The translations under genes were made by a program, and so were the position numbers. Under the pieces are notes generated by a model that was not told the DNA's origin, did not search any database, and worked only from the letters and a program-made list of their open reading frames with translations. A DNA stretch of 63,885 nucleotides, the filler included, from Malassezia furfur (taxonomy: Eukaryota), in assembly GCA_052055015.1 (NCBI GenBank). It is 3 parts of 3 records of this genome, joined end to end, with 100 filler letters (N's around TTAATTAATTAA, not from the genome) between each part and the next. Parts side by side here need not be neighbours in the genome. Positions count along the whole stretch, not along the records: positions 44,994 to 63,885 come from JBQJIT010000198.1; 2 more parts are not named here. One strand, written 5' to 3'. Shown one piece after another: positions 1-63,885 of the stretch; within the stretch, counting starts at the first letter, position 1, and each line of letters opens with the position of its first letter.

Positions 1-1
1 C

Positions 2-2290
2 CCGGCCGACGCCACGGCGCCGGTCGGCTCGCCGCCACACCTGCCGCCCAAGTCGGCGCTGCGGCGCACCGAGGGCCTCGACCAGGTGCCGCCGATGCGC
101 CCCGAGCCCTCAGCGTACCACACCGCCAAGGCACAGGGCAGCCGCATCCCCCGCGCATCGTCGATGAAGCGCCTGCTCTCGCGCAAGCCCGCCGAGGACA
201 CGAGCGCCGCAGCGTCGGCGAACAGCAGCGCACGGCAGACGCCGTCTCGCCTGCCCCAGAGCACGTCGATGCACAGCGTGTGCGCCACGGATGCGTCGTT
301 CGCGGCACCTGCAAGCCTGCCGACCGCCAAGAGCGTATCGCAAGGCCTGGTGTCGCGGCGTGCATCGGTGGCAGACACGGACACGTCGTCGGTGCGCTCG
401 GTGCCGCGCGTGCGGCAGCCGTCGCAGGCGTCGACGCAGCGTGCGTCGCCGACGAAAGACGACGCGAAGCCCACCAAGGTGCGCACCTTGCGCCGCGGCC
501 CCAACCCCGAGGCCGCCGATGCGCTGCGCCGGCAAAAGGCCGCGGCCGAGGCGGCGAGTGCCGAGCGTGCAGCGGCCGCGAGCGCCGCTACCGAGCGCAC
601 GGCCGCGAGCGCCACAAGCACGAGCGCCACGAGCGCGAGCGCCGAGCGCACCGCGGCGACGCGCACGCCGACGCACCGTATCGCCCGCAAAACCGCCGGC
701 GAGGCGACGCCGCACCGCCAAGTGTCGCGGCGGACGCCCGGCCCGGCGGTGCGGAATGCGTCAGCGACGCCGAGCAACCTGCCGCGCTCGCCGTCGGTGC
801 GTTCGACGACTGGGGCGAGCAGTGCGTCGCGGCTGTCGTCGCGGACGCTGGTGCCGAGTGTGCCGTCGCCGCCGCTGAATGCGTCGGCGCTGCGGCTGGA
901 CGACGAGCGGATGGGCGACGCCGAGATGGAGCGCCACATCCAGCGTGTGCAGCAGCGTAAGCTTGCGGCTGGTGCGCGGCAGGCGGACCTCGACAAGGAG
1001 CTCGAGTTCCCCACGGCGGTGGTGCCGAGCAAGCGGCTGTCGCCGCGACAGGCCGAGGTGATCTATGGCAACCATCTGTGCCCGTACGAGGTGCAGGAGC
1101 TGTATGACTACGAGTCGATCTACTACGTCGGCTCCTTCGCGCGGCACAAGCACTATGCGACGCCGGACAAGCCGGAGCGCAACTTTGGGTACGACGACGA
1201 GCGCGGCGACTACGAGGTGAACCTGCGCGACCACCTCGCGTTCCGGTACGAGATTGTGCGTGTGCTCGGGCGCGGGTCGTTTGGGCAGGTGTTGCAGTGC
1301 AAGGACCACAAGACGGGCGAGCATGTGGCCATCAAGCTCATCCGCAACAAGAAGCGCTTCCATCACCAGGCGCTGGTGGAGGTGCGCATCATGGAGAAGC
1401 TCACCGCGGCGGACCAGGCGGGGGACCACAACGTGGTGCACATGACCGACTCGTTCACCTTCCGCGGCCACCTGTGCGTCACGATGGAGCTGCTCAGCAT
1501 CAATTTGTACGAGCTGATCAAGGCGAACAGCTTCGAGGGCTTCTCGTTGCAGCTCGTGCGCCGCTTTGCGGAGCAGACGCTGCAGTGCCTCGTGCTGATG
1601 CGCGCCGCGCGCATCGTGCACTGTGACCTCAAGCCGGAAAACATCCTGCTCAAGCACCCACGCCGCAGCGAGATCCGCGTGATCGACTACGGCTCGAGCT
1701 GCTACGAAAACGAGAAAGTGTACACCTACATCCAGTCGCGCTTCTACCGCTCGCCCGAGGTGATCCTCGGTATGGACTACAACATGGCGATCGACATGTG
1801 GTCGCTCGGGTGCATCCTCGTCGAGATGCACACCGGTTACCCCATCTTCCCGGGCGAGAACGAGCAGGACCAGCTCGCCTGCATGATGGAGGTGCTCGGC
1901 GTGCCTGACCGCGCGCTGCTCGAGCGCAGCACGCGCCGGAAGCTCTTTTTCGACTCAACCGGCGCGCCGCGGCCCGTGGTCAACTCGCGCGGGCACCGCC
2001 GCCGCCCCAACACCAAGTCGCTTGCGACCGCCGCGCGCACGCGCGACGAGCTCTTCCTCGACTTGATTGCGCAGTGCCTCGCATGGGATCCGGCGCGCCG
2101 CATCACCGCCGACGCCGCATTGCAGCACCCGTGGTTCACGCACGCGATCGGCACGACGACGGGCGCATCGGCCTCGGCGCTCCCACGCGCCACCGCCACG
2201 CAGCGCCGCACGCGCGCGCCCGTGACCGACGCCAACGGCACATCGCTGCTGCCGCGCGCGTCGCTCCCGGCACCGATTTCCTCCACATAG
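2..2290 (+). CDS. DYRK-family dual-specificity protein kinase (Pom1/DYRK2-like), 5'-truncated by the window edge
   Basis: DH-box YDDERGDY, GRGSFGQV, HCDLKPEN, YTYIQSRFYRSPE activation loop. The frame is open from base 2 and has a long Ser/Arg/Ala low-complexity N-terminus. Confidence 0.93.
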   Translation, partial: PADATAPVGSPPHLPPKSALRRTEGLDQVPPMRPEPSAYHTAKAQGSRIPRASSMKRLLSRKPAEDTSAAASANSSARQTPSRLPQSTSMHSVCATDASFAAPASLPTAKSVSQGLVSRRASVADTDTSSVRSVPRVRQPSQASTQRASPTKDDAKPTKVRTLRRGPNPEAADALRRQKAAAEAASAERAAAASAATERTAASATSTSATSASAERTAATRTPTHRIARKTAGEATPHRQVSRRTPGPAVRNASATPSNLPRSPSVRSTTGASSASRLSSRTLVPSVPSPPLNASALRLDDERMGDAEMERHIQRVQQRKLAAGARQADLDKELEFPTAVVPSKRLSPRQAEVIYGNHLCPYEVQELYDYESIYYVGSFARHKHYATPDKPERNFGYDDERGDYEVNLRDHLAFRYEIVRVLGRGSFGQVLQCKDHKTGEHVAIKLIRNKKRFHHQALVEVRIMEKLTAADQAGDHNVVHMTDSFTFRGHLCVTMELLSINLYELIKANSFEGFSLQLVRRFAEQTLQCLVLMRAARIVHCDLKPENILLKHPRRSEIRVIDYGSSCYENEKVYTYIQSRFYRSPEVILGMDYNMAIDMWSLGCILVEMHTGYPIFPGENEQDQLACMMEVLGVPDRALLERSTRRKLFFDSTGAPRPVVNSRGHRRRPNTKSLATAARTRDELFLDLIAQCLAWDPARRITADAALQHPWFTHAIGTTTGASASALPRATATQRRTRAPVTDANGTSLLPRASLPAPISST

Positions 2291-2369
2291 TTTCCTGGGC
2301 CCCAGGACGCGGCCGGCGCTGGCCGCGGTGCGTGTTCCGTAACGCGCGCGTCGTAGCAGGCTATGCACT

Positions 2370-5300
2370 CTACACCAAATACGCATTCAGGCCGTACGCA
2401 GCGATCTTGTCCGGCGCCTGCGTGTTCAGCTGCGAGAGGAAGGCGACGAGCTGCCCGCGCAGCTTGCCGCCCAGCATGTCCTCCTCGGCGCCGAGCACGT
2501 GCTGGAAGAGCTGCAGGATGGTATCGAGGTAGTGCAGGCCGTGCGCGTTGTTCGTCTGGATCAGCTGCACCAGGCACAGCAGCACCGGCGTCCACTCCGC
2601 GTAGTCGTTGTCCAGCGGCAGCGACGAGAAGAGGATCGGCAGCGCCTGGTCGAGCGGCACCGCCTCGGGCTTCTTCATGATCATGCGCGCGAGGCACCCG
2701 CACGCATTGTCGCGCGCCGTCTTGACGTCGTCCGACTCGCCCTCGCTCTTCGCAAAGAAGGGCTGCAGCGCGGTGAGCAGCGACGTGTAGTGCTCCGACA
2801 GATCCACCTCGCTGTTCTCGATCAGCACGCCGGCGGCAAACGCCGAGTTGGAGCGCACCGATGCCTCCTCGTCCATGAGCGAGCGCGAGAGGATCGCGAG
2901 GATGTCCTGCGTGAAGGGCGTGATGGCGCCCTTCATCCCGGCAATGATCTCGCCCAGCGAGCCGACCGCCGTCGCGCGGTCGCTCTGCGAGCGGCCCGGC
3001 GAGTAGTACTTGGCGATCTGCGGGAGGAACTGGCGCAGCGGGCCGGCAAAGTCGCTGCCGAGCACGTTGGCCATCGCGCCCACGAGGTCGGTCGCGGCGC
3101 TGATGAGCACCGACTCGTACTCGCTCGCCTCCTCCGACTCTTCGTCGTCGACCGCCTCGGGGTCCACCTGCGGCGGCGCCTTCTTCTCGAGGATCAGGTG
3201 CGTGTTGGCGCACGTCGCCTCGAGCCAGTCGGGCGCAATGATCGCCGGGCCGCACTTGTTCAGGCACGCGGCGAGCGACTGGCAGATCTCGATCGCGGCG
3301 GTGCGGTCGTCCTCGGCCTCCCACGCCTCCATGATGTTGGGGATGATGAGGTCCACGACGTTCTTCACGTCGGCGTTGAGCGGCACCTTGACCGCCACGC
3401 CCGGCACCCACGCCGGCGGGTTGCTCAGGTCGTACAGCGTGTTGATAAAGGTGAAGAGCGTCGCGATCGCGCTCTTGCGGATGCCCTGGTAGAAGTGCGA
3501 GGTGAGCGGGATGAGCTCCTCGGTCGCGGGCTGCACGAACGGCAGGAAGGCCGAGCGCGTGTGCTGGAAGAGCTCGCCGAGCGAGTCGGCGGCCACCTCC
3601 TTTTCCACGGCGACCGCCGTGGACACGTTGAGGAAGGCGTCGTTGAGCTCCTCGAGGTCCACAAAGTCGTCGTCGCCGTCGTCGTCGCCGGGCACACCCA
3701 TGCCGGTGATCACGCCGTTGCCCGCCGCGCCGGGCACCGCGTCGTGCTCCGACTGCTGGAAGGAGGCGAGCATCTTGGGCACGACGTGCTCCAGGTACGG
3801 CCCAAACTCGTCGCCAAACACGCGCGACATCACCGCAAAGAAGATGAAGGCGCACTCGCGGATGCGCGGCTGGTCCATCGCCAGGCTCTCGACGGTGAGC
3901 TTCATCATGTCGGGCAGGTAGGGGCGGAAGAGGTCCTTGCCGACCGCCTCGGCAAACGTGCCCACCGTGTCGGTGGCGATGCCGCGCAGGTCCATCTCCT
4001 CGCCCTCCTCGGTGAGGTGCAGGAAGGGCTGCACGCGCTGCATCATCGGCTCAAAGTACGGCACAAAGCCGGCCTTGGCCGCGTGCGCCGCACTGCCGAT
4101 CGCGCCCGTGATGGTCGCCTTGACCGCGACGGGCGCCGTGTCGAGCAGGCCCGTGAGGCGCTCCATGATCGCGGGCAGGTACTGGCCGATGTCGTTGCCC
4201 ATCACCTCGAGCAGCGCATCGAGCGCCGTGCACGCCGCACGCTGCGTCTCGGGCGCGTTGATCAGCTCCATGATCAGCGGCAAGAAGGTCGCATGCTTCG
4301 CGGCGCACTCCTCGTCGAGCATCTCGCACAGGCAGCCGAGCGTGATGCACGACGCCTTGCGCACCACCGGCTCGGGGTCGCGCATGCCGTTCTCCACAAA
4401 CGGCCACAGCTCGTCCATGTGCGGGCGGATGTACTCGGAGCAGCCCTCGACACTCACGCCAAACGCCATCATGGCCGCCTTGCGGTGCATCGGGTCGGCG
4501 TTCGCCGCGTACGCCTGGATCTGCTCCAGCAGCGGCGGGAACACGTGGCTCGGCGGCAGCTCGGTGGCGAGCTGGTCAATCACCCGCAGCGCAAGGCGCG
4601 CCGGCGTGTCCTCCTCGATGTCGTCCGACTCCTCCTCCGTGGCGATCGGCATGAGCTGCTCGAGCATCGGGCGCGCGAGGCCGAGGCTCTGCACGCGCGA
4701 GCGCTTGTACTGGATCGTCCACACGAGCGAGTTGAGGCACATCAGGCGCAGCTCCTCCTCGTGCTCACGGTTCGCGCTGTTCCGCACAAAGAAGGCAATC
4801 AGCTCCGCGAGGTGCGTCGTGAGCACGGGCGTCTCGAGCATGCACAGGTTCTCAAACACGTCAAGGATCTGGCGCACGCCCTCGTTGTGCGACGCGTCAA
4901 GGCACTGCTGCAGAATCTCGACCATCTGCGGCACGGCGCTCTGCATCGCCGCCAGATCCGCCTGGTCGTCCGCCTCGAGGTTCTCGGCGACCTTGCCGAG
5001 CGCACGCACCGTGGTGATGCGCACCTCGATCGACTCGGGGTCCTGCAGGCTCTTGGCGAACAGCGCCATGATGCGCGGCAGCTGCGACTTGAGCGCATCG
5101 CCGCCGTCCACAAACGTCTCGAGCACAATGAACAGCACCAGCATCGCCGCCTGGCGCTGCGCGGCGCTCGGCGACTCGGCAGACTCAAACAGCCACGGGA
5201 GCAGCGCCGGCCACGCATTGTGCGGCAGCTCCTTGCGCGCAATCTCGGCAATGACGCGCGCCATACCGTTGCGCAGAAGGTGGCTCTCCTCCTGCGCGAT

Positions 5301-5606
5301 CAGCTGGAGCAGGCGCGCCTTGATCTGGTCGCGCACCTCGACGCTCTGCTTGGTCCACACCTTGGTGCTCTTGGCAAGCTTCTTGCGCAGCTCCACGCAG
5401 GCGAGCTGGCGCACCGCAAGCTCCGGCGAGGTGGCCATGATCTCGAAGAGCGCCGGCACCGCCTGCGCATTCTTCAGGTAGCGCGTCTGCAGCGCCTCGG
5501 TCGCTGCCTTAACCGTCGATGTGTCGGGCACATTGGCCTGCTGCAGCAGGCCGTGCAGTTCCTGCACGTAGGCGGGCTGCGGTCAGTTGTCGCTACGCAC
5601 GTCCAT
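2370..5606 (-). CDS. KAP123: Importin-4 / karyopherin beta Kap123 (HEAT repeats)
   Basis: IBN_N-like VRQLACVELRK plus HEAT repeats over ~1070 aa. The true start is ATG GAC at 5606, then a 24-nt intron (5577-5600, containing an in-frame TGA), giving MDPAYVQEL. Confidence 0.9.
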
Positions 5607-5646
5607 CACTGTGCCCGCGGTGGTTCAGAATACGCTAAGGCGTGCG

Positions 5647-5659
5647 GAAAAAAAATTTT
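5647..5659. promoter_or_regulatory. RRPE-like element (GAAAAAAAATTTT) upstream of KAP123
   Basis: An isolated A8T4 tract in GC-rich DNA about 40 bp upstream of the KAP123 ATG; resembles the yeast RRPE motif. Confidence 0.4.
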
Positions 5660-5773
5660 GGGCCTTGTTACAAGGGGCCTGGTAGGCCGCCACAGGCCGC
5701 CCCGACTGGCACGCACGCGCGTCACGGCTGGTATCAAAGCACAGCGGAAACTACGTAAGCAGCTACGCGCTCC

Positions 5774-6782
5774 TCAGAACAGCTTCCACTTTTTCCGGCG
5801 CGCCGTCGAGGTCGTATCCGAGCGCTGCGACGTGTCGGACGCTGCGTCGTTCTCGGCATTCGCCACCGAATCCACGGCAGGGTGCTTGGGCGCCTCCAAT
5901 GCGGGCTGCAGCTGGCCATTAATATAGATCGTCTCGCCCTGCGGGGTGATGCGCCGCACCGTCTCGTTGCCCTGTGCGTCACGCTTGGTGATCACCGTCT
6001 CACGGTGCCCATTGACAACCGTAGTCCGGCGTGTCTCGCTCTCGCCGCCCATCCCGCTTGAGCTGTTGAACATGGAGACATTACTCGACGACGCAAACGA
6101 CGAGTTGCCGCGTGCATTGGTGGTATGTGTGGGCGGGAATCCATGCAGCAGCGAAAAGGGACTCGCACCCGCGCCAAACGGACTCCCACTCGGGCTGTTG
6201 CCAAATGCGCCACCAAATACGTCGTGCCCAAATGCCGAGCGGCTACTCCCAAAGCCGCCCCGCATCGAGGCAAAGGGGTCGTCCATAAATGCACTCTGCG
6301 CGCTGCTGAACGACGATTCGGCTTCCATCTCGTGAAAGTCGCGTGCGAACATGGAGTTGAACAGCTCAAAGGGGTCAAATGCGCCACGGGGGAACCCATC
6401 CGGGCCGTATCGCCCCTGCTGTGCGCGCCGCGCCGAGTCAAAGCTGCTCTCCCACACAAACGAATGGCCGCTCGGCGAGGTCGACGCGTGCATGTCAAAT
6501 GCGTCCGCGGGCATACTCCCATTCACCAGCGGGTATTCAAACCGGTCGTACTCCCAGCGCCGACGGTCGTCTCCGAGAACCTCGTAGGCCTCGGCAATCA
6601 TCTTGAACTGCGCCGTCGCCTCCTCTTTTTCGCCCGCCGGAGCGCGATCCGGGTGCGACCGCAACGCCTGTGTAAGATAAATACCCTCGTTACACACATA
6701 CCTTCTTTCTGTATGCGCTGCGAATCTCGCTCGCGGTCGCGGTCGGCTCCAATTCTAGTATCGCATACCAGTCGGTCGGCAT
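5774..6782 (-). CDS. DnaJ/Hsp40 protein (J domain plus G/F-rich region, DNAJB6-like)
   Basis: Exon 1 MPTDWYAILELEPTATASEIRSAYRKK, 34-nt intron 6668-6701, then ALRSHPD (HPD motif), FKMIAEAYEVLGD and a G/F-rich tail. Confidence 0.9.
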
Positions 6783-6883
6783 CGCTCAAGTGGCAACTCA
6801 GTGCCCTGCGCGCACGCGCGCTTGTTGTGACACAACCACGTGGAAGGCACGTGCGCACCTTCGCGACCCACCTGGACACGGCG

Positions 6884-7765
6884 ATGCGCACGGGCGAGCC
6901 AGGGGCGCATGTGCCCTCGACACGGGGGCGCAAGCGCAAGAACCCATTGCAGCCGTCGACATGGGACCCAGCGAATGCGGCGCGCGCCAATATGCCGCGC
7001 GCTTCGGGCAGCGGGGGGCAACAAGCGTCCATCGTCAAGCGGCCCTACTACAACCTCGTTTTTGGCACCGAGCCGGACGAAGACGTGGCCGACTCGCTCG
7101 TGGGTGCGTAGCGACACACACTCACCCAGACACGCTCGATGTCGTGACGCCGCGTGATCTGTCTGCGGCACGCTATGCGCAGAACCACGAACTGCTCGAG
7201 CGTGTGTTTGGGCCCCAGCGGTTAGGTATGTGGGAGCGCTTACACAGACATGATGCAGCCCCCACCCTCGGCATACGAACACATGAAGCCCAAAGAGCTC
7301 GAGGCCCAAATTGCGCCGCTCCAGCACGAGATCGAGGCCATGGAAAAGGCGCACGCCGAGCGCCTTGCACAGTGGCAGTCGGAGCAGGCTGAGGAGCCGG
7401 CCGAGGACGACACCCCAGACTGGGCGCAAGCGCCGGGCGCTGGTCCCATTTTGGGCGTGGGACACATTCGCGCCGACGTGCCAGCCGAGATCGCTGCACA
7501 GCTGGCCGCACGCCGCGAACCCACACAGCCCTCGGCGCCCGATGCAGCAACACGCGACGCCATTGCTCAAATTAATCGGGCGCACGGCGTGGAGGGCGAG
7601 GCCAGTGGGGCTGTGTCGGGCGACGCGGCGGCGCGCACGCCGACGCACCCCGGTACTCCGGTGGCTAAAACCGAGGAGGCCACGCCGCAGCCCCCCGGCT
7701 CGTCCGCCGAGCCGGCCACGCCGCACGAGGCCACGCCGCAGCCCGAGGCGGGCGCGGCGTCGTGA
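6884..7765 (+). CDS. Hypothetical protein with an Ssr4-like (SWI/SNF-RSC subunit) C-terminal motif
   Basis: Introns 7104-7129 (26 nt) and 7226-7247 (22 nt) join three frames. DTLDVVTPRDLSAARYAQNHELLERVF resembles the conserved C-terminal block of Ssr4. Confidence 0.55.
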
Positions 7766-7854
7766 CACGTGGGCGAGGCGCGGTGGAAGTGCTCATTGTA
7801 CAATCGGCTATACTACATAGATGCTAGCACCTGGCGTGCTTGTGTGCGCGTCGT

Positions 7855-9152
7855 CTACGTTTTCTCGAGCGAGAGCATCGCGCGCCGGTTTTGAGTCTTC
7901 TTGTCGCCCTCGTCGGTGTTCAGCCGGTCCTCGGCCCTGGGACTCCACACGGGCGTCTCGGCGGTCTTGCGTTGGAAGGGCGCAAGGTGTGCCAGCTCTT
8001 GTGCGAGGCGCTGTGCGCCGCTGCCCGTCATCTCGAGCAGGCGCTCGCGCGCCTTGAACACCACGCCAGGGTCCGGCCGCGGCGAGGTGTCGCTGGGCAG
8101 CGCGATGGCGGCGGCCGTCTCGGAGGTGGGCGATGCACGCAGCTCGCTGGCCTGCTCGACGAGGCGCGCGGTCGTGATGTGCTCGTCAAGGCGGTGCATT
8201 AGGAGCTGCATCATCGCAGCATAGTCGCTCTCGACCAACACGGGACGCAGGCGTAGGATGATGACGGCCGATACGTACTGCATCAGCTCAAGCCCCGGGT
8301 CTTGTGCGAGCCATGCGTCCCACAGACGCAGCGTTTCGTCGTATGCAAACTCGTACAAAAACAAGAGACGCTGCCACCGCATGAGGATCGGCTGCCAGTC
8401 AAGCTGCTCTGCACTCAGGTGCTGCGCCAGCGCAGGGTCCACGCGGTGCAAGATGGCTTTGAGCATCGCCGGCGACGCCGAGCGGCCTGCCGAAAAATAG
8501 GGCTGCAGGCGGTGCAGGATGCTGCTGGTCAAGTAAAAGGTATCGGCTTCCACCTCATTGGCGTCAAACAGGCGAATGACCCCATCAAACAGCAAGACCT
8601 CGGGGAAGCCCGCGCGCACACGCTCGTAGCTCTGCGTGGGGGGATAGGTGTCGCCAGCCTCGAGCGCCTGGTGCACTTCGTGTCCGTCGGCTGTGCGGGT
8701 CCGCCAGACCAACGCCGCGATCTCGTGCATGCCTTGGCGGTACCCGATCTCTGCATTCACGCAGGACCACACGTAGAGCAGCTGCACGAGCGCTCGGCGG
8801 ACCGGCTCGGCTGTCTCGTCGAGCCGTTGTACATCCAGTTCAATCTGGTCCATGTTCCGCTGGGCTGTTTGCTGTTCTTGCCATACGTCCTGCGTGAGCA
8901 ACACCACCTACTTTTCCGGTATTCTGCAAAGGATCCATAGGGACTTGGTCGTGCTCGATGCGAAGTCGCCGTTGGAATTTGGCACAGAGGTGCCGGTATG
9001 CGCGTCGCTGTGCGGCTGCTTGGGTGACCCATGTCTTGGGCGCGTGGACTTGCCAGTCGCCCAAATACACCTGTGTTATTCCCGACACGTACCCTCCAGT
9101 ACACGGAGCAGAAGGCTGGTAAGGGCGCCGCGGCCGCGGCCTTGTCTTCCAT
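7855..9152 (-). CDS. TBC-domain Rab GTPase-activating protein (TBC1D5/Gyp6-like)
   Basis: QIELDVQR, GYRQGMHEI, LMRWQRLLFLYEF and LRLWD motifs; 22-nt introns at 9071-9092 and 8890-8911. Confidence 0.85.
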
Positions 9153-9256
9153 CGTCGTACCAACCCCCCGCTGCGCAGGCCGGCGAACGACGTACTGCAC
9201 GTGGCGTGTGCGCTTTTTTTGTTTGAATCGGGGTGGAGGTCTCCTGCGTGGGCGCC

Positions 9257-9841
9257 ATGTCGAAGCAGTTGTCGAGCCGGTTGCAGGGGCTCAAGTTTAT
9301 GCAGCGCAAGGCTGCGCAGGCCCCTGCTGACACCGAGGATGTGACGGCACATGAAGCAAGTACACCTGCAGCGGAAGCGTCCGCGTCCACCCCCACGACG
9401 CAGGAGCAGTGGGTCATGCCCGACAGTGCGCGCGTGCGCGTAGCTCGGCAACCGCCCGCGCCGAAGGCCATGCATTGGGACGCATGGCTCACAGCCGCAC
9501 TGGATGACACAAAAGAAACGAGACCCACGACGCGGAGACGCGTCTTTGGCAAGTGGGACAAGCCGGCGGCGCGACATGCCGAATCGGAAGACGAGTTTGC
9601 GAGTGACGACGATGACGACGACGACGACGACGACGAGGAGCGATACGCCTCGGCGCATTCCGACCTATCATCACCGGAGCCTGGGTTCCGCAAACCGCCC
9701 AGTGCATCGGGCCCACCAACAACGCAGCGCAAGCGGGTTGCACAGGACCAGGGTAACCGGCGACGCAAGCTTGCGTCGGTCGCCTCGAGCCAGCAGAGCC
9801 TACGTAAGACGAAGAAAGACACGGTGAAACGGTTACGGTAG
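9257..9841 (+). CDS. Mpp6-like nuclear exosome cofactor
   Basis: N-terminal LSSRLQGLKFMQR and later RRVFGKW match the MPP6-family motifs; acidic tract and basic tail. Confidence 0.6.
   Translation: MSKQLSSRLQGLKFMQRKAAQAPADTEDVTAHEASTPAAEASASTPTTQEQWVMPDSARVRVARQPPAPKAMHWDAWLTAALDDTKETRPTTRRRVFGKWDKPAARHAESEDEFASDDDDDDDDDDEERYASAHSDLSSPEPGFRKPPSASGPPTTQRKRVAQDQGNRRRKLASVASSQQSLRKTKKDTVKRLR
9605..9634 (+). repeat. (GAC)n trinucleotide repeat encoding poly-Asp
   Basis: Ten GAC/GAT codons in tandem. Confidence 0.9.
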
Positions 9842-11188
9842 CTACCATTCCAATAGATGCAAATGATGCTCGGGTATATCGAACTCGTTCCACAGCGCGT
9901 CGTCGGCGCTCGCGGCGAGATGTGTGGTGCTGTCCTTCAACTTGCTTCGCTCGGTGGCTTTGGCGGCAGCTGCCTGGGCCTGTGCATCGCGCCACTCGCA
10001 CCCCTCGCGCCACGCACAGCTCTCGCACCGCCGTGTCGCCTGCACGCCGACGCCCTCCGGCGCACGGTCGCCTTCGAGCAGCAAAAATACACGGTCGAGG
10101 TAGTTTTGCAGCAGCTCAGGGTCCGCGTCAAACTGCGACACCCCCAGTGGGGAGCCTTGGGTATCTCGGTGGACGTAGACGAGCTCGAGCTGCTTGGCGA
10201 AGCGTATCTCGCTGTGTTCTTCCAGGGCGCTGCGTGCGAGGTGAAGTGCGGCGCGCATCGTCAGGCCCGTCATCTCGTCCACGGTCCACGGCGTTGCCGA
10301 CGTGCGTACCATCGTCTCGAGATCCTCGTGCAGTTCGTCGGAGAGCGGCGCGTCCATATCGAGCTGGAGTGTGTCGCACACCGTGGGTATCGACACGGGC
10401 TCCGCGTACGCGTCCTCCGTGCACGCGCTTGCGCCCGTGATGCCGGCGTACAGACTATCGACGAGCCGCTTGTACAGCATCACCTGCAGCCGCGCCTGCA
10501 GCTGGTCCAATTCCGGCGGCAGGCGCAGTGAGCGGCGCGTCTTGGTGTCGGACACGAGCACGACGGGCCCCTCGCGGCGCAGCTCGTCGATGATGCCGCG
10601 CACAAGGCGGCCGTGGACGTAGCCCAGCACGGGGATCTCGCGTGCGCGCCCCGTCGTTCGCGCCGCATGGACGCCGGCGGCGAACTGGAGGAGGAACAGT
10701 GCCCACTGGTCGGACGGCGCGACGAAGCGGAACGTGAGCTGCACCGGCTGCACCTCACGCTCGATGGCCTCGTGCACCTTGACGCCCTGCGCGAGGATCT
10801 CGTCGCGCGCCACGAGCTGCGCCCAGCTCGGGGTCAAGACGTTGCCCTGCGGTGTGGTGATCGACGTGGGGCGCTGCGTGAGGGGCAGATGGGACTGGGC
10901 GAGGATGTTGTACAGGTACGCATACTCGCACCACGACGGGGACACGAGGTCTGTGACCGAGAGCACGCGCTTGCGCTCGATGTGGTCCGTGATGGAGCGT
11001 GGCGGCGTGGGTGGCCGCCAGGTCCGTTTGCGTGGCGGCGACGCGAGCGTCGACCGCTCGCGCGTGCGCACGGTCGAGGCACATGCGCTCCGGCGTGCGA
11101 CGCGTGCGCTCTTGCGCACCTGCACCTGCACGACCTCGGGCGCGCCCCACAGCGTGCTCTGTCGCAACGCGCGCGCCTGGCGCGCCAT
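9842..11188 (-). CDS. EXO5: Exonuclease V (Exo5/Dem1), Fe-S PD-(D/E)xK nuclease
   Basis: LSVTDLVSPSWCE, REIPVLG..VRGIIDEL, VSDTKTR and C-terminal CESCAWREGCEWR. The start is placed at ATG 11188 because the longer ORF overlaps RVS167. Confidence 0.9.
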   Translation of the reverse strand: MARQARALRQSTLWGAPEVVQVQVRKSARVARRSACASTVRTRERSTLASPPRKRTWRPPTPPRSITDHIERKRVLSVTDLVSPSWCEYAYLYNILAQSHLPLTQRPTSITTPQGNVLTPSWAQLVARDEILAQGVKVHEAIEREVQPVQLTFRFVAPSDQWALFLLQFAAGVHAARTTGRAREIPVLGYVHGRLVRGIIDELRREGPVVLVSDTKTRRSLRLPPELDQLQARLQVMLYKRLVDSLYAGITGASACTEDAYAEPVSIPTVCDTLQLDMDAPLSDELHEDLETMVRTSATPWTVDEMTGLTMRAALHLARSALEEHSEIRFAKQLELVYVHRDTQGSPLGVSQFDADPELLQNYLDRVFLLLEGDRAPEGVGVQATRRCESCAWREGCEWRDAQAQAAAAKATERSKLKDSTTHLAASADDALWNEFDIPEHHLHLLEW

Positions 11189-11261
11189 GGTGCGGTGCCT
11201 GGGGCGTGCGCCACCACGTGCCGCTGAGTCAGCCCCGCCCGCACGGAACGATTGATCCACC

Positions 11262-12604
11262 ATGAAGGGCCTGGCCAAGGTGATGAAGCGGACGCCGCAC
11301 ATTGTCACGTCCAGGGTCGGCATGTCGGCGAAGTCGACGGACGTGGAGTTTGACCATCTGAAGCGCAAGTTTGAGGCGATGGAGCGCTTGGTGCACCAGC
11401 TCGCGCGCGAGTCCAAGACGTACCTCGACGCGGCCAAGAGTAGGTTCCCCCGGACTCACCCCAGAAATGCTGTCGTCGAGCCAGCTGTACGCGCAAGAGT
11501 TTAGCGCGATCTTCCATCCGTTCGGCACGGAGTACGATCTTGAGCGGCGCCACCCCGAGGCGGTGCAGACGCTCGTCAACCTCACCGGCTACGTTGCGCA
11601 CGTCGACGAACTGCGCGAGGCGCTGCGTCCCGAGATGGAGCTGATTTCGTCGCGCATCATTGCGCCCGTGCAGGAGCTCGAGGTGATGCTGAAGAGCATT
11701 TCGAAGGCCATCACGAAGCGCGACCACAAGCTGATCGACTTCGACCGGCATAACAACTCCTACACGAAGCTCAAGGAGAAGCAGAACCGCTCGGCGAAGG
11801 ACGACCAGTCGATGTTCAAGCTCGAGCACGAGTGCGAGTCGTCCGCCGCGGACTACGAGCACCACAACAACATGCTCAAGACCGAGCTGCCCAAGTTCTT
11901 TGAGCTCGCGACGAAGCTCATCACGCCGCTCTTCTACTCGTTCTACTACATGCAGCTGAATATCTTCTACAGCTCGATGGAGCGGCTGCAGACGTACGCC
12001 CAGGGCAAGTTTGACATGTCGGAGAACAACCTGATCGCACACGAGCACAAGTACTCGCTTGCCTTGCAGAACGTTATCACCCAGCTCGAGAACTTCTCGA
12101 TCCAAAAACCCGTGCCGCCCTCGGCACGCATCCTGCAGATGGCCAAGGCGGGGCAGAAGCTGTCGACCGTCACCCCGATGACGACTCAACGGGGCTACCC
12201 AACCGGCGCCGAGTCGGGCTTCACTGCGGCGTCGTCCAAGGCCGCCGAGGCAGCGGCATCGGCCAAGGCTGCCGAGGCAGCGGCGCCGGCGACAGCGACG
12301 GCCAGCACGTCCGCGGCCGCCATGGATGCGCCGCTGGCAGCCCCCCCCGCGTACTCGGCAGCGCCCCCCGAGCCCAAGGGCGACTATGTCGTGGCGCTGT
12401 ACGACTACACCGCGACGGTATGTTGCCGCACTACTCACCCAGGCCGCTGGCGACCTCACCTTCAAGGCTGGCGACCAGATCGAGGTGGTGCAGCGCACCC
12501 CCAGCACCGAGGATTGGTGGACCGGTCGGCTGAATGGCGTGCAAGGCGTGTTCCCAGGGTACGTACGCACCGACTCACCCAGCAACTATGTACGCGAAGC
12601 CTAG
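11262..12604 (+). CDS. RVS167: Amphiphysin-like BAR plus SH3 protein (Rvs167/Hob1)
   Basis: [12 protein letters not shown] amphipathic helix, BAR motif [14 protein letters not shown]3 VALYDY...DWWTG...GVFPGNYV; introns 11440-11464, 12418-12442, 12559-12582. Confidence 0.92.
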
Positions 12605-13989
12605 ATCCCAAACAGTACGCTCTTGTAGTCTCGCAGAATCACGCCGACACTTTCCGTGCCGCTGAGCCCGACCTCGCTGGCAATCGCGCTGATGTACTTG
12701 GGTGGCGTCACGTCGTACATCAGGCGCACGGCCTTCAGCCGCGACTGCGCACTGCACTCGGCGGGCGTGAGCAGCCGACTGTCCGTCTTGCTGTCGAAAT
12801 CCTCGTGGGAGAGCAGGTCGGAGCAGTTACCTGCCTCGTTCACCACGAAACTGTCGAGCTGGATGCGGTCGCTGAACTTGTACGTCTCGCAACAGATGAT
12901 CACGGGAATATGGTAGCCGTGCGCCATCATGGCACACATCGCCGTACCGGCCCGGGCGTACGGCGCGCCGTTGGATAGCAGCGACGCCGTGCCGAGTAGC
13001 ACAAGCGAGCAGCGCGGCACGAGTGCACTGAGCGACGAGAGCAGGCCGTAGGTCGTTGGGATGCCCGCGTCCAGCAGGCGCTCCACCAGTTTTCGCCCGT
13101 CAAACAGCGGACGCGAGTCGATGACCACCACCTCGAAACGGGTGCCCTGGCGATGCGCCTGGAGCAGGGTGCCCTCGATCACCGAAGAGTAGCCGTACGT
13201 CATCACCACATCGCCGTTGTGGATCTTGCCGGCGGCGTGCGACTGGATCACCTTGGCCGCATAGATAATCCGGTCGCGGATAAAGTGCTCGATGCGTTCC
13301 AGCAGATGAGCCTTGGCCTCCTCCTCACGCAGGTTGGCGTCCACAACACTGATCTCGTATTTCAGGAACCGCACCGCGTGCCCGGTGCTCGTGTTCATCG
13401 GCCGCGACTCGACAATCAGGCCGACCTGCTGGGAAACGCGCGTGAGCAAATCGCGGTTCAGTACCGCACCGCGCGGCGTGCGGTAGTCGGCGATCACGGC
13501 GCCAAGCGCACGAAGCACCGCAATCGCGCGCTGGTTCGCACCACGCACAGCAAATGTCGACAACTCGTGGCACAGCTGCAGCACGGCAGGGTGGATGGTG
13601 GCCTTGGCGCTCGCCGTGCTCCAGTTGGATGCGTTCAGTCGTGCGCTGCGAGGAAGGGTAACATTGCCAAAGAGCGACGCGTCGCCCAGCACACCAACAT
13701 TCGACAGGTCCTCGTCGAGCGAGGGCGCCGCGCCCGCCGCAGCCGCACCCGACGACTTGGTAGGGGCGTCGCCCTGGGACTTCTTCCCTTGGGATTTGGT
13801 GCGTGCCTCGGCAGGCTTACCCGCGCCCGTCTGCGGGGGTGCGGCGGCGTCTTGCTGAGCGCGCGCAGCGGCGCGGCGCTCCCGCTTGAGCTCCTTGGCT
13901 GCCTTTTTGTCCTTGGCGGCTTGGCCCTTTTGCGCGGCGCCGTCGTCCGGCTTGCCGTCGGGCCGCGGCGCTGGATTCGAATCGGCCAT
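12601..13989 (-). CDS. GCD2: Translation initiation factor eIF2B delta subunit
   Basis: [42 protein letters not shown]. Confidence 0.93.
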
Positions 13990-14409
13990 TGTGGAGGGGA
14001 GGGAAGGCCACGCAGGCGAGACACCCAAAGGGCGGCGCGCGTCGTACCCCTCCCCGTCGACCCACGGTGTACACACAACTATTCACGTTGCGCACACGGC
14101 GCCGTGTTCCTTAGCTATAAAACTACGTTCATCGCACAAATGTTGCGCTCTGCCCACGTCCACGGCACCCGCAAAACCTATGCAGAACCCAGGCCTGTTA
14201 CAGCACTGGAACATAAGCCCACGCCCGCGGCCACCGAGCTCGGCGCCTCTGTATTACCAGATATTGCTCTGCGACCCTACCAGGAATCGATTCGGCGCTA
14301 GGGAAGCACGCTTCCAGCCGGTCGAGCAGAATTGGGTCGTGAGGAAAAAGCGCCCGACGGCGCGCCCGCACGCCAACCACACGTTCACGTGACACCTCCG
14401 CAGCGCGAC

Positions 14410-14770
14410 ATGGGAGACGCAGTCCCCGGCGCGGTCGGCGCGTCGGACGTGCCCAAGGCGGTCGTCAAAAATGTCGATATGGACGCGGACATGCAGCAGG
14501 CGATCGTCGAGATTGCCGCAGATGCTGTCGTGAAGTTTGCACTCGAAAAGGACATGGCTGCGTTTGTCAAACGCGCCGTCGACGACCAGTTTGGGCCCAC
14601 CTGGCACGTCATTGTCGGGCGGAGCTTCGGCAGCTACGTCACACACGGTACGTCGTTCAAGACTCACGCAGAATCCAAGTATTTTATCTACTTTTGTGCG
14701 TATCCAAGATGCGCGTGCGCGGCTAACCACAGACCTGGGGCCCCTTGCGTTTCTCGTATGGCGTGCCTAA
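14410..14770 (+). CDS. DYN2: Dynein light chain LC8
   Basis: KAVVKNVDM, EKDMAAFVK, GPTWHVIVGRSFGSYVTH|ESKYFIYF|YLGPLAFLVWRA after removing two short introns. Confidence 0.92.
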
Positions 14771-16271
14771 ACGAGGGTATGTGCATCGATCCACTGTGCC
14801 AATTCGCGCCAGCCGCCGCCGACGCGTACGTGAATGTGGCGCGGATCAACCGAGTGGGCCTGCTCGGGACGTTGCTGCGTAAGCACACACCACACCTCCC
14901 ACGTACCGTACGTAGCAGTCGACATGCGACGGTTTTTGACAGGAGTGTGTATCGGTGGTATTCATCGAGCGCGCTGCCGGTGTCCAGGCGCTCGACGGGG
15001 ATACTGCGGGCGTTGCAGATGCGCGCAACACCGACGTCCAGCGCGTCGCGCGCGTCGGGCACGTACGTCTTGGCCCCAGCGCGCACGGGCCGAGGCAGCT
15101 CGCTAGACGAGAAGCGCGGCCGTAGCGTCTGCATCGACGCGGGCGAGCGCAGCACTTGGTGCGATGCACGGCGCACACTTGGTGACGCATCGTCGTGCGG
15201 CCGTGGATGTGAAAGGCGCGGGAGCATCGACTCGCCCGGCCGCACCTTGCCGGCGGACAACGGCGTGGGCAGCGAGGTGGGCGGCGGCTTATAGTACATA
15301 CCGGGACTGACGGGTGAGTTGGGGCTTGATGTGGGCTGGGGTGATGATAGCGCATCCGGGAGGCCGAGTCGCGTAGGCCGCGCGCCCGCTACGTCCGCAA
15401 GGCGCCCGAAGAAGCGTGGCTCAGTCTGCACGCCGAGCGGCGTTGGCGGCACTGGAGGACGCTGCTGCGGCGTGCGCGGCAGCTTGCTGGGCGTATTGTA
15501 CGAGGAGCGGCGGCTCCCTCCCGAGTCGCGCGCGCGCCTCTTTTCGCGAGGATAGCGCGGCGTGTGCAGCGACAAGGTCTGCATCGCCGCACTCACCTCG
15601 TCGGCCGCGGGCTCGAGCCGCGGTTGCAGGGCATGCCAGCGCGCGTGGACAGCGTCGATGTGCTGGGCGACATTAGGCCGCAGAGACAAGTATGTAGCCG
15701 CGTTGGTGCGCAGCACCGCGAGCACGCGCAGGCATGCGGGAACGTAGTGAGCGCGGCGCGTCTCAAACACGTGCCGTGCATTGTCACGGTCGGTCGTCGC
15801 GCTGGTGTACTGCTGCAGCGCAGAGTCGAGCGAGTCCATAAGTCGGTGTGCCTGTGAGCACACGTCGTGCAGCACAATCAGCACGCGGTCGGTCTGGAGC
15901 TCCGCGAGGGTGGAGGAAACACGCGCATGCAACACATCCCACTCGCTTTGGACGAGCGCGCACGCCTTGTCGACACCCGGCTCGGTGTGCGCGTGTGCCT
16001 GGCTGATGCGCCCCGAGGTGAGCCCCTGCGCAGCAATCAGGCGCCCGCTAGCCTCGTCGAGCGACAAGAGCAGCGAGCTGGTGCTCGTTTTCGCGCGGTG
16101 CTCGGCGCTCGGCGCGCACTCCCACATCACCGCGTGTTCCTGCCGCATCTCTTCCACAACAAACAGGGCGTCTCGCACTGCGTCAATTGCATCGCTCGCG
16201 CCCAGCACCGCCTCCCAGCCCGCCTGGGCCTGGTCCGTGCTGGGCGCCTCGCGTGCGGCCAGCGCGGCCAT
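14767..16271 (-). CDS. Kar9-like / GAS2 (GAR) domain microtubule-binding protein
   Basis: Helical N-terminus and YVPDARDALDVGVARICN. A 32-nt intron (14875-14906) restores the GAR signature HVRVGGGWRELAQW; the stop is at 14767-14769. Confidence 0.75.
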
Positions 16272-16320
16272 CGTGACAACAAACCCTTCTCCACACGCGC
16301 CTCCACGCGGGGCCTATCGA

Positions 16321-19077
16321 CTATGACAGCCGCGACCAATCGACGGCGGGCGCACGCCAGGCGTGGTGCGCGGCGTGACCAAGGCTCGTAAGGTGCCGCA
16401 TCGTTGGGCGGCCATGAGGGCAGTTCCACGGCTGCTCAATCTCGCCCATGTGCTGCACCACGTCGCGCATCTGCCGCGCATTCAGTGCCGAGCCGACCAT
16501 AATGCTCTTGCGGCACGCCCGGCTCGCGAGCAGGTCGCGGATCTTGGAGCATCGAATACGTGTATGGCTTGGCGCCTCCCGTAGCCCATAGAGGAGTTCC
16601 TCGAGATCATGCACGTCAAACACCGTGTCCTTGGACATGGGCTTTGACCAGAGCCGCACTCGCCGCCCCGGCGCCTGCGCCTCGTCGACGTCGATCTCAA
16701 AGCCGTTTTGCTTGAGCCAGTCGGCGTGCTCTGCGGCGACGAGCTCGTCGCTCGGAGCCAGCTCCAGCACTTGTGGGCGGATCAGTCGCTGACTGTGGAT
16801 GCGCGTGTCGCGCTGCAGACGCTCGAAGTTGTACTTTTCGTCCGCCGCGTGCTGATCGATGATGAATAGGTCATCCATCATCGGCGTGCCGCGTGCGCCG
16901 CCCACATGCCGTCGTGCAATGATGAACCCGAGGTTGAACTGGCCGACGATACGCATTTGCGCAAAGTCGGTTTTGCGGATGACGCGCTCCAACGCATGGG
17001 ACGCACGGTCAGCGTCCTGCTCCTGTACACCCGCCGAGTCGAGGGCATCAGAGGCGACGGGCGCGGCGTGCACTGGGGTGCGCGACGAAGCGAGACGCGC
17101 GGCGAGGGCACCGATGTCCACACCGAGGGTATAGGTGGGGGTAGGTGGAGGCGGCACCGGCGCCGAGGCGTCGGAAGCGGCCTCTGTTTCCGCTGTGGGC
17201 GCTTCCGGAGGTGCTGGGGACGCTGAGGAGACGTGCGGACTGCCGCTGCGCGTTTCGGGTGTTTGGGTGCGACCCGTTTGCGAAGCCAGCTCGTCTTCCT
17301 CGCCCTCGCTTTCTGCGTACACCACGTCGTGCACCGGCACCTGCGTCCGTGGGCCCGTGTGCCGAGGCATGGGCGATGCCGCCTCTACATTGCTCTCAGG
17401 GTCGCTCGATTCCTCATGGACATCCTTGTGAGCATTCTCGAGTTCGTCGTCTGGGCCCTCTTCTAGCTCCTCAGACTCCTCCTCGTGCTCCTCCGGCTCT
17501 TCTTCGTGCTCCTCGTGGCCAACCAACGGCGCATCCGCCTGTACCCGCGCAAACTTTTCGACCGCACGGCGGAATTGTGCGCGAATTTCGGACGTCGGGG
17601 CCTTGGCCGGCGACGACGCCTCGTGGCGAGGCTCGCGATGCGGCGACCACGACGCCTGGCGCGTCGAGACGCTCAGAGTCGTGCGTGGAGTCTTGGCGGC
17701 CGATGCAGCCGGCGAGCCCGGCCGCTTGGATGGCGTTTGGTGGGCACGAGGGGGGCTGGGCGGCGGCGGAGACATGGGGACGTCTGCTTGGGAAGACGAG
17801 GGAGGCGCAGGCGGCGGCGAGGCGGGGTCGTTCGACGGTGGCTCTTGAGCCGCCGGGGTCGCCTCCCTCGGCGCGTGCTGCGCCTCGTCGTCTGCCGGCG
17901 ACGCTGCGCGCTCGTCGACCGGGGCGTCGCGCAGCGCCGGCGCCGGCGGGTCATCGCTCGGTGTCTCCGTTCCTGGCCCATGCACTTGGAGTACGCCGCG
18001 TGTCGGGGCAAAAAACGCGTCGAGCGCGTCCTGGGTTAGTCGTCGACGTACCCGAATGGCCTCCAGCAGTGCGGCTTCGTGGTGCACGAGGATCGTGCGC
18101 TTGTCTGGGCTGACATTCACGTCATACTGGTCGGTGGCCACCTCGAGGTTGGCGACGACACACGGGTACTGGGCAATGTTGTAGTTTTTGTACACCTGGT
18201 TGAATACTTGGGCGAGTTTGCGCGCGTCCCAAGGCCGGCGGTTCACGTAAAAGTACTGCCGGTCGCCGCTGCTGCGCCCCGCGCCGAGGGCCGGTTTGGA
18301 AACGAGCCCCATGACGCGCAGCGGTACGCCCTCAACCTCAATGTCGAGCGCGAGCGGGAGGAGCGACTCGACGGCGCGCGTACCAAACAGTGCTGCCATG
18401 TTGGCTTGCAGGTAGCGCTCGCCGTCGGCGGCGCGCAGGGCGAGCTGTGTGGTGCGTTTGCTGGGTAAGATGCCGACGTACCCGTTCGCGAGTGTCACGC
18501 TTGACGCCCAGCGCACGCCCGGCGTGATCAGCGCGTACGCCTGGAGCATGGCGTGCGCCTTGTTGTACTCGCGCTTGACGTTGCGTTCGAGCTCCTTGCG
18601 GCGCACCGGAAACTGCTGCAGCAGCTCGGTAACGGTGACTGTGGTACCACGCTGGCGTGCGACACGCTTGTCGCTCGACGTGAGCACGCCGTGCGTGTCG
18701 AATTCGAGCACGGTGCCCATCGGCACCTCGCGCTGCGTCGCGGTCAGCACCGAGACGCGCGCGACGCCGCACAGCGACGCAAGCGCCTCGCCGCGGAACC
18801 CGAGCGTGGTGACGCTCTGCAGATCTTCAAATGACGCGAGCTTCGACGTGTGGTGCTTGAGCGCGAGCGTCGCGTAGTCCGCCGGCGCGACCCCCGAGCC
18901 GTCGTCGAGCACCTCGATGCCCGCGAGGCCGTACTCGCGGAAGCGCACCTCGATGCTGCGTGCGCCGGCATCCAGCGCATTCTCGACAAGCTCCTTCACA
19001 GCGGCGCGCAGGTCGGGGACTACCTGCGCGCTCGTGATGCGCTGCACGTCCGTGCGCGCGAGCGGCGCAATACTCAT
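16321..19077 (-). CDS. PMS1: MutL-family mismatch repair endonuclease Pms1 (PMS2 ortholog)
   Basis: VKELVENALDAGA, TLGFRGEALASL, DQHAADEKYNFE, CPHGRPTMRHL; probable in-frame 21-nt introns at 18461-18481 and 18031-18051. Confidence 0.96.
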   Translation of the reverse strand: MSIAPLARTDVQRITSAQVVPDLRAAVKELVENALDAGARSIEVRFREYGLAGIEVLDDGSGVAPADYATLALKHHTSKLASFEDLQSVTTLGFRGEALASLCGVARVSVLTATQREVPMGTVLEFDTHGVLTSSDKRVARQRGTTVTVTELLQQFPVRRKELERNVKREYNKAHAMLQAYALITPGVRWASSVTLANGYVGILPSKRTTQLALRAADGERYLQANMAALFGTRAVESLLPLALDIEVEGVPLRVMGLVSKPALGAGRSSGDRQYFYVNRRPWDARKLAQVFNQVYKNYNIAQYPCVVANLEVATDQYDVNVSPDKRTILVHHEAALLEAIRVRRRLTQDALDAFFAPTRGVLQVHGPGTETPSDDPPAPALRDAPVDERAASPADDEAQHAPREATPAAQEPPSNDPASPPPAPPSSSQADVPMSPPPPSPPRAHQTPSKRPGSPAASAAKTPRTTLSVSTRQASWSPHREPRHEASSPAKAPTSEIRAQFRRAVEKFARVQADAPLVGHEEHEEEPEEHEEESEELEEGPDDELENAHKDVHEESSDPESNVEAASPMPRHTGPRTQVPVHDVVYAESEGEEDELASQTGRTQTPETRSGSPHVSSASPAPPEAPTAETEAASDASAPVPPPPTPTYTLGVDIGALAARLASSRTPVHAAPVASDALDSAGVQEQDADRASHALERVIRKTDFAQMRIVGQFNLGFIIARRHVGGARGTPMMDDLFIIDQHAADEKYNFERLQRDTRIHSQRLIRPQVLELAPSDELVAAEHADWLKQNGFEIDVDEAQAPGRRVRLWSKPMSKDTVFDVHDLEELLYGLREAPSHTRIRCSKIRDLLASRACRKSIMVGSALNARQMRDVVQHMGEIEQPWNCPHGRPTMRHLTSLGHAAHHAWRAPAVDWSRLS

Positions 19078-19129
19078 GGCGCGGCGCGGCGCGTCGTCGA
19101 GAAAGCTGACTCAGCCGCCTGCCTCCGCG

Positions 19130-20936
19130 ATGGATTCGGCGGCGCAAGGCGCCGCGGCGCAGGTGCCGCAGGAGGTGTGGGAACGCGTCCTACTCCGCCT
19201 CGACGCCCACGATATCGTGCGCATACGAAGCGTACGTGTGCTGCTCACCCCAGGCGTCGCGCACGCTCTACCATGCAGGCACCTCGCTTTCGCTCTGGCG
19301 CCGTCTGTGCGCACGGCTTGTGCAGCGGGCGCCGCTGCCGGCCATGCCGCGCGGTACGCCGGAGAGGAGCAGCGCTGCCACCGAACAGGATACCCAGGCG
19401 CTTGTGCGCGGCCTTGAATACGTTGTGCTGTTTGCCGAGCGCCTTGGGCGCCGCTGGGACACGCGCGGAGCGCAGCCCCGCAGGGTGCTGCGCATCCGTG
19501 CCCATGTCAACCGCATCTCTGCGCTGAAGCTCGTCGTCGGCGAGACGCGTGCAGCCGGTCCCTCGGTGCCGCCACGTACCGAGTACTGGCTCGTGACCGG
19601 CTCCGTGGACGGCTACGTGCGCGTATGGGACGTGAACAAGGCGATGGCCGACACCGAGCTCGATGTCACCCACGACTTTCTCGACGAACACGACGATGTG
19701 CACACCGCCCTCTCTACGGATGACGAGGACGATGACGTATCGAGTCGGCGCCGCGTGTCCACCGACGGCTCCGTGTCCGACGACCCCGCCAACGAGATCC
19801 GCCGGCACGCGCGGGCGTGCCTCGTCGCCGAGGTCGACACGGGCGGCGACGTGACCTCGCTGGATGCGCAGCTGCATCCCACAACACGCACGATGCGGAT
19901 CGCCGTTGGGTCGTACTATAGTTCGGCATCGTGCCTGCTCTACGACCTGCGGCTGCGCACGCGGCCCTATGTGCTGGATCTGTGCGCGTCGCTCGACCCG
20001 CCGCAGTGGTCGGGCACGCAGTGTGTGTCGCTGTTGAACGACACCGTCGGTACGTTGTGCGCCGCTGACCTAGCCGTCGGCACCTATCTCGGCAACATCC
20101 AGATCCTTGACGCCCGCAGCGGCCTCCGCACCATTCTCGAACGCGCAGAGCGGGGAAGCATTGCGGCGATCAAGCTGTTTCCTGCCCATGTTCTCTCCGT
20201 CACACGCACAGGGCAGCTCGAGGTGTACGCGCTGCCGCCGGCCGGCACGACGGCGCACCTGATGCCGATGGCTTCGTTGGCACTGGCGCAGCGCGCGCTG
20301 CTCAGCGTCGCGATCAGCGAGCCAGACCCGCGCGTCGCCGGTGTCATGCCGCCGCTCGAGGCCGTAAGCGACGGCGAAGCGTACCGTGCGCCGCTCTCGA
20401 TCGTCGCCGTGGACCAGGGCGGGCTGTCGCACTTTGTCATGCCGCCCACCGCGGCGCCGTTCCCGTACGCGCTGCCGACGCTTACCGCGCGCATCTCAAT
20501 GCCACAGGAGCGGCTGATCGGTGCCTCCGTGGGTGCGTCGGGGCGGCGTGCGGTACTCGTGTCGAGCTTGGGCGGCGTACTGCCGAAATGCGCCGTGCGC
20601 AGCTACTGTGTGTCGCGCGCGGACGACGAGCGGCTTGTGCCGCTGCGCCCGACGCCCGATACAGACCTGCCGGTGACGCACGGCGAGGCGCCCGAGTGGC
20701 CGCTGCGCTCACCGACGCTGGGGGCACGCCCCGTGCGCCTCGAAGAGCCACGGCGGCCGCGGATCGGGCGCGTGGACAGCTTTTCGTCGTCGACGAGCAC
20801 GAGCTCGGCGGCGCCGAGTCCATCGAGCCGCTTCGACATGCTCACTGAGGCCGTCATCGACGAGGCCCGCGGCGTGCTGTGTCTCGCGAGCGTGCGCGGC
20901 GCGGTGTGGATCAGCGATTATGGCACAAGCGTGTAG
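19130..20936 (+). CDS. F-box protein with WD40-like repeats
   Basis: F-box VPQEVWERVLLRLDAHDIVR..SRTL..SLWR across a 22-nt intron (19232-19253); WD motif LVTGSVDGYVRVWD. Confidence 0.75.
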
Positions 20937-20995
20937 ATAGCAGCAAAACGCATACCCTATGGAGCAAGGTTGGCGGCGGGCAGGCAGACGCGCGC

Positions 20996-21425
20996 CTACG
21001 CCTTGGACACCTTGGCGAGGTTGCGATGGGGCTGCGGGTCGACCGATGCGACGCGGTCAAGCAGCTTGGCGACCAGCTCGTCCGTCTTGGCGTCAAAGGC
21101 GCGCTTGATGTCGTCGAGTTGCTGCTGGGTGTTCTTGTCGAGGGTGCCCTGCTCCTTGGTCTGCGAGCCCTCAAACTTCTTCTGGAACTCGGCGATTGCC
21201 GCGTCGTTCTTCTGCTTGAGCGCGGCAATGTCCTTTTCCGCTTCGCTCTGGGCGTCCTTGAGCTTCTGCGTGCGGTCTGGGTCAGTGCGTCGGGCAGACG
21301 TACAGGCGCGCGCCTTCTCCACGATCTTGGACGCCTCCTTCTCCGCCTCCAGAAGCGTCTGGATTCCCTGCGACTTCTGAGCGACCTGCGAGGTCAGCGT
21401 GCGCCGTGCGCCGCCCACGTACCAT
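20996..21425 (-). CDS. VMA10: V-ATPase subunit G
   Basis: ATG-only first exon, then VAQKSQGIQTLLEAEKEASKIVEKARA|RTQKLKDA...PQPHRN; two introns. Confidence 0.92.
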
Positions 21426-21506
21426 GCTTGTCCAGAGCAACCCCGGCGGGGGACCGCGGCCCGGCGCTTAGTCAGCCACCGTCGCTCGCTTTTTGCTCTC
21501 GGCGCC

Positions 21507-22484
21507 ATGGACCCGATCCCCGCGCTGTGTACGGCGCTCGCGCAGGCGACGGGCGGCGTGTACCATGTTGACCTAAAAGCGCCAGATGGCGTGCCGAAGC
21601 TCGCGGAAGTAGTGGACCTTGTCTTTAGCAAGCGGATCGTGTCTGCCGAGGTGCGCGACGGACGTACGTACATCTACGGAGGGCCGGAGGAGCTGACCTG
21701 TTAGTTGCGGTGCACGCGCCCGCCGCGCTCATGCTGCTGCTTTCGGAGCCGAGTGGGCGGTATGCCAAGCTTGCGTGCGAGTGCTTTGCAAGCGTGTACC
21801 CCCGCGTGTTCCATGCCGTGTACGTGGCCGGCTGTGCGACTGACCGCCAGGGTGCAGGACCGAAACCAGCCGCTGTGGCAGCTCACCACCGCGCTCAAGC
21901 AGCGCATCGAGGAGCTGCTTGAGACCGGCAAGCAGGGCGCGCGCATCGGTGCCATCAAGGCCGTGCAGCGCATCATTCTCGTACAGACGCGCGCGAGCAG
22001 CGACCCGAGGGTAGGTGTCGTTATGTACTCACGCCGCAGCTACAGAACCGCGAGATCAACCTCGCGAGTGTCCCTGCGACGCACCCCTTCCTCCGCACTG
22101 CCGAGCTCGAGGCAGAGGCGAACCAGCTCTTCACCAAGCTCATCACGCTGCTCTTCACCGCCAGTGTCCCCAACGTGGTGATGGCGGTGGTGAGTGTGCT
22201 GACGCGCCTGGCGCGCGCGCGCCTGGCGCTCGGCAAGGTGGTGATCGAGGCGTATGCGAGCTGGACGCCCGCGGCGCTCACGACCGCCGCGCACGTCAAT
22301 GTGCGCAGTGTAGAAAACTCGGTCCGGTTGGCCATGATTCATTTCTTGCACCACGGATCCACAGAACCGCACGCGTCGCAGCTGAAGCAGGCGCTCGAGG
22401 CGCAGCGCCGGCGCATGGATGCGGCGCAGCGTGCGTTCCAGGGTGCCTCGCGCGACGCAGCGCGCAAGCGCGAGGCGCAGCGTG
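21507..22484 (+). CDS. PTA1: Symplekin/Pta1 N-terminal part, cut by the assembly gap
   Basis: CFASVYPRVF, GARIGAIKAVQRIILVQTR..SDPR, LASVPATHPFL..LEAEA, VRSVENSVR; several short introns. Confidence 0.75.
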
Positions 22485-22584
22485 NNNNNNNNNNNNNNNN
22501 NNNNNNNNNNNNNNNNNNNNNNNNNNNNTTAATTAATTAANNNNNNNNNNNNNNNNNNNNNNNNNNNNNNNNNNNNNNNNNNNN
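22485..22584. other. Artificial 100-bp contig spacer (44 N + TTAATTAATTAA + 44 N)
   Basis: A six-frame stop linker flanked by Ns; the genes on either side are truncated and unrelated. Confidence 0.97.
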
Positions 22585-24044
22585 GCCTGCTCGCCGCGCG
22601 GCGCACCGACCTCGCGAGCCAGGTGTGGGCGGCGCTCATCGAGGTCGCGCACGCGCTCGCCGCACAGGGCATCGCGTGGCCGCCGCTCGCGGTGTGGAAT
22701 GCGCTGCTCGACGGCTACTCGCGCGCAAACGACTTTGACGCCGTGCAGGCGACGTGGCAGGTGCTCGTCGACCCGCACGCAAGCACGCGCGCCGTGCCGC
22801 TCGCCCAGGGCGCCGCGCGCACCCTGCCGCGCCCTGCGTGGCTCGCGCCGGACCTGCTGTGCTACACGACGATGATCGCTGCCTCCTTCCGCCGGCAGCG
22901 CCCCGACCTTGCGCTCGCGCTCTTCCGCACGCTGCAGGAGATGCAGGCGCGCGGCGAGCTGACCATCTCGGTCGAGACGTACAATGCCGTGCTCCACGGC
23001 CTGTGCGTCGTAGGCCGCACCAAGGACGCCCAGCACCTCTTCCGCACGATGGGCACCGGCCGTGTCCCGGCGCCGACGATCACGACGCTCAACGTGCTGC
23101 TGCGCGCCCAGTCGCGCATGCGCGACCTGTCTGCGATGGCCGACACGCTGCGTGCGATCCCTACGCTGCAGCTGCGCCCAGACGTGATCACCTTCACCAC
23201 CGTGCTCGATGCGCTCCTCCGCGTCGCCGACACGCCGGAGCGCGCGCGCGCGGCCGTGGAGCAGGTGATGCAGATCATGCAGTCGATGGACGTGCAGCCC
23301 AACTCGGTCACTTTCACGGCCATGATCAAGGCGTGCCTGCATATACCCAGCCAGGACGGCGAGCCGCGCTGGCAGGTCGCGCTGCAGCTCCTCCACACGA
23401 TGTGTACCACGCGCCTCGCGCCCAACGTCGTGACGTACGCGACAGTCATCCCGAGCGCGCTCGAGCACGGCGCGCACATTGCGGCGCTCGCACATCGCAA
23501 CCAGGTCCCCGCGCTCTTCCGCAAGCTGCCAAGCACCTTGCCACAGGCCCACGCCGCGACGGATCTTGCGTGGGACGACGACCGCGCCGCGCTGCGCCTC
23601 GCCATCGTGCTCTGGGAGCAGATGCGCGCGGACAACATCACGCCGTCCGCGGAGCTGTACCACGCCATGCTCCGTGCGCTGCTGGCCGTGCCGGAGAACG
23701 CGACGGCGTTTGCGTACGGCGCGGGCCTTGCAGACGAGCTATTGCACGCACACGGCGCACTCGCACCGCACACGGGCGCCCAGGACACGACGGCGCCCAC
23801 GCCGAGCGCCCACAGCTGGATCGCCGTGCTGAGCGCCCTTATGCCCGCACAGCGGCACGCCGCGGGCGCCGCCAGTGCCCACGCCGATGCACTGCTCCGT
23901 GCTACACTGCAGCACTACATGACCTCGCCGTACGGCCACGCGGCGCTGCACGCCGATCCGCGACCGGCAGCACAACGTGTGGAGCGCCTCGTGCGCGACG
24001 CGCGCGCGCGCCACGCCACGCCTGTGCACACGGCGCCGGAATAA
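22585..24044 (+). CDS. Pentatricopeptide-repeat (PPR) protein, 5'-truncated, probably mitochondrial RNA-binding
   Basis: Repeated PPR motifs: VWNALLDGYSR, PDLLCYTTMI, VETYNAVLHGLC, PDVITFTTVLD, PNSVTFTAMIKAC, PNVVTYATVI. Confidence 0.9.
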
Positions 24045-24143
24045 AGCCCGCGCACGGTGGCCCACGCGCTGCTTACGTACATAGCGTGGGGCGCGGCATG
24101 CCGTCCGGCCCAGCGCCGAGCCGGGCGTCTTCGCACTGTCGCC

Positions 24144-24771
24144 ATGTCGACCCAAACCGAAACGGCCCTGAGCAACGGCACGTCGCAAAAGTCCGCCTAC
24201 GTCCCGACGCATCCCGATGCAATCCGTGTCGAGTTCCAGGACGGCGACTACAACTCGTACGCAGTCGCGAGCAGGGTAGGTGCACACAGCCTTAGACAGC
24301 CCTTCCAAGAAGGCGAGATCATCGCTACGTTTGAGCACGCGACGCCCAGCTCTGTCGTGCGCTACTCGACCGTGCAGACGGGTGATGATGCGCACCTCGA
24401 GCTGAACAGCGAGTACGTGCACCAGCTGACCCCAGCCTGCTTTACTGCAACCACTCGTGTGACCCCTCGGTCGAGTTCCACGTCAACGAGACCGATCTCC
24501 GCAAGGGGTATGCACGCGCCGCACGGGACATTCGCCAGGGCGAGGCACTGACCTTCTGTATGTCGCGCACTGACTCCAGTTTACCCCTCGACGGAATGGC
24601 ACATGGCCCAGCCGTTCGCGTGCCACTGCAACACCAAGGTACGTGGGGCCCCTCACCCAGAAATGTCTCGGCACGATCGCCGGCGCCGAAATGCTTAGCA
24701 ACGAGCAGCTCGCGCCCTACTTCCTCAACGACCACATTGCGCGTCGCAAGGCCGCCCAGGCCTCCTCGTAG
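24144..24771 (+). CDS. Small SET plus post-SET domain methyltransferase
   Basis: After removing introns 24276-24299, 24413-24435, 24558-24579 and 24639-24660: LLYCNHSCDP, DIRQGEALTFFYPSTEWHMAQPFACHC..KCLGTIAGA. Confidence 0.85.
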
Positions 24772-24840
24772 CGCCCCCCACTCGAGTGGAGGCACATAGA
24801 TTGGACTTTGCCCCACGTTGACAACGTACTCGTCCGGTGC

Positions 24841-25822
24841 ATGCCGTCTGAACCGCTGGACGGAGCGACCGAGGAGTACCTCTTGTGGCTCCTCTCGGAC
24901 TCCAACTTGCCCACAGGTATGCACACGCATTGACACAGGCGGCTTTATCGCGTCCGCAGGCCTCGAGTCGTACTACGCCCACGGCTTTCTTACGCATGCC
25001 CTCAAGCCCGGCGCATCGCATCAGCAGGCAGTCGTCCAGCGCACCATCAACTTTGTCGAGTTCTCACTCACCAACTATGTGCATTCTGTACTCCCATTCC
25101 TGCATGCCGTCTTCCATGTCACCCAATCCCTCGCACACGACATACCCCGCGCGCTGCGCGCGCTGGCTTGGCTCGACGCACAGCACCACACCCTCTTACT
25201 GAACCACGTCGCGCGCCGTGCCTCACTCATTCAAGGGAGCGCACTCCTCTCGCTGTATTCCAAGTCGTTCGCCCAGCGCGATCCGGCGGCCCGTGCGCTT
25301 GTGGACCGTCTGCGTATCCGGGCTCGCCGTGGCTGCGCAAAGCTGAACAGTGGTACGACGGCCCTGCAGCCCGACGCAGAGGAACTTGCTGGGCATTTGG
25401 CCATCTGTGCGGGCGTCTTTTCAGCGGTCGTCGGCCTTTCAGCGGAACGTATGCTCCGCCAGAACCTCTTTCTCCAGGCTCGCAACATCATGTCGTGCTC
25501 CATCCGCTTGAATACGATCGGTCCTTACATGGCGCATCAGCTGCTCGCGTCTCAGCTCCATGAGCTCGTTGCGCGCCAGTTTGCTGCACTAGATCGTGAC
25601 ATATGCCAACACCTCTACGACCAAGCCCTGCGCACGAGCGAAGCGAAAACACCCCCTGTGCCTGGACCCAGCTCCGACCCACCGCGCCAAAGTGTCTGGG
25701 ACTGGGACTGGGACGACCCTGCGAGGCAGACCCCTACCTGTACGCCGTGTACGACATGGCCGCTGGGTGAAATTATCCAGGCAAGACACGACCAGCTGCA
25801 TTCGCGGCTATTTAATAGTTAG
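24841..25822 (+). CDS. ureF: Urease accessory protein UreF
   Basis: LLSDSNLPTG|GFIASAGLES (22-nt intron 24917-24938), GHLAICAG, RLNTIGPYMAH, C-terminal HDQLHSRLFNS. Confidence 0.9.
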
Positions 25823-26509
25823 CTGGTGCGCACGGTTACACGCTTTTCAAAATGCATGTGGGGTTTGCCCTCCTCCATATATTCGATATTGTCGGTATGG
25901 TAGCCGAGACTGTGTGAGCACATCCAACCTACCGATCGTAGAATTTCCGTGCAATGACGAGGGCACTGAGCTCGATGTTCGCGTCCACCGTCTTGGTGCC
26001 TTGTGAAACAGGCGTGTTGCTTAGTGCTTGGATCACCCATTTTTCCGCACTGTCAAGAAGATAGCGACCCGCGCCACGACCGCGGTGTTCAGAGCTGATG
26101 ACAATGCGACCCAATTTCACACCGGATAGTAGCGCGGACGGACTATCGACAGATTGTTCGAGCACCTGCTGACGATCCACGATCGCGGCAATCACCTGGG
26201 CCTCGGACCGCCCATGGCCGGGCGGGGACTGGTCCTTCCGGCTCCGCGAGTAGCACATCAGAGGTTCTTCAGGAAGCGGCAGAGGAATAATGCGTAGCGT
26301 TCCTTGGATGCTCTTGTCACTCTCATTAATGAGAAGTAAGTGCGCACTGATATCATCGAGACTGTGTGAGCGCAGCATACCTACCTGTTCATGTCCCGAT
26401 CGGCATCGAATCCCTGCTCTTCTACATACACCTTGTTCCTCAGATTGTAAGCCGCGCTCAGATCGGCATCAGTGAGTGCAAGTCGCCCGGAGAAGTCCTG
26501 CGACGTCAT
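25819..26509 (-). CDS. GNAT N-acetyltransferase (YjcF/ElaA-like), tandem copy 1
   Basis: LRNKVYVEEQGF..D|SLDDISAH, GTLRI, KLGRIVISSEHRGRGAGR, RKFYDR|LGY, EEGKPH; introns 26362-26384 and 25910-25932. Confidence 0.88.
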
Positions 26510-26831
26510 GAAGTTTGTGAACCAACCTGGGTAATCAACGGGATAAGTCAACTGGGTATGACTTCGCAAAGCCGCGGATTGCCAAGAAGTTTAAACGTGC
26601 GGGGAAAAGGGGATACGCATTGATCGATCTAGTTAGGGCTAGGCAGCATATTTGTATATGAATTGGCAATAGGCAACGACTAGTTTTCTGGCCGAGCTAT
26701 TCTATTAGATAGGCCTTGTCGCCCGGCCATTTCACACGCGGGAATAAAATCACTTTGCTTTAGATGACCATCGATGATCCGGCAGGGACAGATGAATTTT
26801 GGAAAAGTAAATAGAATAGGGCAGCGAGGAA

Positions 26832-27524
26832 TCAAGCATCCTTGCGCACGGTAACCTGCTTTTTGAAGAGGACGTGGGGTTCACCTTCGTCCAGGTATTC
26901 CACACCGTCCGTCGTATAGTTGAGACTGCATAAGCACCCAGCACGTACCGATCATAAAACTTGCGAGCACGGACTTGTCCGCTGAGCTGGATCATTGCAT
27001 CCACTTCCTTGACCCCTTGTTGCACTGGTACTTGTGTCAGCGCTTCGATGGCCCATTTCTCTGCACTGTCAACCAAGAAACGCCCAGCACCCTGGCCTCG
27101 AAGAGAGCTGCTCACTACGATACGGCCCAACTTCACTCCTGAAAGGAGGACAGAGCGCCCATCGGGCGACCCTCGAACAACTTCTTGGGGTTTGGCAATG
27201 GAAGCAATCACTTGTTCTTCGGTGCGACCACGGCCCGGTGGTGAATGGTCCTTCCTTTGGGATCCCAAAAAGGTGAGCTCCTCACTAGGTAGTGGACAAG
27301 GGATAATACGCAAAGCCCCTTTCACACTGCCGTCAGACGTGTCAATCAACAACAGATGCGCTGCGATCTCGTCAAGGCTGAATAAGTTGGTGACCGCACC
27401 TGTCGATTTCGAGCTCCGGGTCAAATCCCTGCTCCTTTATAAATACTTCGTGGCGAATGTTGTACGCGGCACACAGCTCTTCGTCAGAAAGAGCAAGGCG
27501 ACATGACAGCGTATCGGACATCAT
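26832..27524 (-). CDS. GNAT N-acetyltransferase (YjcF/ElaA-like), tandem copy 2
   Basis: IRHEVFIKEQGF, KLGRIVVSSSLRGQGAGR, SGQVRARKFYDR|LNY, DEGEPH; introns 27378-27399 and 26926-26948. Confidence 0.88.
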
Positions 27525-27671
27525 GGTTGGCGACACCGACCAAGTAAGTGGATGAGTCAGCCAGCTATGACAAGGTGGTCCAAGCGCCCTCGCGCAAGTC
27601 TAGATGTGGAGAGAAAGCGACCTGCCAACGCAACGCGAAGATAGCTTGTTCTGGAAGACTCACTGCAATAT

Positions 27672-28355
27672 TTATTGTTCGCGCACGAGAATGCGCTTCT
27701 CGAAATGCATATGAGGTTCTCCCTCTTCGAGATACTCGACATTGTCTGTTTGATACCCAAGGCTGTGTGAGACGTTTTACGTACCGGTCATAAAACCTGC
27801 GCGCTTGGGATTGACTGCTAAGATGGATAGATGCATACACCTTCTTGGTATCTGGCTTGACAGACACGTGAGATAACGCTTTAGCGATCCATTCCTCCGC
27901 ACCCATCATCAGATAGCGCCCGGCACCACATCCACGATAAGGTGCTCTTATTGCCACTCGGCCAATCTTCGCACCAGATAACAAAAGGGTATCACCATCA
28001 GCAGACAGTTTTTGAGCCTGAACAAGCGATGCAGCAACCTCGGATTCCGTGCGTCCACCTCCAGGCGGTGAATAATCCTTGCGTTTTGCGTCGTGAACAA
28101 CAAAGCCGTCTGTATGAAGAGGATAGGACAGAATACGCAGGGTACCTTGTACACTCCTATCGTTTTCGTCAATGAGTAGAATATGAGCCGCTGTATCATC
28201 GAAACTGAATGAGCAAGATGCACTCACCTGTCGAGGTCTCGGTCCGCTCCAAATCCTTGCTCGTCTACAAAGACCTCATAGCGTAAATTGTACGCTGCAC
28301 ACAAGTCTGCGTCAGACAGGGCAAGACGCCAGCCGAACTTGCGTGACTCCATCAT
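27672..28355 (-). CDS. GNAT N-acetyltransferase (YjcF/ElaA-like), tandem copy 3
   Basis: LRYEVFVDEQGF, KIGRVAIRAPYRGCGAGR, SSQSQARRFYDR|LGY, EEGEPH; introns 28205-28227 and 27763-27784. Confidence 0.88.
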
Positions 28356-28718
28356 GGGAGGTGGAGGAAATATGCCAGTACCAACACCACACACATTACT
28401 TATTCGACGTCAAGGTGGGGAAGGACTCAAGACTTGCCCACGAAACTAAGTAAGCGGGTCTGTCATACACTCCTAGGCCGCTCGCCTATAGGAAACGCCA
28501 CAGCCAAGCCACGGACGATTGAGAGTTGGAGTTTCTTCGAGTCCGCCCTTCTACAGGTTCCATGCAAAAATAAAAGCGACTTTCGAATTGAATGCGCATC
28601 ACCTGGTACGACTATGGGTGGGCGTGATTTTTGCTTCTCATTGAAGCTGGAATGCTCAGAACCCTGGCAAGAATGCCCAGTCGGGTACCTGGTGTGCGGT
28701 AAATTTGAAATAATTTAT

Positions 28719-29408
28719 TTAGTCCTTGCGCACGGTGATGCGCTTCGAGTAGAGAAGGTGAGGGTGGCCCTCCTCCTGGTACTCGTTGTTGTCGGTGTGG
28801 TAACCCAAGCTGAATAAGTATGACACGTACTGGTCGTAGAACTTGCGGGCTCCCACAAGACCACTAATCTCAATGGTGGCGTCGACCTCCTTGGTACCCT
28901 TGGTGACAGGCGTCTGGTTCAGTGCCTGAATAATCCACTTCTCGGCACCGTCCAGCAGGTGGCGACCACCGCCACGACCGCGGTGCGCAGTGTGCACGGC
29001 AATGCGGCCCAGTCGCACACCAGAAATGAGTGCCGAAGGACCATCGGCGGACTGCTCGAGAAGCTGCTGGCCGTCGACAAGAGCCGAGATGACCTGCTCC
29101 TCCGTGCGACCGCTGCCAGGGGGATTGTTGTCCCTGCGGCTTGCGTCGTAGTAAAGCGGAGCCTTGTCCTCAACAGGGAGTGGCACAACGCGCAGGGTTC
29201 CCTGCACGCTGTTGTCGCCATCGTCAATCAGCAGAAGCTGAGCAGCCGTGTCATCGAAGCTGATGATGAGCACGAGCACCTACCTGTCGAGCTCACGGCC
29301 AGCATCAAAGCCATGCTCCTTGACAAAGATCTCATGGCGCATGTTGTATGCGGCCTTGAGGTCCTCATCAGACAGAGCGAGGCGCCAACTGAAGCTGTGC
29401 GTAGACAT
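28719..29408 (-). CDS. GNAT N-acetyltransferase (YjcF/ElaA-like), tandem copy 4
   Basis: MRHEIFVKEHGF, RLGRIAVHTAHRGRGGGR, RKFYDH|LGY, EEGHPH; introns 29260-29283 and 28810-28830 (21 nt). Confidence 0.88.
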
Positions 29409-29691
29409 GATGTTGAGGAAGAACGAGACTAGGGCGGGCACGGATGAATAAAACCCGGAACCCCCGCTTCCCCGTGTCGGCAAGCGCACATGCGCGAAGG
29501 TCGTGGAATCATATCGAGTTCGCACTACGCGTAACGGACACCATGATACGTAGCAGGACGTCTGCACTATTTCGAAAGGCACTGGCGCTCGACACCAAAT
29601 AAAGTGTGGGACTAGCCGACACCCTCGGCGGGGTGGTTCACCTCAGGCCTGTAAGAGGCCACGTTCGTAAACCGTGGTATAGTATAATCGT

Positions 29692-29951
29692 TTACACGCG
29701 CTTGGAGAAGCGCGCAAGGTGGTAGTTGATCGTCGGCTTGCTCTTGTTGACCGTTGCACGCTGAATGAGTATACAAAACACACCTTCGTCGCCATGCACT
29801 CGCGCAAGGTGCGGGTGGGCTCAAGGCACACCGACTGTGACCGAATATCATTCGAGCTCGCCCAGCATGCAAGCACTGCGGCGAACTCGGCCGCACACGG
29901 GGCGTTGGCCGCCATCTTCTTGGGGCGCACCTTCAATTTGTCGACCTTCAT
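29692..29951 (-). CDS. MRP10: Mitochondrial small ribosomal subunit protein mS37 (Mrp10)
   Basis: KLKVRP..PCAAEFAAVLACWAS...CLEPTRTLRECM|..KPTINYHLAR; twin Cys motif; one short intron. Confidence 0.85.
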
Positions 29952-30033
29952 CGCGTTGAGGAAGAAGCCAACAGAATGCCACGTGGCGTGGAGGTTCCCT
30001 CTTGTCGGCCATCGTTCCACAACCTTGATTGGA

Positions 30034-30400
30034 ATGGTGGGTGGTTGCTCCATGCTTACACAGTCTTCGTCTACTGGTCATCAGCCCCTGACGCAAGCGC
30101 AGCTTGCTGCTCTTGCCAGCCGCAACTCAAGCGTGATGCGGTATGTTAAGAAACTTATGCAGGCGGCGTGCCGCACAAAAGGAGGCTGAAAAGCCGCACA
30201 GCGCGCGCGCGGCTGGTGCCGGCGGCAGCTCCAGCACGATGCTGCGCTTGAACACGGATGACAGCCGTGGTCTCAGCGTGTATGTAACCCACTACTTACG
30301 CAGCGACCCGGTGGTGGTGCTTGTTCTGTCGGTTGCCTTCGTGTTTAGCGTCGTGCTTCTGCATATTCTCGGCAAGGTCGCTCGTTACTTTTCGAAGTGA
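30034..30400 (+). CDS. SBH1: Sec61 translocon beta subunit
   Basis: SARAAGAGGSSSTMLRLNTDDSRGLSV|DPVVVLVLSVAFVFSVVLLH; short introns. The exact start (30034 or 30052) is uncertain. Confidence 0.9.
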
Positions 30401-30421
30401 TGATGGGGCTTCTGATTGCTA

Positions 30422-31793
30422 CTATTCACTGATAAACGTGTGCTCCTCAAAGAGTGTACCCTTGACCGTAACCGTCTCCTCAGACCCGGAGTCGGATGCA
30501 GGGAGCTTCAACTTGAGCTCCGCAGGGTTCATAGTTTGATAGATGTACGGCTTCGTGCCCGCGACATAGTTCACGATCTTCTTCACAAAGAAGGGAATCT
30601 CTTCCATTACGTCAACCTTGTCGACCAGGCCCTGCGTGGCTGAGGGTGCACCCAGTTGCACCTGAAGCTCTGCCGACACGGGTTTGTGCTGCGCAATGGT
30701 TTGGCCATCCCAGCGATACACGATCGACTGCGGTACCTTGTAGCCCGTCAGATCATCCATCACCTTGTCCAGATGATCAATGCGCGTCTGGCTGTGGCGC
30801 GGTGGCGCATCTTCAGGCGTATCCAGATCGCGCGTACCAGCAACGACTGCGAGCAGCTCGCCCTTGTGCACGAGCGAGCCAATTGTGACGATCTGCGACG
30901 CCCGCTTCAGTGGCACCCCATCTTCGCCGACATGGCAGATACCATAGTCCGACGTCGTGGTGAACTCCATCAACAATGCGGAGACACCATCCTGTTCGGG
31001 GCTCTGGAACGTGCAGAAGTTCCACCTAGCAGCCACAAGGTTAGGACGCATGCCCTGGATGGCATGCACAAAGGCACCCTGGCCATTTGCGTCGATGGCT
31101 GCACCATCTAGAACGATCAAACCGCTCGTCACAGCGTACGGCCAGAAACGGTGGACGACGTAGCCGGCCGGCGAAGTTACATTTTCACCAAAGTAGCTGA
31201 AGCCGCCGCGCTCGCCATTTCCGAGCTTCCAGCCCTTGGCAGCAGCAGGCCGCTTCATGGAGTACATGAGCTGTACATCCTTGTCCAGATTCGCCTGAAT
31301 CATGTACTCCTGCGAACCGTCGGGAAGATCCTTCATGGAGACGGTAAACGCGCTCGACTTCGTCGACCGCTTCTCATTGTCCAGCGGAGTAAACCCGTCT
31401 GCCTTGGTCGACTTCCAAATCTTACGGCCCGTCTTGGGGTTGAAGTACTTGAACGTCATGTGCACCTGGGGGTTCCAGAGGCTGGGTCAGCACGAGAGAA
31501 GCACATACCCGACGGACGAGTAGATAATCTGACTCATAACAAACGATCCATCCTCCAGAATCGAGTACCACACCTGAGTTTCGGTGGTGAGACCGGAGGG
31601 GCACGTCCAGTTCAGATCCGTGCGCGCCAACTCCCCGTACAGCTCCGACTGGGGGAACGCATCCGAAACGGCATGGAAATTCGTTCCATGGCCGGCTGCA
31701 CCGGCAGGTTTGCCCTCATCTGCCTGCGGTTGCGATGATCCGGTCCTGGGGTCAGCAAAGCGATGCATACAGCCAAGAGCTCCAACTCGACAT
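30422..31793 (-). CDS. SVF1: Survival factor Svf1 (ceramide-binding)
   Basis: TETQVWY, QIIYSSVG|LWNPQ, HAIQGMRPNLVAARWNF, MEFTT, VDVMEEIP, VAGTKPYIYQ, FEEHTFIS; two introns. Confidence 0.9.
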
Positions 31794-31912
31794 GGTGATG
31801 TAAAACCTTCCAGTCCTGCGACCAAAACAGGGTCGTGCACCGTCTCAGCACGTGGCCCAAATTTCGGCCGGCTCGCCAACGCGCAGAGGAACACGACTCA
31901 TTTGTCCGTGCG

Positions 31913-32915
31913 ATGCGCCTGCGTGCACGGGTCACGGATATAGGACTCTTGACTGGGCTCGCGCGTAGGTTTCGTACTGATTGTAGAGACGGCATCGAAT
32001 GTTTCGCCACGATCCTTTTTGCAGTTCACGCCAGAACACTTGCGGCTGATCTGCCCGAACGGCCGCGACTGCATCCAGATCTGGGCGACTTTGCCCGCAG
32101 TATGTGTGACTCTTACACAGTCGACGCTCTTCACTGAGTATCGTGTTGAGTCCAACCGAAACAATGAGGTGACCTTGGAAGTGGCCACCGAAGCATTGGC
32201 ACGTGTGCTCCGTTCGGCTGCCGGCGCGTTGGACCTGGTTTTGCGCTTGGGGAAACGGAATGGCGAGCCCTTGTTGAGTATGGCAATTGCAATGTCCTCT
32301 CATTCCGGAGCACGTCTGGATGTGACACAAGATATCCTCATCCGAATCTTGCGTACCTCAGAACTCAACCTTATTACCGAGCCCATGTGTCCCCCACCAG
32401 ATGTACGCGTGACTACGTTGACTCCTAGGTATATATTACGTTGCCGCCGCTGGCTGAGGTGCGCGCTGTTGCAGAGCAAATGCGGCCTATGTCGAGTGAA
32501 GTGTGCCTCGCCGCAAATCAGGAGGGCACATTCCGTCTGGCTGTGCTCGACAGTGAAGTGGTGGGTGACGCGAGCTGGTCGAACCTGGAAATGCCTCGGG
32601 TGCAAGGTAGGTTGCCACGATCGGCTACTGACACGGCAGGGCGTGATGCGCCAGCCGACACAAGCCCCCGGGAGTTTCACGAAGTCCGGCTAAGCATGCG
32701 TGCGCTGCAGAACGTGCTTAGCAGCGCCCCACTGGCAAAATCGACAATTGCATGCCTTTGCGCTGACTATTGCATTGTATTATACGTGTATCTCACTGGC
32801 CAACAAGAACCAAGTGCGAACAACTCCGCAACCGGAGTTTTGAATGTACGTGTGAGCGTTCCGATTGGATGCTTAAACCCAGTTCATCATCGCCGGCGTA
32901 GACTCCGTAGGTTAA
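31913..32915 (+). CDS. HUS1: Hus1/Mec3 subunit of the 9-1-1 checkpoint clamp
   Basis: MRLRARV, IQIWATL, LFTEYRVES..NEVTLEV..LARVLRSA, EPMCPPPDV; five short introns, including 31965-31986 and 32100-32120. Confidence 0.85.
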
Positions 32916-33545
32916 ATTTGTTAACCCCGATCTGGCCGTGCAGCCGCAGCCCTAGCACCCGCTGCCTGTCAGTAGCGGTTATTTTTAGGGGCCTTACCCG
33001 ATCTGCCAGGTCAAGCTGCCTTGACCCACACCACCTAAGCCCCTCGGCGAATCAGCGCCGCCCACGGAATCGAGGTACAGCTTGTACAGCTTAATCCACC
33101 TGCCCGGCGCAACCCAGGTGCCTAGTAGGAGTTTCTGACAAGACGGAGCTCCGAAGGCGACGTAATTTACCTTTGTAAACGAGATCGATGTACCGGCGTT
33201 TACAGGTGTAAATTTCGAATTCGGCGGAAGTTCGACCAATGGCAGATAGCCAACGTGGGGTTAATGGGAACACGATATAGCGACAGCTGTCCAGCTCCAA
33301 TTCCCGTCCAACGCTTGTCCGTCGCTCTGCAGGCAGGTCTTTGACCACCTAGAACCGTCTGGCAAACCAGCCAAAAGGACTATTTGTGCATTTCCTGTAC
33401 TGGTGTGACGAACGTCGAAGTTGGCGCGTTGTTTTTCGACTTTGCAGTGAGATACTGCGGAGTAGTAGAAGCCGCTGCCGACAACCCAAGAAGCTGTAAA
33501 TAGGCTTGGGTGACGACCTGCCAGCGAGTGCGAGTTTGTGCCTTG

Positions 33546-33551
33546 TATAAA
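33546..33551 (+). promoter_or_regulatory. Candidate TATA box of the RRM gene
   Basis: TATAAA about 100 bp upstream of ATG 33654, in the longest intergenic stretch of the window. Confidence 0.4.
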
Positions 33552-33653
33552 GTGCGGCAAACCGTGACCATTTTCTACCAACCGCACACCAACAACGTAC
33601 GACCCTACCACCAGTGGTAAAAGCGCGACGCGAGACGCTGCCGCACGGATAGA

Positions 33654-35672
33654 ATGGGATCGCGGACATGGACTGGATACGGACCCGAGGACATCGACGA
33701 TTTTAATGGATTAGGCCAGGGGCATGCGGACCCGACCGACACTGTCCTAGGAGGCACGCCCCATCTATCTGATGCCGGTCCTCGTTTGTCTGTGGGACAT
33801 CCACCGCCCAAATCTGTCAGCTTGGATGCGCCCAAGTCTTCGTCTAAGACCTGGGTACCGATGCCCCCCGCGCCTCGCCACTATACTTACCCTCTGCCTC
33901 AAGCTGAACGCGAACTTCTCTGGATGCAGTCGAATCCCAATTCGCGCGACGCATCCCACACGCCCTCACATGCCTCTGCTGACGCACAGCCGATGCGGTC
34001 CCCCTTTGACACGTCTTTGGGTTCGACAGCAGGTCAGGATAGGTCGTTTGGCTCAGCGTCACAGACGATGACCTCGATGGACCGCGACACGCCGAGCCCC
34101 CGCCTGGCGTGGGAGCGCGGCTGGCCCAATGTTCCGCCGACAATGCCGGCGATGCAGGCTCCTGATTTGCCCAACGTAACGCCCATGGTGCCTTCCGCAC
34201 AACCGATCCGCTTGTCGTCGTCGGCAGTAGGTCCCATGTATGTGTCCAACGACCTACGCTGGCCGGAAGCAGCGCCCGTGGCCGCTGGAGGCACAGTACC
34301 GTCGGGCCCTATGCGCATCCACCCCAGCATGCTGGAGGGTGCCAATGTACCGATGCTTGGGACATGGAACAACCGGATGTCCCTTCCGCGCGGGCGCGCG
34401 GATACGGTGAGCCCCCATCACGACCGCCACAACCAAGAAATTTCCACGCTTTTTATTGCCGGTTTCCCCGACGACATTACCGAGCGTGAGTTTGCCAATA
34501 TCTTTCTCTTTTCCAAGGGCTTTGAGGCGTCCATGCTCAAGTATCCTACTCCTCAGCACCCCAAATCAGGTGACGATACACATGAAAAAGGGCATCATGG
34601 CGACCACCACGACAAAGACGCGCAAGGCCCCGAGTCCACTGGCTCGCGCAACAAGCAGATTATCGGTTTTGCCAAGTTCTACACGCGGGAGGAGGCGTTT
34701 GAGGCGCGCGAGGTGCTCAACGGCTTCCGCATTGACCCCGAGCGCGGCTGTATTTTGAAGGCGGAGCTCGCCAAGAAGAATTTACATACGAAACGAAGCG
34801 CACCCTGCGTCATCAACAAACACCAGGCCACCAACGCGCACGGCGTTGCGGCGCGCGGCCTTGTCCAAGAGCCGCCGCTGTCGGCGACCGACCCTCACAC
34901 GGCGTATGCCATGGCGATGATGAACGCAGGCATTCCTCCCGCCCAAGCGAAACACTTTCCTACACCGCTAAACATGACTACGCTGGCCGACAACTCCCGC
35001 GATGCCATGTCCCCTGCGCTACCGCAGAGTGCGCCGCCACGCATGGATACGGTCCTGCCGAACCTCGGCGCGTGGACGATGCCGCCCAACTCGTTTGACA
35101 TGTCGCCGCTCTCGACGACCGAACGCAGCTCGTACATCGGCTCGCCGCCTTCGACCCGCGGCTCGGCGGTGCTCGATGCAGCTCGTGCGCCCAACAAAGG
35201 TGTACCGCCCGGATACGATACGCTGCCCAAGCGCCCCGATGTGAACGTGCGCCAGGCGAGCATAGGCGAAACGCGCCGGCCTTCGGCAGATGCGCGCGTC
35301 GCCTTCCGCGATGCGGGTGCTTGCGACCCGCTTGCGAGCTTTGACCCTGCGGCGTCGCTCGGCCGCCTGCAGCTTGGACGCGACTCGCCCGTGTCCGACC
35401 GTTCGGAAGCCAGGGATCGTGGCGGATTGCCGATTCCTCTGCCGCGCAGCGACACGAGCGACGCGGGTCTGAACAGCCTGCTGAACAGCTTCCCGCAACG
35501 CCGCAGCCCCGTGTCGATTTATACGCCCTCGACACAGTCCGAGGGTCGTTCGAGGGATGCACATGAGCCAGAACCGTCCTACTTTGACACGCCTGCTGCG
35601 GATCAGGGCACGCGCGGCCAACCGGGGGCGATGCAAGCCCAAGACGCGCTGGGTGCGTCATCGAGTTTGTAA
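33654..35672 (+). CDS. RRM RNA-binding protein (Scw1/RBPMS-couch potato-like RRM)
   Basis: EISTLFIAGFPDDITEREF, QIIGFAKF, ILKAELAKKNLH within a long disordered Pro/Ser/Met-rich protein. Confidence 0.8.
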   Translation: MGSRTWTGYGPEDIDDFNGLGQGHADPTDTVLGGTPHLSDAGPRLSVGHPPPKSVSLDAPKSSSKTWVPMPPAPRHYTYPLPQAERELLWMQSNPNSRDASHTPSHASADAQPMRSPFDTSLGSTAGQDRSFGSASQTMTSMDRDTPSPRLAWERGWPNVPPTMPAMQAPDLPNVTPMVPSAQPIRLSSSAVGPMYVSNDLRWPEAAPVAAGGTVPSGPMRIHPSMLEGANVPMLGTWNNRMSLPRGRADTVSPHHDRHNQEISTLFIAGFPDDITEREFANIFLFSKGFEASMLKYPTPQHPKSGDDTHEKGHHGDHHDKDAQGPESTGSRNKQIIGFAKFYTREEAFEAREVLNGFRIDPERGCILKAELAKKNLHTKRSAPCVINKHQATNAHGVAARGLVQEPPLSATDPHTAYAMAMMNAGIPPAQAKHFPTPLNMTTLADNSRDAMSPALPQSAPPRMDTVLPNLGAWTMPPNSFDMSPLSTTERSSYIGSPPSTRGSAVLDAARAPNKGVPPGYDTLPKRPDVNVRQASIGETRRPSADARVAFRDAGACDPLASFDPAASLGRLQLGRDSPVSDRSEARDRGGLPIPLPRSDTSDAGLNSLLNSFPQRRSPVSIYTPSTQSEGRSRDAHEPEPSYFDTPAADQGTRGQPGAMQAQDALGASSSL

Positions 35673-35776
35673 GTGACACTGGTGCGCGCGCCGCCTGCGC
35701 GCGGGGACCCATACTGATACCGTGAAGCGACGCGCCGCCCGAGTTGAACGCCGCAATAGACCTCGACGTGGAGGCA

Positions 35777-36367
35777 ATGACCGGCCTGGAGCAAACGTAC
35801 GTGAGCCCAGATTGACGCAGTGCCTACGCCTCCGGTTATGCGCAAGGTGTCGAGCAGGGCGAGCGCTTTGGGCACGGCGAAGGGCGCCTGCTTGGGCGCG
35901 AAAAAGGATTCGAGCTCTGGGAAGAGCTCGGCTACTACCTCGGCACGATCCGCGTCTGGCGGCACATCCTCGAGCACGAGCAGAGCGGGTGCGTACGACC
36001 AGGCTCACGCAGCGGTAGCCGCAAAACACAAAAGCAGCTTCAGCACTTGGCGAACCTCGAGTCGCTTATCCAGCAAATGCCGATGCATAACGACTCGTCG
36101 GTGCTCCACGACGACCAAGCTCCTATCTCTAACGATGACGATGACGATTCCCACCCAGGTCTGCAGCGGTTACTCGAGCGGATCCGCGCGAGGTACAAGC
36201 TCGCGAGCTCCAGCTTGGGAATGCCGAGATACACACAACTCCCCTTCACAGAGGCTCCCGAGTCGGCCCCGAGTGGCCCCGAGTCAAACGGACCCGCTGA
36301 ATCCGCAAAACCACACTATTCCCGCGTGGGTGGACAGCTAGTGGATGTGACACAGCTCAAGTACTGA
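35777..36367 (+). CDS. LTO1: Lto1/ORAOV1-like protein (deca-GX3 motif)
   Basis: LEQT|AYASGYAQGVEQGERFGHGEGRLLGREKGFELWEELGYYLG, LERIRARYKL; two introns. Confidence 0.78.
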
Positions 36368-36603
36368 GCCGCCGCAGCACAAGGCGGCTGCGTGTGTACG
36401 ATATGTTTCTCGTCCACAATGTATATATTTTGGATATATGGATCACGGCACGACTCCTTTCTATCCACACGCCCCCGTCGTGCGAGCGCCGCCCCCATAG
36501 CCCTCGCCGCGTCCATAGCCACGCGAAGACATGTGGAGGGCCAGCGAACAATTTCTTGCCGTGGAGACGCCGTGCCGTGCGTGCAGGTCTGCTGATCGCG
36601 CCG

Positions 36604-37768
36604 ATGCACCACCACCACAGCGTGCACGACCATCTTCTCGGGGGCCATACCCACACACATACCCACGGCTGTGCAGAGGCCGCCGCCGTCGGCATCCAGC
36701 CGGGCCAGGCCGGGACACAGCGCACGGTCGCGCAGGTCGCCCTCCTCGGCCTCGCGTCCAACGTGCTGCTGTGCCTCCTCAAGGCCGCTGCAGGTTGGGT
36801 CCTAGGTAGCGCCGTGCTACTTGCAGACGCGTCGCATTCGGCATCAGACACTTTTGGCGACGTGCTCGCACTGTTCTGCTTGTACAAATCCCAGAAACGG
36901 CCCACGCCGCGATACCCGCTGGGCTACGGCAAGCTCGAAACGCTCGGGAGCGTGGGGATCAGCATCATGCTCCTCTGCTCATCGGTCGGCATCATCGTGC
37001 ATGCGTGCACGCGCCTCACACAGACCATGCCAGACGCCTGGCGCTCGGCGCTGGGCCCAGCGACCTCGTGGCTAGGGATTGCACTGGATGCGCTCGGCGT
37101 CGGCCACGCACACGGCCACGCACACGGACATGCACACGATACGCACGCTGCAAGTGCAAGCGCCATCTCGTTTGTGCTGATCGGCATCCTTGCCAAAGAG
37201 GCGCTCTATCAATTTACCCACCGCATGGCGCGGCGAACGCACAGCTCCGTGCTCGAGGTAGGTGTGGACACACTCACACAGGCGAGCGCCTATCACCACC
37301 GTATGGAGGCCATTGGCTCGCTCGGCTCGTTTCTCGCGATCGCGGGGAGCTGGCTTGGTTTCCCCATGCTCGACCCCTTGGGCGGGCTGCTGCTGGCGCT
37401 GCTGTACGGGCGCGGCGCATGGTCGCTGCTGTTCACTGCGCTGCAGCAGCTGTGCGATCAGCGCGTGTCAAAAGAGGTGTACGAGACGATCCAGAACGCG
37501 TTCGACGAGGCGATTGTCGAGTGCAAGGCCCATGACACGCCGCCGTGCGAGTACAGTGCACTGACGGCCATCGGCAGCGGGCGGAATGTGGTGGTACACG
37601 CGACGCTGCACTTTTCGCCCCACGTCCGCGTCGCGGATGCACTCAAGACCGAAAGGCGCGTGCACGATGCGGTGCGTGCGGCAGTGCCAACGGTACGTGG
37701 GCGTGCGACGTGGGCTGACGCAGATTATCGTGCTCCAGATCCGGTTGAGCCTTGCGGACGTAGCGTAG
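36604..37768 (+). CDS. Cation diffusion facilitator metal transporter (Mmt1/Mmt2-like), His-rich
   Basis: SAVLLADASHSASD, YPLGYGKLETLGS, HAHGHAHGHAH loop, DPLGGLLL. The start could lie further upstream in the same open frame; introns 37258-37281 and one near the 3' end. Confidence 0.85.
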
Positions 37769-37783
37769 GTCGAACTATGTTGC

Positions 37784-38237
37784 CTACTTGGGGATGCCCT
37801 CCGGGTAGCCCGAGTTGGGCGAGGGCTTGTAGCGCCACGGCAGCCCCGACTCGTCGAGGCGCTTTTCGGCCTCGGGCGTGGCCCACTGCCGGACACTGTG
37901 TGAGCGGCACTCGCGGCGACGTACCTCTTGTCAGGCTTGTAGTAGAGCAGGACACCAAAGGCAGCCATCCCGCCATAGAAGCCCCAGTACCAGAGGCGCT
38001 CCCAAGCGGCCTTTTCCCGCTTCTGACCCGGTGCGGGCGGCTGTGTGAGACGCGCAACCCACCTTTTCACCAAAGAGGTAGCCTGGGTGTTAGTATGGCG
38101 TGTGTGCCGAGTGGAGACGTACCCGACGGCTCGTTGTAGCTCGGAGGACCGCCTGCATAGCGGCGCTGCATGCGCAGGGCCATGGGGCGCTGCGCGACCG
38201 CGCGCGCGGTGCTCAGACTGCTGACGCGCGCAAACAT
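37784..38237 (-). CDS. NADH:ubiquinone oxidoreductase ESSS subunit (NDUFB11)
   Basis: Presequence, then YNEPSG|YLFGEK|PPAPGQKREKAAWE..WYWG..YYKPD..VRQWA..EA..RL; three introns. Confidence 0.88.
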
Positions 38238-38415
38238 GAAGGGGGAATGGCGACGCGGACGGACCTGGCCAAGCGGTTCCCTCACGTGCGAGCAATTAGT
38301 CAGCGTGTTTGTTCGGTGCTCCAGCGGGGTCTCGGCGTGCCCCCAGCGACGCCACAGGCAACCGTTCCCCAGCCGCCTGGAAAACAGGCGCTGGCATTGT
38401 GCATTGGCCCTTGCG

Positions 38416-39911
38416 ATGGCCATACTGGTGGAACCTGTGGTGGGAGCCGCGTTGATGCACTCGCACACCCCCTCCCACATGGGTGGTGCGGCGTACCAGG
38501 CGCAGCCGGCAGGCATCGATGTCGCCGAGACGGCGGTGCACGACACCGACGGGCACGACGACGCCGAGGTGGACGAGGATGACGAGGATGTTGGGCAGCC
38601 CGAACCGATGGCGCCCGAGTTGCTGAGCGAGGCCATGGTACGCTCGGGCTTCCTGCTCAAGCGCGGCGACAAGCGCAAAGTAGGTCCCCTCTCCTCACAC
38701 AGGCCTGGAAGAAACGCTGGGTGGTGCTGCGCGCCTCGCGCCTCGCCTTCTACAAAAACCAGAAAGAGTACCGGCTGATGAAGGTGGTCAACACACACGA
38801 AATCCGCGCCGCCGTACCAGTCGACTTCAAGCGTGTCGGCCTCACCGTCGGCATCGTCACCCCAGAGCGCACGCTGTACATCCGCGGCGCCACGCAGGAG
38901 GAGACGTATGCCTGGCTGCACGACATTAATCGCATCCGCGAACAATCGCGTGACTCCCAACCGGGCCATGAGCTCGCGCACCAGATGCACGCACTCCATG
39001 TGCGCGCCGACGGACGACCCCTGTCACCCCGCATGAACACGGGCCCCACGACGCTGCATCGTGCGGAGCAGAGCGCAGGGGGCGCACCCATGACGATTGC
39101 ACCGCGCTCCGCGACTGCGCCGACCGTCAGTATCTCGCAGGTGTGCGACGACATGCGCTCGGAGCCGATGGTGCTGAGTACGTCGCCATTGTCGACGACG
39201 ACGATGCAGCGCGCAACGGGGCGGGAAGAGCCGCACACCGGTGATGTGCCGAGCCCGCGCCTGCGTGCTGCGCCACCGATCTCCGAGGCACTCGAACACG
39301 ACGACGCGCACGACGACGCGCGGCTGATGCCGCCGGCGATGCAGCCTGTCCTGAGCTCATCCGAGGAGGAGGGCGAGCAGGACGAAGCGCGCGCGGAGCC
39401 CGTGCCGCTACCTCTCCCGAGCCGCGACGAAGACGTGGACCGGATCGTTGCGCAGGGCTACTTGATGAAGCAGAGCTCGCGGCGGAAGCAGTGGCGCAAG
39501 CGCTGGTTTGTGCTGACCGTGAACAAGATGTTTTACACGGGCAGCCACATGGAAACCCGCGCGCACCGCAGCATTCCCACGTCGATGATCCTCGACGTGA
39601 TGGAGTGCGAGCCGCCGGCGAGTGCGAATCCGCCGTTCAGTCTGCGGTCGCTGTCGAGTGCAGCGCTGCCGACGGACGGGCCGCATGCCAAGCATGCGGC
39701 GCATGCCGACTCGCCGATCCAGAGCGTGTTTGCCCCATGGAAACAGCGCATGGAGCACTGTTTCAAGATTGTGACGCCGATGAGGACCTACTTTTTGTGC
39801 GCGCCGACCGAGGAGGAGGAAATCAAGTGGCTCAGTGCCCTGCAGACCATCCTGAACCGGCAGCGCAGCGCGCCTGGGTCCCAGCAACGAACCGTGATGA
39901 CCCCTCACTGA
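38416..39911 (+). CDS. Tandem PH-domain protein (Opy1-like)
   Basis: RSGFLLKRGDKRK|AWKKRWVVLRASRLAFYK and a second PH domain, QGYLMKQSSRRKQWRKRWFVL...EEEEIKWLSALQ. Confidence 0.85.
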
Positions 39912-39936
39912 AGCGAAGTATTGTATATATGTTTAT

Positions 39937-40643
39937 TTAGAGACCTTCGTCTACGTTGACCACGCGACTCGGGTCGGTGAGGTGCGCCACGTCCGCCCAC
40001 CGGCGCAGCACCGCCGGTGTGCTCGTCAAGTCGATCTCCGAGATGCTGCAGTTCCAGAAACGCGACGGCTGCACGTCCGGCGCAAGCTCAACGTGGCCAT
40101 CGGCAAACATCACCGTGTTGGTGAGCGCACTCAGCGCGCCGCCGTGGCTCACCAGCACCGTCGTCCCCGGCGTGCGCGCCGCCGTCACACGCAGATCATC
40201 ATAGAAGGAACGCAGCCGCTCCTTCATCCTGTGTCAGCTTCCCATACACGTACGCCTCGCGGCTCTCGATGCCCTCGGTGTCGTCGGGCTTTTGCGAGGG
40301 GCCTCGGTACACTTTGCCCTGCAGCACGCCAAAGTGGCGCTCCATGATGCGCGCATCCGTCTCGACAGGGACATGCGGGTGGTGCTGTGCAATGGCCTCC
40401 GCCGTCTGGGTCAGCTCGATGCACGTACGTGCAGCGCGCGCGTCAGCGGACTCGACACAATGCGCACAATCGGCGCGTCGCGGAGCGCCTCGCCCGTCAT
40501 GGTTGCCTGGCGCCGGCCAAGATCGTTGAGCGACGTGTCCAGCTGGCCCTGGATGATGCCTGTGTGAGCGGCGATGGCCTACCCTGCACATTCTCATTCG
40601 TCTCGCCGTGCCGCACAAGCAGCAAGCGCGGCGAAGAGGCCAT
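39937..40643 (-). CDS. Histidine phosphatase / phosphoglycerate mutase family protein
   Basis: LLLVRHGETNENVQG|IIQGQLDTSLN, VSSPLTRA, IMERHFG, VLVSHGG; three short introns. Confidence 0.88.
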
Positions 40644-40663
40644 GGTGTGGAACAACCTCCACC

Positions 40664-42659
40664 ATGATCCAGTTTGGCAGCCAGCTGGCCCTCGATGGGA
40701 ACAGCGTCGCGCTGCTCATCCTGATCACCTATTTCTGCCAGGCAGCGCCGCCGGATGGCGAGGAGCGAGCGCAGTGCATCCTCCTGATCATGATTGCGCG
40801 CATGATGGAGCAGCTGGACGCGCCGCCGGCGTCACTCGCCGAGCTCCAGACGCGTCTGCACCGCGCGTTCGCCAGGTATCCCGAGACGTACGAGGGCATC
40901 TCTACCTACCTGGCCCACTGGTTCGTCCTGCTCGACAACCTCGACGGGCTCACGGAGCTGTTCCATGCCAAGCTGCCCGAGTGCTTGCACCACGCGCACG
41001 AAGAAATTCCCGAGGGCGCCCAGGTCCTTGCGCGCCGCTCGTACCTCGGCGTGTACGTGCGGCGCGCGCGGCTCGCATTCGAGATGCTGCTTGATGCAGA
41101 GCGTCTGCAGCTCGCGGCATCGTGTGCAGCGTGGCGCACGGGCGCGCCGCACGGCCTCGCCGACGAATGGCGCACCAATAGCCAGGCATGCGCATTTCGG
41201 CAATGGCGCACAAGCGCCCGGAAAGGCGATTACGAGTCGACCAAGAACGAGCTGCATGCCTTCTTTGACCTAACACTCCCAGGGTGCGACCAGGAGCTGC
41301 ACCAGCATGCGCTGCTCAACCTCGCCCACTTTCATATCCAGACGCGCGGCTACGCTGCCGCGCGCACGGCGCTCGACGAGGCCATCCTGCTTGCACGCAC
41401 GGTCGGCGACACCGAGTGCATGCGTGCGTGCGACCACCTGCTGCAGCAGCTCGGGGCGCTCGACCCCCCGCCTCCGGGCACACACGGCTGGCTCCTGACG
41501 GAGCGCGCGTCCGACTCGCAGCTCACGTGCGGTGCCTATGCGCCGCTCACACGCTGGCAGGCCGAGCAGCACCTGCGCGAGTGCAAGCCGCTGCTGGGCA
41601 TCGTACAGGCGCTTGCAGATGCGACGTGGGCGTCGCGCTCGGATGCGCGCAAGCCAGGCGCCGATTGGGAGCCGCGGCCCAGCATCGAGCGGAGTGCCGC
41701 GTGTCCCTCGGCGGTGCTCGCGCGCGTCTGGCTGCGGCTCGGCGTGGCGCCCGTGGCCGAGGCGTACCTTGAGCACATCGACGGCCTTGGGCAGAGCACG
41801 CGCGACTGGCGCGAGCTGCGCCTCAGCGCTGCGGCGACGCAGGCGTACGCTGCGGCCGAGTCGGGCGCGTACGATGCGGCGTTCCATACGCTGCTGCAGC
41901 CGCGCACGTTGCAGCTCCTCAAAACGATGCAACACTACGACACGTGGCAGTCCGCCGTATGGCGCATCGTGCATATGCGTGTACGGAGGCAGGGGCACAC
42001 GGCGACGCTCCGGCGCCTTGCCGAGCTGTGCCCCGACGTGTGTGCGTGGGATGAGGCAGAGGCGGCGGCGTCTGCCTCGGCGCTGCGGCAGCTGGACGAG
42101 GCGCGGGCGATCCTCGAGGCCAAGCAGCCGTTTGCATGCCTCGACCTGTTGATGCAGTCAGTGGCAAGCGCCGAGCAGCAGCATCTGTACCCGCTGCAGC
42201 GCCGCGGGCTGGCACTCCTTGCCGAGGTGTTTACCACTGCGCTCGGAAACGCCGAGCAGGCGCTCGACCCGACACTTGCCGAGATTCTGCCCCAGGCACT
42301 CGCAGACCACAACGCGGAGCGTCGCGGATGCGTAGAGCTGGTCTATGCACAGACGCTGCTCGCTTTACACAAGGCCGAGGACGCGCGTGCATGGCTGACG
42401 CGCGCCGAGCAAGGTACGTGGTGCGACTGACCCAGACTTTGCCGCGACGGAAAACTATACCGAGCAAGCTGCGTGTCTTTACATGCACGCTCGCATTGCA
42501 AACCACCTAGGGGACACTCGCGCACGCGACGAGCTTGCGACGGCGCACGGCGACGTGCACCGCCGCGCGCACGAGGCGGCTACGGCGCCGGACGCCGAAC
42601 CCCATGTACCCCGCCTCCACATGCTCGTGAATGCGGTAGTGAGAAACGTCATTGACTAA
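40664..42659 (+). CDS. APC5: Anaphase-promoting complex subunit 5
   Basis: RRSYLGVYVRR, GDYESTKNELHAFFD..HQHALLNLAHFH..ALDEAILLAR..D..C (ANAPC5 domain); 22-nt intron 42414-42435. Confidence 0.82.
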
Positions 42660-42678
42660 GCCGGAACCTTAAACTACG

Positions 42679-43279
42679 ATGCCGGTGGAACTGATCACGG
42701 TGGACGACGCAGCCGCCTGGGCGAGCTCGTCCATCAACGACAGTGTGACGAACGCGCATGGGTGGACCTACTTTGCGCTGCACGGCACCGACTGTAAGCT
42801 CGTGTATGCAGCGCGCGACGGCGTCGTGGCCGGCTCCGGCAAGCGCGCCGAGACGGAGCGCCCGAGCCGCGCATACCAGACCGAGATGCGGTTCCGGATG
42901 CGTGTGAAGGAGGAGATGACGAACTCTTTCGGCACGGTGCACGGTGGGTGCCTCGCGACTGTGATTGACACGCTCTCTTCGTTCCTGATGCCACTGCACT
43001 CGAGCGGCGAGATGGGTCAGCCATGGCTCACGTTTGGCGTGTCGCAGACGCTCACCGTGAACTACCTGGCGCCGACGCGTGTCAACAAGTGGATCGAGGT
43101 CGCGGTCAAGTCGCTGTCGGTCGGCAAAAACGTCGCGCTGCTCGACACGCAAGTGTACGAGCTGGCGGGCGACGAGCACAGCGAGCGCAAGGTGCTCACC
43201 GCGACTAGCACGCACAACAAGGTACGTTGCGCACGCTCACTCCCAGGTCGACGTGAGCTCGCGTATGTCCAAGCTATAG
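42679..43279 (+). CDS. PaaI/ACOT13-type acyl-CoA thioesterase (hotdog fold)
   Basis: [46 protein letters not shown]; one intron before the last exon. Confidence 0.88.
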
Positions 43280-43287
43280 TGTACAGA

Positions 43288-44271
43288 TTAGCGCCAACGG
43301 TTGCGGTCCATGCCGCCGCGTGCGCCCATGCGCCCTGGGTGGGGGCATGCATTGGCAAAGTGGCCATATTCGCCGCACTTGTAGCACAACACCTCGTTGA
43401 GCTCGCGCCGGCGTGGGTCGCGGGGCGCGCTCGCCATCGGCGTCTTGCGCAGCTCCTCGGCCGCGGCCCAGTCGGCCTCGGGCACAATCGCGCGCCCGGT
43501 GCGCGGGTCCGTGGGCAGCTCGTGGATGCCCGGCCCGGTGCCGAACGCCTCCATGATCGGCAGCGGGCGGTGCGTGAGCAGCGGCGTGGTGGCACGCGAC
43601 TCGGGCGTCGGCTGGAGCGCCTTGACACTGGGTGAGTGTGCGCGACGTACTGTCCCATGTTGCACTCGGGCCCGAGCGGACAGAAGCCCGCGAGGTAGTA
43701 GGGGCACGCCACCTGGCGCATGTGTTTCTTGGGACACTGCGGGCCTGGGTCAGTTGCGCACCGACGTACCGCGTGGGCAGAAGCCGCGCTTGTACAGCTC
43801 GCATTCGCGGCGCTTCACGGAGGGGTCGATGTGTACGTACAGGCACTCGTCGCCGGCGTTGCAGAAGCCGTACGTCGCGTAGAAGCGGCACTCGGCCATG
43901 CGCCGCAGGTCGTACTCGTGCAGGTAGTCGCATGCGTCGCCCTTTTTGCACAGGCCACGCAGCCAGTGCTTGCACACGGTGCGGCGGAGCGCGTCGCGCC
44001 CCGGTGCGGGCACGGTGGGCGAGGGCGTGACAATATGGCGCAGGGGACACTGGCTCTGGAGCGCGCACCGTCCCTTGCGGTACCGCGGACACACCTCGTC
44101 GTCGGTGTCGAGGCGGAGCTGCAACTCGCGCTTCACGAACGGCTCGAACGAGAACTCGTTATGCTGCCAGTCTCCCTCGGTCGGGGGCCGCCGGATGCGC
44201 ACGCTCGAGAAGAGCGACGAGTTTGCATGGATGGGCACATAGTCCACCGGCAGTGCGAGGATGTCGGACAT
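43288..44271 (-). CDS. YTH1: CPSF30/Yth1 mRNA 3'-end processing factor
   Basis: CCCH fingers ([44 protein letters not shown]) and a C-terminal zinc knuckle, [14 protein letters not shown]; two introns. Confidence 0.93.
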
Positions 44272-44344
44272 CGTCGCACGCCGCACACCAGCTCCACCGC
44301 CAAATCGGGCGGATTTCGCGGACCTGACCCCTCCACCTTCGACT

Positions 44345-44893
44345 ATGCCATCCGGGGGGGCGTGGGGCCGGACCCCTGGAGTGGCGCCGCCGCCGCGCGC
44401 AGGTCCGTCGGCATCGGCGTTCCCCGACCTGGCCAGCGCACAGCGCATCCCCACCACACGGCGCACGCGCTCGGCGGCGCGCGCTATGTGGGCGTCCGAC
44501 GAGCTGGGCGGCGTTTCGCCCGCGCCGCAGACCCGCACCGACCAGCTCAACGCGCGCGCAACGCAGTGGCGGCGCACCGGCCGCGTCGCGCGCGAGATCG
44601 TGTTCCGCGACGAGACCATCGTGCCGGTGGCGCACACGTCCGCAACCACGCTCGAGGACGAGGAGCGTGGCGCAAGCATCGCCAGTGTTCGCATCCACGA
44701 CAAGACCCAGGGCGCCGCGCTCGGCGCCTGGGCATCGCTTTTCCAGCCGCGCGCCGACCCGCTCGTGACGGAAGTGCGCCTCGCGCGCACACACGCCGCG
44801 CGCACGCCCGCGCGCCTGCGCGCCGCCGACCTGGCCCTCCACACCGTGCACGACGCCGCCGAGCTGGCGGTGTGCCCCGCGCCCGGCGCGGTG
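44345..44893 (+). CDS. Hypothetical protein, N-terminal fragment cut by the gap
   Basis: Open frame with coding-like codon usage, divergent from YTH1 and running into the N spacer; no family recognised. Confidence 0.5.
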
Positions 44894-44993
44894 NNNNNNN
44901 NNNNNNNNNNNNNNNNNNNNNNNNNNNNNNNNNNNNNTTAATTAATTAANNNNNNNNNNNNNNNNNNNNNNNNNNNNNNNNNNNNNNNNNNNN
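44894..44993. other. Artificial 100-bp contig spacer (44 N + TTAATTAATTAA + 44 N)
   Basis: Identical to the spacer at 22485-22584. Confidence 0.97.
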
Positions 44994-47900
44994 CGCGCGC
45001 CCCTGCGCCGTCGCGCGACGTGCTCGGCAGTCACAGCGCGTCGCGCTCGCGCGACCGCTCGCAGGAGCGCCGGGGAGAGCATGACGGCGTATACTCGCGC
45101 GCAATTGTGCTTTGGACGCACCAGCCGCCCAATTTCTCGACGCACAGCTTCGTGCTCAACCCGGCGTACGGCCTCCCCCAGGTGTCCGACGCCGAGCTCC
45201 TCATGGTCACCGACGAGCAGGGCTGGGACGCGATGTGCGCCACGCCCAGTGACACGCCGAGCGCGGGTGGCGCACACCGCGCCGCCGCCGGCGGCGCTCG
45301 TGCCGCGCGCATGCGTCGCGCGCTCGTCTTTACCCCGCAGCAGGCGCTCGCCGATACCGAGGTGATCAGCAAGCAGAATCAGCTGCAGCTGAGTATCGCG
45401 AATAGCATCGCGGGGCTGTACGGCCTCGCGAACCGCGCCGAAGCCGTGCTGTGCCGCACGTCGCGTGCGGCGCACACGATCGAGCACGTCGAGCTGTACT
45501 TCAAGGACCAGTACATTGGGCGCTCGGACATGTGGCGCCTGAGCACGTCGCTGGTGGACCAGTGCGTGTACGTCGGGCAAAAGATCCAGATGCCCGCGGG
45601 GATGCGCGCGACCGTCGGACGCCTGTACGTCGCGGGGCAGCGCGCGCTGTCCGGCTACGTCGCGCCCTCGACCAAGGCCGTGTTCCGCTCCGAGTCGGCC
45701 AAGTACGACATCCTCATCCAGATGAGCCAGGAGATGTGGGAGTTTGACGAGGGCGGCGAGATCTACTACGAAAAGGTCCTGCACGGCTTCCTGCCGGACC
45801 TGCTCGCCAAGTGGGACACCATCGGCACGAACCACGTCGTGTCAATCGTGCTCTTCACACGCGTGCACTACGCCAAGGAGGAGCGCGCGCGTCTCGAGGG
45901 GCTTCCCGTGCAGCAGGTAGCTGCGACGGGGCAGCTGTACGTCGACTACTACAAGGTGATCATCGACCTCGAGTCCAACACGCACTGGCCGTCGGTCATG
46001 CGCGTGCTCAAGGAGGAGTTTTTCCGCTTCCAGCACGACATCCTCCTGCAGCCGCGGCGCGGCGCGGCGGGGCACGTCGCGCCCCCCGCGCCCAACGGCG
46101 ACGCGTGCATCGATGCCGCGGCGATCGGTGGGCGCGTCATCCTCGGCGAGCTGGCGCACGCACACGAGGGCAACGTGCTGGAGGCCATCAACCTTGCGCT
46201 CAACCCGTTCGACCAGCACTACATCGACCGCGACCTGACGCGCACGGGCTTTGAGCTGGTGGTGATCACCGCAGGCACGGGCCACTTCCACGTCGACAAG
46301 GCGCTGCTGCGCACGACGACGCAGCGCATGTCGGAGATCGGGCTGTCGGTCGACCTGGTGTGCCTTGCGCAGATGCCGCTGCATACCGCGCCGATCTTTT
46401 ACTTCCGGTCCGCGCCCGCGCCGCCACGCAGGGAGAGCATGGCGACGCTCGCGCCGGGGGGCAGCGGCGCCAAGGCGCTCGCACGCTCGCCGTCGCTCGC
46501 CGAGGCGCCGCTGTACACCGACACGGCGCCCAAGGGCGACGAGGTGCAGACGTTCTACATCATGCCCTACTGGATCAACTGCTCCTTCTACAGCCAGGAC
46601 CCCGACCGCCCGTACCGCGCGGACCGTTTTGTGCCGCGCTGCAAGATGGATGCCATGCGTATGCTCGACTTGCTCGGCAGCGGGCACCAGGACATCTCGA
46701 TTCCCTACCTCGACCTCCCGCCGGACGCGCAGACCGCGCCGAGCGCAGCCGTGCGGCGCGCTGCGCGCGAGCGCTTTGATGCGGACGTGTTTCGTAGTGT
46801 CGGCCGTGCGTCTGCGCCCGGGGTCGGGTCGCCCCCCGCGGGGTCGGCGGTGCATCGCGCGTCGGGCAAAACGCCCACTCCTGCTGCAACGCCGAGCGCG
46901 ACGCCGGGAGCGACGCCGGGGGCGACGCCAGGCGCGACGCCGGGCGGGATCCCCGGCGTGCTACCGATCGCGCGCGCGCGCGCACTGTCGCCTGCGCCGA
47001 TGTCGACGTCGCAGACGCCTACGGGCATACCAGGCACGCCGACGGCGATGGAGCGCAGCGTGTCGCGCGAGCGGGGGCGGGCAGCGGCGCCCGGGCCACC
47101 GAGTCGCACGCCGTCGCCGCGGGGCGCGGGCCATGTACGCAGCGTGCGCAGCGTGTCGCGCGTGCGCCCCGCGTCGGTCGCGTCGTCGCATGCGTCGTAC
47201 GCGACGCTGCTCGAGACCGCCGGCAAGGCGCCTGCGAGTGTTGCCGAGACGGTCACCTCGCTCGTGGCGATGCCGAGTGAGCTGAGTGTGCCGGGTGCGC
47301 GCGCGCCGCCGCCGTCGCGCTTGCGCGCCGTGTTCGCCCGGCTCGGGTGGGGCGCGTCGGGGCGTGTGTCGGGGCGTGCGACGACCAATGCGCGCGACGC
47401 GTCCGCGCTCATCTCGACGGCCCTGGCGCGTGGGCGCGACGACGTTTCCCAGCGCGCGGGCGTGCTGGCGGTGCGCACCGCCGACGAGGGCGTGCAGCTG
47501 GCCGAGGCGGCGCCGCTGCTGTTTGCGCACGACGACGACGCGTCGAGTGTGGGCGGCCTGCCGGTGGGCAGCGACGAGGACACCGACGTGCGTGCGCCGC
47601 TGGTGAACCCAAGCAACCCCCGGACGACGGCGGGCCCGACGCGCGATGCGCTGCTCCTGCGGTGGCAGCACGTGTTTCTTGCGCGCACGAACCACCATGC
47701 GGTCAAGTGGTGGTCGATGACGTCGCCGGCGTGCCTGCCGCTCACGACGCAGCATTTGCCGAGCGCCGCGGAGCTGCAGTGTGCGTGGGAAGAGTACCCC
47801 TACTCCATCTCGGTGTACTCCGACGCGATGTCCTTCCTGCTGAAGCGTGGCACGTCGACCTCGCCGGCGCTCGCCATCCTGCGCGAGATGTGCGCGCAGC

Positions 47901-49834
47901 GCCTCTCGCAGGGTTTCCAGTTTGTCGAGCGCCCCGTGCCGCGCCTCGACACGGACGGCGCGGGCGCCGGCGCGCGCCCGGTGGTGCTGCGGCACCCCGC
48001 GGAGCTGCTGCGCCCCGGCAACTTTTCCACGGGCGACCCGATCTACCTGAGCACCACGAACCAGATCCACTGCATCACCTACCACCGGCAGGCGGGCATG
48101 ATCCAGGTGAAGCGCTACCTCAAAAAGACGCCGTACAGCACTGCGCCCGTGCCGTACCGGTGCTGCATCTGGCCGCGCTACTTCTCGGGGTACCAGGCGC
48201 ACGGCGCGCAGTTCGTGCACCCCGACCCCCACGCGTACAACTGGACCTACCTCGACTCGCTCATCGCCGGCTACGAGGAGTCGCTCACCGAGGCGACGCG
48301 CTACTGGCGTGCACGCTTCGTCCTCGTCCCCGCCGAGGGCTCGCCGCCGGCGATGACCGCCAGCACCGGCGAGCGGCTGAGCGACGAGGAGGTGCGCCTG
48401 CTCGGCACGGATCGCCTCGCGGAGCTCTTTGCGCGTGCCGAGTACGTGCCGCCCGGTGCGCCGCGCCCCGAGCGCGGCGCGGCGCTGCGCTTCTTGCCCA
48501 CGACGCTCGACGCAAGCAGCAGCATGCTCGACGAGCAGTTCGTGCAGGCGCTCCTTGCGATCAACCGCAAGCTGATGCAGCGGCGCACCGAGCCGCGGCG
48601 CGTGCACCGCGAGGCGCGCATGCGCCCGCTCGCGACGCTCGCCACCGAGCTGGTCGCCAGCGCCGCGGAGCTGCAGGTGCACGACCGGCTGTGGCAGCGC
48701 GTGCTGTACCGCGACACGTTCACCGGCGCGGACCTCGTCAGCTACCTGTGCCGCGCCTACGACGACATCCGCACGCGCGACGACGCCGTGCAGCTCGGGC
48801 GCCAGCTGCAGGCCGAGGGGTACGTCGAGCACGTGCTGGGCGTGCACGGCTTCCTGGACGGGCACTACTTTTACCGGCTCGGCGCGCGCGCGCGGCGCAT
48901 GGCGGGCGACCCGGCTCAGCCTGCGCGCGCACACGGCGCGGCGGCAGAGCGCCGCGAGCTGCGCCGCCTGCGCATGAGCCGCTCGATGCTGATTGATCTG
49001 GACCCGGGCCGCAAGAGCGACCGGGCGGAGATCGCGGTGCTGCACCACGACCTCGCGCACAACGCCGAGAACGGATTCAACTTCCAGATCCACTGGCTCG
49101 GCACGACGGCGCGCCTCATCGAGGACGTGGTGCAGGCATGGACACGGGCCGTGGAGCGCTACGGACTGCGCCTCATCGAGGCGCCCATCGGGCAGATCAA
49201 GGACGTCGGCCTGCACAACCCGTTCCAGGCGCCGCTGCCCATCGCGCTCGCGCTGCCGCCGCCCGCGCGCGCCGAGTACGCACACCTCGTGGAGCGCACG
49301 CGCCTCGCGAGCAACGACGCCGAGGCCGGCGAGCCGGCGGACGACACGGAGCGCTGGCTCTACCGCCACGTGCTCGCCGGCTACGCGACGCAGACCGACC
49401 AGCTGTTTGAGATTGCGCTGCTGCGCCACTTTGGCTTTGTGCTCGACCAGGAGGCCGCGTCACGCTACCCTACGCACGTCCAGCTCGAGTACTCCTCGCG
49501 CCCCACGCACTTTGACTACTCGCAGTTTGTGCACCGCTCGGGCATCGCATTTGTGCAGGTGCGCAGCGGGCGCGACGGCTTTCTCTGGCTGCACAACCGC
49601 CTGTTCACCTCGCACATCCACACGCCCAAGCCGGCGCTGCCAGGCAAGCCCGCAGCGCCGCCACCGGACCCGGACGAGCTGCGCCGTACCTTTCAGCGGT
49701 TTTGCGACGACCGCGCCGCCCTCGGCGCATTTTATCGCTCCGTATGGGCCGCTCTCGAGCGCCTTGCCGGGCCCATGCATGCGCACACGCACACGCGCGC
49801 GGCGGCCGGCGCGTCGGCGCGCGCCGCTCCTTAG
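44994..49834 (+). CDS. IML1: Iml1/Sea1/DEPDC5 (GATOR1/SEACIT subunit), 5'-truncated
   Basis: HVELYFKDQYIGRSDMWR, VFRSESAK..IQMSQEMWEF, GNVLEAINLA, TSPACLPLTT, DEP domain (FTGADLVSYL..FLDGHYFY), QFVHRSG. Confidence 0.95.
46886..46945 (+). repeat. 12-nt coding repeat (ATPG/ATPS units) within IML1
   Basis: About five GCGACGCCGGGN-like units. Confidence 0.7.
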
Positions 49835-50013
49835 AATCGCTTCTTGAGATGCGTCTGTACACACGCGCGGAATGCGGCAAACTCGGCCTCACACACGCCA
49901 CGCTCGATCTGTTGGTAGTGCGCAAGCATGCACTGGCCGTACTGCTCCGCCTGCGCGCTGCACGCGCCCATCGCCACGCCCCACTTGCGCAGCGGCGCGA
50001 GGTGCCGGGGCAT
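49831..50013 (-). CDS. NDUFAF8-like twin-Cys complex I assembly factor
   Basis: 60 aa, CSAQAEQYGQCM...I.RGVCEAEFAAFRACV (twin CX9C pattern). Confidence 0.78.
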   Translation of the reverse strand: MPRHLAPLRKWGVAMGACSAQAEQYGQCMLAHYQQIERGVCEAEFAAFRACVQTHLKKRF

Positions 50014-50051
50014 CGTGCGTAGAAGTCACGTGCCTCACGCACACCACCGCC

Positions 50052-51365
50052 ATGTTCCAAGCGGTGTATGCGGCGGTGGTCGCCGCCGCGTCGCGGCTGA
50101 CCCTGTCGATGTCGCCGCGCGAAAACCTGCGCAAGCTGCGTGAATACCACATGGGACGTGCCGAGCGGCTCAAGTATGGATTCATGGCCGTCATCGCGCT
50201 GTTTGCCGTGACGGTGATCCGCGAACCGCCCATGCCGTACAAGCTGCTGCCGCCCATCCTGTACGCACTCGCGCTACTCTTCCCCATCTCGTCGCAGTTC
50301 ATTCTGCCTGCGTCACCTATTCTCCTCTGGCTCCTGCTGTTCTACTCGTGTCGCTTCATTCCGGCCAGCACGCGGCCTCACATCTGGGTGTCGGTGCTGC
50401 CGACGCTCGAGACGATCTGGTACGGCGCCAACATCAGCGACATCCTCACGCGCTTCGGGCACCCAGCGCTCGATATCCTCGCCTGGATCCCGTACGGCGT
50501 CGTGCACTTTGTCGCACCGTTCGTCGTGGCCGCGTTCATCTTTGTGTACGCGCCGGTGGGCAGCGTCAAGTGGTTCGCCAACGTGTTTGGCTTCACCAAC
50601 CTCATTGGCGTCTTGACCCAGATCGCGTTCCCCTGCGCGCCGCCGTGGTACGAGCTGCGCGAAGGCCTCACGCCCGCCAACTACGGCATGCGTGGCTCGC
50701 CAGCCGGCCTGGCGCGGATCGACGCGCTCTTCAAGGGGCACGGCTACACACTCACCTTTACGGGCGCGCCCATGGTGTTCGGCGCGTTCCCGTCGCTGCA
50801 CGCGGCGTGCGCGACGGTCGAGTCGCTCTTTTTGTCCTACTTCTTCCCGGGCAAGATCCATGTCGGGCGCTTCGCGATCGACAAGCGCGTGTTCTACTGG
50901 GGATACAGCTTCTGGCTGTACTGGTGCACCATGTACCTCATGCACCACTACCTCATTGACCTCGTCGCCGGCGGGTGCCTGGCCACCATGTGCTTCTACG
51001 TGTTCCGCACCGAGTCGGTGCGCAATGCCATGGAGCAGCGTCTTGCGGCCATGGAGCGCGCCGAGGGCCACGAGCCCGAGACGGTCGCCCTTGATCGCAT
51101 GGGCCATGCGCACCTCGTCTCCCACCCGGCGCGGCCACACGACGAGGAGGAAAAGGCGGCGTCCCAACGGCCCACCATCTTCACGCTCGACGAGAGCGAC
51201 GACACGCCGGGGCCGGACCTCGCACGAACACGCTCGCCCAACTTCCTTGCCGCAGACACGGCCGTTGCATCCCAATCGGGCCGCGCCGGGACCGGCCACG
51301 CCATCTCCCGCCCGGCCAGCAGCGCGTCGAACCGCGCGGGCAGCAGTAGCGCCGTAGCTGACTAA
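50052..51365 (+). CDS. AUR1: Inositol phosphorylceramide synthase (aureobasidin A target)
   Basis: RPHIWVSVLPTLETIWYGANISDIL, LAWIPYGVVHF, FPCAPPWY, GLARID, FGAFPSLH, MYLMHHYLIDL. Confidence 0.95.
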   Translation: MFQAVYAAVVAAASRLTLSMSPRENLRKLREYHMGRAERLKYGFMAVIALFAVTVIREPPMPYKLLPPILYALALLFPISSQFILPASPILLWLLLFYSCRFIPASTRPHIWVSVLPTLETIWYGANISDILTRFGHPALDILAWIPYGVVHFVAPFVVAAFIFVYAPVGSVKWFANVFGFTNLIGVLTQIAFPCAPPWYELREGLTPANYGMRGSPAGLARIDALFKGHGYTLTFTGAPMVFGAFPSLHAACATVESLFLSYFFPGKIHVGRFAIDKRVFYWGYSFWLYWCTMYLMHHYLIDLVAGGCLATMCFYVFRTESVRNAMEQRLAAMERAEGHEPETVALDRMGHAHLVSHPARPHDEEEKAASQRPTIFTLDESDDTPGPDLARTRSPNFLAADTAVASQSGRAGTGHAISRPASSASNRAGSSSAVAD

Positions 51366-51398
51366 GCCCACCCCGCCGGGCGCGTCTCCACGTCGCCC

Positions 51399-52494
51399 AT
51401 GTCGTTTGCAGGCAAGCTCGTGAAGATCACGCTGCGCAGCGGCGAGTCTTACCCGGCGAGAATCGTACATGTGGATCCAACGAGCGCAACACTGACCGTC
51501 GAGCGCTCCGACACAAACACCACCGAGCATGTCCGCCGCGACGCCCTCCAGGACGTAAGCATCGTCAGCGAAGGTTCTGCGGCGGCTGCAACCGCCGCTG
51601 CGCAGGCGCCTGCTATGGCAGCTGCAGCACCAGCGGCCACCGGGACGCCGCCTACCACGGAAAAGAAAAAGCGTAACAAGGCGAAAAAGGCGCCTGCGTC
51701 GGGCCCGACGCCAGCGTCGGCGTCGACACCGGCGTCGGCACCGGCGCCGCCCGCGCATCCCTACCTGGAAGAGTTTGACTATACCAAGAGCACACAGAGC
51801 TTTGACAAGAAGAAAGCGTGGGAAGAGATTCGTGTATGTGCCCCATGCCCCTGCGGCTGACCTTTAGCAAAGCCAGGCGGGTCGTTCGTCCGACCCCCTC
51901 TTGGTTCAGCTTAACCGGCGGCCTGCGACCGAGTCGCGGCAGCCGATGCTTGCGCCGAACGAGATGGTTCTCAGTCCGAGCGAGATTGAGCAGGCACGCG
52001 CAGCTGGCCAACTCGAAAGTGCCATGCCACCGCCGCCCAACGATCGCAATAGCGCGGACGCAGCGACTGCGGCGCTGTCGGCGGCCGAGACGGAGCTGTC
52101 GTCGCTCCGTTCACAGCTGAAGCACGCGCGCAAGCGCCAGGCGCTGCTGGAGGCACTGACCGGCGTCCAGGTCGCCGACACGCCCGCCGGTGACGAGTAC
52201 GTCTGCTCGCTGTTTGCCGAACCGCGCATTGCAGCGGCACACTGGCGTGCCAAGTACGTCGCGCCTGCGTCCCTTGACGATACCAAGGCGCTGCGCTACC
52301 GCATGTGCATTCCCGACCTCGACATGCTCGACAAAAACGACCCTGTGATGCTGTCGTACCTGGGTCCGGCCGGCGAGACGGATCCAGAACTGGTGCAACG
52401 GCTTCCAGAGCACTTCCGGGGGCAGGTGAGCGTCAAGGCGGAGAATGCACCGCTGTTTGCGCAGCGCCTGCAGTCCATTGCGCATGGCCCGTAG
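51399..52494 (+). CDS. Edc3-like decapping activator (LSm plus FDF) with an atypical Csm1/Pcs1-like C-terminal domain
   Basis: LSm MSFAGKLVKITLRSG..TLTV; FDF-like EEFDYTKSTQSFDKKKAWEEIR|..LLVQLNR..PNEMVL across intron 51834-51867; no YjeF_N motifs seen. Confidence 0.65.
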
Positions 52495-52496
52495 AT

Positions 52497-53189
52497 CTAC
52501 AAAAACTGCAGAGCGTTGTGCAGCCACTGGGGGCGCGGGTATATCCGTGCAACGACGCGGCCCTTGACCAGCGCGAGCGGCACCGGGCCATAGTGCCGGC
52601 TGTCGGTGCTATTCGCGAGGTTGTCGCCGGCGAGCCAGACGTGGCCCTTGGGGATCGTGACAATGCGTGTCGCATGGTGCAGCCCTTGTGGGCCTTCGAG
52701 CATGCGCGCAAGCTCGTGGTGCGCGGCCGCTGCATCCGTCAGCCCACTCGCCACGTCGCGCGGGTCCACGAGAATCGTGTCGCCGCCCATGCCGAGGATC
52801 CGCTTGCATACCGTGCGCGATGGGTCGGTGGGCGACGTCGCGACGACCATGTCACCAATTTTCAGCCCCTGCCCCATGCTTGGGTCCGTCTTGGCACACG
52901 GCAGCCCCTTAGGCACGGGCGGGAAGCGCTCTTTGAGCTCGGCATCGGCGAACGGCAGCTCAGAGAGGAGGCGCAAGAACGGCAGGCGGAGGTGCACCAC
53001 CAGATCGCCGGACGGCGACAGCGTGGGCAGCATGGACGCGCCTTTGCACTGGGTGAGCGTACGGCGACATACCACGCGCACTTCAAAGATGTGTTGGTTC
53101 ACGAGGTGCACGGTGCACATCATCTGCACCGTGAACACGCTGAGACGCGTCGCCTGGCGCGTCCATTGGCTTGCCTTTGCCCAGGCCAT
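52497..53189 (-). CDS. IMP1: Mitochondrial inner membrane peptidase subunit 1
   Basis: GASMLPTL, VCKRILGMGGD, IPKGHVWLAGDNLANSTDSRHYGPVPLALVKG; in-frame 24-nt intron near 53049-53072. Confidence 0.9.
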   Translation of the reverse strand: MAWAKASQWTRQATRLSVFTVQMMCTVHLVNQHIFEVRVVCRRTLTQCKGASMLPTLSPSGDLVVHLRLPFLRLLSELPFADAELKERFPPVPKGLPCAKTDPSMGQGLKIGDMVVATSPTDPSRTVCKRILGMGGDTILVDPRDVASGLTDAAAAHHELARMLEGPQGLHHATRIVTIPKGHVWLAGDNLANSTDSRHYGPVPLALVKGRVVARIYPRPQWLHNALQFL

Positions 53190-53349
53190 GGCGGCAGCCA
53201 GCGCGTGCTTATTTCCCCACAGCGGAAGTACCGTGCGCGGATCCGGAACGCGGCTCACTTTGCCGCCGAGGGGAACGTCATCAGCCGGGCGCGAAAGAAG
53301 TCGTTTGCACAGAGGGACTCCGATCGCAGTACGATAGCTTCGATACGGC

Positions 53350-54377
53350 ATGACATCACAAGCAGGCCGAAGCTCGCATATGAATGCGCAGGCCCGCGAC
53401 TCTGCGATCGCCGGCGCGAGCGCAGGGCTCGTATCGAGCGTGGTGACGTGTCCCCTCGATGTCATCAAAACGCGTCTCCAGGTCATGGCCGAGCCGGGGA
53501 CCAAGTCGGGAATCTACCGAGTCGGGCGTACGTGTGGCACACTCTCACCCAGACCTCATTAGCCGGATCTGGCACGACGACGGCTTGCGTGGCTATTATC
53601 GTGGCCTGGTGCCCACCATGGTCGGTTACTTGCCAACCTGGGCCATCTACTTTGTGGTCTACGACAAGGGCAAGACATTCTTTTCGTCGCAGCTCGGTAC
53701 GTCGCGCAGGCGCGCTCATACAGGCGAAGGGCGCAAACACGATTTTTTGATCCACATATGCAGCGCCATGACGGCGGGTGTCGTTAGCACGACCTGTACC
53801 AGCCCTTTTTGGGTGGTCAAGACACGGACGATGGTACGTACGCACCGCTTACGCAGCTCCAAACCTCAAAGCAGCCATCCGACCAACGATATAACAACAT
53901 CCTTGATGCGTTCCGCAAAATCTACTTGCGCGAGGGGATCGGCGGCTTTTACAAGGGTCTACTACCGAGCCTCCTGGGCGTATTCCACGTCGTGGTCCAG
54001 TTTCCCCTGTACGAGTACTTCAAAAGCTTGGCTGGTACGTCGTCGCTTGCTCACCTTCAGCCACTCGGCAGCACTCCGACCATCTTTCGCCTACGATGAT
54101 TCTGCTATGCAGTGGCGGCTCGAAAATGCTCGCTTCCATGGCTACATACCCCCACGAGGTGCTGCGCACACGTCTGCAGATGGTCCCCCAGACGGGGCAC
54201 ACTCACTATACCGGCCTCTTCCAGACGATTTCGGTCATCTTCCAGCGAGAGGGCATCCGCGGCTTCTACAAGGGCATGGGCGTGAACCTGATTCGCACCG
54301 TTCCCAACTCAGGGCTTACGCTGCTCACCTACGAGGTGATCATGGGTCGCCTGGAAGCCATGCGCCGACCTCCATAG
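53350..54377 (+). CDS. Mitochondrial carrier, NAD+ transporter (Ndt1/Yia6-like)
   Basis: Three PxD/ExxK/R motifs (CPLDVIKTRLQ, SPFWVVKTR, YPHEVLRTRLQ), GYLPTWAIYF.VYD, HVVVQFPLYE; four short introns. Confidence 0.85.
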
Positions 54378-54402
54378 CGCTCTTCTCCACTTGCCGCATG
54401 GA

Positions 54403-55385
54403 ATGGGGACATACGCAGACTACTTTAATGCACAATACAACGGTCCTACTACGTCCGGCCCTGTGCGCCTCACGATCGGGCGCAACCAACACGGCGTCGA
54501 GGAGGAGCTGACATGGACTGAGGAGGAACTTATGGACCAGGCTGAGGACGAGCCGGAAATGGCGGCCGCTGCCGCGCTGCCCAAGCCTGTCGCACGCAAG
54601 CCGCCGGTGCCGCCTACCATTCTGCACGACGCACCGGCGCCACGCACCCAGCTGCTCCCCTTTCCTACACCCCATAGCATGGTCTGGGTGCTCGATACGT
54701 ACGTGGCCAAGCTCACGCAGCAATGTGTTGCTCAGCTTTCTCGCTCTCCTCCGGCCATTCTTTGACGTGTTGTGGGCTGCGGCTCTGCACAGCTACACGC
54801 CCGTCTACCTTGTTGTCCCACACTGTGTCTTGGAAGAGTTGGACAGCATGAAACACAGCGAACGCCGCTTGGACACCGGTACCGCCGGCGCTGCGGCACG
54901 GAATGCTAGTCGATGGCTGCTCGAGATAGTGCAGCGTCAGAAACACAACCCAGCCGCATACAACCCCGCGCGATGGGTGCTGCATGTACAAACCTCGCCC
55001 ATGTCGGCGCGGCTGGACCATGCCTCCTTGGTAGGTGATGGGGCTGACGCAGACCAATGACCAAGTGATCGTTGCGCTATGTGCCGAGCTAAGTACACGG
55101 CATGCCCAGGTCTACTTTGTGTCCAACGATACCAATGCACGCACCCTTGCCGAGATCCAGGGCGCGGCGACACTCGACCTGAAGCCGATCTCGGCACAGC
55201 TGGCGCCCTCGGCGGCGCAAGCGCAGCGGTTGTTTTGGGTGTGTGCATGCCCCGAATACCACTATCTCCTACACGACCCCCAGCACTGTACAGCACTCTC
55301 CGGCGATGCATGGATGTATATGCAGACCCGCGCCGCGCAGCTCCTGCCCGACCCGGACGCCGACGTCCTCATGGCCGGCGCGTAA
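54403..55385 (+). CDS. PIN-domain RNase (Swt1-like)
   Basis: WVLDT|NVLL, LVVPHCVLEELDSMK, ARNASRWL, NDQVI, FVSNDTNAR; two introns. Confidence 0.8.
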
Positions 55386-55418
55386 ATAGCTCCTCCGCTC
55401 CTTCCACCTCCACTCGCC

Positions 55419-55708
55419 ATGCGGATGATTGAAGTGATCGCTAACGACCGTTTGGGCCGGAAAGTGCGCGTGAAGTGCTCGCCGGACGACACGGTCGGTG
55501 ATCTGAAGAAGCTCATTGCGGCACAGACCGGCACAGCGCCCCAAAAGGTGTGTCTCACGCGCTCATCCAGATCATCCTGAAGAAATGGTACACCACTTTC
55601 AAGGACCACATCACACTCGCCGACTGTACGTGCCCCGACTAACGCCAGACGAGATTCACGACGTATGTCTCTTGCTTACACCAGGGCGACTCGCTCGAGT
55701 TGCATTGA
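55419..55708 (+). CDS. HUB1: Ubiquitin-like splicing modulator Hub1/UBL5
   Basis: [37 protein letters not shown]..|[30 protein letters not shown]; introns 55548-55570, 55626-55648, 55663-55684. Confidence 0.93.
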
Positions 55709-55772
55709 GCCACGAGGGTGGACACGGCGTGCCAGCGGGGACCACGGCCCAGGTTTCCTAGATGTTTCGTCA

Positions 55773-57244
55773 CTACGTCTCTTTCCCTTGTGCCTGCTGT
55801 GCATAGTACCACGCATGATCGGTGGGATGCAGCGTCAGCTCACTATCCAGCCACTTGTTTAGCGCAGGCTCTTGGGCAGGAGCGACGGGGTCTTGCTTGG
55901 GCTTGGGGGTGTTACGCACCGACAGGTAGTCCCCCTTGGAGCCGTCGTTTGTGGAAAACTCGAGTTGGACGCTGGGCACATTGCTCAGCTCAAGCAACTG
56001 GAGGAACTTGTCCCCAAGCGCATTGACGGCATCCACTGGTTCCTTGTTGCGCAACCACAGCGCGATCCGATCGCCCTTGGCACGCAGGGAGCACACCGCA
56101 CCGGTCACCTGGTCGTGCTCGTCAAAGTGCTCGCCAATCAGTCCAAATACGAGCCACATCCAACTGCGGTCCAAAAGCGCTTCGTGCGCCGCACGTCCGC
56201 CCGCGGTGTGCGCCTGTTCACGAAGCGTCAGAATCCAGCGCCCGCCGTTTGCATTGGCAGGGTCTTCCCACATAGGTTTGATGCCGGCTTTGAATAAATG
56301 GTAGTTGGTATTGCGTCCCAGTTGGCTCGGCCGGTGCAGCGTTGCAAAGGTATCAAAGAAGGACTCGAGCGTTGTAAAGTGGCCAATGCACTTGAGCTTT
56401 GACTCGTATTGGTCGCTGCTGCTGGGTTTCTGGTGCGATTGCCCATCGTAGTAGAGCGTCCTGCGTGAGTAAAAACCACGTACCATGCTTGCTGCAGTGG
56501 ATGCTTCTGGCCCGACTTGGCCGCGAGCGCAGCTTCTTGGCCCGAACCTGGGGGGTAGCGCGACGCATGCGAGGTGGCGTCTTCGGAAGTCGTCGGGCCA
56601 GACGGCTTGACATTGTCTTGCTTGTCGGCCGCTGCTGGCGCCGTACCAGCAGAAGGCGTTGCGGCGGCGGGCGCCTCGTGTGTCTTGTCTTGACGAGCTT
56701 CTTCCGGTTCCGGCTGGGCCTGGTCGTCGGTTGAGGTGGCAATGTCCGCCTGGGATCCGCTGTCAGGTGGGGCAGTACGAGCTATGCTCTCCGCCGCCTC
56801 GGCAGGCGCCGTCTCCACACGGCTTGCTTCCTCCGACAGCACGCCTGCGTGCTGTTTCGAAGGCGACGGCGGCCCCTCCTTCGTCGGACTGCTGCCCTTC
56901 TTGCTCCATTTCGACGAGGTCACATCGACGCCGCGCTTGTTCAGCCGCGCGCGGATCTCGTTCAAGCTCGGAATCACGCTGCTCTTGGCCCATGCAGCGG
57001 GCGCATTTGCTGGATCGGCCGCCTTACCCAGGCGCCCTGCAAGGCCCAAGCGTCGCAGGCTTGGTGTGGGCTCGCTCGTTGCTTCGCCTTCCTCCTTCTC
57101 GACATCTTGCTTGGTTTCCTCGGCGCCTGGTCGATCTTTGTGGTATCGCGCCGCGAGCTGCTCAAGCGACGGCGCACTGCGCTTTACAGGGCTCCCACCC
57201 GCACTACTTGTCGTGTCGCCTGGCGTAGGCGGATCTGTGCTCAT
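55773..57244 (-). CDS. eIF4E-family cap-binding protein with a long N-terminal extension (non-canonical paralog)
   Basis: HPLQQAW|TLYYD (23-nt intron 56461-56483), YHLFKAGIKPMWEDPANANGGRW, GAVCSLRAKGDRIALW. Confidence 0.88.
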
Positions 57245-57386
57245 CGTTCAGCACGGTGCGGCTTGGTCGTGGGCGTGCTCTGATTTTTGGCTTGGGTCAG
57301 CGTGTTACTTCCGCATTCGAACACTTAAAGAGGCGCAGCCACGTGGCTCCGCAAGGAGGCGCGTCGCGGCGGTGCATTTCTCCACA

Positions 57387-59147
57387 CTACGGATGGCTCG
57401 GTGGGGTAGGTAGCGAATCGAGCGGGAGCTCGGGACGTTTCCGGCGTAGCCAGCGCGCTTCGGCCGGCTCCGCTGGGGGGGACGAAGCCGTTTTGCGCTG
57501 GGGGGGCATCTCGCACAGCTCGCCCACCGGTACGGAGCCGGTCCGCATACGCTCCGGCGGCGGCACCGACGATTCCGACGCGAGCAGCGGGCCCAAGGCC
57601 ACCGTATCGGCTCCCTCTGTTTTGACTTCGCTAGCGTGCACATCCGTGCGTGCACGCTTCGCCGGTTCGGCACTGGCTGGGGGCGCGCGACGCCGCCGCG
57701 AGCGCGGCGCATTCAGATCTATCCCCGCCTCGTTGGCATCGGCTGCGAGCTCCGCAAGCTCTTGCGAGAGGGCATCAGCCGCGCTCACCGGCGGTCCTTC
57801 GGCGACAGCAGCATTCGTTGGGGCCATGGGTGCCGCGACAGGGGGCGCAGCCGCGTCGCCCGCATAGTAGAGACCGTCGCGCTTTCGGCGCTCGTCCCAT
57901 TTCGCCCACTGCTTTTGCCGCTGCTCGGCCTCTTCGCGCTCGCGCTCAAGATGCATATCCCATTCAGCCGCTTTGCGTCGGATCTCGGCGCTGGTCTGTG
58001 CCGACTGACCTTGGAAGAGCTCCAGCTGCGCCGAGAGTACCGCGATCTGATCCTCGTACTGCCGCTGCTGCGCATCCACAAACTGTTGCTGCAGCGCAAG
58101 GCCGTCCGTGAGCTGTTTCTTCAACAAGGCAATTTCCTTCTTGGCATTGCTCAGATCGGTAGAAAGATTCGACGCAGAAGACGAAGCCTCTTGGTACATG
58201 GTGCGCACAAATTCGACTTCCTCTTGCAGCTGGTCTTTACGCCGCGAAAGTGTATGGATCAGCTCTTGGGCCTCTTGCGTCACCCCTTCCACCGTGCTGC
58301 TCTGTGGGGTAAACGCCGTCGAGGAGCCGACGGGTCGGCGTGGGCGTCGTCCCGTTGGCGTGGGCGCCTCGGGCGTGGGCGTCTCCTTGGCTCGTGACGG
58401 CGTCGATTGGAAGGTCGCACGGATGGCGGCGACGGCAGAAGTCAGAATGCCCTCCTTTCGTGGCGTTCTTTCAGTGTCGGACGAAGTGGCTGTCGGTATC
58501 GGTGGTATCGTGGAGGGATCTTGCTGAGGAGCCGCGGACGCCTTTGGACTATTCTCAGTAGGGATAGTGAGTGTGGATGGGCTGCCAGTAGTTGGTGCAG
58601 GCGCCGATGCGTTCTCTTCCCCGGGCACCGGTGTTGTGGGGCTGCGGGGCGCATCGGCTGCGACAGGGTCCTCTGCATATGTCGTATCAGGTACCTCATT
58701 TCCAGTATCATTTGCTGGAAGATGCACAGCCTCGGATGCATCGGTTGGTGCAAGCTCCGGCACACGTTCGGCGGACACATCAGCGCTTGCCTCGGCGTCC
58801 TCTGCCGCGTCGTAGTGGTCCGTGTCGACCGCCGATGCGACCGGCTCACCGTGTGTCTCGTCATGTGCGCTGTCATCATTTGTTAGCTTCGTGGTATGGT
58901 ATACACTGGGCTCGCGGCTCTTGGACCGCCGCTGGCGAAACGAGGCGCGCTCGGTCCGTAGTGCACGCCAAGTGTCCACGAGCTGTTTTGGCACGCTCTC
59001 CTTCGGCATCCATGCCGGCTCAGGGATAGGTTGACCTGCATTATTATCTGCGCCATCCCCCGGTCTCGGCGCAAAGGACACCTTGTAAAAGCCCTTTTTG
59101 GACCCGAGAATGCGCTGCGGCCGCAGGGCACTCGGCGGCTCGGCCAT
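57387..59147 (-). CDS. Hypothetical protein: chromo-like N-terminus, disordered middle, coiled coil
   Basis: RILGSKKGFYKVSF...PAWMPKESVPKQLVDTWR resembles a chromodomain; coiled coil EVEFVRTMYQEASSSA. Confidence 0.6.
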   Translation of the reverse strand: MAEPPSALRPQRILGSKKGFYKVSFAPRPGDGADNNAGQPIPEPAWMPKESVPKQLVDTWRALRTERASFRQRRSKSREPSVYHTTKLTNDDSAHDETHGEPVASAVDTDHYDAAEDAEASADVSAERVPELAPTDASEAVHLPANDTGNEVPDTTYAEDPVAADAPRSPTTPVPGEENASAPAPTTGSPSTLTIPTENSPKASAAPQQDPSTIPPIPTATSSDTERTPRKEGILTSAVAAIRATFQSTPSRAKETPTPEAPTPTGRRPRRPVGSSTAFTPQSSTVEGVTQEAQELIHTLSRRKDQLQEEVEFVRTMYQEASSSASNLSTDLSNAKKEIALLKKQLTDGLALQQQFVDAQQRQYEDQIAVLSAQLELFQGQSAQTSAEIRRKAAEWDMHLEREREEAEQRQKQWAKWDERRKRDGLYYAGDAAAPPVAAPMAPTNAAVAEGPPVSAADALSQELAELAADANEAGIDLNAPRSRRRRAPPASAEPAKRARTDVHASEVKTEGADTVALGPLLASESSVPPPERMRTGSVPVGELCEMPPQRKTASSPPAEPAEARWLRRKRPELPLDSLPTPPSHP

Positions 59148-59197
59148 GGCAGTGGTGGAGGTCGACCTTGGCCACGTGCAGCCGGGCGCACTGACCG

Positions 59198-60304
59198 ATG
59201 CACTCCCACCACTCGCACTCGGGTGAGTTTTGTCGGCATGCCAAGTCCACCTTAGACGAGGTGACGGAGCGCGCTGCGACGCTTGGGTTTACCCATTTCC
59301 ATCTTTCTGAGCATATACCCCGCGAGTTTCCCGAGCAGTTGTACCCGGAAGAAGAGGAACTCGGTCTGACACCTGCGCAGCTCGAAGCGACTTTCCGCGC
59401 GTACCTGGCCAAGGCACGCGCGTTGCAAGCGCAATATGCACAGAAAAGCCCGCCAATGCACATTCTGGTCGGCTGCGAAACAGAAAACATTACGTCGCCC
59501 CGCAGTCTTGACTTTTTGTGCAAGGTGGTAAGCTCTGACGGCACATCGTCCGGGCAGCTTCCTCCGCCGTGTGTGGGCCTTGGCGTGGTCGACTATATGG
59601 TGGGCTCAGTGCACCATGCGCACGGTATTCCCATCGATTTTGACGCCGACACCTTCCACAAAGCCGTCTCTTATGGAGCGACACAGAACGTCGCAGGCCT
59701 TGCAGCACTGCTGCATGCCTACTTGGATGCACAGTTCGAAGTGTTGGACCGTCTGCGTCCAGAGGTCGTGGGTCATTTTGATCTGTATCGCCTGTTTGCG
59801 CCGGATGCGCCCTGGGTGTCGGGTGATGCGGGCGATGCGCTACGTGCCAAGCTGGTACGTAACATTCGCTTTGCGGCTAGCTATGGCGCATTGTTTGAGG
59901 CGAATTCGTCCGCCTTCCGCAAAGGCTGGGACGGCGAGACGTATCCCGGCCGGGACATCCTGCGGATGATCCGCTCGGTGCACGGGCGTATTGCCCTGTC
60001 GGATGACTCGCATGGCGTGCAGCAGGTTGCCCTCAACTACCACCGCCTCCGCGACTACCTGGCACACGAAGGCGTGGATGAAATTTGGTACTTGGAGCGT
60101 GACTCTGCGGCGCATCCGGCTGATCCTGCCGAGCTATGGGATGCATTTCGTCAGAGCGAGGCTGTGCGCCAGAAGAACGCGTCGCAGGACGACGTCGGGG
60201 CGCATGCCCCTCGCACGTTTCCGCGCGGAACGCGCGCGCACGTCCTGCGCGACTGGCGCGCTGCGCCGTTCTGGGGCGCGGCAGGGTCGACCCTCCACGC
60301 GTGA
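59198..60304 (+). CDS. HIS2: Histidinol-phosphatase (PHP family)
   Basis: MHSHHSHSGEFCRHA, LSEHIPR, GCETE, VGSVHH..IPIDF, VVGHFDL, LSDDSHG. Confidence 0.93.
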   Translation: MHSHHSHSGEFCRHAKSTLDEVTERAATLGFTHFHLSEHIPREFPEQLYPEEEELGLTPAQLEATFRAYLAKARALQAQYAQKSPPMHILVGCETENITSPRSLDFLCKVVSSDGTSSGQLPPPCVGLGVVDYMVGSVHHAHGIPIDFDADTFHKAVSYGATQNVAGLAALLHAYLDAQFEVLDRLRPEVVGHFDLYRLFAPDAPWVSGDAGDALRAKLVRNIRFAASYGALFEANSSAFRKGWDGETYPGRDILRMIRSVHGRIALSDDSHGVQQVALNYHRLRDYLAHEGVDEIWYLERDSAAHPADPAELWDAFRQSEAVRQKNASQDDVGAHAPRTFPRGTRAHVLRDWRAAPFWGAAGSTLHA

Positions 60305-60524
60305 TCCCCGCATTGTTGCCTGGCCCCAATGTCCACGTGATGTCGACAAAAGCCGTGGCCCCCATTGGTGTCGCCGTATGTTGCGCGCCTCGGCTGCATA
60401 GGTATAGAGCCAATGAGTGTACGCGTGTTTGCAATGCCCCTGTGTTCCGCTTTAACCCGAGGCGCCGGCCTGTACATCTTCTGGCCGAGGCCAACTCTTT
60501 CGTCTCAATCCTTATCCCTATACC

Positions 60525-61435
60525 ATGATCGTTCCTAGCACGTTCCGCCTTGCTGCGCGGGCGGGTGCGCCGAGCGTCGCTTCCCGCCTCGCGGCGCCGT
60601 TCTCGACCTCGGCCGTTGCCTCGCTTGCGACGCCCGCCACGGAGCGCCCTGCCAAGATGAAGAAGTTCAAGATCTACCGCTGGGTATGTTTGACGCCACG
60701 CGTGCGATGCTAACACTGCAGAACCCCGACCACCCCACGGAGAAGCCCAAGATGCAGACATACGAGATTGATCTGAACAAGACGGGCCCCATGGTGCTCG
60801 ACGCGTTGATCAAGATCAAGAACGAGGTCGACCCGACGCTCTCGTTCCGCCGCTCGTGCCGTGAGGGCATCTGCGGCAGCTGCGCGATGAACATTGACGG
60901 TGTCAACACGCTTGCGTGCCTGTGCCGCATTGACCGCGACAAGACGAACTCGAACATTTACCCCCTGCCGCACATGCACGTCGTCAAGGACCTTGTGCCG
61001 GACCTGACGCAATTCTACAAGCAATACCGCAGCATCCAGCCATACCTGCAGCCCGCCGGCCCGCCGCCCGAGGGTCGCGAGTACCGCCAGAGCCCCGAGG
61101 AGCGCCGTCGCCTGGACGGTCTGTACGAGTGCATTCTGTGCGCCTGCTGCTCGACTTCGTGCCCGTCGTACTGGTGGAACCAGGACGAGTACCTTGGCCC
61201 GGCCGTGCTCATGCAGGCCTACCGCTGGATGGCCGACTCGCGTGACGCTGCGGGTGAGGAGCGCCGCCAGAAGCTCGAAAACACCTTCTCGCTGTACCGC
61301 TGCCACACCATCTTCAACTGCACGCGGACATGCCCCAAGGGTCTGAACCCCGCCAAGGCGATTGCGCAGATCAAGAAGGATATGGCCATGGGCCCGCCCG
61401 CCTCGGCCGCGGAGCGCCCGCTGCAGGCGCCGTAA
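60525..61435 (+). CDS. SDH2: Succinate dehydrogenase iron-sulfur subunit
   Basis: [62 protein letters not shown]. Confidence 0.97.
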
Positions 61436-61465
61436 CAGCAAACGTATAGGGTACAAGCTTATGTG

Positions 61466-62830
61466 CTAGGAACGGTCCGCCACCACCCCCCGGTAGCGCG
61501 GGAAACGCGGCACGCCTTGCGTGCCCAAGCTGCCGTACTGGAAGCTGATCAGTGTGCCGATCGCAGGGGGGTCACGGCGCAGCGCGTCGGTGAGGCCGCT
61601 GCCGACCTTGAAGCGGCTCGGCGGGTCGGTGAGTGTCTCGCAGAGGAGCGAGCCGACGAGGCCCGCACACTGGTTCTGCCCCTCTTCGTAGCCAAGCACA
61701 CGCGCCTCGGCGTCGTGTGTCGGCTTGAGCTTGTACAGCACCGTGCTGCGCCGGAATTCGTACGGCGATGCAGGGCGGCGGAGCATGACACTGGCGTGAG
61801 GTGTCGACGTACCCTTCGCCTCCGCACGCAAGCACATGCTGCAGGACGGCATCGAGGTGCGCCTGGCCGGTGCACTGCACCTGCTCGACAAAATACACAC
61901 CAGCCGGCTGGGTAAGTAGCGCAAGCGACGTACGCTCGGTGGGGTCTGCATCTCGTCGCTCGACAAGCTGAGGAAGCGCGCACGCAAACGGTCCCAGCGC
62001 GCCTCGACCGGCTCGTCGGGCCAACCGGGCGTATCAAAGACCATGTACTGGACGTGCTTCCAGTCGTCTTGCCGAGTCGAGCGGCACACTCCCGACGTGT
62101 ACTCAAACTGGCCGCGCCCAATCCACAGCTCGCCATCGAGCGGCAGGTCGGGCGGCAACTGCGCCAGGAACCACGCGGGCGCATTCCATACCTTGCCGCG
62201 GCGCGACCATAGCTGCCGGCCATCCCAGAACGCGCGCACACCATCGAGTTTCTCGCTGATCCACAGGTGTGTAGGGTCGTAAGTATCGCACTTGGCCTTG
62301 GTTTGCGTCGGCCACACGCTGGCCAGCAGCAGGTGGACGCGGTGATCTTGGCGTCCCACGACGCGCCGCGTCCCATCGACCTCGATTGCGATCGCATCCG
62401 ACGTATCAACCAGCAGCGGCGCGCCTATGCCCGTCGACTTGCTCGGCGTGCTTGGCGCCGAGGTCCGCCGGCGCTTGTGGGGGGTTGCGAGGCTCTCCGG
62501 CGAGCTAAACAGGTCGAGCCGCTGGCGTGCCTGCTGCGCCGAGCCCGTACGTTTACTGGGGGTATTCGGCGCCCATTCGAGGCGCATGCGCTCCTCCTCG
62601 TACGCTTCGCCAAGCGCCTCGGCGAGATGCGCACACGACCGTTGACGCACGTCACGCTCGGCGTGGAAGCGCCAGGCGGGGCACGAACATGCGTAGTGGT
62701 CCGAGAATCGCTGGATTGTGGCGCCGTCCACGTCGCGTTTTTCGCCGAGCGCGAGTGTTTGCGCAGGATAGATGGTCGCTTCCTCGCCCGGGGGGCCCGT
62801 GCAGATCGCGCCGGTATCCGGGTGAATCAT
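61466..62830 (-). CDS. Minimal ATP-dependent DNA ligase (LigE/Chlorella virus/kDNA-ligase-like) with an N-terminal SWIM-type zinc finger
   Basis: YACSCPAWR..SCAHL; WISEKLDGVRAFWDG, LDGELW, YMVFD, GGEG|VMLR, LYKLK, FKVGSG, PRFP. Introns 61908-61933 (26 nt) and 61791-61812 (22 nt) restore motif IV. Confidence 0.88.
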   Translation of the reverse strand: MIHPDTGAICTGPPGEEATIYPAQTLALGEKRDVDGATIQRFSDHYACSCPAWRFHAERDVRQRSCAHLAEALGEAYEEERMRLEWAPNTPSKRTGSAQQARQRLDLFSSPESLATPHKRRRTSAPSTPSKSTGIGAPLLVDTSDAIAIEVDGTRRVVGRQDHRVHLLLASVWPTQTKAKCDTYDPTHLWISEKLDGVRAFWDGRQLWSRRGKVWNAPAWFLAQLPPDLPLDGELWIGRGQFEYTSGVCRSTRQDDWKHVQYMVFDTPGWPDEPVEARWDRLRARFLSLSSDEMQTPPSVRRLRYLPSRLVCILSSRCSAPARRTSMPSCSMCLRAEAKGTSTPHASVMLRRPASPYEFRRSTVLYKLKPTHDAEARVLGYEEGQNQCAGLVGSLLCETLTDPPSRFKVGSGLTDALRRDPPAIGTLISFQYGSLGTQGVPRFPRYRGVVADRS

Positions 62831-62866
62831 GCCATGACGTGCGTGCGCAACCTCCACACTACGAAC

Positions 62867-63885
62867 ATGCTTCTTCGCCCCCGCGTCGCGGCTGCGGCCC
62901 CCCGCGTGCTGGGTGCGCGGGCGGTGGCTGGCCGGGTGCCTGCGTGCCGCCGTACCCAGCATACCACCGCTGGCGCCGTGCAAAGCTGGCTGGACCCGAT
63001 CGCGCGCTACCTCGTGTCGGTCCCCGAGACGATCGGCCTGCTTGGTGCGGTGCCGTACCCGTACACGACCTCGGTCGTGCTCATGACGCTGATGCTGCGT
63101 GCCGGTGTCTCTGTGCCGATCGCGTTATGGCAACGCACACGTTCCGAGCGCCTGAGCAACATTGTTGGGCCCGAGTACGCTGTGTGGAAGAAGCAGATCC
63201 CCGCCGCGATCCTGAGCCGCGCAGGCGTCCGCGAAAAGCCGCCGAGCGAGGTGCAGCAGGTGCAGCTGCACCGTGAGATCCAAACGGCATTAAAGGAAAA
63301 GTGGCAGCACCTCGTGCGCCTCCACGACTGCTCACCGTGGCGCACGACGGGGGTGTCGCTGCTGGTGCACATTCCCCTGTTCGTGCTGGTGACGGCACTG
63401 TTGCGCCAGGCGGCCATACTGCCCGATTCGCCGCTCATCCAGGAACTGATCCCGTGGTGGTCGCCGGATCCCGCGTTTGCTGCCCAGGTTGCCACAACCA
63501 AGCAACTGCTCGTCGAAAAGGGCCTCGACCCTGCTTCGATCGAGCGCCTCACCAAGATCGGCGGCGGTCCGACGCTCGTCGACCGGGACTCGACGCAGAT
63601 CATGCCGATCGTTGTCGGCTCGCTCAACATGCTCAACGTCGAGTTGTCACAGTGGGTGCGTCAGCGCCGCGCCGCGCGTGAGCAACAGCTAGGCCTCGGC
63701 AGCGGGCCCAATGTGCCCACCGACACAAACGGCGCACCGCTGCCGTCGCTGCGCGAGCGCGTGCTGGGCAACGTGCTGCGTTCTGGTGCAGTTGTCTCGA
63801 TCCCGATTGCCTGCTCGGTGCCGTCGGTGTTGCTCGTGTACTGGACGACCTCGGCGCTGGTCACGATGGTGCAGAATAGCTACTT
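62867..63885 (+). CDS. COX18: Cox18/Oxa1-family membrane insertase, 3'-truncated by the window edge
   Basis: Open frame absent from the ORF track: presequence MLLRPRVAAAA, TLMLRAGVSVPIALWQR, VHIPLFV, VPSVLLVYWTTSALVTMVQN. Confidence 0.82.
   Translation, partial: MLLRPRVAAAAPRVLGARAVAGRVPACRRTQHTTAGAVQSWLDPIARYLVSVPETIGLLGAVPYPYTTSVVLMTLMLRAGVSVPIALWQRTRSERLSNIVGPEYAVWKKQIPAAILSRAGVREKPPSEVQQVQLHREIQTALKEKWQHLVRLHDCSPWRTTGVSLLVHIPLFVLVTALLRQAAILPDSPLIQELIPWWSPDPAFAAQVATTKQLLVEKGLDPASIERLTKIGGGPTLVDRDSTQIMPIVVGSLNMLNVELSQWVRQRRAAREQQLGLGSGPNVPTDTNGAPLPSLRERVLGNVLRSGAVVSIPIACSVPSVLLVYWTTSALVTMVQNSY

Follow-up and report, generated by a model that had tools for sequence, protein, structure and literature searches.

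Gene structure and the N-terminal half

Positions 51,399 to 52,494 (+ strand) of the window, the 63,885-nucleotide stretch of Malassezia furfur DNA analysed here, hold a single two-exon gene with a product of 353 aa. Translation starts at an ATG at 51,399 and stops at a TAG at 52,492–52,494. Exon 1 (51,399–51,833, +; 145 codons) encodes an LSm domain, a low-complexity Ala/Pro/Ser/Lys linker, and an FDF-type motif in the form FDY. It is followed by a 34-nt, phase 0 intron (51,834–51,867, +; GTATGT...CTGAC...TAG) and by exon 2 (51,868–52,494, +), which was read from the sequence as 208 codons (51,868–52,491) plus the TAG stop. Retention of the intron leads to an in-frame stop at 51,861–51,863 (ORF 51,366–51,860).

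Both the start and the splice junction are matched by annotated orthologues. The exon-1 N-terminus, MSFAGKLVKITL, is collinear with the annotated starts of P0007 (M. psittaci) and P0009 (M. yamatoensis). The spliced junction, ...KKKAWEEIR|QSQAGRSSDPLLVQLNR, agrees with the same two NCBI-annotated full-length proteins, which read ...KKKAWEEIRQSQAGQS.DPLLVQLNR across it. In other relatives (P0011, P0015, P0026, P0020, and P0023), the ORF calls continue past ...EIR into V... at the intron site, and these protein reads suggest that the position of the intron is conserved. The intron is missing in L003, a Malassezia-like 283-kb contig that is syntenic with the window; the two share a PAP2-type gene upstream and a convergent Peptidase_S26 gene downstream. 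In L003, both halves lie in a single uninterrupted ORF of 342 aa. Among the 114 matches of an exhaustive profile search are 23 full-length relatives that keep the whole arrangement, with both halves in a single protein, which is more than chance. An earlier note on this DNA had proposed one gene with a frame-keeping 34-nt intron, and the orthologous junctions and the L003 ORF are in agreement with that proposal.

Existing annotation and ORF callers blind to introns give a different reading, in which an LSm-FDF gene of ~150 aa is followed by a separate 182-aa gene starting from an internal Met, such that the "fusion" would be an artefact. The NCBI model for M. furfur (GLX27_003445; P0004) is indeed 182 aa long and starts with MLAPNEMVL, and protein collections contain separate ORF products of 151 aa (P0020) and 182 aa (P0003). 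However, P0020 is exon 1 running into intron sequence (...WEEIRVRRARAPVD), and the 182-aa model drops LLVxxNR, a conserved motif that is encoded upstream of the model's Met and in frame with it. The 23 relatives with both halves in one protein, the uninterrupted L003 ORF in the same synteny, and the canonical GT, CTGAC, and AG intron signals, with the reading frame kept across the splice, also stand against two genes, a reading we consider extremely improbable. The N- and C-terminal halves are one gene, and the M. furfur gene model, currently annotated as a 182-aa fragment, is corrected here.

By sequence, the N-terminal half is Edc3-type. Residues 1 to about 57 (51,399–51,569, +) correspond to the divergent LSm domain of Edc3. 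Searched against PDB sequences, the family profile matched the Edc3 LSm domain of S. pombe (4a53, E 4.6e-11; 4a54, E 6.3e-7) and Edc3 of S. cerevisiae (6y3z, E 0.0095). With exon 1 of the window by itself, Pfam LSM14 reached just E 0.026. The linker that follows (51,570–51,767, +) is of low complexity, rich in Ala, Pro, Ser, and Lys, and includes a basic KKKRNKAKK patch; its length and sequence vary among relatives.

The FDF motif block, EEFDYTKSTQSFDKKKAWEEIR (51,768–51,833, +), is a putative Dhh1-binding motif assigned by profile, Pfam, and shared columns. The family profile matched the human EDC3 FDF peptide 2wax (E 6.6e-4, PDB sequences), and at E<=1, Pfam FDF (PF09532) was detected in 22 of the 37 family members (best 5.7e-10), several of them above the 26.1-bit cut-off. 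The window's own exon 1 had no Pfam FDF match. Its block reads FDY, unlike the FDF of canonical Edc3, and this form is found in a group comprising M. furfur, M. psittaci, and M. yamatoensis. The FDY block aligns column for column with the FDF of other members, and the invariant columns of the FDF block (F, D, F, K, and I) are common to the family and to Edc3 of the YjeF_N type.

Downstream of the intron, the motifs LLVQLNR ... MLAPNEMVLSP (51,898–51,978, +) form the last segment homologous to canonical Edc3. Rhodotorula P0056 and Phycomyces P0037, which are FDF+YjeF_N proteins by Pfam, have the same invariant columns in these motifs (L, N, R, E, V, and L). Homology to canonical Edc3 spans LLVxxNR and xLxxxExVLSP and then ends. 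The order of parts is that of Edc3/Lsm16, enhancer of mRNA decapping 3, from S. cerevisiae, S. pombe, and human: an N-terminal divergent LSm domain, the FDF motif and then FDKxxxWxEI, and the post-FDF LLVxxNR and xLxxxExVLSP motifs. FDF/LSm proteins with a YjeF_N domain made up 37 of the 114 profile-search matches, all found via the N-terminal half, and the Tilletia horrida member is named "enhancer of mRNA decapping" by NCBI. An identity as Scd6/LSM14 was ruled out: the PDB matches are Edc3 LSm domains, and the full-length proteins related to these carry YjeF_N, not FFD/TFG/RGG. Two Tudor-repeat proteins among the profile matches (P0024 and P0071) were taken as barrel-fold cross-matches, not relatives.

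Predicted structure of the C-terminal half

The remainder of exon 2 is predicted with confidence (AF2 pLDDT about 95) to fold as a coil with a globular head. Exon-2 residues 60–98 (52,045–52,161, +) form a long helix in the AF2 model (pLDDT 87–97), which a two-copy model predicts to pair as a parallel coiled-coil dimer. Residues 99–208 (52,162–52,491, +) form a Csm1-like, RWD-type alpha/beta head with the order b-b-a-b-b-a-b-a (pLDDT 91–97), an assignment that draws on Foldseek and VIA. The sequence after the helix is LLEALTGVQV...LPEHFRGQVSVKAENAPLFAQRL. The AF2 model was built from 37 sequences and had a mean pLDDT of 86, with residues 70–208 at 91–97.

Structure comparison repeatedly returned Csm1. 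In Foldseek against the PDB, Csm1 chains from S. cerevisiae and C. glabrata were all 15 of the entries listed through rank 19, with probabilities of 0.99–1.00 and TM(target) values reaching 0.70; the entry listed after these, at rank 29, had a probability of 0.13. The best match, with a modest E-value, was Csm1 3n4s_B (E 5.6e-4, probability 1.00, TM(target) 0.70, rmsd 3.1). VIA, which is independent of Foldseek, also placed Csm1 highest, with 3n4x_A at Z 8.8 (rmsd 3.9, 123 aligned), a value modestly higher than the best Z of 7–8 that models without a clear match typically reach. A second Csm1 chain, 5v1a_A, followed at Z 8.6 (rmsd 3.0, 91/98 aligned). Below Csm1 came a KMN chain (6.9), Mad1 (6.5), Med17 (6.2), Spc24/25 (5.8), and Knl1 (5.1). 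With an earlier model built from 8 sequences, Foldseek and VIA again ranked Csm1 top. Matches of the C-terminal half in the ESM Atlas (scores 0.82–0.84, phage or archaeal clusters) were below the tool's lead level and were discarded.

The C-terminal half has a Csm1-like predicted fold, a coil plus an RWD head, with Csm1 as the closest solved structure. The likeness to Csm1 that had been noticed by eye in the tail is thus backed by two aligners on two models. As in the monopolin subunit Csm1/Pcs1 (3n4x, 3n4s, 5ktb, 5v1a, and 6mjb), the helix is predicted to lead directly into an alpha/beta, RWD-like head; pairing of two chains in parallel via the coil and first strands is a prediction of the two-copy model. 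The differences from Csm1/Pcs1 lie in sequence, which is ~14% identical, and in setting, as this module, unlike standalone Csm1, closes an mRNA-decay protein at its C-terminal end. A plan with a dimeric coil and an RWD head at its end is also found in the Mad1 C-terminal domain (4dzo), Spc24/Spc25 (3vza/2ftx), Knl1 (4nf9), and CENP-P/Ctf19, a group with VIA Z of 5.1–6.9. Their structural scores were below those of Csm1 in every search, and in their own complexes they adopt heterodimeric or tandem-RWD arrangements.

Self-association was modelled with two copies of residues 58–208. The two-copy model scored 0.49 against 0.08 for the best control, in a run made without an alignment and with low pLDDT (47–52). 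Of proteins solved as one-chain pairs, 21 of 30 reach the mark that this score passes, compared with none of 23 proteins solved as single chains; in the eukaryotic set, the counts were 17 of 29 and 0 of 30. Across the dimer runs, contact agreement was at least 65% and partner pLDDT at least 47. Modelled contacts were in register along residues 62–98 (70:70 to 98:98) and extended to the strands at 100–113. Because Csm1 dimers are solved, this pass may reflect likeness, not binding. On these models, the C-terminal module would probably form a parallel coiled-coil homodimer, which would give the protein a self-associating C-terminal module, as in Edc3.

YjeF_N loss, distribution, and descent of the module

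Edc3 of the known type ends in a Rossmann-like YjeF_N domain, and this domain is missing here. Pfam YjeF_N (PF03853) matched none of the 37 family members at E<=1, and the C-terminal module and YjeF_N occurred together in none of the 114 profile-search matches. The strongest YjeF_N-bearing match in the exhaustive search was no better than E 1.2e-11. The YjeF_N forms among the matches are also longer (about 437–843 aa, vs 353 aa). A degenerate YjeF_N was ruled out by Pfam and by the predicted fold, which is a coil plus RWD head and not Rossmann-like; the check that had been suggested of the C-terminus, for RWD/Csm1 structure or a degraded YjeF_N, came out on the side of Csm1.

The architecture is present in every named relative, all of which are Ustilaginomycotina: Malassezia, Tilletia, Ceraceosorus, Microstromatales, and Tilletiaria, the last added by a homologue search with residues 120–329 of P0019, which gave no named taxon for the P0019/P0022 group. 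The YjeF_N form is kept in Rhodotorula and Phycomyces. Since homology to YjeF_N-bearing Edc3 stops at ExVLSP and the two kinds of C-terminus never co-occur, replacement of YjeF_N is favoured over a fusion of two genes, the other origin that the earlier note had raised. A one-off Malassezia chimera is not borne out by the named Malassezia and other Ustilaginomycotina, which share the architecture. The individual elements that the note had listed (the LSm-like N-terminus, FDF-like block, LVxxNR...EMVL segment, helix, and LLEALTGVQV tail) were all found where it had placed them. A lineage-wide exchange of the Edc3 dimerisation module, not a Malassezia-specific chimera, is most likely. The gene is probably the Ustilaginomycotina form of Edc3, in which YjeF_N has been replaced by a dimerising coil and a Csm1-like head.

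At the level of sequence, kinship with Csm1 is less marked than at the level of structure. Pfam Csm1 (PF12539) was the commonest family found in the C-terminal half; at E<=1 it was matched by 4 of the 37 members, in each case sub-threshold. P0043 came closest, with 19.6 bits (E 0.0013) where the cut-off is 22.6, and the matches were collinear with profile positions 6–80 of 84. On the window's own exon 2, Pfam Csm1 gave no match at E<=10. Among PDB sequences, neither the whole-protein nor the C-half family profile found a Csm1 chain at E<=10. The C-half profile picked up Fes through a coiled coil (E 0.0026) and, as the only RWD protein, CENP-P (E 0.15), at the motif where the coil joins the first strand. 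A phmmer search with exon 2 alone gave one marginal, unrelated match only (5uif, E 0.097). The earlier proposal of a Csm1-type tail therefore stands as a structural match and falls short at the Pfam cut-off, which no member passed, and in PDB sequence matches.

We infer that the module descends from Csm1 and not from another kinetochore-type RWD protein; family membership is not established by sequence. The tail could instead be a kinetochore-type coil and RWD module of different descent (of the CENP-P/Ctf19, Spc24/25, or Mad1 type) or a convergent fold. The PDB sequence searches, with CENP-P and without Csm1, are in keeping with such an origin, as are Pfam Spc24 matches in 2 of 37 members, the lack of any canonical Csm1 among the 114 profile-search matches, and the VIA scores of Mad1, Spc24/25, and Knl1, which are only about 2–4 Z units below Csm1. 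However, Csm1 was ahead of every other RWD protein with both aligners and both models, Foldseek probabilities were 0.99–1.00 for Csm1 entries vs 0.85 for the highest-scoring RWD chain of any other kind, and Csm1 was the most frequent Pfam family in the C-terminal half, with matches running along nearly the whole profile. Taking these together, we regard a non-Csm1 origin as unlikely, if far from negligible. Under it, "Csm1-like" would be a structural description only, and the function as an Edc3 dimeriser would be the same as that proposed below.

Proposed function and implications

In yeast Edc3, the LSm domain binds Dcp2, the FDF motif binds Dhh1, and YjeF_N self-interacts, according to PMC2064791. 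The same paper describes YjeF_N as needed for P-bodies to aggregate and as dispensable for the enhancement of decay. By analogy, the LSm domain of the Ustilaginomycotina protein would bind Dcp2, and its FDF motif would bind the DEAD-box helicase Dhh1. After ExVLSP, a helix of ~40 residues and an RWD-type head of ~110 residues would take the place of the self-interacting YjeF_N. The predicted parallel coiled-coil homodimer would pair two heads, as in Csm1, and would supply the bivalency given elsewhere by YjeF_N, so that one dimer could cross-bridge two Dcp2/Dhh1-bound mRNPs. Going by homology to yeast Edc3, the outcome would be activation of decapping and scaffolding of P-bodies.

A role nearer to that of monopolin can also be envisaged. 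The head might keep monopolin-type client binding, with Dsn1/Tof2-like motifs in a hydrophobic cavity and side sites of the Ulp2/Mam1 kind, and so couple decapping physically to kinetochores or rDNA, or work at those sites and not in P-bodies. Taken jointly, coil and head have Csm1 as their nearest solved structure, and bioRxiv 10.1101/456798 describes Csm1 heads as peptide-binding crosslinkers of general purpose, each dimer offering four surfaces for interaction. That source also places Dsn1 and Tof2 in a conserved hydrophobic cavity and Lrs4/Mde4 at the coil, with localisation to kinetochores or the nucleolus. Four candidate surface residues of the head (P180, A194, F197, and R200) are invariant across the 37 sequences. 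Against such a functional chimera, the conserved motifs of the N-terminal half are all P-body ones. In addition, a "Csm1 domain-containing protein" of M. sympodialis (MSYG_1748), reported in a table of PMC11481519, would cover the canonical role if it is a different gene. We hold such a function to be quite improbable. A bolder extension, which we also think improbable, is that a putative Csm1-derived head with monopolin-style cavities would make Edc3 a V- or clamp-like crosslinker, recruiting short-motif clients to decapping mRNPs or tethering Dcp2/Dhh1 to kinetochore, rDNA, or SUMO-pathway proteins. If true, such a clamp would link mRNA decay and chromosome biology by a direct physical bridge, and would be the first case of an RWD clamp serving P-body assembly.

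Edc3 is commonly presented as having the same LSm-FDF-YjeF_N plan throughout eukaryotes. Our literature searches found no description of an Edc3 with a coil and Csm1-like RWD tail, and no paper joining Edc3 and Malassezia. The sole paper that combined Edc3 and Csm1 was an unrelated yeast screen, and searches of the Edc3 literature on Basidiomycota/YjeF and on Ustilago returned nothing on the Csm1-tailed architecture. Conservation of the Edc3 domain organisation is stated in PMC2064791. In the literature on Csm1 and monopolin in Basidiomycota, the available portions of PMC12362390 and 10.1101/456798 included, no basidiomycete Edc3-Csm1 protein was found.

The preferred reading, an Edc3 of Ustilaginomycotina with a coil and Csm1-like head in place of YjeF_N, gives a basis for naming proteins now listed as "DFDF domain-containing" and "hypothetical" in Malassezia, Tilletia, and relatives. 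To our knowledge, from literature searches, it would be the first kinetochore-type, Csm1-like module outside chromosome biology. If true, the exchange of YjeF_N for an unrelated coiled-coil/RWD dimer across a subphylum would amount to a natural experiment, arguing that YjeF_N is selected in Edc3 for self-association, as a source of bivalency for mRNP cross-bridging, as opposed to the binding of small molecules or some other activity specific to YjeF_N.

Gene structure and genomic setting

The plus-strand interval 51399-52494 reads as a single gene, encoding an Edc3-like protein of 353 aa. Its ATG lies at 51399, and exon 1 (51399-51833; 145 codons) is separated from exon 2 (51868-52491; 208 codons) by a 34-nt phase-0 intron at 51834-51867 (GTATGT...CTGAC...TAG), with a TAG stop codon at 52492-52494. 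Retention of the intron ends the frame 9 codons later (ORF 51366..51860). The spliced reading, in which ...KKKAWEEIR is followed across the junction by QSQAGRSSDPLLVQLNR, is identical to the NCBI spliced models of M. psittaci (P0007, 357 aa) and M. yamatoensis (P0009, 354 aa). Database entries that would split the halves into two separate genes are artefacts. Intron-blind ORF calling carried exon 1 on into the intron in P0020 (151 aa), and P0003 and P0004 (182 aa each) take the first exon-2 Met as their start. P0004 is the public model GLX27_003445 from M. furfur, the nearest named organism (94% identity over 182 aa). It corresponds to window 51946-52494, begins at the internal Met of MLAPNEMVL, lacks exon 1 as well as the opening 26 codons of exon 2, and is likely a mis-annotation.

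Packing around the gene is very dense. A PAP2_3-family gene (49848-51365, +), which may be IPC-synthase/AUR1-like, ends 33 nt upstream of the ATG, and the stop of a convergent Peptidase_S26 gene (52497-53513, -) lies 2 nt past that of the Edc3-like gene. Scanning metagenome contigs with the homologue P0010 recovered three loci. In one of these (L003, on a 283-kb Malassezia-like contig), both halves occupy one unbroken 342-aa ORF (2995..4023), flanked as in the window by PAP2-type (1560-2960) and S26-type (3962-4561) ORFs. Synteny is kept, and in L003 the two convergent ORFs share an overlap of ~60 nt. Together with the junction in P0007 and P0009, the 342-aa ORF upholds the earlier note's proposal of one gene with a frame-keeping intron.

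ORF calls of five homologues (P0011, P0015, P0026, P0020, and P0023) pass from ...EIR into V... at the window's intron site. From these protein calls we therefore infer that the phase-0 position after ...EEIR is conserved in distant relatives. The ORF is contiguous, with this intron absent, in P0010, P0013, P0014, P0016, P0175, and L003 (protein calls for all but L003), which suggests repeated intron loss.

An Edc3 N-half and its partner domains

A family profile built from 16 sequences (A2) was run against all PDB chain sequences. Matches included the LSm domain of S. pombe Edc3 (4a53, E 4.6e-11; 4a54, E 6.3e-7), the human EDC3 FDF peptide (2wax, E 6.6e-4), the S. cerevisiae Edc3 LSm domain (6y3z, E 0.0095), and K. 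lactis Edc3 (5lop, E 0.093). Judged by sequence, the N-half is Edc3, bearing out its assignment as an Edc3-type LSm-FDF unit. At E<=1, 22 of the 37 members of the family alignment matched Pfam FDF, the strongest at 5.7e-10. Exon 1 of the gene in the window gave a weak LSM14 match (E 0.026) and, searched alone, no match to Pfam FDF; the motif there is FDY (51774-51782). P0007, P0009, and P0012 likewise carry FDY, which marks the M. furfur, M. psittaci, M. yamatoensis, and M. vespertilionis group, and FDF is retained in every other member seen.

The family was also aligned with two FDF+YjeF_N proteins, P0056 (Rhodotorula toruloides, Pucciniomycotina) and P0037 (Phycomyces). Columns invariant with both comprise the LSm domain, FDF...FDK...I, L..NR, and E.VL, with none beyond. 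The homology breakpoint therefore lies just past the ExVLSP motif, near window 51978.

An exhaustive HMMER profile search over 1.84 billion representatives returned 114 hits at E<=1e-3, which were classed with two local HMMs and Pfam results. N-half signal occurred with the coiled-coil/RWD C-module in 28 hits (23 full-length from the LSm start, 5 fragments) and with YjeF_N in 37. A further 7 were short and held the C-module alone, 28 were short N-half fragments, and 14 were long N-half proteins with neither YjeF_N nor C-module. YjeF_N and the C-module were mutually exclusive, sharing a protein in 0 of the 114 hits. Two of the 14 long hits are multi-Tudor repeat proteins, P0024 (2180 aa) and P0071 (1299 aa), which match the LSm part in 7-12 stretches (E 5e-26 and 3e-7); we set them aside as presumable cross-hits among SH3-like barrel folds rather than relatives.

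A third Edc3-like architecture was seen in P0057 (846 aa), P0068 (758 aa), and P0053 (676 aa). These proteins run from LSm and FDF through LLVSHNR and KLRPNEMV.SP to a coil ending LLEELAGLGL. The RWD head is absent, and a long linker leads to a C-terminal region of ~250 aa with a HELLHALYF (HExxH-like) motif and no Pfam match at E<=0.5. This region may represent a different exchange of the C-terminus, or a neighbouring gene that has become fused.

Predicted fold and pairing of the C-half

A degenerate YjeF_N tail is rejected, as none of the 37 family members matched Pfam YjeF_N at E<=1. On the C-half, Pfam most often gave Csm1 (4 of 37; E 0.0013 and 19.6 bits at best, below the cut-off of 22.6), with Spc24 and HR1 next (2 of 37 each). 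Neither of two family profiles found Csm1 chains among PDB sequences at E<=10. The only RWD protein found there was CENP-P (E 0.15), through the LLEALTG-type motif at the coil-to-strand junction. Csm1 kinship is thus not established at this level.

AlphaFold2 models of exon 2 had a mean pLDDT of 71 with 8 sequences and 86 with 37, the latter reaching 91-97 from residue 70 onward. The model comprises a helix (60-98) followed by b-b-a-b-b-a-b-a, resembling the helix plus alpha/beta RWD head of Csm1. With the 37-sequence model, all 15 Foldseek matches to PDB listed to rank 19 were Csm1 from S. cerevisiae or C. glabrata, led by 3n4s_B (E 5.6e-4, prob 1.00, TM(target) 0.70, rmsd 3.1). The next match listed stood at rank 29 (prob 0.13), and the ranking was unchanged with the 8-sequence model. 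VIA-align, independent of Foldseek and run with both models on 48,161 representative chains, placed Csm1 first (3n4x_A, Z 8.8, rmsd 3.9, 123 aligned, coil included; 5v1a_A, Z 8.6, rmsd 3.0, 91/98 aligned), ahead of a KMN-network chain (Z 6.9), the Mad1 C-terminal domain (6.5), Med17 (6.2), Spc24/25 (5.8), and Knl1 RWD (5.1). These absolute scores are modest, because models that lack a clear match often reach a best Z of 7-8. What persuades us of a Csm1-like predicted fold is the steady ranking, Csm1 and then other kinetochore RWD domains, across two aligners and two models. The Csm1-like tail described in the earlier note is borne out by structure searches; by sequence it is not established.

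Two-copy prediction of residues 58-208, with the alignment not used, scored 0.49 (runs 0.59, 0.46, and 0.49) against 0.08 for the best control. Among proteins solved as same-chain pairs, 21 of 30 attained the dimer mark, compared with 0 of 23 single-chain structures (17 of 29 versus 0 of 30 for eukaryotes). Contact agreement between runs was at least 65% and partner pLDDT at least 47. Predicted contacts ran in register along the helix, from 70:70 to 98:98, and reached strands 100-113, fitting a Csm1-like parallel dimer. This result may mirror likeness to Csm1, for which dimer structures are known; the prediction supports dimerisation, short of proof.

Distribution and proposed role

Among the lineages checked, every named organism with the LSm-FDF-coil-RWD plan belongs to Ustilaginomycotina: Malassezia (M. 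furfur, M. psittaci, M. yamatoensis, M. vespertilionis), Tilletia (T. horrida, T. maclaganii, T. indica, T. walkeri), Tilletiaria anomala, Ceraceosorus (C. guamensis, C. bombacis), Sympodiomycopsis kandeliae, Jaminaea rosea, and Pseudomicrostroma glucosiphilum. NCBI labels the T. horrida member 'enhancer of mRNA decapping', and several carriers are simply 'DFDF domain-containing protein' in UniRef. Full-text literature searches returned no account of an Edc3 that ends in a Csm1/RWD module. We rate the gene as a recognisable Edc3 with an exchanged self-association module, conserved across the subphylum.

According to PMC2064791, the LSm domain of S. cerevisiae Edc3 binds Dcp2 and its FDF domain Dhh1, and the self-interacting YjeF_N domain is needed for P-body aggregation but dispensable for decay enhancement. 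By analogy, the simplest reading is that the coiled-coil/RWD module would stand in for YjeF_N in self-association, with each dimer offering two LSm and two FDF arms for mRNP cross-bridging. Of the monopolin-type replacement that had been proposed, the absence of YjeF_N and the end of homology to P0056 and P0037 after ExVLSP stand, and the dimer is a model. For the Ustilaginomycotina Edc3, the data show the architecture, the predicted fold, and that the C-module and YjeF_N exclude one another; we infer that the protein dimerises, binds its partners, and acts in P-bodies. A bolder possibility is that the predicted head retains Csm1-style peptide-binding cavities, as outlined in 10.1101/456798, and draws in extra clients.

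In M. sympodialis, the section 15 table of PMC11481519 lists MSYG_1748 as a 'Csm1 domain-containing protein', 'Upregulated' in a Rim-pathway transcriptional comparison. That entry would fit a canonical Csm1 as well as an orthologue of the Edc3-like gene. If it is a separate gene, Malassezia would have kept a canonical Csm1 beside the Edc3-like gene.
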